Source: Candidatus Latescibacterota bacterium
Lineage (GTDB): Bacteria > Latescibacterota > UBA2968
Direction: 5' to 3'
Assembly (NCBI GenBank): GCA_965222605.1
Contig: OZ244960.1
Coordinates: forward strand, 5,289,329 to 5,321,328
Length of the DNA stretch: 32,000 bases
Part shown: one piece after another, positions 1-32,000 of the stretch
How the letters are laid out: each line of letters begins with the position of its first letter
How positions within the stretch are numbered: the stretch's first letter is position 1
The notes under the pieces: generated by a model
What the model saw: only the letters and a program-made list of their open reading frames with translations
What the model was told of the DNA's origin: nothing
Databases searched by the model: none
Program-made: the position numbers and the translations under genes

Positions 1-1
1 C

Positions 2-241
2 GAAGCAGACCCTAACCTGCTGGAATTGGCAACGCGGGAAAGACGTACGCTGATAACTTATGATAAGGACTTTGGAGACCTTGTGCATCGTGACGGTATG
101 TCCGCCCCTCACGGCGTCATCTTGTTTCGTATTCACAGCGATGTGCCAGATTCAGTGAAAACCGAATTTGTCGCCAGTAGCGTTATGGCTTGGGATAGTT
201 TGCCGTCCGGAATCTGGACGATTCAGATACGGCACCAATGA
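2..241 (+). CDS. PIN-like toxin-domain protein (DUF5615 / Mut7-C-like), 5' end outside window
   Basis: The frame is open from the window edge to TGA at 239-241. The translation EADPNLLELATRERRTLITYDKDFGDLV...HGVILFRI fits the C-terminal pattern I recall for DUF5615 PIN-like proteins (T.DkDFg.l ... GVi.lr). Confidence 0.55.
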   Translation, partial: EADPNLLELATRERRTLITYDKDFGDLVHRDGMSAPHGVILFRIHSDVPDSVKTEFVASSVMAWDSLPSGIWTIQIRHQ

Positions 242-362
242 AGCAGTTCTACTCATCGGATCAAAACAGCCCGTAATTGCACGGCTCGAAGATGCGGATT
301 ATGAAGGACATTCACTCACGATGCTTCAAAGAATCGCGATCGCTATGACTCGGAACTAAACC

Positions 363-402
363 AAAGGGGTGAGCATTGTATTGTAGCAATGCTCGCCCCT
401 TT
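363..402. repeat. Long inverted repeat / stem-loop (16-bp arms, 8-nt loop)
   Basis: aaaggggtgagcattg (363-378) pairs with caatgctcgccccttt (387-402), with one G-U position. No T-tract follows on either strand, so it is not a canonical intrinsic terminator. Confidence 0.6.
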
Positions 403-429
403 ACCACAAAAAGTGAATAGGAGATTTAT

Positions 430-651
430 ATGGCATCTAAAATGACTTTTGTGCTCACACAAATCGACAAAGGCTCACCAGAGGCTCCTTCTGCATGGAA
501 CGTAAAACTTGAAATCGAATCAGGAGATGTTGTTTTTGACGACATAAACATAGAAGGCCGAAATCAGGCCATTGAATTTGTGGATGACATACGAAACGCA
601 AAAGTAGTTGCCCGCGAGTTTCGACATAAAGTAATTCGAGAACCAAGCTAA
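430..651 (+). CDS. Hypothetical small protein (73 aa)
   Basis: ATG follows a taggag RBS-like sequence. The ORF has a clean stop and noticeably lower GC than the rest of the window. I recognise no family. Confidence 0.45.
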   Translation: MASKMTFVLTQIDKGSPEAPSAWNVKLEIESGDVVFDDINIEGRNQAIEFVDDIRNAKVVAREFRHKVIREPS

Positions 652-688
652 TTTAGGTGCGAATATAAACATTTTTGGAGGAAGGTGA

Positions 689-919
689 ATGGAATCCGTT
701 TTTGTTCTTGTTTTTGTTATCCTTTTGCTCATATTTTTTTATTTTATCCCCTCATTTAATGCATACGGGCGGAGGCATAAGTGGAGTTACCTCGTTTTGG
801 TGGCGTGTTTAGGACTTACTCCTACTTCTCGGAGATATTGGCAAAAATTGCGGACCACCTCGAGTACACAACAAAAGCCCGTCGATCATCACCGATTGAC
901 GGGCTTTCTTTTGCAATGA
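689..919 (+). CDS. Small hydrophobic/membrane protein, weak superinfection-immunity-like N-terminal motif
   Basis: A ggaggaagg RBS sits 5 nt upstream of the ATG. The N-terminal TM segment VFVLVFVILLLIFFYFIPSFNAYGRRHK resembles the YF(L/I)PS..A..R.H motif of Imm_superinfect-type proteins. The 3' end of the ORF runs through a terminator hairpin, so the true C-terminus or intactness is uncertain. Confidence 0.35.
   Translation: MESVFVLVFVILLLIFFYFIPSFNAYGRRHKWSYLVLVACLGLTPTSRRYWQKLRTTSSTQQKPVDHHRLTGFLLQ
874..912. terminator. Bidirectional rho-independent terminator
   Basis: A perfect 10-bp stem, aaagcccgtc (874-883) with gacgggcttt (898-907), encloses a 14-nt loop. It is followed by cttttg on + and preceded by the A-rich acaacaaaa, which gives a T-tract on -. 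It lies between the + small ORFs and the 3' end of the minus-strand tRNA-Asn. Confidence 0.6.
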
Positions 920-954
920 AACAGATAGATTAAAATTCAGCGAGAAGATATTCT

Positions 955-1030
955 TGGCTCCGGCGGTAGGACTCGAACCTACGACCCAGTGGTTAACAGC
1001 CACTTGCTCTGCCAGCTGAGCTACGCCGGA
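955..1030 (-). tRNA. tRNA-Asn (anticodon GTT), CCA encoded
   Basis: The reverse complement reads TCCGGCGTAGCTCAGCTGGCAGAGCAAGTGGCTGTTAACCACTGGGTCGTAGGTTCGAGTCCTACCGCCGGAGCCA. It folds as a cloverleaf with a 7-bp acceptor stem, anticodon loop CTGTTAA and T-loop GGTTCGAGTCC. Confidence 0.95.
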
Positions 1031-1054
1031 ACGTAATATTTCCAATAGCGATGA

Positions 1055-1083
1055 AATCTACTGGAAGTGAATATCAGTGTCAA
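1055..1083 (-). promoter_or_regulatory. Sigma-70-like promoter for tRNA-Asn
   Basis: The minus strand reads TTGACA (1083-1078), a 17-nt spacer, then TAGATT (1060-1055). This lies about 25 nt upstream of the mature tRNA 5' end. Confidence 0.4.
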
Positions 1084-1136
1084 GCGCAATTTTTAATCCT
1101 TTGATTTATCAGTGTCTGAATATCAGGGCATTCCTC

Positions 1137-1165
1137 TTGACATCCCTCCGGTGAACATCTATGTT
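1137..1165 (+). promoter_or_regulatory. Sigma-70-like promoter for the rpiB-like gene
   Basis: TTGACA (1137-1142), a 17-nt spacer, then TATGTT (1160-1165). It is divergent from the tRNA-Asn promoter. Confidence 0.35.
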
Positions 1166-1239
1166 TTCAATTCTTAGCGGTTAGCAGTTCGTTCGTCCAA
1201 TCTCCCCAGCCCCCAGTCCCTATCCTCTTGCTATCTATT

Positions 1240-1962
1240 ATGCCAGATGAGAAACTGATACAGCGGATTGTTGCCGAAGTTGTGCGGCGGTTGAAGGCGC
1301 TGGAGGGGGTCGCGGTATCTGAACCGATTGACCCACCAGTGAGTCTGGTGACGGAAGATCTGGTCAAATCTGCAATCAAACGCGGTGGTGATGCGGTTTA
1401 TGTGACGCCCAACGCGATTGTGACGCCGTTGGCACGGGATTTGATACGACGGCAGAAAGTGCGTCTGGTCGTGGCTGATGATGAGGCGGTGATTCAAGAC
1501 CCACAGAAATCGAGTGTATTAGCTATTGGTGCAGATCACAAAGGATTCGAGCTGAAGAAACAGATTGCGCTTATGTTGCAAGATGCCGGGCGGGAAGTGA
1601 TTGATTGTGGCGTACATAGTCCGCAAGAAGTATCTTATGTCGGTGTGGCAAAAACGGTGGCCGACGTTGTTCTGGAAAAAAATTTGATGACGGGTATTGT
1701 GATTGATGGGGGAGGAACGGGAACTGCTCTCGTTGCGAATAAAATAAAGGAGATTCGCGCTGTTTCGTGTCACGATGTGACATCGGCCAAATTTGCCCGG
1801 GCCCATGTGGATGCCAATATTTTGTGTCTCGGTGTGGGTGTGGTGGGGGATACCGTGGCAAAAGAGATTGTTGCGACGTGGTTGAGCACCCCATTTGAAG
1901 GTGGGCAATATGCCGCGCGTGTTCGGGAAATTGGTGAGGTGGAGGGTGGGAATGGGGATTGA
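1240..1962 (+). CDS. rpiB: RpiB/LacA/LacB-family sugar-phosphate isomerase with about 92-aa N-terminal extension
   Basis: The core from residue ~93 (VLAIGADHKGFELK...GIVIDGGGTGTALVANK...AVSCHD...ANILCLG) matches ribose-5-phosphate isomerase B motifs. ATG at 1240 is preferred over the TTG at 1228 used in the ORF track. No clear RBS. Confidence 0.8.
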   Translation: MPDEKLIQRIVAEVVRRLKALEGVAVSEPIDPPVSLVTEDLVKSAIKRGGDAVYVTPNAIVTPLARDLIRRQKVRLVVADDEAVIQDPQKSSVLAIGADHKGFELKKQIALMLQDAGREVIDCGVHSPQEVSYVGVAKTVADVVLEKNLMTGIVIDGGGTGTALVANKIKEIRAVSCHDVTSAKFARAHVDANILCLGVGVVGDTVAKEIVATWLSTPFEGGQYAARVREIGEVEGGNGD

Positions 1963-1992
1963 GCTGAGTGTCCTTCTAATCAGGAGATATCT

Positions 1993-2763
1993 ATGCTTTC
2001 ACAAGAGCAACTCGCGCAATATGACCGAGATGGGTATGTGCTGGTGTCGGGATTAATTCCAGAAGAGACAATTGCCAATGCGGAAGCTGCGATGTGGTCT
2101 GTGCTCGGGATGGTTCGGGATGATCCGGCTTCGTGGTCTCCTTTGCCAGACAAAACAGATGGGGTGACAACAAATGCCAACCAGGGGGTGATTGAACATT
2201 TTGGGGTTCAAGATCCCGCGTTGCTGGCTTGTTGTACGCCCGCGTTTTACGAGGCGCAGAGCCAACTGGTTCGGGAGAATGCAGATGCATTTCACTGTCA
2301 GAAGCCACAGCCTGAGGCAGTGTGGGCACGCAGTGTATTTCCGGTTTCGAAAGGCTGGGATTATCTCAATGGGCACGTCGATGGTGGACATCGACCTTTC
2401 AATGTTTTTCCGGGGTCATTCCGGGTCTCCTCTCTGACTTATCTCGATTCTGGTGTTGCACAAGGTGGTGGGACCGCGGTCTGGCCAGGGTCGCATCGGA
2501 AGTTCAGCGAGATGGCAGTGCAGGATCCTGACCGGTTTCGAATGCTGTCGGATTTTGCGAAACCTCAACAAAGGTTCGGTCTGGGAGAGCCGATTGAGTT
2601 GAGGCCGTCCCGAGGAGAGGTACTGTTTTTTCATTATCTGTTAGTACACTGTGGATCTCTCAATACAAGCAATAAACCGCGTTTTGCCCTCCGCTGGATG
2701 TGTACCTGTGACGCATGTCGCATCTGGGAAAAACACGGCAGGTGGAATATCTGGATGCCCTGA
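1993..2763 (+). CDS. Phytanoyl-CoA dioxygenase (PhyH) family Fe(II)/2-oxoglutarate oxygenase
   Basis: AGGAG RBS. The N-terminus LSQEQLAQYDRDGYVLVSGLI is typical of PhyH. Also present are HVDGG (HxD), WPGSHRKF and a distal His in HCGSLN. Confidence 0.8.
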   Translation: MLSQEQLAQYDRDGYVLVSGLIPEETIANAEAAMWSVLGMVRDDPASWSPLPDKTDGVTTNANQGVIEHFGVQDPALLACCTPAFYEAQSQLVRENADAFHCQKPQPEAVWARSVFPVSKGWDYLNGHVDGGHRPFNVFPGSFRVSSLTYLDSGVAQGGGTAVWPGSHRKFSEMAVQDPDRFRMLSDFAKPQQRFGLGEPIELRPSRGEVLFFHYLLVHCGSLNTSNKPRFALRWMCTCDACRIWEKHGRWNIWMP

Positions 2764-2863
2764 TGTTGATGGTTGACTCTGTGTGGGGAAACCCGTATAT
2801 TTTTTTCTCTATAACCAGTGTTGTTTTCGCGGGGTATCCGTGCTGGATGACGACCTGACAGGC

Positions 2864-3298
2864 ATGAAATTTGCGCTCGAAGAAGCCCGCGTGGCGGCAA
2901 GCGAACATGAAGTGCCTATTGGCGCTGTTGTGATGCACAATGGCGAGGTGATCGCACGAGATCACAATCGCATTGTCCAGCGAAATGATCCCACAGCGCA
3001 TGCCGAAATGCTCGTTATTGGGCAGGCAACAAAAAAGTTGGGCGTTCGGTGGCTAAATAACTGCGTGCTTTACGCAACACTGGAACCCTGTGCGATGTGT
3101 GCAGGTGCTATGGTGCTTGCCCGATTGTCCCGGTTGGTCTTTGGAGCTTGCGATCCCAAAACCGGGGCCTGCGGATCCCTGAGAAATATTGTGGAAGATA
3201 CCCGCCTGAATCATCGCATGGATGTGCGCAGAGGCGTTTTAGAAGATGCGTGTGGTCAGGTGTTGCGGGCGTTTTTTCAAACTTTGCGGGAAAAATAA
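2864..3298 (+). CDS. tadA: tRNA adenosine(34) deaminase
   Basis: CDA zinc motifs HAEM and PCAMCAGA are present, and the MKFALEEA...VPIGAVV architecture is typical of TadA. ATG at 2864 is preferred; GTG 2840 is an alternative. The ORF-track start at 2783 adds non-homologous residues. Confidence 0.9.
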   Translation: MKFALEEARVAASEHEVPIGAVVMHNGEVIARDHNRIVQRNDPTAHAEMLVIGQATKKLGVRWLNNCVLYATLEPCAMCAGAMVLARLSRLVFGACDPKTGACGSLRNIVEDTRLNHRMDVRRGVLEDACGQVLRAFFQTLREK

Positions 3299-3303
3299 AT
3301 ATT

Positions 3304-3393
<90 letters not shown>

Positions 3394-3466
3394 AAAACAA
3401 GAGCGTATCAACAATCAGCGCACAAGTGTGTGAGGAAGCCGATAGCTGACGGCTTACAGCTATATT

Positions 3467-3556
<90 letters not shown>

Positions 3557-3575
3557 AAAATATCACGAGGTTGTT

Positions 3576-3947
3576 ATGCCGCATCCTATTCGCATTACAG
3601 TTGGCGATATTGAACTCGACGCCGAGTTGAACGATTCGCAAACAGCAGGCAAGATTCGTGAGGTTTTACCGCTGGATTGTTCGTTTAATACCTGGGGCGA
3701 TGAGATTTACTTTTCAATTCCCGTTGAAGCAGGCCCCGAAGATGCATGTGAAACGGTGGCGTTAAACGACCTTGGATATTGGCCGCCGGGTCATGCGTTT
3801 TGCATTTTTTACGGTCAGACCCCAGCCAGTCATGGAGATGAAATTCGTCCGGCAAGTCCCGTCAATATTATTGGACGGGTGCTGGGTGATGCTACGGTGC
3901 TCAAGTCCGTTTCGGGAGTACGCAACATCGTGGTTGAAGCCGTTTAG
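3576..3947 (+). CDS. Cyclophilin-like fold protein (TM1367-type, Cyclophil_like family)
   Basis: NTWGDEIYFSIPV...LGYWPPGHAFCIFYGQTP...IRPASPVNIIGRV closely parallels my recollection of Thermotoga TM1367 (NTWGEEIYFSTPV...VGYWPPGKALCLFFGKTP...IQPASAVNVIGKI). ATG at 3576 lies after an acgagg RBS. The ORF-track start at 3465 lies inside the tRNA. Confidence 0.85.
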   Translation: MPHPIRITVGDIELDAELNDSQTAGKIREVLPLDCSFNTWGDEIYFSIPVEAGPEDACETVALNDLGYWPPGHAFCIFYGQTPASHGDEIRPASPVNIIGRVLGDATVLKSVSGVRNIVVEAV

Positions 3948-3948
3948 G

Positions 3949-4025
<77 letters not shown>

Positions 4026-4084
4026 AAAATTGTTAAGAGGTAAGAGGCGAGAGTAAGATCCCTCTCGTATCTCACTGTTTTCAG

Positions 4085-4356
4085 GTCGTGCTAGACGGGG
4101 AGATAGCGGTGCCCTGTAGCCCGCAATCCGCTATAGCGGGGTCGAATTCCACGTCTGAGAGCCGGTATTTTGGATCGCGGTCAATGAGTAAGCAGCGTTG
4201 ATCGTCAGGTCCTGCGCGACGCGCCTATGCTGAACCCCGTCAGGACCGGAAGGTAGCAGCGGTAAGCAAATAGGTGCGTGTGCCGCAGGGGCACCTGGCA
4301 GGAGCCCGCGCTCGTTGAACGCCCTGGGGTAGCGGTTCGAAGCGCGGTGCACGACC
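4085..4356 (+). ncRNA. ffs: Signal recognition particle RNA, large (Bacillus-type, Alu-domain-containing)
   Basis: The 5' GGTCGTGCTAGACGGGGAGATAGCGGTGCCCTGTAGCCCGCAATCCGC is almost collinear with the B. subtilis scRNA 5' Alu domain as I recall it. The domain IV motif CCCGTCAGGACCGGAAGGTAGCAGC is present. The 3' GGTGCACGACC pairs with the 5' end and is followed by TTTTTTT. It sits directly upstream of dnaX, as in Bacillus. Confidence 0.88.
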
Positions 4357-4406
4357 TTTTTTTCAGGCTGGGGGCTGGGGTGGGAATGGCCCCCTTTGGA
4401 GTTTTT

Positions 4407-6137
4407 ATGTCTTACATGGTAATGGCCCGAAAGCGGAGGCCACAGGCATTTGAAACAGTGGTTGCACAAAACCATGTGACCACCACATTGCAAAACGCCA
4501 TTCGGCTGGGGCGCGTGGCGCAGTCGTATCTGTTTTCTGGGCCGCGAGGAACAGGTAAGACCACTACGGCGCGATTGCTTGCCATGGCACTCAATTGCGA
4601 GCAAGGGCCAACGGCTGAACCGTGTAGGGAGTGTGCTTCGTGTGTTGCCATTCGCAAGGGCAACAGCATGGATGTGCTGGAAATTGACGGGGCTTCGAAC
4701 CGCGGGATTGATGAAATCAGACAATTGCGCGAAGAGGTGGGGTATGCGGCCTCGCAAGGCAAGCGCAAGGTTTATATCATTGACGAAGTACACATGCTCA
4801 CTACTGAGGCTTTTAATGCCTTGCTCAAAACACTCGAAGAACCGCCAGCGCATGTTGTTTTTGTATTTGCGACGACCGAGGCTCACAAAGTACCTGAAAC
4901 TATTTTGTCTCGGTGTCAGCGCTACAATTTTCGGCGTATTCCACCCGTGGCAATTGTGGAAGAACTCAAAATGGCTGTGGATGAAGAAGGCGTAATGGCG
5001 GAAGACTCCGCGCTGTTTTTGATCGCTCGAAAAGCCGATGGAGGCATGCGCGATGCACTGAGTTTGTTGGATCAGGTCATTGCATTTTCAGATGCTGGTA
5101 TTACGGAAGATGCCGTACAAAATTTACTGGGTTTGATTCCCCGAGATGTGTATTTTGATCTGACTCAGGCCATTGTGGCGCGGGATGGTGCCCGCGCATT
5201 GGAGATTGTTGATGAACTGGCACGCGAAGGCAGTGATCTGGGTGAATTTGTGGCGGGCCTGATGGCGCATTTTCGACATTTACTCATTGCTTGTGCCGCG
5301 GGAGATTTAACAGATGAAAATTTGCCAGAGGCTGACCGCGCACAGTATGCCGAGGTCGCCGCTCAATTCGAAGAGGCCGATCTCGTGCGCATGCTCAATG
5401 CTGTAGGTGAACTGGAAACGCAGATTAGCCGGGTGACCGAGCCTCGATTCTGGCTCGAATTGACGGTTATGAAGCTGGTGCAGATGACGTCAAGTGTAGA
5501 TTTGCAGGTTTTGATTGGTCGATTAGAACAACTCGAGCGGGGGTTAAAAAGCCAGGGAACGGTATCTGGTCGCGTACCTGCTGGACGGCCATTGCCCAGG
5601 CCCAAACCTGCATCACCGCAGAAAGCGACCTCATCCGGATCAGACACGCGCGCCAGGGTAGATAGTGCCAAAGTATCAACAACCGCTTCCAAAACTTCAC
5701 CACCGCAACAGCAGGGCAATGGTCGTCCCGTGGCAGAACAGCCACAAGAAGAAATACCTCCAATGCCAGATGTATCTTCAGGAGAGCCACCAGATTTTTC
5801 TGTGATAAAAAATAAGTGGGAGCAACTCGTACAGAAAGTGAAGGAGAAGAAGATGTCGTTGGGCACATTTTTGGCCGAAGGCCATCCACAATCAATGGAT
5901 GGGCGACATCTGGTGGTGGCTTTTCAAAAGCACCGCGAATTTCACGCCAGTCATGTGCGGCGCAGCCGCGCTCTGATAGAAGAAGTTGCGTGCGATGTTT
6001 TTGAAGGGACAGTCACCATTTCGTGTGAGGTTATTTACGATGATAATAAAGAGCAAATAGTTGAGGAGAAGAATGCAGAAGAAGATGAGCGCGTGCAGAT
6101 GGTGATGCAGGTTTTTAGTGGAGAAGTGATCCGGTAG
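4407..6137 (+). CDS. dnaX: DNA polymerase III subunit gamma/tau
   Basis: The N-terminus MSYMVMARKRRPQAFETVVAQ is canonical. Also present: Walker A GPRGTGKTT, the Zn module CEQGPTAEPCRECASC, Walker B YIIDEVHML and SRC. GGAG lies 6 nt before ATG 4407. The ORF-track start at 4278 lies inside the SRP RNA. Confidence 0.93.
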   Translation: MSYMVMARKRRPQAFETVVAQNHVTTTLQNAIRLGRVAQSYLFSGPRGTGKTTTARLLAMALNCEQGPTAEPCRECASCVAIRKGNSMDVLEIDGASNRGIDEIRQLREEVGYAASQGKRKVYIIDEVHMLTTEAFNALLKTLEEPPAHVVFVFATTEAHKVPETILSRCQRYNFRRIPPVAIVEELKMAVDEEGVMAEDSALFLIARKADGGMRDALSLLDQVIAFSDAGITEDAVQNLLGLIPRDVYFDLTQAIVARDGARALEIVDELAREGSDLGEFVAGLMAHFRHLLIACAAGDLTDENLPEADRAQYAEVAAQFEEADLVRMLNAVGELETQISRVTEPRFWLELTVMKLVQMTSSVDLQVLIGRLEQLERGLKSQGTVSGRVPAGRPLPRPKPASPQKATSSGSDTRARVDSAKVSTTASKTSPPQQQGNGRPVAEQPQEEIPPMPDVSSGEPPDFSVIKNKWEQLVQKVKEKKMSLGTFLAEGHPQSMDGRHLVVAFQKHREFHASHVRRSRALIEEVACDVFEGTVTISCEVIYDDNKEQIVEEKNAEEDERVQMVMQVFSGEVIR

Positions 6138-6182
6138 GGATGTGCGTCCAATATGCGCAGAACAGAGATAAGGAGCTAAAGT

Positions 6183-6509
6183 ATGGCAAAAGGTATGGGC
6201 GCGATGATGAAGCAGGCTCAAAAATTGCAAGCCAAGCTGGCCAGAGTGCAAGAAGAACTGGGGGCAAAAGAGGTAGAGGCGACTTCTGGTGGGGGTATGG
6301 TGACAGTAAGGGCCAGTGGGCATCAAGATATTTTGTCGATAAAAATTAATCCCGAAGTCGTTGATCCCGAAGATGTGGAAATGCTGGAAGATCTCGTGCT
6401 GGCGGCGGTTCAGCAGGCGCGAAAAAAAGCTGCGGATATGGCCGAGGCAGAAATGCAGAAAGCCACAGCGGGTCTTGTTCCCCCCGGTATGAGTATGCCG
6501 GGTTTTTGA
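6183..6509 (+). CDS. ybaB: YbaB/EbfC family nucleoid-associated protein
   Basis: AAGGAG RBS. MMKQAQKLQAKLARVQEEL...VEATSGGGMVTV is typical of YbaB. It occupies the conserved dnaX-ybaB-recR position. Confidence 0.9.
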   Translation: MAKGMGAMMKQAQKLQAKLARVQEELGAKEVEATSGGGMVTVRASGHQDILSIKINPEVVDPEDVEMLEDLVLAAVQQARKKAADMAEAEMQKATAGLVPPGMSMPGF

Positions 6510-6554
6510 GGTTGGAACCGCGAAGCCTTCGCGCTATAGTTTTTGGAGTTTCCC

Positions 6555-7148
6555 ATGGCATCAGAAGCCATTGAAAAATTGATTGCCGCTTTAAATCGGT
6601 TGCCCGGAATCGGCGCCAAATCAGCACGGCGTCTCGCGCTGGAGATGCTGACATGGGATACGGATGAGGTGCGCGAACTCGCCGATTTGATGGTGGATGT
6701 CAAGACCCGGGTGCGGCGGTGCTCAATTTGTTTTAATTTGACAGAGATTGAACCGTGTTCTGTGTGCAGCGATACGCGTCGAGATCGTTCCAGTGTGATG
6801 GTGATTGATTTTATCGGCGATCTTTTGGCATTTGAGCGCACCGGGCTTTATCGGGGGCTTTATCACGTACTGGACGGGCGAATTTCGCCTCTGGATGGTA
6901 TTGGTCCAGAAGACTTGAATATTCCCCAATTGCTCCACCGCTTGCGCCAGGGGGAAATTCGAGAAGTGATTCTCGCCAACGGTCCAACCGTAGAGGGCGA
7001 TGCCACGGCACAATATCTGTCTCAATGTTTGACTCCGTTTGAAGTATCTGTCACACAAATTGCGCGCGGGTTGCCGGTGGGCAGTGATCTCGCCCTGGCC
7101 GATCAAGTGACATTGTCGCGTGCGCTGGAAGGCCGTCGGGAGTATTAA
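6555..7148 (+). CDS. recR: Recombination protein RecR
   Basis: HhH motif LPGIGAKSARRLA, C4 zinc finger CSICFNLTEIEPCSVC and a Toprim region. ATG 6555 follows GGAG. Confidence 0.92.
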   Translation: MASEAIEKLIAALNRLPGIGAKSARRLALEMLTWDTDEVRELADLMVDVKTRVRRCSICFNLTEIEPCSVCSDTRRDRSSVMVIDFIGDLLAFERTGLYRGLYHVLDGRISPLDGIGPEDLNIPQLLHRLRQGEIREVILANGPTVEGDATAQYLSQCLTPFEVSVTQIARGLPVGSDLALADQVTLSRALEGRREY

Positions 7149-7790
7149 ATGCCCCAGGTAAATACCATAGAGTCGAATCGCATGACAATGCCTGAGCCGC
7201 ATACCCCAAATCGGTTGTGGACAGTGCCCAATATCTTAACGGTGTCGCGTCTGTTGCTTACGCCCGTGTTTTTGCTATTGATTTTTTCTGCCAACTGGTA
7301 TTTCAAAATCCTTGCGCTGCTTGTATTTACGGTAGCCTCGCTGACGGATTTTTACGATGGGCGCATTGCGCGGCGTGACGGTACAGTGACCAACTTTGGT
7401 CGCTTTATGGATCCGCTGGCCGATAAGTTGCTGGTATCTGCGGCGTTGATTGCTTTTGTGCGTTTGGGCATGGTTGAAGCATGGCTTATCGGGGCGATGC
7501 TCGTGCGCGATGTCGTGATCACGGGATTGCGAATTTTTGCGATTCGGCGAGGCAAGCCCGTGGTGACCTCACAACTTGCAAAGTGGAAAACCATGCTGCA
7601 ATTAGTACTTGTTTTTGGCATTTTGATCTTTATTAATGTGCGCGTGGTCGAAGCCGAATTGGCCGCCCAACCAATTGTGCTCGTGGGCGATATTTCTTAT
7701 TGGGTTTTGAATGTCCTGGTGGCTGTCGTGACCCTCGTTGCCGTGGTTTCAGGCGTCCGGTATTTAATTGAAAATCGCAAGACTTTTTAA
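7149..7790 (+). CDS. pgsA: CDP-diacylglycerol--glycerol-3-phosphate 3-phosphatidyltransferase
   Basis: CDP-alcohol phosphatidyltransferase motif DFYDGRIARRDGTVTNFGRFMDPLADK, with multiple TM segments. The start is uncertain (ATG 7149, 7182 or 7188). Confidence 0.85.
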   Translation: MPQVNTIESNRMTMPEPHTPNRLWTVPNILTVSRLLLTPVFLLLIFSANWYFKILALLVFTVASLTDFYDGRIARRDGTVTNFGRFMDPLADKLLVSAALIAFVRLGMVEAWLIGAMLVRDVVITGLRIFAIRRGKPVVTSQLAKWKTMLQLVLVFGILIFINVRVVEAELAAQPIVLVGDISYWVLNVLVAVVTLVAVVSGVRYLIENRKTF

Positions 7791-7819
7791 GGCGAGCGAA
7801 TAGCTGGCCGCTCATTGCT

Positions 7820-8299
7820 ATGACAGATTTTCGGCCTTCTGAGCCACCATTTTTTGTCCGGTTGATTGCAACCGGCTTTTTTTCTGGCTATTCGAGTTTT
7901 GCCCCGGGGACAGCCGGGTCGGGCGTGGCATTGGCAATTTATTGTCTGTTGCCGCCACTGAACTCATGGGTGTGGGGGCTGCTGCTGGTCGGGCTATTTT
8001 TTTTGGGAGTTTATACATCTCGGGCATGCGAAAAAGCCTGGGGTAAAGATCCCAAATATGTAGTGATTGACGAGTTTGTGGGTTTTTTTATTACGGTAAG
8101 TCTGCTTCCGCAGTCGGTGTTGACGGGCATTGTTGGCTTTGTCGTGTTTCGCATACTGGATATTATTAAGCCACCGCCCGCCCGACAGGTCGAGGCATTG
8201 CCCGATGGGTGGGGTATCGTGGCTGACGATGTGATTGCGGGAATTTATGGACATCTGATTCTGAGATTATGGCTGGCATTCGCACCTTTATCGCTTTAG
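7820..8299 (+). CDS. pgpA: Phosphatidylglycerophosphatase A
   Basis: GFFSGYSSFAPGTAGS...VVIDEFVGFF...DIIKPPPARQVEALPDGWGIVADDVIAGIY matches PgpA family motifs. Confidence 0.88.
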   Translation: MTDFRPSEPPFFVRLIATGFFSGYSSFAPGTAGSGVALAIYCLLPPLNSWVWGLLLVGLFFLGVYTSRACEKAWGKDPKYVVIDEFVGFFITVSLLPQSVLTGIVGFVVFRILDIIKPPPARQVEALPDGWGIVADDVIAGIYGHLILRLWLAFAPLSL

Positions 8300-8389
8300 A
8301 AATGCCCGTTGCTGTTAAACGGCAAGTCATTTCCTTGAGCCATTATCTTGCGGGAACGAGTATCCGGTTTCAGATCGCTAAATCGTTTC

Positions 8390-8418
8390 TTGACCTATAT
8401 ACAAATGTTCACTATACT
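8390..8418 (+). promoter_or_regulatory. Sigma-70-like promoter upstream of recA
   Basis: TTGACC (8390-8395), a 17-nt spacer, then TATACT (8413-8418). It lies about 75 nt upstream of the recA start. Confidence 0.5.
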
Positions 8419-8494
8419 GTGTTACACCTTGTGCGGTGCAGGAGACGAGAAGGGCTGCGCCGTGATCCCAAACCTTTTGTAAGGAGAGATGCAG

Positions 8495-9556
8495 ATGACC
8501 AAACGCAAAATTAAAGGTACGCAACAAACCGATGGCAAGCAGCAAGCAATTGAGAACGCAATTGCCCAAATCGAAAAACAATTTGGACAGGGGGCAATTA
8601 TGCGCCTGGGGGGCGAGGATGGCCAACCCCGTGTCGCAGAAGTTATTCCGACGGGTTCTTTGAGCCTGGATGTTGCACTGGGCGCTGGTGGTGTTCCCCA
8701 GGGAAGAGTGGTTGAAATATATGGCCCTGAAGGGTCGGGCAAGACGACCTTGATTTTGCACATCATTGCCGAGGCGCAAAAGCGCGGTGGAGCAGCGGCT
8801 TTTATCGATGCAGAACACGCATTGAATGTGGATTTGGCCGAACGCCTGGGCGTGGATATCGAAAATTTATTGATCGCCCAGCCCGATACGGGGGAAGAAG
8901 CACTCGAAATTACAGATACTCTCGTGCGTAGCGGTGCTTTTGGGGTCGTGGCTTTAGACTCTGTGGCTGCTCTGGTGCCGCGTGCCGAACTCGAAGGTGA
9001 TATGGGTGATTCCCACATGGGCTTGCACGCCCGTCTGATGTCTCAGGCTCTGCGCAAACTCATCGGATCAATCGGCCAGTCTAAAACCTGTGTGATCTTT
9101 GCCAATCAGATTCGCATGAAGATAGGCGTGATGTTTGGCAATCCCGAAACGACCACCGGTGGCCGTGCGCTTCCGTTTTACGCATCGGTGCGTATGGATA
9201 TTCGGCGCATTCGTTCTATTAAAGACGGGCAAGAGATCGTTGGCAATCGCGTTCGGATTCGCGTGGTGAAAAACAAGATGGCACCGCCTTTTAAGGAATG
9301 TGAAGTTGATCTGATGTTCGGAGAGGGCATTTCCAAAGAGGGCAGTCTGATCGATATGGCCGAATTGCACGGCATCATCAAGAAAAGTGGCACCTGGTTC
9401 TCTTATGGCGATGACCGGCTTGGACAGGGACGCGAAAATGTCAAGCACTACCTGAAAGAGAACGCGAGTTTGTCTGCAAAAATCGAACGCGAGGTGCGCG
9501 AGGCTGTGGGGCTTCCCGTCGATAAGGTATCTGAACTCGAAGAAGAACCTGTATAA
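8495..9556 (+). CDS. recA: Recombinase RecA
   Basis: Walker [20 protein letters not shown] and loop regions identify RecA unambiguously. ATG 8495 gives an 8-nt spacing to AAGGAG. ATG 8489 (ORF track) is too close to the RBS but possible. Confidence 0.95.
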
Positions 9557-9564
9557 TACGTTGT

Positions 9565-9593
9565 TGACATCTCAACTTTCTCTAATTTAATTC
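9565..9593 (+). promoter_or_regulatory. Possible sigma-70-like promoter for the repeat-protein gene
   Basis: TTGACA (9565-9570) is followed 14-18 nt later by an AT-rich TAATTTAATT tract offering several weak -10 hexamers. Confidence 0.3.
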
Positions 9594-9676
9594 ATAACTG
9601 ATGTTACGCATGCAGAAAAACTGGAAATAATTCCGCCTTTTTTCTTGTCCCATGCCTTCAGAGAAATGAGGGAAGG

Positions 9677-12628
9677 ATGTTGCAAAAATTTTTGCACAAA
9701 AAAATGCCGTTTATTGCTGCTTTTGCGTTGTTGCTATGCGTGGGTCAAGCCTCTGCTGTTTCCAATGCAAATAATGCTACGGCTACTGTTACGCAGTCTG
9801 CAGATCTCAACGGCGATGGGACGGTTGGCTTTGCGGATTTTTTGTTATTTGCGAGTCTGTTTGGGGCAAATCAAGGCGATGACAGGTATGATGTCCGGGC
9901 TGATTTGGACGGGGATGGTGCGATAGGTTTTGGCGATTTTCTGATTTTTGCCAATGCCTTTGGCACATCCGGCTCTGGTGGTGGCGGTGGCAGCCCTGAT
10001 CTCATTGTTATAGCACCTTCGGTGAGCGATACCACGCTGACGCCTGAGCAGATGTTCACGCTGAATGCGACGGTACGCAACCATGGGAGTGGACAAGCCG
10101 CTGAGACGACGCTGACGTATTACCATTCGACCGACGCGACGATCTCGACGGATGATACGGAGGTTGGCACGGATGCCATAGGCAGTCTCAATGCGGGCGG
10201 CACGAGTGACCAGTCGATTGACTTGAATGCGCCATCGAGTGCCGGCACGTACTATTACGGTGCCTGCGTAGCGAGCGTCAGTGGTGAGAGCAATACGGAT
10301 AACAATTGCTCAGATGGGATGCCTGTCACGGTCAGCGATGGCGGGGAAGGTGGTCAAGGGGGTGGTGAGACGTCCTTCGATCTGGATAACAACAGCAATC
10401 CGCAGGATATCATCTATGTCAACGACCGATTCTATGTGGTTGATCGGGAGGATGTAAGGGTCTATGGGTACGGGAGTGACGGTCAGCGAGATTCGGGTGG
10501 AGACTTCTATCTGGCTGGCAGTGATCCGAGGAGTATTACCTATGCCAACGACCGATTCTATGTGGTTGATGACGAGGATAATAAGGTCTATGCGTACACG
10601 AGTTCTGGGCAGCGAGATTCGGCAGCAGACTTCGATCTAGCTATAAATGATCCGAGAGGTATTACTTATGCCAACGACCGATTCTATGTGGCTGATGACG
10701 AGAATAATAAGGTCTATGGGTATGGGAGTGACGGTCAGCGAGATTCGGCAGCAGACTTCGATCTGGCTATAAGTGATCCGAGAGGTATTACTTATGCCAA
10801 CGACCGATTCTATGTGGTTAATGACGGGGATGATAAGGTCTATGGGTATGGGAGTGACGGTCAGCGAGATTCGGGTGCGGACTTCAATCTGGCTACTGGT
10901 GACCCCAGGGGTATCACCCATGCCAACAACCAATTCTATGTGGTTGATTTCTGGAATGATAAGGTCTATGGGTACGGGAGCGACGGGCGGCGTGATTCGG
11001 GTGCAGACTTCGGTCTGCATAGCAACAACACTCCGCAGGATATCACCTATGCCAACGACCTATTTTATGTGCTTGATGTGGATGATATAAAGGTCTATGG
11101 TTACGGGAGTAACGGGCGGCGTGATTCGGGTGCAGACTTCGATCTGGCTAACAGTGATCCGTTTGGTATCATCTATGCCAACAATCTATTTTATGTGCTT
11201 GATCCCTCGGATGTAAAGATCTATGGGTACATGAGTTCTGGTCTGCGTGATTCAACAGCAGACTTCAATCTGGCTGGCAACAACGATGATCCGTCGGGTA
11301 TCACCTATGCCAACAATCAATTCTATGTGATTGATACCTCAGATGAAAAGGTTTATGTGTACACGAGTTCTGGGCAGCGTGTTCCGACTGCAGACTTCAA
11401 TCTGGCTAATAGTTCTCCGTCGGGTATCATCTATGCCAACAACCTATTCTATGTGGTTGATTCTGCAGATGAAAAGGTCTATGTGTACACGAGTTCTGGG
11501 CAGCGTGTTGCGGCTGCAGACTTCGATCTGGCTATCAGTTCTCCGACGGGTGTCGCCTATGCCAACGACCAATTCTATGTGCTTGATGTGGAAGATGCAA
11601 AGGTCTATTGGTACACGAGTCCCGACCCAGATCCTGATCTAATTGTTATATCGCCTTCGGTGAGCAATAGCAGCCCGAATGCCGACGAGTCCTTCAGTTT
11701 GAGCGCTGCGGTTCGCAATCAGGGCGCGGGTTCTTCGGCTGCGACGTCCTTGCGCTACTACCTCTCGACCGATGATACGATCACAACGAGTGATACAGAG
11801 GCTGGCACGGGTGCCATAGGCAGTCTCAATGCGGGAGATACGAGTGACCAGTCAATTGACTTGAATGCGCCATCGAGTGTGGGGATATACTACTACGGCG
11901 CGTGTGTCCAAAGCGTCATTGGGGAGAGCGATACCGATAACAACTGCTCGAATGGGGTGCGTATCTCAACTGCAGACTTTGCTCTGGATAGCGACAACGT
12001 TGATCCGGAAGGTATCACCTATGCCAACAACCGATTCTATGTGCTTGATTCCAGGGATACAAAGGTTTATGCGTACACGAGTTCCGGTCAGCGCGATGCG
12101 GCAGCAGACTTCGATCTGGATAGCAACAACAGTGGTCCGGAAGGTATCGTCTATGCCAACAACCGATTCTATGTGGTTGATCGGGGAAATGTGTTTGATC
12201 GAGGGGATGAAAAGGTTTATGCGTACACGAGTTCCGGTCAGCGTGATGCGGCAGCAGACTTCAATCTGGATAGCGGTGCTCCGGCGAGTATTACCTATGC
12301 CAACGAGCGATTCTATGTGGCCGATTTTTCGAATGCAAAGGTTTATGGCTACACGAGTTCCGGTCAGCGCGATGCGGCAGCAGACTTCGACCTGGATAGC
12401 GACAACAGTGATCCGTTTGGTATCGTCTATGCCAACGAGCGATTCTATGTGGTTGATAACGAGGACGGTCAGGTTTATGCGTACACGAGTTCCGGTCAGC
12501 GTGATTCGGATGCAGACTTCAATGTGACGGGTAGTGATCCGTTTGGTATCATCTATGTGAACGACATATTCTATGTGGTTGATAGCGGGGATGAAAAGGT
12601 TTATGCGTACACGAGTTCTGGGCAATAA
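9677..12628 (+). CDS. Secreted multi-repeat protein: signal peptide, dockerin/EF-hand-like pair, 2 x [CARDB-like domain + NHL-like beta-propeller blades]
   Basis: The signal peptide is MLQKFLHKKMPFIAAFALLLCVGQASA. It is followed by two DxNGDG/DxDGDG Ca-loop segments (DLNGDGTVGFADFLLFASLFG, DLDGDGAIGFGDFLIFANAFG) and a Gly linker. The first CARDB-like module spans about 9995-10318 (PDLIV..PSVS...RN.G.G...YY.STD.TI...D...G...). Ten tandem blades follow, then a second CARDB-like module (about 11633-11955) and five more blades. Confidence 0.85.
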   Translation: MLQKFLHKKMPFIAAFALLLCVGQASAVSNANNATATVTQSADLNGDGTVGFADFLLFASLFGANQGDDRYDVRADLDGDGAIGFGDFLIFANAFGTSGSGGGGGSPDLIVIAPSVSDTTLTPEQMFTLNATVRNHGSGQAAETTLTYYHSTDATISTDDTEVGTDAIGSLNAGGTSDQSIDLNAPSSAGTYYYGACVASVSGESNTDNNCSDGMPVTVSDGGEGGQGGGETSFDLDNNSNPQDIIYVNDRFYVVDREDVRVYGYGSDGQRDSGGDFYLAGSDPRSITYANDRFYVVDDEDNKVYAYTSSGQRDSAADFDLAINDPRGITYANDRFYVADDENNKVYGYGSDGQRDSAADFDLAISDPRGITYANDRFYVVNDGDDKVYGYGSDGQRDSGADFNLATGDPRGITHANNQFYVVDFWNDKVYGYGSDGRRDSGADFGLHSNNTPQDITYANDLFYVLDVDDIKVYGYGSNGRRDSGADFDLANSDPFGIIYANNLFYVLDPSDVKIYGYMSSGLRDSTADFNLAGNNDDPSGITYANNQFYVIDTSDEKVYVYTSSGQRVPTADFNLANSSPSGIIYANNLFYVVDSADEKVYVYTSSGQRVAAADFDLAISSPTGVAYANDQFYVLDVEDAKVYWYTSPDPDPDLIVISPSVSNSSPNADESFSLSAAVRNQGAGSSAATSLRYYLSTDDTITTSDTEAGTGAIGSLNAGDTSDQSIDLNAPSSVGIYYYGACVQSVIGESDTDNNCSNGVRISTADFALDSDNVDPEGITYANNRFYVLDSRDTKVYAYTSSGQRDAAADFDLDSNNSGPEGIVYANNRFYVVDRGNVFDRGDEKVYAYTSSGQRDAAADFNLDSGAPASITYANERFYVADFSNAKVYGYTSSGQRDAAADFDLDSDNSDPFGIVYANERFYVVDNEDGQVYAYTSSGQRDSDADFNVTGSDPFGIIYVNDIFYVVDSGDEKVYAYTSSGQ
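10376..11620 (+). repeat. Coding tandem repeat block 1 (10 units, about 126-nt period)
   Basis: The consensus unit is DF(D/N)LA..DP.GITYAN(D/N).FYV(V/L)D..D.KVY(G/A)Y(G/T)S.GQRDS.A. Adjacent units share exact strings. For example, the 44-mer tgatccgagaggtattacttatgccaacgaccgattctatgtgg occurs at 10648 and 10774, and the 40-mer aaggtctatgggtatgggagtgacggtcagcgagattcgg at 10709 and 10835. Confidence 0.9.
11974..12625 (+). repeat. Coding tandem repeat block 2 (5 units of the same blade family)
   Basis: The units are DF.LDS.N..P.GI.YAN.RFYV.D....KVYAYTSSGQRDAAA. One unit carries an 8-aa insertion (RGNVFDRG). Confidence 0.9.
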
Positions 12629-12669
12629 CGCACGGGGAACATGAGAAAGAAATCGCATTTTAGGCTTTG

Positions 12670-12719
12670 ACAACAGAGTGGGTTTGCCTATTTTAATACC
12701 TGCTCTGTTGTTCTTTTTT
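12670..12719 (+). terminator. Rho-independent terminator after the repeat-protein gene
   Basis: The stem acaacagag (12670-12678) with ctctgttgt (12703-12711) is extendable by 5 more pairs (2 G-U). It is followed by tctttttt (12712-12719). Confidence 0.6.
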
Positions 12720-12733
12720 AGCGAGAAATTATC

Positions 12734-13255
12734 GTGAAATTAGAGTCTGCCACATCCACGCTGTTTGAGACTGATGAAGCCGCTGAAAAGGCCAAGGCGT
12801 ATGCCTTGCGCTTGCTGAGCAATCGGGCTTATACAAAAAAGGAGATTTGCGACAAACTCGCTGGACGAGGTTATGAGCAAGGTGCGATTGAACAGACTCT
12901 CTCGATGCTCAAGCGTCTCAATTTAATTGATGATGTGTTGTTTGCGCGTCAATTTGTCGAGCAACGGTTGCGATTGCGGCCTTCTGGCCGGGTGGCACTT
13001 GTGCGCGATCTTGTGCATCGGGGTGTTCCGACTGAGATAATCGATCGCGTTTTGGACGATGTTTTGGCAGATATTGACATTGAAGATGTCGCACTCGATT
13101 TGCTGATGAGCAGGGCAAATCGCTACCGGGGATTGTCTCGTGAGAAAGCTCTGGGAAGGATGTTCGGTTTTTTAGGGCGCAGGGGATTTGAGGTTTCGGT
13201 TGCGCGAGATGTCGCTCATGAAGTTTGGTCTAAAATAGAAAATGAAGAAGGTTAA
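12734..13255 (+). CDS. recX: Regulatory protein RecX
   Basis: AYALRLLSNRAYTKKEICDKLAGRGYEQGAIEQTLSMLKRLNLIDDVLFARQFV shows the three-helix repeat pattern of RecX. GTG start, with alaS 7 nt downstream. Confidence 0.85.
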   Translation: MKLESATSTLFETDEAAEKAKAYALRLLSNRAYTKKEICDKLAGRGYEQGAIEQTLSMLKRLNLIDDVLFARQFVEQRLRLRPSGRVALVRDLVHRGVPTEIIDRVLDDVLADIDIEDVALDLLMSRANRYRGLSREKALGRMFGFLGRRGFEVSVARDVAHEVWSKIENEEG

Positions 13256-13262
13256 ATAAAAG

Positions 13263-15878
13263 ATGAAGACTGCTGTACAAATTCGCGAAGAGTTTCAGGC
13301 ATTTTTTGAATCCAAAGGCCATACGCGGGTTCAAAGTGCGCCCTTAGTGCTGCAAGACGATCCCACATTGTTGTTTACCAATGCGGGTATGAATCAGTTT
13401 AAGGATGTGTTTTTAGGCACCGGACGTCGGCCTTATTCACGGGCGGTTGATACGCAGAAGTGTTTGCGGGTATCGGGCAAACACAACGACCTGGAAGAAG
13501 TGGGATTCAGCCCCAACCATCACACGTTTTTTGAGATGTTGGGCAACTGGTCTTTTGGCGACTACTTTAAAAAAGAAGCCATCGCATGGGCGTGGGAGTT
13601 GCTCACAGATGTGTGGCAACTGCCAAAAGATCGCATGTGGGCAACGGTGTTTGGCGGCGACGAGGCCGATGGTCTGGAGGCCGATGTGCAGGCCGAAAAT
13701 CTCTGGACGCGCGTGACGGATTTGTCCGCCAATCGCGTGCTGCGCCTGGGCAAAAAAGATAATTTCTGGGAGATGGGGAATACCGGTCCTTGTGGCCCGT
13801 GTTCCGAAATACACTTTTATCTCGGCGATGATCCATCAAAGCAGGATGCCGTGCCGGATTTAGACTCCGAGGATTATGTCGAAATCTGGAATCTGGTTTT
13901 TATTCAGTACAATCGCGATGCCGATGGCATATTGCTGCCTTTGCCAGATCAGCACGTGGATACAGGGATGGGATTTGAGCGGATTTGTTCAATTTTGCAG
14001 GGTGTACAAACCACTTATGATACGGATGTGTTTTTGCCAATTATTGGGGCGATCGGCGAGATTACCCGAAAACCCTATCACAAAGATCACTGGGTGCCCA
14101 TGCGCGTGATTGCCGATCATGTGCGTACACTCGCATTTGCAATCGCAGATGGGGCGCTGCCATCCAATGCAGGTCGAGGCTATGTTTTGCGGCGGATTTT
14201 GCGCCGTGCCGCGCGGTTTGGACGCACGCTGGGGATGCATGAGCCGTTTATTTTTCGACTCATAGAGACAGTAGTCCGCGAAATGAGTGTTGCATTTCCC
14301 GAAGTGGCAGAAAAACGCGATTATATTGCACGGGTGATTCGGTCTGAGGAAGAAGGATTTGGCAAAACACTCGATCGCGGGCTGGAAATTTTTGACGCAA
14401 TGCAGGCGAAAGGACATATTTCTGGGGCAGATGCTTTTCAGTTGTACGATACCTATGGTTTTCCCATTGATTTGACGCGGTTAATGGCAGCCGAAAAAGG
14501 TATCGAGGTGGATGAGGAGGGCTTTGAAGCGCAAATGGCGGCACAGCAGATGCGATCTCGTTTAGCAGCTTCTTTTACAGCAGGGGCCCCAACATTTAGT
14601 GCCGGACTATCTATAGAACATTCGGAATTTGTGGGATACGAAACACTTGCGTCCGATTCGCGCATTGTCGCCTGTCAACCTGCACTGGATGAGATGTTGG
14701 ATATTTATCTGGATATAACGCCATTTTATGCCGAGTCTGGCGGGCAGGTTGGAGATACGGGCGAACTTGTGGGAGCAGGCATGCGCTTTGAAGTAGCGAC
14801 TACGTTCAGGGAAGGAGAAGCAGTTGTTCATCGCGGTCGCCTGTGCGATGGGCAGGTCGAAGAATTGATTGATGCGGACGTGAAGGCGCGTGTCGATGCT
14901 GAAACCCGTTTGAATACGGCGCGCAATCACACAGCCACGCATCTGATGCATCGCGCTTTGCGGCAGGTATTGGGTGATCATGTACACCAGGCCGGTTCGC
15001 TGGTTGCCCCAGATCGATTGCGGTTTGATTTTACGCATTTTGAAGGTGTAACGCCCACGCAATTAGACGATGTTGTGGGAATCGTAAATGACGTGGTCAG
15101 GAGAGATTGGGCTGTCGATATTTCTTTTGATAAATTGGATCGCGCTGTGGAAATGGGTGCGATGATGTTGTTTAGCGAAAAATATGGCGATGTGGTGCGC
15201 ATGGTGCAGGTGGGGGATTTTAGCCTGGAGTTGTGCGGTGGTACGCATGTGCAAAGCACCGGGCAAATCGGGTTGTTTCAACTCACGCAAGAGACGGGTA
15301 CCGCAGCCGGCGTGCGGCGTATTGAGGCGGTCACCGGGCCGGGAGCAGAAGCCCTTGTGAGAGAACAAAAGAAAATTTTGGCCGATCTCGCGTCGCAACT
15401 GAGTGCGCCAACATCAGAATTGTCGGATAAGGTTGCGCACCTGATCGCGCACAATCGCGAACTCGAGCGCGAGTTGCAGAGCTTGCGACGAGAGCAGGCC
15501 GGTTCAGAGATGGATATGCTGGTGAGCAGTGCTCTAAATGTAAATGGGTTGCGCGTTGTGGCCGCCGAGGTCTCGCCGCCCGATATGGACGGGTTTCGCA
15601 CAATGGGCGACGGTTTGCGCGATGCCCTGGGCACAGGGGGCGTTGGCGTGATTGGTGCGAATTTAAATGGCAAGGCATCGCTTCTCGCGGTAGTGACAGA
15701 CGATCTGATCGATCGGGGTGTGGAGGCTGGCAATGTTGTCAAAGCCATCGCACAGATCGTGGGTGGCGGCGGTGGTGGTCGCCCCCATCTGGCGCAGGCC
15801 GGTGGCAAGTTCCCGGAAAAGATCGGAGAAGCTCTGGCGCGAGTGCCCGACATCATTCGGGCACAGGTGGAAGGGTAA
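13263..15878 (+). CDS. alaS: Alanine--tRNA ligase
   Basis: FTNAGMNQFK, HHTFFEMLGNWSFGDYFK, the editing-domain HTATHL and the C-terminal GGGGGRPHLAQAGG (DHHA1) are present over 871 aa. Confidence 0.96.
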   Translation: MKTAVQIREEFQAFFESKGHTRVQSAPLVLQDDPTLLFTNAGMNQFKDVFLGTGRRPYSRAVDTQKCLRVSGKHNDLEEVGFSPNHHTFFEMLGNWSFGDYFKKEAIAWAWELLTDVWQLPKDRMWATVFGGDEADGLEADVQAENLWTRVTDLSANRVLRLGKKDNFWEMGNTGPCGPCSEIHFYLGDDPSKQDAVPDLDSEDYVEIWNLVFIQYNRDADGILLPLPDQHVDTGMGFERICSILQGVQTTYDTDVFLPIIGAIGEITRKPYHKDHWVPMRVIADHVRTLAFAIADGALPSNAGRGYVLRRILRRAARFGRTLGMHEPFIFRLIETVVREMSVAFPEVAEKRDYIARVIRSEEEGFGKTLDRGLEIFDAMQAKGHISGADAFQLYDTYGFPIDLTRLMAAEKGIEVDEEGFEAQMAAQQMRSRLAASFTAGAPTFSAGLSIEHSEFVGYETLASDSRIVACQPALDEMLDIYLDITPFYAESGGQVGDTGELVGAGMRFEVATTFREGEAVVHRGRLCDGQVEELIDADVKARVDAETRLNTARNHTATHLMHRALRQVLGDHVHQAGSLVAPDRLRFDFTHFEGVTPTQLDDVVGIVNDVVRRDWAVDISFDKLDRAVEMGAMMLFSEKYGDVVRMVQVGDFSLELCGGTHVQSTGQIGLFQLTQETGTAAGVRRIEAVTGPGAEALVREQKKILADLASQLSAPTSELSDKVAHLIAHNRELERELQSLRREQAGSEMDMLVSSALNVNGLRVVAAEVSPPDMDGFRTMGDGLRDALGTGGVGVIGANLNGKASLLAVVTDDLIDRGVEAGNVVKAIAQIVGGGGGGRPHLAQAGGKFPEKIGEALARVPDIIRAQVEG

Positions 15879-15886
15879 GTGCCTCA

Positions 15887-16636
15887 ATGTCTATATTCGA
15901 ACAGTTGGTGGCTATTCGCAATCGCCGCGGGGCGGGGTTTTTGCCCTATCTGGATCCCGACAGGCTCGATAAAAAGGATCTGGGACGCACGGCCTCTCTT
16001 TGCGAAGCACAAGGGGCAGACGCCATTTTGATTGGCGGCAGTTTTTTGTTATCCACCAATTTTGATCGCATGGTGCGCGAGGTCAAAAGCGCTGTAGATA
16101 TTCCGGTGATTATATTTCCAGGCGATACCAACCAGATCTCAGCGGTTGCTGATGCGATTATGTTTTTGTCGCTTATCAGTGGACGCAATCCCGAATTGCT
16201 GATTGGGCAACACGTCAAGGCCGCACCAATTTTGAAAGCACACGGCTTAGAGGCTATTGCAACCGGCTACGCGCTCGTGGATACAGGACAGCTAACCACA
16301 GCCGAATACGTGAGCAACACGCGTCCCTTGCCGCGCGACAAACCCGAGATTGCTATGGCGCACGCTCTTGCTGCTGAGTATTTGGGTATGCAATGCGTGT
16401 ACCTGGATGCCGGTAGCGGGCCAGAGTTGATGGTACCCGAAGAAATAGTACAGGCGGTCTGTAGTTATGTGTCGATCCCAATAATTGTCGGCGGCGGCAT
16501 TCGCGCCCCCAAAGCTGCGGCAAAACGGGTCGCATTGGGCGCAGCTTTTGTGGTGGTTGGGAGTATTTTTGAAGAAACGGGCTGGGATGCCGCGCTGATT
16601 GGCGCGTTTGCTTCTGCCATTCACTGTCTCGACTGA
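15887..16636 (+). CDS. PcrB/GGGPS-family (hepta/geranylgeranyl)glyceryl phosphate synthase
   Basis: YLDPD...GADAILIGGS...PVIIFPGD...DAIMFLSLISGRNPELLIG...IIVGGGIR has the TIM-barrel prenyltransferase motifs of the GGGP synthase / PcrB family. It starts 8 nt after the alaS stop. Confidence 0.8.
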   Translation: MSIFEQLVAIRNRRGAGFLPYLDPDRLDKKDLGRTASLCEAQGADAILIGGSFLLSTNFDRMVREVKSAVDIPVIIFPGDTNQISAVADAIMFLSLISGRNPELLIGQHVKAAPILKAHGLEAIATGYALVDTGQLTTAEYVSNTRPLPRDKPEIAMAHALAAEYLGMQCVYLDAGSGPELMVPEEIVQAVCSYVSIPIIVGGGIRAPKAAAKRVALGAAFVVVGSIFEETGWDAALIGAFASAIHCLD

Positions 16637-16666
16637 GTCCATTTTTTGACAATTGGGGATGTCGTT

Positions 16667-16690
16667 ACCGTCTTTGCGGACGGTTTTTTT
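16667..16690 (+). terminator. Weak rho-independent terminator
   Basis: A short 6-bp stem, accgtc/gacggt, with a 6-nt loop is followed by TTTTTT. Confidence 0.35.
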
Positions 16691-16705
16691 ATGTGAGCGT
16701 ATGTT

Positions 16706-17596
16706 ATGTCTATTTCATCTCGTACAGTGTTGTGTTACGGGGTACTGGGTATCGACCAAATCGTGCAAGTGGCCTGGTTTCCCGAGCGCAATGGGCACAC
16801 GCGCGCGTTTCGCGACGAAGAATTTGTTGGTGGAGAAGCGACCAATACGGCGGTGACTCTGAGCGGGTTGGGAGTTGATGTGCGGTTGATGGGGTGTGCA
16901 CTGGGAGACGACCGCAGAGGCGCACTTTTCTTGCGCACCATGCGTCAATTTGACGTGGATATCCGCAGGCTCGATATAGATCCCAGCGTTCGCACCGGAC
17001 ACGCTGTTATTCTGTCCGATGTCAATGGTGGGCGAACGATTTGTGGACATTTTCCCGATGTGCGCAGTAGGCCACTGACCGAGGCGGATCTCGATGGTGT
17101 TGCCCTGTTGTCTGTCGATCCCTTTTTAGGAGAAAATGCAATCCGAGCAGCTAAAATTGCGCGGGCATGTGATGTGACGGTATTTGCAATTGAACTGGCG
17201 CCAGATCACCCACTTGCAAAATGCTGTGATGTAGTGATCAATTCTGACGGTTTTATGCGCCGGCACAGAATGGGCCTCCCCTCAGATGTGGCGGTTGGGC
17301 TTTTGAAGGCCGGTATAGAAACCGTGGTGATTACCAAAGGAAAACAGGGCTGTCAGATTTTTCAGGAAAATGGCAATAGTTTTGAACAGCCCGCATACCA
17401 GGTCACTGTGCGCGATACAACCGGGGCGGGAGATGCGTTTCGAGCCGGTCTTATTTACGGGTATTTGCGGGGATGGACGCTGACGCGCAGTGTGCAATTT
17501 GCCAGCGGAAGTGCTGCACTAACATGTGCCAGGGCTGGTGGGGCAGGCCATATTCACGGAGAAGAACAGGTCTTGCAACTGATTGTCGAAGATTGA
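16706..17596 (+). CDS. PfkB-family carbohydrate kinase (ribokinase-like)
   Basis: VGGEATNTAV (N-terminal GG motif) and the C-terminal TTGAGDAFRAGLIYG anion-hole/catalytic motif are present. The substrate is not inferable. Confidence 0.8.
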   Translation: MSISSRTVLCYGVLGIDQIVQVAWFPERNGHTRAFRDEEFVGGEATNTAVTLSGLGVDVRLMGCALGDDRRGALFLRTMRQFDVDIRRLDIDPSVRTGHAVILSDVNGGRTICGHFPDVRSRPLTEADLDGVALLSVDPFLGENAIRAAKIARACDVTVFAIELAPDHPLAKCCDVVINSDGFMRRHRMGLPSDVAVGLLKAGIETVVITKGKQGCQIFQENGNSFEQPAYQVTVRDTTGAGDAFRAGLIYGYLRGWTLTRSVQFASGSAALTCARAGGAGHIHGEEQVLQLIVED

Positions 17597-17632
17597 ATTT
17601 CAAAATTTTTCTGATTATGGGTGATATACACG

Positions 17633-17893
17633 ATGCTGGAACAACGGGCTACGATAAAAAATAAACTGGGCATTCACGCGAGACCCGCGGCTTTGCTGGT
17701 ACAGGCGGCGGCTAAATTTACTTCTGAAATTACACTGGAAAATGATGGTCTGGCAATCAATGGCAAGAGTATTATGGGCGTGATGATGTTGGCTGCGGAA
17801 GAGGGTTCTGTGATCACGGTGCGGGTCGAAGGTGAAGATGCCCGCGATGCACTGGATCATATCGTCGAAATGATTGAATCAAAATTTGACTGA
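17633..17893 (+). CDS. ptsH: Phosphocarrier protein HPr
   Basis: The His-15 site is in KLGIHARPAA and a Ser-46-type site in NGKSIMGVMML. ATG 17633 gives a canonical-length HPr (86 aa). Confidence 0.9.
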   Translation: MLEQRATIKNKLGIHARPAALLVQAAAKFTSEITLENDGLAINGKSIMGVMMLAAEEGSVITVRVEGEDARDALDHIVEMIESKFD

Positions 17894-17896
17894 GCT

Positions 17897-19681
17897 ATGA
17901 AATATCTCAAAGGCATACAGGCGTCTCCGGGCATTGCAATTGCACCGGTGTATTTATACGATCCAGAAGAGTTTCCCGTGGATCAACGCCGGATAGATCC
18001 CCGCGATATTCCCGCAGAAAAAGCGAGACTGCAAGAGGCAATCAGAGCAGTGTCTGAGGATTTCGCGGCCACGCGGGCGCATGTCGAGGATATACTGGGC
18101 AAAGAGCACGCGCAGATATTCGACGCGCATTTGCTCATATTGCAAGACCCCATGCTTCTCGAGCTTACATATCCACATATAGAAAAATATAATGCCGAAT
18201 ACGCTTTTTGGACGACCTTCCAGAATTTGCGTCGTCGATTTGAAGCATTTCAAGATGATTATTTGAGAGAACGCGGTGCTGATTTATTGGGTATTGCAAA
18301 GCGGGTGTTAGCCAAATTGGGGAATTGGGAAAAGGCAGGGTTAGATCGATTGCCCGACAAAGCGATTGTCGTTGCACGCGATTTAATGCCCGACGATATG
18401 GCGCACTTGCAACCCGATCGAGTTTTGGGGCTTGTTACAGAGGTTGGTGGCCCCACGTCCCACGCGATTATTCTGGCGCGCGGGTTAGAGATTCCCGCTG
18501 TTGTCAGCGTTGCTAACGCGCTATCTGATGCGCATATCGGCGATGTGGCGATAGTAGATGGTCATCGCGGGGATTTTATTCTCAACCCGGATGGTGAAAC
18601 ACTCGCACAGTATCAGAGGCTGGCCGAAAAACTGAGAAAGCGAAAGGCAGGGTTAGCCTATTCCCGAGATTTGCCCGCCCAGACTAAGGATGGTGTTCGG
18701 GTCGCGTTGCAGGCCAATGTGGAATTGCCCAGCGAGGTGCATTCTGCGATGGATTACGGTGCTGAGGGCGTCGGGTTGTACCGCACGGAATATCTCTATC
18801 TCGCCAGCGATATTTTGCCCGATGAGGCCTCACAGGTTGCCGCCTATTCGCAAATGGCCAAGCGCATTGCGCCACATCCCCTCGTGATTCGCACCCTGGA
18901 TCTGGGGGGCGATAAAATGTCGCATGTACTCAATACACAACCAGAAATGAATCCCTTTTTAGGGTTGCGATCCATCCGGCTGACGCTGAGGCACCGCGAC
19001 CTTTTTAAAATACAGCTTCGGGCGATCTTAAAAGCGAGTGCTGTTGGCAATGTGAAGTTGATGTTGCCCTTGATTTCGGGAATCGACGAATTGCGCGAAG
19101 CACTTGCCGTGCTCAATGACGTGCGCGAAGAACTGGCGCGAGAAGGTGTGCCTTTTGACCCTCAGTGTCCTGTTGGGGTCATGATCGAAGTCCCTTCTGC
19201 TGCGCTGATAGCCGATCAATTGGCGCGGGAAGTCGATTTTTTTAGTATTGGCACCAATGATCTGATCCAATACACGCTTGCAGTTGATCGCGGCAATGAT
19301 CTCGTCTCGTATTTATTCGATCCGTTTCACCCCGCGGTCTTGCGATTGATCAAGTGCGTGGTCGATGCAGCGCATGCACAAAATATACCGGTGACTGTTT
19401 GCGGCGAGATGGCGGGAGATCCGCATTCTGGATTGTTGCTGATGGGCATGGGGGTTGACAAGCTGTCGATGACGCCTTCGGCATTGCCCGAGGTCAAACG
19501 CGCAATTCGCAATACATCTTTTGATCTGCTTCAGGCACTTGGCGAAGATGTACTCAATATGCATGAGATCGCAGATATTCGGGCGCGTGTAAACGCCATC
19601 TTATCCGATGAGGATAACGAGTCGTTCGTTGGTGGGGAAAGTGGTGAGACCGCACTACAAATGAGATTGTCGTTGTTTTAA
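17897..19681 (+). CDS. ptsI: Phosphoenolpyruvate--protein phosphotransferase (Enzyme I)
   Basis: Active-site His in GGPTSHAIILARGLEIPAV, plus LYRTEYLY, FFSIGTNDL and CGEMAGDP. There is no N-terminal GAF domain, so it is PtsI rather than PtsP. Confidence 0.93.
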   Translation: MKYLKGIQASPGIAIAPVYLYDPEEFPVDQRRIDPRDIPAEKARLQEAIRAVSEDFAATRAHVEDILGKEHAQIFDAHLLILQDPMLLELTYPHIEKYNAEYAFWTTFQNLRRRFEAFQDDYLRERGADLLGIAKRVLAKLGNWEKAGLDRLPDKAIVVARDLMPDDMAHLQPDRVLGLVTEVGGPTSHAIILARGLEIPAVVSVANALSDAHIGDVAIVDGHRGDFILNPDGETLAQYQRLAEKLRKRKAGLAYSRDLPAQTKDGVRVALQANVELPSEVHSAMDYGAEGVGLYRTEYLYLASDILPDEASQVAAYSQMAKRIAPHPLVIRTLDLGGDKMSHVLNTQPEMNPFLGLRSIRLTLRHRDLFKIQLRAILKASAVGNVKLMLPLISGIDELREALAVLNDVREELAREGVPFDPQCPVGVMIEVPSAALIADQLAREVDFFSIGTNDLIQYTLAVDRGNDLVSYLFDPFHPAVLRLIKCVVDAAHAQNIPVTVCGEMAGDPHSGLLLMGMGVDKLSMTPSALPEVKRAIRNTSFDLLQALGEDVLNMHEIADIRARVNAILSDEDNESFVGGESGETALQMRLSLF

Positions 19682-19702
19682 TTTTTTATAGGAGCAGGCT
19701 TT

Positions 19703-20836
19703 ATGGGTCGTTTGTTTACGTCGGAATCGGTTTCTGAAGGGCATCCAGATAAGGTGGCAGATCAAATTTCGGATGCCGTGCTCGATGCTATGTTGGCGAA
19801 AGATCCCAAATCGAGAGTAGCTTGTGAAACGCTGGTGACAACCGGGCTTGTGGTGGTCGCCGGGGAAGTGACGAGCAAGGCAGTTGTAGATTTTCAGTCG
19901 CTGGTGCGCGGCGTGATTAAAGATATTGGCTATACGAATTCGAGCTACGGATTTGATTACAAAAGTTGTGAGATCATAGTGAAATTAGACCAACAATCGT
20001 CCGATATTGCACAGGGGGTGGATACAGGTGGAGCCGGCGATCAGGGGATGATGTTTGGATATGCGTGTCGAGAAACGGCAGAGCTGATGCCGTTGCCCAT
20101 TACCCTGTCCCACAAATTGGTGGCAGAACTCGCGCAGATTCGGAAAGACAAAGGGCTTTCGTATTTGCGCCCCGATAGCAAAGCACAGGTGACGGTGGAA
20201 TACGATGGGGACGCGCCGGCTCGCGTGCACACGGTGGTGGTTTCGACGCAGCACGATGAAGATGTATCGCACGAGCAGATTGTACGAGATGTAAAAGAAA
20301 AAGTGATCCGCGAAGTGGTGCCCACACATTTTTTGGATGGGGATACGATTTATCACGTCAACCCAACCGGCAAATTTGTAGTGGGCGGGCCATACGGCGA
20401 TTGCGGATTGACCGGGCGAAAAATTATTGTGGATACGTACGGCGGGATGGGGCGTCATGGCGGCGGGGCGTTTTCCGGCAAAGATCCGAGCAAGGTAGAT
20501 CGCAGCGGGCATTATGCGGCGCGCTGGGTCGCCAAAAATGTCGTTGCGGCGGGTCTTGCGTCTCGATGCGAGGTACAACTGGCCTACGCTATCGGGGTGG
20601 CAAAACCCGTTTCGGTCGCCGTAGATACGTTTGGCACGGGCCAAATTGAGGAATCAAAAATTGTCGCTCTGATTGACGATCATTTTGATCTGACGCCGTC
20701 GGGCATTATTGCAGCACTCGAGTTGACCAGCCCCGTGTATCGTTCCACAGCCGCTTATGGTCATTTTGGACGCGGAGAATTTACATGGGAACAGACGAGT
20801 AAGGCCGTTGTATTAAAAAAAGCCGCTGGACTGTAA
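19703..20836 (+). CDS. metK: S-adenosylmethionine synthase
   Basis: [27 protein letters not shown] and [16 protein letters not shown] are present. AGGAG RBS. Confidence 0.96.
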
Positions 20837-20879
20837 TATTTTTTAGTTTTTCCGACCATTATCATCTTGCCAATTTTTT

Positions 20880-20908
20880 AGCGCGGAATCCACTTCCGCG
20901 CTTTTTTT
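20880..20908 (+). terminator. Rho-independent terminator of metK
   Basis: A perfect 9-bp stem, agcgcggaa/ttccgcgct, with a 5-nt loop is followed by six T. Confidence 0.75.
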
Positions 20909-20927
20909 ATTTCGAGTAAATGCGTTC

Positions 20928-22289
20928 TCATCTTTCGAGATCGTATTGTTTGATTTTTTTGTGCAAGTTGGTGCGTTCAATGCCCAGGGCATTGGATGCG
21001 CGTGTGACATTTCCTCTGTGTCGCTCCAGTGCTTCGGCAATGTAGTGCCGCTCAACGGCCTCGCGCACCTGCCGAAGTGTTTTTCCCGCGCCGAGATCTG
21101 GAAAAGAATCGAGTTGTTTTGGAATGGTCATGCGATCTAAAGTGGGTAAATCTTCAGGATATATGGTATCTTCTGAAACCATAATTGAGAGGCGTTCAAT
21201 CAGGTTTTTCAGTTCGCGGATGTTGCCGGGCCAGTCGTATTGCAAGAGCAGGTCCCGCGCTTCTGCCGATAGTGCTTTGGGTAAAAATCCATTTTCCTGG
21301 GCATAAGTATTGAGGAAGTGTTCGGCCAGTTCGGGGATGTCTGCGCGTCGCTCCCGCAAGGGCGGCGCTGTCAATGGTACCACATTCAGGCGAAAGTAGA
21401 GGTCTTCTCGAAATTTGCCCTGCTCGACTTCGGCGTGCAAATTTTTGTTTGTCGCAGCGATGACACGCACATCTACCTGAAAGGTTTTGACGCCACCGAC
21501 CCGTTCAAATTCACCCTGCTCGAGCGCGCGCAAAACCTTGGCCTGTACCGATAGGCTCATGTCGCCAATTTCATCGAGAAATAACGTCCCCCCATCGGCT
21601 TGAAGGAACTTGCCATCGCGCGTTTTGACCGCGCCGGTAAATGCGCCCCGGTCACTTCCAAACAATTCGCTTTCAATGAGCTCTTCGGGAATGGCAGCAC
21701 AGTTTACTTTGATAAAGGGATTGTTCGCTCTACGACTCATTTTGTGAACAGCGCGGGCAATGAGTTCTTTGCCCGTGCCACTTTCGCCGAGGATGAGAAC
21801 GCGCCCATTGGTGGGGGCAACGCGCGCTATCTGGTTGCGAATTTCTGTCAGGGCAGGACTTTGTCCCAACATTTCGTAGCGTCCTTCAATTTGTTGCTTG
21901 AGGTGGCGATTTTCCTCGGTGAGTTCCCGGGTCTGGAGGGCACGAGAAATCGCCAGTAGCACTTTGTCGCGATCGAGGGGTTTTTCCAGGAAATCATAAG
22001 CTCCCCGTTTGATGGCGAGAACGGCGTTTTGCACATTGCCGTGTCCCGAAATCATGATGACTGCCAGATCGGGACGCACTTTGAGGAGTTTGGGCAACAG
22101 GTCGAGGCCGTTGATTTCTGGCATAAGAATGTCGAGCAAGACCAGGTGAATGTATTCTTTTTTTAGTACGCCAAGACCCGCTTGTGCCGAGGCGCAGGTA
22201 AAGACCTGATAGCCTTCACCCGATAAGATCATGTCTAAGGTTCGGCGGATATTTCTTTCGTCGTCAATAATGAGAATGTTTTGGCTCAT
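20928..22289 (-). CDS. Sigma-54-dependent response regulator (NtrC/NtrX family)
   Basis: Receiver domain ([10 protein letters not shown]), AAA+ Walker A GESGTGKE, the sigma-54 contact motif GAFTGA and a C-terminal Fis-type HTH. Its start overlaps the kinase stop in ATGA. Confidence 0.92.
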
Positions 22290-23734
22290 TGCTGTTCCTC
22301 CGGTTGTGCTACCGCTTGGTCGGGAATGGGAAGTTGAAGATCGAATTGCGCGCCCCCTGTAGGGGCATCTGTGACCGAGATATGTCCCCCGTGATCTTCA
22401 ATGATGCTGTGCACCACGGCAAGGCCCAGGCCCATACCGCTTTCTTTTGTGGAAACATAAGGTTGGAAGATACGCCCGCGATCTTTCAGGGGCACGCCCG
22501 GCCCGCTGTCAATTACGGAAAGTATAGCCGTGTCGCCAGACGTGCGCGTGCGAATCTCGATCTGGCCGTTTTTGCCAGAAGCATCAAGACCATTTTCTAT
22601 CAGATTAATCAGCACCCGACGCATCTGCTCGGCGTCGAGTTCGAGCGTTGGGTGATTTTTTTTTAGGTCGAGGTGAATGCGGGCATCTGGGTAGAGGCGA
22701 ACGACATTGTGTACACATTCATTGAGGTCGCTGGGAGAGAGAGAGAGAGAGGGCATGCGAGCAAAATTGGCAAATTCTTGAACCAGAGATCTGAGATTTT
22801 CGACTTCTTCTGTGACGATTTCCGTGCAGTTGGTCACAAATTGTTGATACGCAGGATCATTGCCAGAATATTTATCGCGTATTTGCTGCACGGCAAGTTG
22901 AATGGGCGTTAACGGATTTTTTATTTCGTGAGCCAGGCGCCGCGCAATTTCTCGCCAGGCTGCAATTTGCTCGGCTTCGAGTCGTTTGCGTCTGTTTTCT
23001 ACAAGGTCTTGCGCCATCTGGTTAAAGGATTCGATAAGTAAGCCGATCTCGTCATCTCTGCCCCTGGGGATGCGGTATTGCAGGTTATCGCGTGCCATTT
23101 CTCGCGTGCCTTTAAGTAGTGCATTAAGCGGGCGCGTTATCTCAAAGCCAATGCGAACGCCAATCACAGATGCCAGAAGGACAACGCCTGCTGAGGCGAC
23201 GAGAAAGGCGAGTAGAAATGCAGTGCGCAGATCGTCTTCCGCCATTTCAATATGTTTGTACGTATGTACGGCATTTTCAACATCGATGAGTGTCTCGAGT
23301 GAAAGCAGGGCAGTTAGTGCTCGTTGCGAATCGGGAAGTGCGAGTACGAGTTGAAGCTGATCGGTCTCTCCTTTGGAGATCACGGGACCTTGCGAGAGGT
23401 CTGTGTCGATCTGTTCGATAGGCGAAATACGCAGGGTCAGGTCGTTGAGGCCGGCATTTGCAAATGCGGCGTGTAAGGCATTCTCGTCGCGGTGAGGTGG
23501 CGCAGATAAAAGCTGTCCTATATTCTGAAGCTGCCGTTTTTTTGCGTCGTAGTTCTCTTTTGCCAAAGAAAGTGCACTGGTCAGCGCACTACCCATCTCG
23601 ACATTGACGTTGGTCTGCAGGCTCAGGCTCAGCGCCAAAAAGTGTCGTGCGAGCAGCGCGAGTATGAGTGTTGTGCCCAATGCCAGACCAATCAGGGCGG
23701 CGATGATGCGCCAGCGCAGGGGAATAGCTCTCAT
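22286..23734 (-). CDS. Sensor histidine kinase (2 TM, HAMP, HisKA, HATPase_c; NtrY-like H-box)
   Basis: TM segments lie near residues 10-30 and 170-195, followed by a HAMP domain. The H-box is RLAHEIKNPLTPIQL, with N/G boxes (IENGLDA, DSGPGV, GMGLGL). Confidence 0.9.
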   Translation of the reverse strand: MRAIPLRWRIIAALIGLALGTTLILALLARHFLALSLSLQTNVNVEMGSALTSALSLAKENYDAKKRQLQNIGQLLSAPPHRDENALHAAFANAGLNDLTLRISPIEQIDTDLSQGPVISKGETDQLQLVLALPDSQRALTALLSLETLIDVENAVHTYKHIEMAEDDLRTAFLLAFLVASAGVVLLASVIGVRIGFEITRPLNALLKGTREMARDNLQYRIPRGRDDEIGLLIESFNQMAQDLVENRRKRLEAEQIAAWREIARRLAHEIKNPLTPIQLAVQQIRDKYSGNDPAYQQFVTNCTEIVTEEVENLRSLVQEFANFARMPSLSLSPSDLNECVHNVVRLYPDARIHLDLKKNHPTLELDAEQMRRVLINLIENGLDASGKNGQIEIRTRTSGDTAILSVIDSGPGVPLKDRGRIFQPYVSTKESGMGLGLAVVHSIIEDHGGHISVTDAPTGGAQFDLQLPIPDQAVAQPEEQQ

Positions 23735-23755
23735 AGTTGTGTCTCCAGGCAGTGT

Positions 23756-24367
23756 TTATTCATTAAGAAGGTGTGGGAGTGCGCTGGGGCGAAATCTGAA
23801 CAGGTCAATCCATTCGGGAAATGTAGATCTGTCCAGAGTGAAGAAAAATTCGAGATAGCTGCCTTTTTCGATTATCTTGAGCCATTGTCGCGTGCGTTCT
23901 CGTTGCTCGGGCGAGATCGGGTTTACGTCTATCCGCACCTGCAAGGTGATAGGCTCATCGGGCAGGGGAAGCAGAGCCAGTGTGACTCCCTGAAGTTCAG
24001 AACACGCGCGTCGAATATCTTCAAAATGAGACGTGATCTGTGTGTCTGGTCGTGCGGTTTGCCGGATGAGGCGATATTGCCCTTCCCAGATGTCGTGCTC
24101 CAAACGCCTGAGCAAGCTGCGCAGTCCCAGATTATCTCCACGGCCTGTCCGCAGACGAAATTGCACGGCGATAGATGTTGTCATGCCCGATTCAATGGCA
24201 TCAATAGCCCGTTTGGAAAAGAGAGAATCGATGGTTGCATCGAGGCGCAGGGTATCGGACTGCACATAAATATAAAGACTGTCTTGCGGTATGTGCTGTG
24301 CAAGTAAGGATTGCACGCTGGCAAGCAAGCAAACTGTGAGTGTCTGGATGATGAAGAATTGAGTCAT
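23756..24367 (-). CDS. Exported protein, DUF4390-like
   Basis: The signal peptide is MTQFFIIQTLTVCLLASVQSLLAQ. LRLDATIDSLFSKRAIDAIESGMTTSIAVQFRL resembles my recollection of DUF4390, a family typically encoded just upstream of NtrY-type kinases. The family call is from memory and unverified. Confidence 0.5.
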   Translation of the reverse strand: MTQFFIIQTLTVCLLASVQSLLAQHIPQDSLYIYVQSDTLRLDATIDSLFSKRAIDAIESGMTTSIAVQFRLRTGRGDNLGLRSLLRRLEHDIWEGQYRLIRQTARPDTQITSHFEDIRRACSELQGVTLALLPLPDEPITLQVRIDVNPISPEQRERTRQWLKIIEKGSYLEFFFTLDRSTFPEWIDLFRFRPSALPHLLNE

Positions 24368-24374
24368 CTATTCC

Positions 24375-25643
24375 TCACAGACCAATCTTGACGCCGGCAA
24401 AACGATGTGATTTTACGATGAGTGTTCCCGTGCTGATTCCAAAGCTGATATCTACGCGGTTAAAGAGCAGCATGCCCACGCCAAAGGCAAAGTCGGCATC
24501 TCGCCGGTCGTTGTCTTTTACAGCGCGATGTACACCGCCACTTTCGGCAAAGGCATATACTCGCCCCAGGATTTTGAGATCGATGGCATAGAGGGCTTCA
24601 GCTACAAAAAACAGGGTGCCGCCTTCTGGCCCAATAACGCGGCGTTCTATGCCCCTGAGTTGATTATCCCCATCGAGATAAAAACGTTCGTAAAAAGGCG
24701 GATTCCCCCAGATGCCTCCTGTTTTGATGCCGAGCGAAAGGATGTGTCCTGCGATAACTTGCTGGTGCCGATAGAGTTCCGTGCGAAGTTTGATATAATT
24801 TGCTACAGATCCCAGAAGTTTGGACGATAGTATGAGGCGGGCGTTAAAATCTGTACCTTGCCCCCAGACTGCGCTCACGGGATGTTTGAACAGGTTAAAA
24901 GAAAGTGTGGAGAGGTTTTCCCGCCCTACGGCAGCTTTAATTTCATTGGCGAAGACCCCACCGCTCGTGGGGATGGTGGGATGATGAAAATCGCCGATTT
25001 GTATGGCTTCAAAAGCGTATGTTAAAACGAAATGGTAGGCACGCAGAGGAGAGGGCTGACCAATGCCCATGGCAAATCCGATGCGCTCGAGATCGTAGCG
25101 CCCCCTGATGTTGGGGTCTGGATCGCGAAAGATGTCGCGGTCTGCAGAAGACCCCGTTACCTGAATGTGAAATGCCTGATTGGTTTTGCGAAAGAGCGGA
25201 TCGCTGTAGTGAAACCCCCAGTATTTGAAGCGTTCTCCCAAACCGTATTCCACGCCGACTAATTTTCCCTCGCCACGCAGGTTGGCATAATGGGCATTTG
25301 CAGCCGCGCCAAAGCCATCGAGTTCGGAATATTCAAAACTCAAACCCAGGTCGCCAAAACGCTTTTCCTGTACATAGACTACGAGAATGGCTTTGCCTTT
25401 TTCCGCGCCGGGTTTGACATTGACAAATGCGGTTCGAAAAAGCAGCAGGCGCTCGAGGACCACACGGCAGCGGTCAATATCCCCTTCGCGCAGGTTATCA
25501 CCTACTTTTATGGGTAAGACCTGACGAATGATTTCCGCACGGGTTTTTTCATTGCCGCGCACCTCAATATTTTCTATTTCATGTCCAATTTGCCCCAGGG
25601 CAGGGGTGGCAAACAGGCAGAGCAGGATGAGATATTTGTACAT
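24375..25643 (-). CDS. Omp85/BamA-like outer-membrane protein (single POTRA + beta-barrel)
   Basis: The signal peptide is MYKYLILLCLFATPALGQ, followed by the POTRA-like IENIEVRGNEKTRAEIIRQVLPIKVGDNL. The remainder alternates in a beta-strand pattern with a bacterial surface-antigen-type C-terminus. Confidence 0.75.
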   Translation of the reverse strand: MYKYLILLCLFATPALGQIGHEIENIEVRGNEKTRAEIIRQVLPIKVGDNLREGDIDRCRVVLERLLLFRTAFVNVKPGAEKGKAILVVYVQEKRFGDLGLSFEYSELDGFGAAANAHYANLRGEGKLVGVEYGLGERFKYWGFHYSDPLFRKTNQAFHIQVTGSSADRDIFRDPDPNIRGRYDLERIGFAMGIGQPSPLRAYHFVLTYAFEAIQIGDFHHPTIPTSGGVFANEIKAAVGRENLSTLSFNLFKHPVSAVWGQGTDFNARLILSSKLLGSVANYIKLRTELYRHQQVIAGHILSLGIKTGGIWGNPPFYERFYLDGDNQLRGIERRVIGPEGGTLFFVAEALYAIDLKILGRVYAFAESGGVHRAVKDNDRRDADFAFGVGMLLFNRVDISFGISTGTLIVKSHRFAGVKIGL

Positions 25644-25678
25644 GATGGCAGCACTCTTGTGGTTTTTGGATACAATTA

Positions 25679-25694
25679 TGCAAAAACTGTGCCC
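25679..25694 (-). promoter_or_regulatory. Sigma-54 (-24/-12) promoter candidate for the omp85-like operon
   Basis: The minus strand reads tGGGCACagtttTTGCAt, i.e. GGCAC-N5-TTGCA with exact consensus spacing. The -12 element lies about 35 nt upstream of the omp85-like ATG (25643). Confidence 0.5.
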
Positions 25695-25855
25695 AATTAT
25701 CGTGGATCTTTGCGGATAAAAATAAGATTTGAAAAAATAAAGAGTTGTGCGTATATCTAATACTAAAAATTAAGTATGCGTTCTGTGAAACAATACGACA
25801 TGTGTATATTTTTTGCAACAGGATTGCAGAATATCATTACTGGAGGACGTAAATA

Positions 25856-26701
25856 ATGTCTGTTTCCCATATCCTCGAAAAACTCAAACGCGATGGGTTT
25901 TACGTGGTTGAAAACGTGATTCCCGAAGATGAGGTGGATGCCGTGCGGCAAGCAGTGGTGGCAGCGCAAGCGCGAAAACACGCAGAGTCAGAGGTGGCAA
26001 TAGCCGCAACCCGGGCGAAGGGACATCGCGTTGGTGCAGAAGGCGTAGCGAGTTTGCGGCAGGTTATTAATGAAACGCAGATTTTCACACCTTATCTGGC
26101 AAGTCGCAAGGTGATGGATGTGGTGGATGCGCTGTTTGGGCCTTATGCGCGCGTTTCTTGCACGGATTGTGTGATTAATTATCCGGGCAATGAAAGGGGG
26201 TACTGGCACGCGGATTGGCCGTATAATGCGACCAATGGGTCGCATATTCCCTCGCCGTATCCCGATGCGTTATTACATTTGTCGTCAATCTGGATGTTGA
26301 CGCCGTTTAATAAAAAAAACGGCGGGACATTTCTCGTGCCGGGCAGCCATCGATGGCTCGATAACCCGGCCGCAGGTGGGATGGAAGATGTGGATCAAGA
26401 TGCGCCGTATCCCACCGAGATGCAGGTGAAGGGCGCAGCGGGCAGTGTGCTGTTTTACGATAGTCGATTGTGGCATGCGGTGGCATCAAATCAGAGTGAT
26501 CAACCGCGTGTGGCATTGATTGTGCGCTATGCCCCGTGGTGGTTAAATTTGAATCCGTCGCATATTGGCAAACCCGAGCACGAGATGATGGTGGTGGAGA
26601 CAGGTGGCAAGAATTACGAATCTATGCCATTGCAAAAGGAGGTTTACGACGGGTTGCCGGAAGATGTGAAGCCTTTGTACCTCCACTGGGTCGAACAATA
26701 G
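25856..26701 (+). CDS. Phytanoyl-CoA dioxygenase (PhyH) family oxygenase
   Basis: GGAGGA RBS. LKRDGFYVVENVIPEDEVD, HADWPY (HxD), GGTFLVPGSHRW and a distal His in LWHAV are present. Confidence 0.8.
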   Translation: MSVSHILEKLKRDGFYVVENVIPEDEVDAVRQAVVAAQARKHAESEVAIAATRAKGHRVGAEGVASLRQVINETQIFTPYLASRKVMDVVDALFGPYARVSCTDCVINYPGNERGYWHADWPYNATNGSHIPSPYPDALLHLSSIWMLTPFNKKNGGTFLVPGSHRWLDNPAAGGMEDVDQDAPYPTEMQVKGAAGSVLFYDSRLWHAVASNQSDQPRVALIVRYAPWWLNLNPSHIGKPEHEMMVVETGGKNYESMPLQKEVYDGLPEDVKPLYLHWVEQ

Positions 26702-26738
26702 TCCGAGGTTTGCAATAAATTATAAAGGGAGGCATACC

Positions 26739-28061
26739 ATGTCAGATTTACAGCTTGACTCTATTGAACCCTGGGCGCCGCATTCGACCGCCGCGCCGTT
26801 GACAGAACGCAGTGGGGATACGCTGGCAATTGCCGCAAATGGCACGCGCACCTGCATTGGCGGATGGCAGATCGCGTATTCGGGTGTTGAGGCTGGCAAA
26901 ATGTATGAGATCGTTGTCCAGACGCAGTTTCAAGATGTGGAGTTGGTGCGCGATGTATTGCGCTGTGAGGCGTATTGGGGCCACCTGGATCGGGACAGCG
27001 TGCAGCGCGGTAAAGTTCTGTCCTGGGATTATCTTCTTCCCGAATGGAATGGCGACACCGTGCAATTTTCACGGCGTCTCACTGCCCCGGAAGATGCCGA
27101 ACACCTGACCGTGCGCTATACGTTTCGCTGGTCGATTAAGGGAGCATCCGAATGGCAATTGCCCCATGTGATCGCGACAGATGTGGCAGAATTATCCAAA
27201 CCCGTGAAAATTTGTGTCGCGACGGGACGGCGAGAAGATCGCGATCGGCGGTTTGAGTCGATTCGGGACAATGTCGATCTTTATTTGCCTTTGTGTCGAG
27301 AGATATGTGAAAAAGAAAAACCCGATTTGATTGTGTTGCCCGAGATCGCATTGCAATACGGGATTAAAGGGAGTCCACTGGAACTGGCAGTACCCGTGCC
27401 GGGACCCGAGGCGGAGCCGTTTGCGGATATTGCGCGCGATTATGGCGTATATGTGCTATTGGGGGTGATTGAACGGGATGGCGATGCCGTTCACAATACA
27501 GCCGTGTTGTTCGCGCCCGACGGCGGCGTGGATGGCAGATATCGCAAGGTGCATCTGGCCGTGGGGGGAGAGATGGATTCGGGTATTTTGCCGGGTGATG
27601 ATTTTCCTGTATTTGATACGGAGATCGGACGGATTGGGTGCAATATTTGTATGGATTCTTCGGCGGCTGAGTCGTCGCGGATGATTGGGTTAAATGGCGC
27701 GGACTTTTTGTTGTTGCCAATTATGGGCGATCACCGCGCCTGGCATCCGGAAGATCATACGTGGGATCCCGAGCGATTTCGCGGGATTATGCAGACGCGG
27801 GCGCTGGACAATCAGTTGTGTATGGTGGTGGCGGTAAATCGCGCGGAGGGTAGTTGTATTATTGATCGCACGGGGCATGTACTGGCCTGGAATGATGGGA
27901 GTGAACCGTTTGTGACCGCGGAGGTGAATCTCGTGGATGGATTCCATCCAAAAAGTCGCGGGTGCTTTCGCGGGATTAACTGGATGCAGCGACGCCCACA
28001 TACCTATCGTGCTTTTGTCGATGAAGAAAACGAGGGGGGACTGAGGCTTGCGGCGTATTGA
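26739..28061 (+). CDS. Carbon-nitrogen hydrolase (nitrilase superfamily) with about 165-aa N-terminal extra domain
   Basis: GGGAGG RBS. The C-terminal ~270 aa carry the E-K-C triad context (IVLPEIAL, YRKVHL, IGCNICMDS). I do not recognise the N-terminal domain. Confidence 0.8.
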   Translation: MSDLQLDSIEPWAPHSTAAPLTERSGDTLAIAANGTRTCIGGWQIAYSGVEAGKMYEIVVQTQFQDVELVRDVLRCEAYWGHLDRDSVQRGKVLSWDYLLPEWNGDTVQFSRRLTAPEDAEHLTVRYTFRWSIKGASEWQLPHVIATDVAELSKPVKICVATGRREDRDRRFESIRDNVDLYLPLCREICEKEKPDLIVLPEIALQYGIKGSPLELAVPVPGPEAEPFADIARDYGVYVLLGVIERDGDAVHNTAVLFAPDGGVDGRYRKVHLAVGGEMDSGILPGDDFPVFDTEIGRIGCNICMDSSAAESSRMIGLNGADFLLLPIMGDHRAWHPEDHTWDPERFRGIMQTRALDNQLCMVVAVNRAEGSCIIDRTGHVLAWNDGSEPFVTAEVNLVDGFHPKSRGCFRGINWMQRRPHTYRAFVDEENEGGLRLAAY

Positions 28062-28064
28062 GAA

Positions 28065-29627
28065 TTATTTGCCGAGCGCGATTTGTTCGCACCTGGCATA
28101 TTTTTTGACCAGTTCGTCGTACACTGCGGTGTTGGATGGTTTGACGACGGAGCCGGATATGGGTTCGGCGATGCCCTTGCTGATGTCTTCCCAGGTGGTG
28201 TTTTGTCCAGAGGCGTTGAGGTGAGCATGCGCTGCGCGGAGAGCCGCGCCGAGGGCCGCGCTATTGGTGACTTCAAATTGGTGAACAGGACAGTTTTGTA
28301 CATCGGACATGATCTGAAGGATTTCGGGATTGATCGATGCACCGCCTGTGACATAGATGGCTGAAGGACGCACGCCCATCCATTCTGAGTGAATGCGCAT
28401 GGACATCATTTGTGCCTGGACAACCGCGCGGCAATTGCCGGCGGCGTCCTGTTCGTCGAGGTCAAAGCGATGTACGCCGGGTTCGAGGACATTGGGCACG
28501 ATTTCGGGTTCAAAATAGGGAAGCATGATTTTGCCATTATTGCCCGGTGGAGTGGATTGAAGTGCATGGGAAAAACCGTCCCAATCCAGACCATGAGATT
28601 GGCGAACGGCTTCGCGGGCGAGGGAGCCATTTTTGAAACAGATGAGGGTCATATAATCGCCAGTGGGTGAGACGAAGACGTGACCTTCGCCGCGCGGGTC
28701 GGTCTGGCAATTTTTCATTGTGCCAAAGTAGGTGTCGCTGGTGCCGAGTGAAATGGCGACGAGGCCCTCGCGAATAAGACCGAGGCCGATGACGCTGTTG
28801 GGATTGTCGCCCGACCAGACGAGAGCCTGTGCATTGGGGTCGACGCCGTATTTATCGACAAAGTAGCGGCTTACAGTACCGATAATTGTGCGGGATTTTG
28901 CAAGCGGCGGCAGGCGATGGGACAGATCGGGTGCTGTGGCGTTGAGCGCGGCGGCATGCCAGGTTCGGGTCTGAATGTCCATCAAGTTCATGCCCGCGCC
29001 GTCGCCGTGATCGATGGGGGCAACTTTGCCCGCGATCAGAGAGGCCATGAAGGAACTGACGAGCATGATGTGTATGGTTCTGTTATAAGCATCGGGTTGT
29101 GTTTTGTAGAATTTGCGAATTTGTGGTCCCGTGAAGCGTTCAAAGGTGGTAGATCCCGTGGCGCTGGCTGTGGCTTGAAGACCGCCGAGGGCGTCGCAAA
29201 TTTCATCGCATTCGGCGCGGGTAGAGGAATCCATCCAGATGGGAGATGTGTCGCGGGAGAATATACCGCCGAGATTTTCTACGAGGGATTTTGATGGATC
29301 GAGATTGGACAGGTTATTCGCGGTTTTGAGATAGACAGAACCGTGTTGTTGTCCCGAGCCAGAGATGGCCCGGATATCGCCGAGGGTTATGCCCTCGGTT
29401 TTCATTTTGTCAAAAAGCACATCGAGGGCTTCGGCCCACATGAGGGGTGGCGAGTGAACTATTTTGGGATCGGGATGGTCGAGGACGCCATTTTTAGTGC
29501 CATAGTGCGGTAGTGTTTCGTCGTAGTTCAAAGAAACATCGTACACGACTTTATGGGTGTCGAAGTCTATGATAATGGCACTCAAGCTTTGTGTGCTGGC
29601 GTCAAGCCCGAGATAAAGGTCGCTCAT
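28065..29627 (-). CDS. FGGY-family xylulose kinase, eukaryote-like (XYLB-type) subfamily
   Basis: LYLGLDASTQS, YDETLPHYGTKNGV, SPPLMWAEALDVLFDKMK and ISGSGQQHGSVYL parallel the human XYLB motifs as I recall them. The C-terminal YVTGGAS is present. AAGGAG RBS. Confidence 0.82.
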   Translation of the reverse strand: MSDLYLGLDASTQSLSAIIIDFDTHKVVYDVSLNYDETLPHYGTKNGVLDHPDPKIVHSPPLMWAEALDVLFDKMKTEGITLGDIRAISGSGQQHGSVYLKTANNLSNLDPSKSLVENLGGIFSRDTSPIWMDSSTRAECDEICDALGGLQATASATGSTTFERFTGPQIRKFYKTQPDAYNRTIHIMLVSSFMASLIAGKVAPIDHGDGAGMNLMDIQTRTWHAAALNATAPDLSHRLPPLAKSRTIIGTVSRYFVDKYGVDPNAQALVWSGDNPNSVIGLGLIREGLVAISLGTSDTYFGTMKNCQTDPRGEGHVFVSPTGDYMTLICFKNGSLAREAVRQSHGLDWDGFSHALQSTPPGNNGKIMLPYFEPEIVPNVLEPGVHRFDLDEQDAAGNCRAVVQAQMMSMRIHSEWMGVRPSAIYVTGGASINPEILQIMSDVQNCPVHQFEVTNSAALGAALRAAHAHLNASGQNTTWEDISKGIAEPISGSVVKPSNTAVYDELVKKYARCEQIALGK

Positions 29628-29636
29628 GGATACTCC

Positions 29637-29966
29637 TTACAATTCATAAATAACCGGGCATTTGGATAGGTCGTCAATATGTCGGGTAAGGCCCTGTCGT
29701 GTGTCGTTGACGGGGCGAGAGTTTTCGGTGCGCATGTGAATGGCAAAGCTGCGACGGGGACTGTTGGATCGGTTGGGTCCGCTGCCGTGGAGCGTGAAGC
29801 AGTCGTGCAGGCTCAAGGTGCCGGGTGGCAGGAGCATGGGAACTTCGCGCCAGGTGGCCTGTTCGGGTATTGATATGCCGCGGCGCAATGTGTCGAGGTC
29901 TTGTTGTTGAAAGCCGAAGGCGATGTCCAAAAGCCCCCAGCGGTGTGAGCCGGGCACAAAGCGCAT
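29637..29966 (-). pseudogene. Truncated PhyH-family gene (C-terminal ~110 codons only)
   Basis: It retains FVPGSHRWG and the distal His (LHGSGPN) plus R.SFAIH. It lacks the ~160 N-terminal residues, including the HxD iron ligands, present in the two intact paralogs. The upstream in-frame sequence overlaps tetR and shows no PhyH similarity. Confidence 0.6.
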
Positions 29967-29971
29967 TATGA

Positions 29972-30583
29972 TTAAGCTACATGCCGACGCGATACTTGTA
30001 AAAATCGCACAGCGCGCTGTCCCAGCCGTTTTAACAGATCCAGATCTTGCCGCGCTTTTGCCAGCATCAAAATGCCTTCGTAATACGCCCACAATGCCAG
30101 GGCTGTTTCTCGCGTATCCATGGGAGACAGATCACTGGCTTCTACTGCTTCATCGAGTGTTTTTTGCAACCGACCAATTACATCCTCAAAAATACGGTCA
30201 ATTTTATGGCGGATCAGCGGCTCGTGCGCGCTCATCTCCACGGCGAGGTTGCCAAACGGACAACCACAAAGCTGTTTGTGCTGCTCGTAAAATTGGCAAT
30301 TTTGCTCGTAAACCAGTTCAAAAAACCGCGAAATCTGCTCCAGGGGTGGTCGTTCTGGCGAAAAAGCCTGCTCCCATGTGGTCTCCCGTGCAAATTTCCA
30401 CCACCGATCTAATGAAGCCAGTACCAGGTCTTGCTTGGTCTCAAAAAAGTGGTAAAAGCTCCCTTTTTTTACCCCAGCAGCTTTGCACAATTCCTGTACG
30501 CCCACGTCGGTATAACTGCGCGTAAAAAATAAATCCATCGCAGCTCGTATTAGCCGCTCTTTTGCATCGCTCGTGCGTCCCAT
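29972..30583 (-). CDS. TetR/AcrR-family transcriptional regulator
   Basis: The N-terminal HTH is ERLIRAAMDLFFTRSYTDVGVQELCKAAGVKKGSFYHFFETKQDL, with a helical C-terminal ligand domain. Confidence 0.88.
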   Translation of the reverse strand: MGRTSDAKERLIRAAMDLFFTRSYTDVGVQELCKAAGVKKGSFYHFFETKQDLVLASLDRWWKFARETTWEQAFSPERPPLEQISRFFELVYEQNCQFYEQHKQLCGCPFGNLAVEMSAHEPLIRHKIDRIFEDVIGRLQKTLDEAVEASDLSPMDTRETALALWAYYEGILMLAKARQDLDLLKRLGQRAVRFLQVSRRHVA

Positions 30584-30738
30584 GGTGTGCCTTTTACGAT
30601 AGATTCGATAAATCTGCTATGTCCTGAGGTCGCCCAGTCGCTTTTTTGTTTTGCTTTAAATTTTGTAAATTGATAACATGGACCGTCCTGAAACTAAATA
30701 TAGTCTATCTAAACCGACTTTTCAACAAGGAGCTTCAC

Positions 30739-31368
30739 ATGCGCGTCATCGTAATTGGCACGGAATACACGGGCAAAACCACGCTGGTTCAAGCCATCCA
30801 AAAATGGGGCATGGAGCGCGGTATTCGCCATCACATGGATGATCACTTTTCCATCCCCGACCAGCAAACCCTTACGAATCCCGCAGATCAAAAGGCCATG
30901 GCGGAATTGCCGTCGCCCATCAAAGAGCGTTTTCAGCGATTTCAGATCGCCTATCACGTGCGTCTGGTACACAATTACCAGCACGTCTTGCTCACCGGGT
31001 TTCACATTGAGGAAATGGTGTACGGCCAACGCTATTACTATCCCGACCTGGCGCGTCCGGTCGAAAATCCCCAGGCATGGGAGAAAAACATGCCCTCCGA
31101 CATCATTCTGGTACATCTCACGGCCAGTCCTGAGGTCATCAAACAGCGCATGAAAGACGATCCACACGATTTTCCTATTGTACCCGAATCGGATATCGAA
31201 GAAGTCCAGGCGGCATTCCAAGAAGAATTTCGCAAATCCTTTTTTAAACAAAAATTTCAGATCGACACATCAGATCTGAATGCAGATACATTACTCGAGT
31301 CCTTTCTCAGCCAATCGTTTCCCTACCTCACCGCCGCCGATCACGCCATTCGATTGGCAGTTGGGTAA
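30739..31368 (+). CDS. P-loop NTPase (AAA_28 / NadR-kinase-like)
   Basis: AAGGAG RBS 6 nt before ATG 30739. Walker A is VIVIGTEYTGKTTL. The size (~209 aa) and layout resemble AAA_28-type ATPases/kinases. The ORF-track start at 30646 is unlikely. Confidence 0.65.
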   Translation: MRVIVIGTEYTGKTTLVQAIQKWGMERGIRHHMDDHFSIPDQQTLTNPADQKAMAELPSPIKERFQRFQIAYHVRLVHNYQHVLLTGFHIEEMVYGQRYYYPDLARPVENPQAWEKNMPSDIILVHLTASPEVIKQRMKDDPHDFPIVPESDIEEVQAAFQEEFRKSFFKQKFQIDTSDLNADTLLESFLSQSFPYLTAADHAIRLAVG

Positions 31369-31410
31369 CCAGTTTCCGAGGTACTCATTTTGCCGCCTCT
31401 GCCTCCCGAC

Positions 31411-32000
31411 ATGCGCCTTGTGTTTGACGATGGTACTCTCGTCCTTCTGGATCCGCCAGCGGATTATGAACCGCCGTCTCCATTTATATGGGATAGCCGG
31501 GTGGGACGCTGGCGCGCTCAGGCGCATCGGTATCGCGATGTTGTCGAGGTGCTGCGAGCGCAGGATGTTGGAACAAAAAACGTCGCCCCGCGCTACAACC
31601 GCCTCAATCTCAATTTCAACCGCGAACACACCCCACATCCGCATCAGGCCGAAGCCTTTGACGCCTGGCAGTCACACCAATATCGCGGTGTCGTTGTCCT
31701 GCCCACGGGATCGGGCAAGTCTCTTCTGGCACTGATGGGTATTGCAGAAATCGGTCGCAGTACTCTTGTTGTCGCGCCCACGATTGATCTTATGAATCAG
31801 TGGTACGACTTGCTCAGAGACGCCTTTTCCTGCGATATAGGCATCCTGGGTGGGGGCTATCACGAGCTTGAAGATCTCACTGTAACGACTTACGACAGTG
31901 CGTATATGCACATGGACCGCTACGGCAATCGCTTTGGTTTTCTGGTTTTTGACGAGGTCCATCACCTGCCCGGCGAATCCTATTCCCACGGTGCAGAACT
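31411..32000 (+). CDS. XPB/Rad25-like superfamily-2 helicase, 3' end outside window
   Basis: This ORF is absent from the ORF track because it has no stop within the window. My translation from ATG 31411 is MRLVFDDGTLVLLDPP...HPHQAEAFDAW...VVVLPTGSGKSLLA...LVVAPTIDLMNQW...TVTTYDS...LVFDEVHHLP. It shows helicase motifs I, Ia and II (DEVH) and an N-terminal MRL.FDDGTLVL segment like the XPB damage-recognition domain. Confidence 0.75.
   Translation, partial: MRLVFDDGTLVLLDPPADYEPPSPFIWDSRVGRWRAQAHRYRDVVEVLRAQDVGTKNVAPRYNRLNLNFNREHTPHPHQAEAFDAWQSHQYRGVVVLPTGSGKSLLALMGIAEIGRSTLVVAPTIDLMNQWYDLLRDAFSCDIGILGGGYHELEDLTVTTYDSAYMHMDRYGNRFGFLVFDEVHHLPGESYSHGAE

Follow-up and report, generated by a model that had tools for sequence, protein, structure and literature searches.

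Why does a gene for a large, apparently secreted repeat protein lie between recA and recX? Co-transcription of recA and recX has been described, as has the need to keep RecX in balance with RecA (PMC3062782, and likewise Pages et al. 2003 as cited there). In the window, by which we mean the whole 32-kb stretch of DNA that was analysed, an earlier note made from the sequence had read one gene as separating the pair, and this reading is real; the ORF is in place, and Pfam matches confirm the identity of its flanks.

8489-9556, + strand: recA, upstream flank (Pfam RecA 428 bits plus RecA_C)
9557-12645, + strand: inserted DNA, approximate extent (∼3.09 kb), from comparing filled and empty loci
9677-12628, + strand: CDS of the secreted repeat protein, 983 aa
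12734-13255, + strand: recX, downstream flank (Pfam RecX_HTH1, HTH2, HTH3)
13263-15878, + strand: alaS, 7 nt 3' of recX (Pfam tRNA-synt_2c 639 bits)

We consider it likely that the answer, taken as a whole, is a single insertion followed by vertical inheritance, with a surface-binding protein as the product and a site that is accidental. The results are modest and do not overturn current understanding. The case is clean but ordinary, an accessory gene having landed in a housekeeping operon, and the pair of filled and empty loci illustrates that a 3-kb accessory gene can be accommodated in the recA-recX-alaS unit between a stop codon and a predicted terminator.

The gene is present at the recA-recX site in 13 Latescibacterota species genomes (L002-L014), with 72-88% amino acid identity in the protein and 84-99% identity in the flanks (recA is 90-95% identical across 13 related genomes), and a more distant relative, L016, also carries it between recA and recX. 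In L017-L019 the synteny is identical and the site is empty, with recX starting 95 bp after recA; recA adjoins recX also in the remoter relatives L020, L021, L029, L024, L027, L028, and L015. Comparison of the two kinds of locus places the left junction immediately 3' of the recA stop codon and the right junction ∼12-25 nt 3' of the stop codon of the repeat-protein ORF, and the ancestral spacer, GAG...GAAA[C/T]CGCATTTT, picks up again at ∼12643-12654, past the insert. The inserted DNA consists of a short 5' region and the single ORF. In the flanking genes, L016 is nearer the window than L017 is by both dN and dS, and a single gain thus fits. This comparison of the recA-recX interval had been proposed as a check in the earlier note, and the finding of filled and empty sites supports its suggestion that the gene could be an insertion. 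We conclude that one old insertion took place in the common ancestor of the window, the 13 species genomes, and L016, which form a Latescibacterota clade; about 3.1 kb entered directly 3' of the recA stop codon and 5' of the hairpin/T-tract that already lay between recA and recX. The same note had held that occurrence at this position throughout a broad clade, with a characterised function, would speak against the gene being unusual. The gene does keep its position throughout a clade, of at least 15 lineages, but this is a narrow group, and the gene has no characterised function.

The DNA just past the insert carries a conserved element of its own.

12654-12719, + strand: ancestral recA-recX spacer element, outside the insert; hairpin plus T-tract

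The hairpin has a 15-bp stem (12669-12683/12698-12712) with a 14-nt loop and is followed by a T-tract at 12713-12719 (UCUUUUUU); its fold energy is −22.3 kcal/mol (z = −3.8). It was missed by the terminator scanner, which limits loops to 8 nt. A 47-nt core is shared without change by 16 loci, empty sites included, and the whole element differs from that of L017 by 1 change in 66 nt, although dS in the flanking genes is 0.55-0.96. The element is also present in a relative with 55% RecX identity. All 15 stem pairs are preserved in 6 lineages, where one change is compensatory and two are of the G-U/G-C kind, and the L020 hairpin shows a compensatory change from A-U to G-C. With its stable hairpin, U-tract, and conserved structure, the element has the features that define an intrinsic terminator, and we treat it as a putative one. 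The earlier note had described a self-contained cassette with its own terminator; the hairpin exists (12669-12719), but it is also found in empty sites, and the putative terminator is therefore the ancestral recA-recX spacer element and was not brought by the insert. The repeat-protein gene would now end at a predicted terminator that formerly served recA. A promoter-like pair, TTGACA (12667) and TATTTT (12689) separated by 16 nt, overlaps the hairpin and faces recX-alaS, and these two genes probably keep a predicted promoter of their own, embedded in the hairpin. The insertion left this downstream control element intact. The recA-(terminator)-recX units of E. coli and mycobacteria resemble the ancestral state here in having a hairpin/T-tract between the two genes; in the window, by contrast, recA is parted from the hairpin by an unrelated 3-kb gene, and a promoter-like site overlaps with the hairpin. 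With ∼66 nt conserved far past neutral expectation, the spacer element deserves regulatory study more than the inserted gene does.

At its 5' edge the insert contributes a second conserved sequence.

9557-9592, + strand: conserved 5'-edge block TACGTTGTTGACATCTCAACTTTCTCTAATTTAATT, with TTGACA at 9564-9569; possible promoter or other cis element

This block is near-invariant in all 12 aligned insert-bearing loci, while the remaining spacer is variable, and it is absent from empty sites. The promoter-like TTGACA placed at 9565 by the earlier note is thus present and conserved, but it sits at 9564-9569 and lacks a good −10: no acceptable hexamer accompanies it, and a consensus scan gave no match there. 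Neither this site nor the one in the hairpin fits the Bacteroidetes-type pattern TTG-N19-21-TAnnTTT. Promoter-like matches as a class number 20 against 5.7 expected, an artefactual excess, since minus-strand matches recur every 126 nt within the blade repeat. As for RNA structure in the spacer between recA and the ORF, we found a weak (−8 kcal/mol) pairing of a T-tract with the ribosome-binding region and one covarying pair, which is unconvincing, and a search of Rfam over 9400-13400 returned a chance lncRNA (E=0.42) as its sole match.

The absence of a terminator after recA, to which the earlier note had drawn attention, agrees with our scan, which found no terminator-like site between recA and the ORF. 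This raises the question of SOS coupling, in which the gene would be co-transcribed with recA, induced by DNA damage, and retained at the site for that reason. Such coupling would suit a locus whose sole strong hairpin/T-tract sits 3' of the ORF and whose position is stable in at least 15 lineages, and there is precedent elsewhere for recA being transcribed together with downstream genes (PMC3062782). However, a conserved, insert-specific TTGACA block begins immediately 3' of the recA stop codon, which points to independent control; any fixed neutral insertion would be expected to be just as stable in position; and relatives of the protein such as P0077 are encoded at unrelated loci among other surface proteins. 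We regard SOS coupling as unlikely. The fuller version, in which the surface protein would have joined a DNA-damage-induced recA transcript while recX-alaS would be driven by a promoter in the ultraconserved hairpin, is decidedly unlikely. If the gene did belong to the recA transcript, a symbiont would be linking genotoxic stress to surface remodelling, and the hairpin would be a two-way switch, terminating transcripts that arrive from upstream and serving the downstream genes as their promoter. On the single-insertion reading that we prefer, the position at recA appears to be an accident of a tolerated insertion site rather than a sign of a role in DNA repair.

The protein itself runs from a signal peptide through a dockerin-like pair of Ca loops to a CARDB domain, 10 blades, a second CARDB domain, and 5 blades.

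9677-9757, + strand: signal peptide, aa 1-27, ending ...QASA|V; read by eye from sequence
9797-9970, + strand: dockerin-like Ca-binding loop pair, aa 41-98, loops DLNGDGTVGFADF and DLDGDGAIGFGDF
9992-10336, + strand: CARDB domain 1, aa 106-220; Pfam CARDB and DUF11 stretches
10373-10984, + strand: propeller 1 (predicted), blades 1-5, aa 233-436, placed by blade anchors
11006-11620, + strand: propeller 2 (predicted), blades 6-10, aa 444-648
11630-11965, + strand: CARDB domain 2, aa 652-763; best Pfam CARDB stretch at residues 653-758
11972-12625, + strand: propeller 3 (predicted), blades 11-15, aa 766-983

The N-terminus, MLQKFLHKK-MPFIAAFALLLCVG-QASA|V, reads by eye as a Sec signal peptide; it is kept among orthologues, and the AF2 model has a low-confidence helix there (residues 2-25). 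The full-length AF2 model of the 983-aa protein has a pLDDT of 85.9, and CARDB domain 1 is all-beta in it, with a pLDDT of ∼90. In the Pfam search, CARDB (PF07705) scored 76.8 bits against a gathering cut-off of 22.7, in two stretches at aa ∼106-220 and 653-758, and NHL (PF01436) scored 73.5 bits against a gathering cut-off of 20. Dockerin_1 (PF00404) fell just under its cut-off (20.0 against 22.9 bits), and phmmer against the PDB matched residues 41-100 to the solved dockerin 2y3n_B with E=1.4e-7. These results bear out the domain reading of the earlier note for the CARDB-like modules and the NHL-like blades as 10 + 5, and they are compatible with its dockerin/EF-hand loops. The dockerin-like module appears to share the duplicated Ca-binding loop-helix pair with non-cellulosomal dockerin-bearing proteins, from which it differs in being N-terminal, without a glycoside hydrolase, and below the Pfam cut-off; within the 32-kb window there is no candidate cohesin partner. 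The protein ends with its last blade (...VYAYTSSGQ), and no C-terminal sorting domain (T9SS tail, LPXTG, PEP-CTERM) appears among Pfam families at E≤1. A match to the CIS12 contractile-injection-system protein (NF053768) reaches 88 bits against an NCBIfam cut-off of 860 and comes from blade-like stretches alone; we set it aside. An exact-sequence look-up of the 983-aa protein returned no recorded match.

The 15 repeats are FYV-anchored, spaced by 42-48 aa, and grouped as 10 + 5. They are near-identical, with DNA identity of up to 92%. Blades 1 and 6 are reciprocal best DNA matches (83%, against ∼67% for other blades), and both start NNxxPQDI. The AF2 model has a low-confidence linker at 437-443 that divides propellers 1 and 2 and is the sole such gap within the 10-blade array. 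For the structure predictions, alignments were built from segments of the window and database matches; the model of propeller 3 (aa 766-983) has a pLDDT of 95.1 and a pTM of 0.92. In Foldseek, its best matches are NHL domains (E ∼1e-12, TMq 0.65-0.71), and it aligns with the five-bladed glutaminyl cyclase 3mbr at TMq 0.76/TMt 0.71 over 238 columns. Free-standing proteins with a signal peptide and exactly five blades also exist (P0159, P0164, P0174, P0176, P0188), with or without the dockerin/EF-hand pair. Taken together, the 10 + 5 anchors, the linker, these five-blade homologues, and 3mbr as the best mutual TM match point to five-blade units in place of the six-bladed NHL domain. The structure prediction suggested in the earlier note for the 10 + 5 array thus gives, as the most likely arrangement, three closed five-bladed propellers, closure being modelled from pTM, TM-score to 3mbr, and strand pattern. 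The NHL propellers of TRIM2/3/71, Brat, and Lin41 belong to the same blade sequence family (PF01436), but solved NHL domains are single, six-bladed, and ∼275 aa long, in cytoplasmic eukaryotic proteins. The units here are five-bladed (∼215 aa), three per protein, and predicted to be secreted together with CARDB and the dockerin-like module. Glutaminyl cyclase 3mbr matches in blade number and size and gives the highest mutual TM-score (0.76/0.71); it differs in being an enzyme with non-identical blades, 13% identical, and there is no sign of shared active-site residues.

These comparisons suggest that the most likely function is multivalent surface binding. After export, the protein would be anchored to the cell surface or to a partner by its Ca-dependent dockerin-like module, and the three propellers of near-identical blades would display multivalent binding surfaces, adhesin-like or lectin-like. 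From the architecture we infer binding rather than catalysis. That the propellers are instead scaffold-displayed enzymes, of a lyase, lactonase, or cyclase type, is quite improbable: virginiamycin B lyase and glutaminyl cyclase are among the Foldseek matches, and weak Pfam matches include SGL, Arylesterase, and, in relatives, the Vgb_lyase family, but none of those Pfam scores rises clearly above its cut-off, and they reflect the shape of the blades. Near-identical blades, moreover, fit a series of equivalent sites better than a single asymmetric active site, and three tandem propellers flanked by Ig-like CARDB domains follow the grammar of adhesins. NHL-repeat proteins have been recorded in MAGs of sponge-associated Latescibacterota (PMC12993501), and the phylum is rich in eukaryotic-like repeat proteins (PMC8163846), although both studies give domain counts only and neither describes the window gene or its locus. 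The protein probably belongs to the repeat-protein repertoire of host-associated, probably sponge-associated, Latescibacterota.

A whole-protein homology search was dominated by proteins with many CARDB domains that covered ∼12% of the query, and a search with the blades only was used instead. The five-blade unit matched 13109, 4301, and 925 cluster representatives at E≤1e-3, 1e-10, and 1e-30, respectively, and many of the matches are 2000-6300 aa long with several ∼215-aa stretches each. The module occurs in combination with CARDB, He_PIG, and Ig-like domains. One relative, P0077, is 53% identical and is built in the same way, with a signal peptide, a dockerin pair, and then repeated [CARDB + blades]; its locus, which is not near recA, has BACON, He_PIG, WD40, and CARDB genes around it. 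The claim of an architecture that matches no described family does not hold up against P0077, which shares its grammar, and the thousands of relatives of the five-blade module; no curated family covers the whole architecture. P0077, P0214, and P0221 are unannotated metagenomic surface proteins made from the same modules as the window protein. They differ from it in that module numbers vary, He_PIG or Ig-like domains replace or join CARDB, and none is seen adjoining recA; none is characterised. What emerges is a large, unannotated surface-protein family built on a five-bladed NHL-like propeller unit, which current domain libraries see merely as scattered NHL repeats.

We consider it very improbable that the insert is a genomic islet, whether a cassette that is still mobile or one acquired recently by horizontal transfer. 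Relatives with five-blade and CARDB modules do occur on contigs labelled Gammaproteobacteria (P0166) and Gemmatimonadota (P0154, P0170), and in the comparison with L016 the gene has a dS of 0.30 where most flanks have 0.38-0.69, a deficit that later exchange could explain. However, the Gemmatimonadota contigs are short and their proteins close to the window gene (P0170 is 79% identical), and P0127, a 91%-identical RecX, carries the same label, so that a binning error is likely. The insert, a single ORF, encodes neither an integrase nor a transposase; its junctions lack target-site and terminal repeats and are alike in every insert-bearing lineage. Its composition is typical of its surroundings (GC3 0.525, against 0.47-0.57 in neighbours, with a flat GC profile), and within the insert clade its dS is similar to that of the flanks. 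That the gene was already there in the ancestor of the whole group and was lost by precise deletion wherever recA adjoins recX is most improbable, since, although the close empty-site lineage comes from one sample (ERZ19489113), all of the remoter relatives named above are empty, the 95-bp empty spacer holds no remnant of the gene, L020 has the spacer element without it, no outgroup with the gene or a decayed remnant at the site was seen among the relatives examined, and multiple independent clean deletions would be needed.

Since the single insertion, the gene has been inherited vertically and its ORF kept open, under purifying selection weaker than that on its neighbours (dN/dS 0.30-0.49, against 0.02-0.35). 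The ORF is intact in 14 of the 15 orthologues; that of L010 is interrupted by an in-frame stop codon, and the blade count is 9 + 5 in both L009 and L010, from which it follows that the gene may be dispensable in some lineages or that the short-read assemblies of L009 and L010 may have collapsed.

The plus-strand genes in the window run recR, pgsA, pgpA, recA, a 983-aa repeat-protein ORF, recX, alaS, and pcrB, with the ORF (the insert gene) separating recA from recX. The features at and around this gene are as follows.

8489-9556, plus strand: recA (Pfam RecA)
9677-12628, plus strand: insert gene, the 983-aa ORF
12654-12719: spacer element, comprising a hairpin, a T-tract, and an overlapping TTGACA-16-TATTTT; also at 9921-9986 in L017 and at about 372-420 in L020
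12734-13255, plus strand: recX (three RecX helix-turn-helix domains in Pfam)
13263-15878, plus strand: alaS (Pfam AlaRS)

Four tRNA genes upstream of the dnaX-recR block (955-4025; one on the minus strand, Asn-GTT, and three on the plus strand, Ser-CGA, Ser-GGA, and Ala-CGC) show nothing unusual.

A RecX-based scan, in which each species was represented by a single genome, found 13 Latescibacterota MAG species (L002-L014), and in every one the insert gene lies between recA and recX, at full length and with 72-88% amino acid identity; the flanking proteins are 84-99% identical to those of the window. Further contigs (L016-L019) were reached via RecX homologues at 67-74% identity. The first of these, L016, carries a 981-aa orthologue with junction sequences as in the window. 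In L017, L018, and L019 the site is empty, with recX 95 bp after recA, and the synteny is that of the window (dnaX, ybaB, recR, pgsA, pgpA, recA, recX, alaS, pcrB, pfkB, HPr, ptsI, metK). Among the remoter relatives found in a metagenome scan (RecX identity of 55% in L020, 48% in L021, 45% in L029, and others more distant), recA adjoins recX in most, and L021 has the order recA-recX-alaS-pcrB. The empty sites confirm the suggestion of an earlier note that the gene could be an insertion. Since the flanking genes place L016 closer to the window than the empty-site L017, by dN as well as by dS, the parsimonious reading is that the gene was inserted once, in the ancestor shared by L016 and the window clade.

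Alignment of the spacer between the ORF and recX gave an almost invariant stretch, CGCATTTTAGGCTTTGACAACAGAGTGGGTTTGCCTATTTTAATACC[T/C]GCTCTGTTGTTCTTTTTT, which in empty sites stands directly 3' of recA. That this element is common to empty and filled sites shows that the insertion landed between the recA stop codon and the element and brought no terminator; the ancestral element resumes 3' of the insert, and the inserted DNA spans ~9557-12645. The earlier description of a self-contained cassette with its own terminator is wrong on this point, as the hairpin and T-tract are those also present in empty sites. The 47-nt core of the element is identical in 16 loci, and the window and L017 differ by one change in 66 nt versus a dS of 0.55-0.96 for the flanking genes, a conservation far above what neutrality would predict. 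The predicted fold has a 15-bp stem and a 14-nt loop followed by UCUUUUUU (-22.3 kcal/mol, z = -3.8). All 15 stem pairs are kept across six lineages (RNAalifold), in which the stem changes comprise one A-U to G-C double change and two G-U/G-C changes; in L020, at 55% RecX identity, the left arm and loop persist and the right arm is rewritten yet complementary. No Rfam match was found for the element. Within it, TTGACA, as a -35 hexamer, falls in the left arm, and 16 nt further on TATTTT, as a -10 hexamer, falls in the loop. Any transcript begun at this putative promoter would be missing the left arm and so would read on past the T-tract. We infer from the sequence a dual element, a predicted terminator for upstream transcripts and a predicted promoter for recX-alaS; it may instead be an operator controlling recX-alaS. 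The element is a more intriguing by-product of this analysis than the insert gene itself.

Upstream of the ORF, the ~36 nt that follow the recA stop are nearly invariant in all filled loci and absent from empty sites. This block includes the promoter-like TTGACA noted previously, which is present, although it starts at 9564 rather than 9565. The block contains no acceptable -10 hexamer and was not reported in the consensus promoter scan. The consensus scan likewise found no terminator-like site 3' of recA, in agreement with the earlier reading. As judged from these signals, transcription of the insert gene could proceed either from an independent promoter or by read-through from recA. We note that antisense Sigma-70-like matches recur on the minus strand at 10152-12597 with a 126-nt period inside the ORF (e.g., 10836, 10962, 11349, 11475, and 11601). 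The excess of such matches, 20 observed versus 5.7 expected from shuffles, is a by-product of the blade repeat, in which R-F-Y codons provide ATTCTA.

The GC3 of the insert gene (0.525) is the same as that of its neighbours, its dS within the clade follows that of the flanks, and dN/dS is 0.30-0.49 for this gene versus 0.02-0.35 for the neighbours. By these values it is an old gene, inherited vertically, that is under constraint and evolving faster than its neighbours. Against L016 (9677-12628 versus L016 6950-9895), the insert gene has a dS of 0.30 versus 0.38-0.69 for flanking genes; later gene exchange at the locus, repeat-driven alignment bias, and codon constraint are all possible sources of the low value. 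In sum, an ordinary accessory gene for a predicted surface protein has become fixed here, at a site that is unusual but tolerates it.

The sequence description of the product in the earlier note proved accurate. Pfam gives CARDB (76.8 bits, two stretches) and NHL (73.5 bits), with weaker matches to DUF6242, DUF5128, and SdiA-regulated. Dockerin_1 scores 20.0 bits, slightly below the 22.9 cut-off, and residues 41-100 match the solved dockerin 2y3n_B (E = 1.4e-7). NCBIfam gave only sub-threshold repeat resemblance (CIS12, 88 bits versus a cut-off of 860). The FYV-anchored repeats, or NHL-like blades, number 15, are 42-48 aa long, and are laid out 10 + 5. An AF2 model of residues 766-983, based on window segments aligned with database matches, reached pLDDT 95.1 and pTM 0.92. 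Foldseek placed six-bladed NHL domains first for this model (E about 1e-12, TMq 0.65-0.71); the best mutual TM-score (0.76/0.71) was to glutaminyl cyclase 3mbr, which is five-bladed like the model, whereas solved NHL domains have six blades and the units here are predicted to have five. The full-length model has pLDDT 85.9 and a pTM of 0.39, as expected for beads on a string, and its low-confidence segments are the signal-peptide region, two Gly linkers, and 437-443, the last of which coincides with the boundary of blades 5 and 6. An NNxxPQDI start is common to blades 1 and 6, which are also mutual best DNA matches (83%). An (S/D)FxL strand opens each five-blade unit and the protein end is without one, a pattern consistent with the N-terminal strand of a unit closing that unit's last blade. 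There are also free-standing proteins that have exactly five blades behind a signal peptide, some of them carrying a dockerin/EF-hand pair and some lacking it. Together these points lead us to conclude that the signal peptide and dockerin-like module are followed by CARDB, propeller, propeller, CARDB, and propeller, and that each of the three predicted propellers is five-bladed.

The whole-protein search returned mostly multi-CARDB proteins covering about 12% of the query. Only the database protein P0077 (53% identity) has the full domain grammar; its gene has BACON, He_PIG, WD40, and CARDB surface-protein genes as neighbours and is not near recA. When 1.84 billion cluster representatives were searched with a five-blade-unit profile, the matching proteins numbered 13109 at E <= 1e-3, 4301 at E <= 1e-10, and 925 at E <= 1e-30. 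Many matches are 2000-6300 aa long with several ~215-aa stretches each, in which the unit is joined to CARDB, He_PIG, and Ig-like domains. These counts, taken with P0077, show that the module and its grammar are common in metagenomes, if uncurated and uncharacterised. The architecture had been called unmatched, which holds insofar as no curated family covers the protein but fails for the full grammar and the blade module.

As inferred from these domains, the protein is likely exported, anchored in a Ca-dependent manner via the dockerin-like module, and capable of multivalent binding through its three predicted propellers, whose blades are nearly identical to one another (DNA identity up to 92%). 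Eukaryotic-like repeat proteins, those of the NHL class among them, are listed for sponge-associated Latescibacterota (PMC12993501, PMC8163846). Since the Foldseek matches of the propeller model include virginiamycin B lyase and glutaminyl cyclase, an enzymatic rather than a binding role is entertained as a minority alternative to multivalent binding.

Several orthologous loci are irregular. In L010 the orthologue is interrupted at codon 200 by an in-frame TAG (7655-7657; GGT TAG AGC, where others have GAG), and the first blade array has 9 blades in L009 and L010 versus 10 elsewhere; as both are short-read MAGs, gene decay and assembly collapse are both possible. In L005, an extra ~192 bp is inserted in the recA-ORF spacer (6616-6834), bounded by a 17-27-nt direct repeat, TTATTAAATGAT[G/T]TTACG, with short inverted repeats inside, and may represent either a small mobile element or a duplication. 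Finally, three database records carry the NCBI label Gemmatimonadetes/Gemmatimonadota: P0127, a RecX at 91% identity, and P0154 and P0170, close matches to the insert gene (79% identity for P0170 in the A3 alignment). Their contigs are short, and they are likely mis-binned or outdated-taxonomy Latescibacterota contigs.
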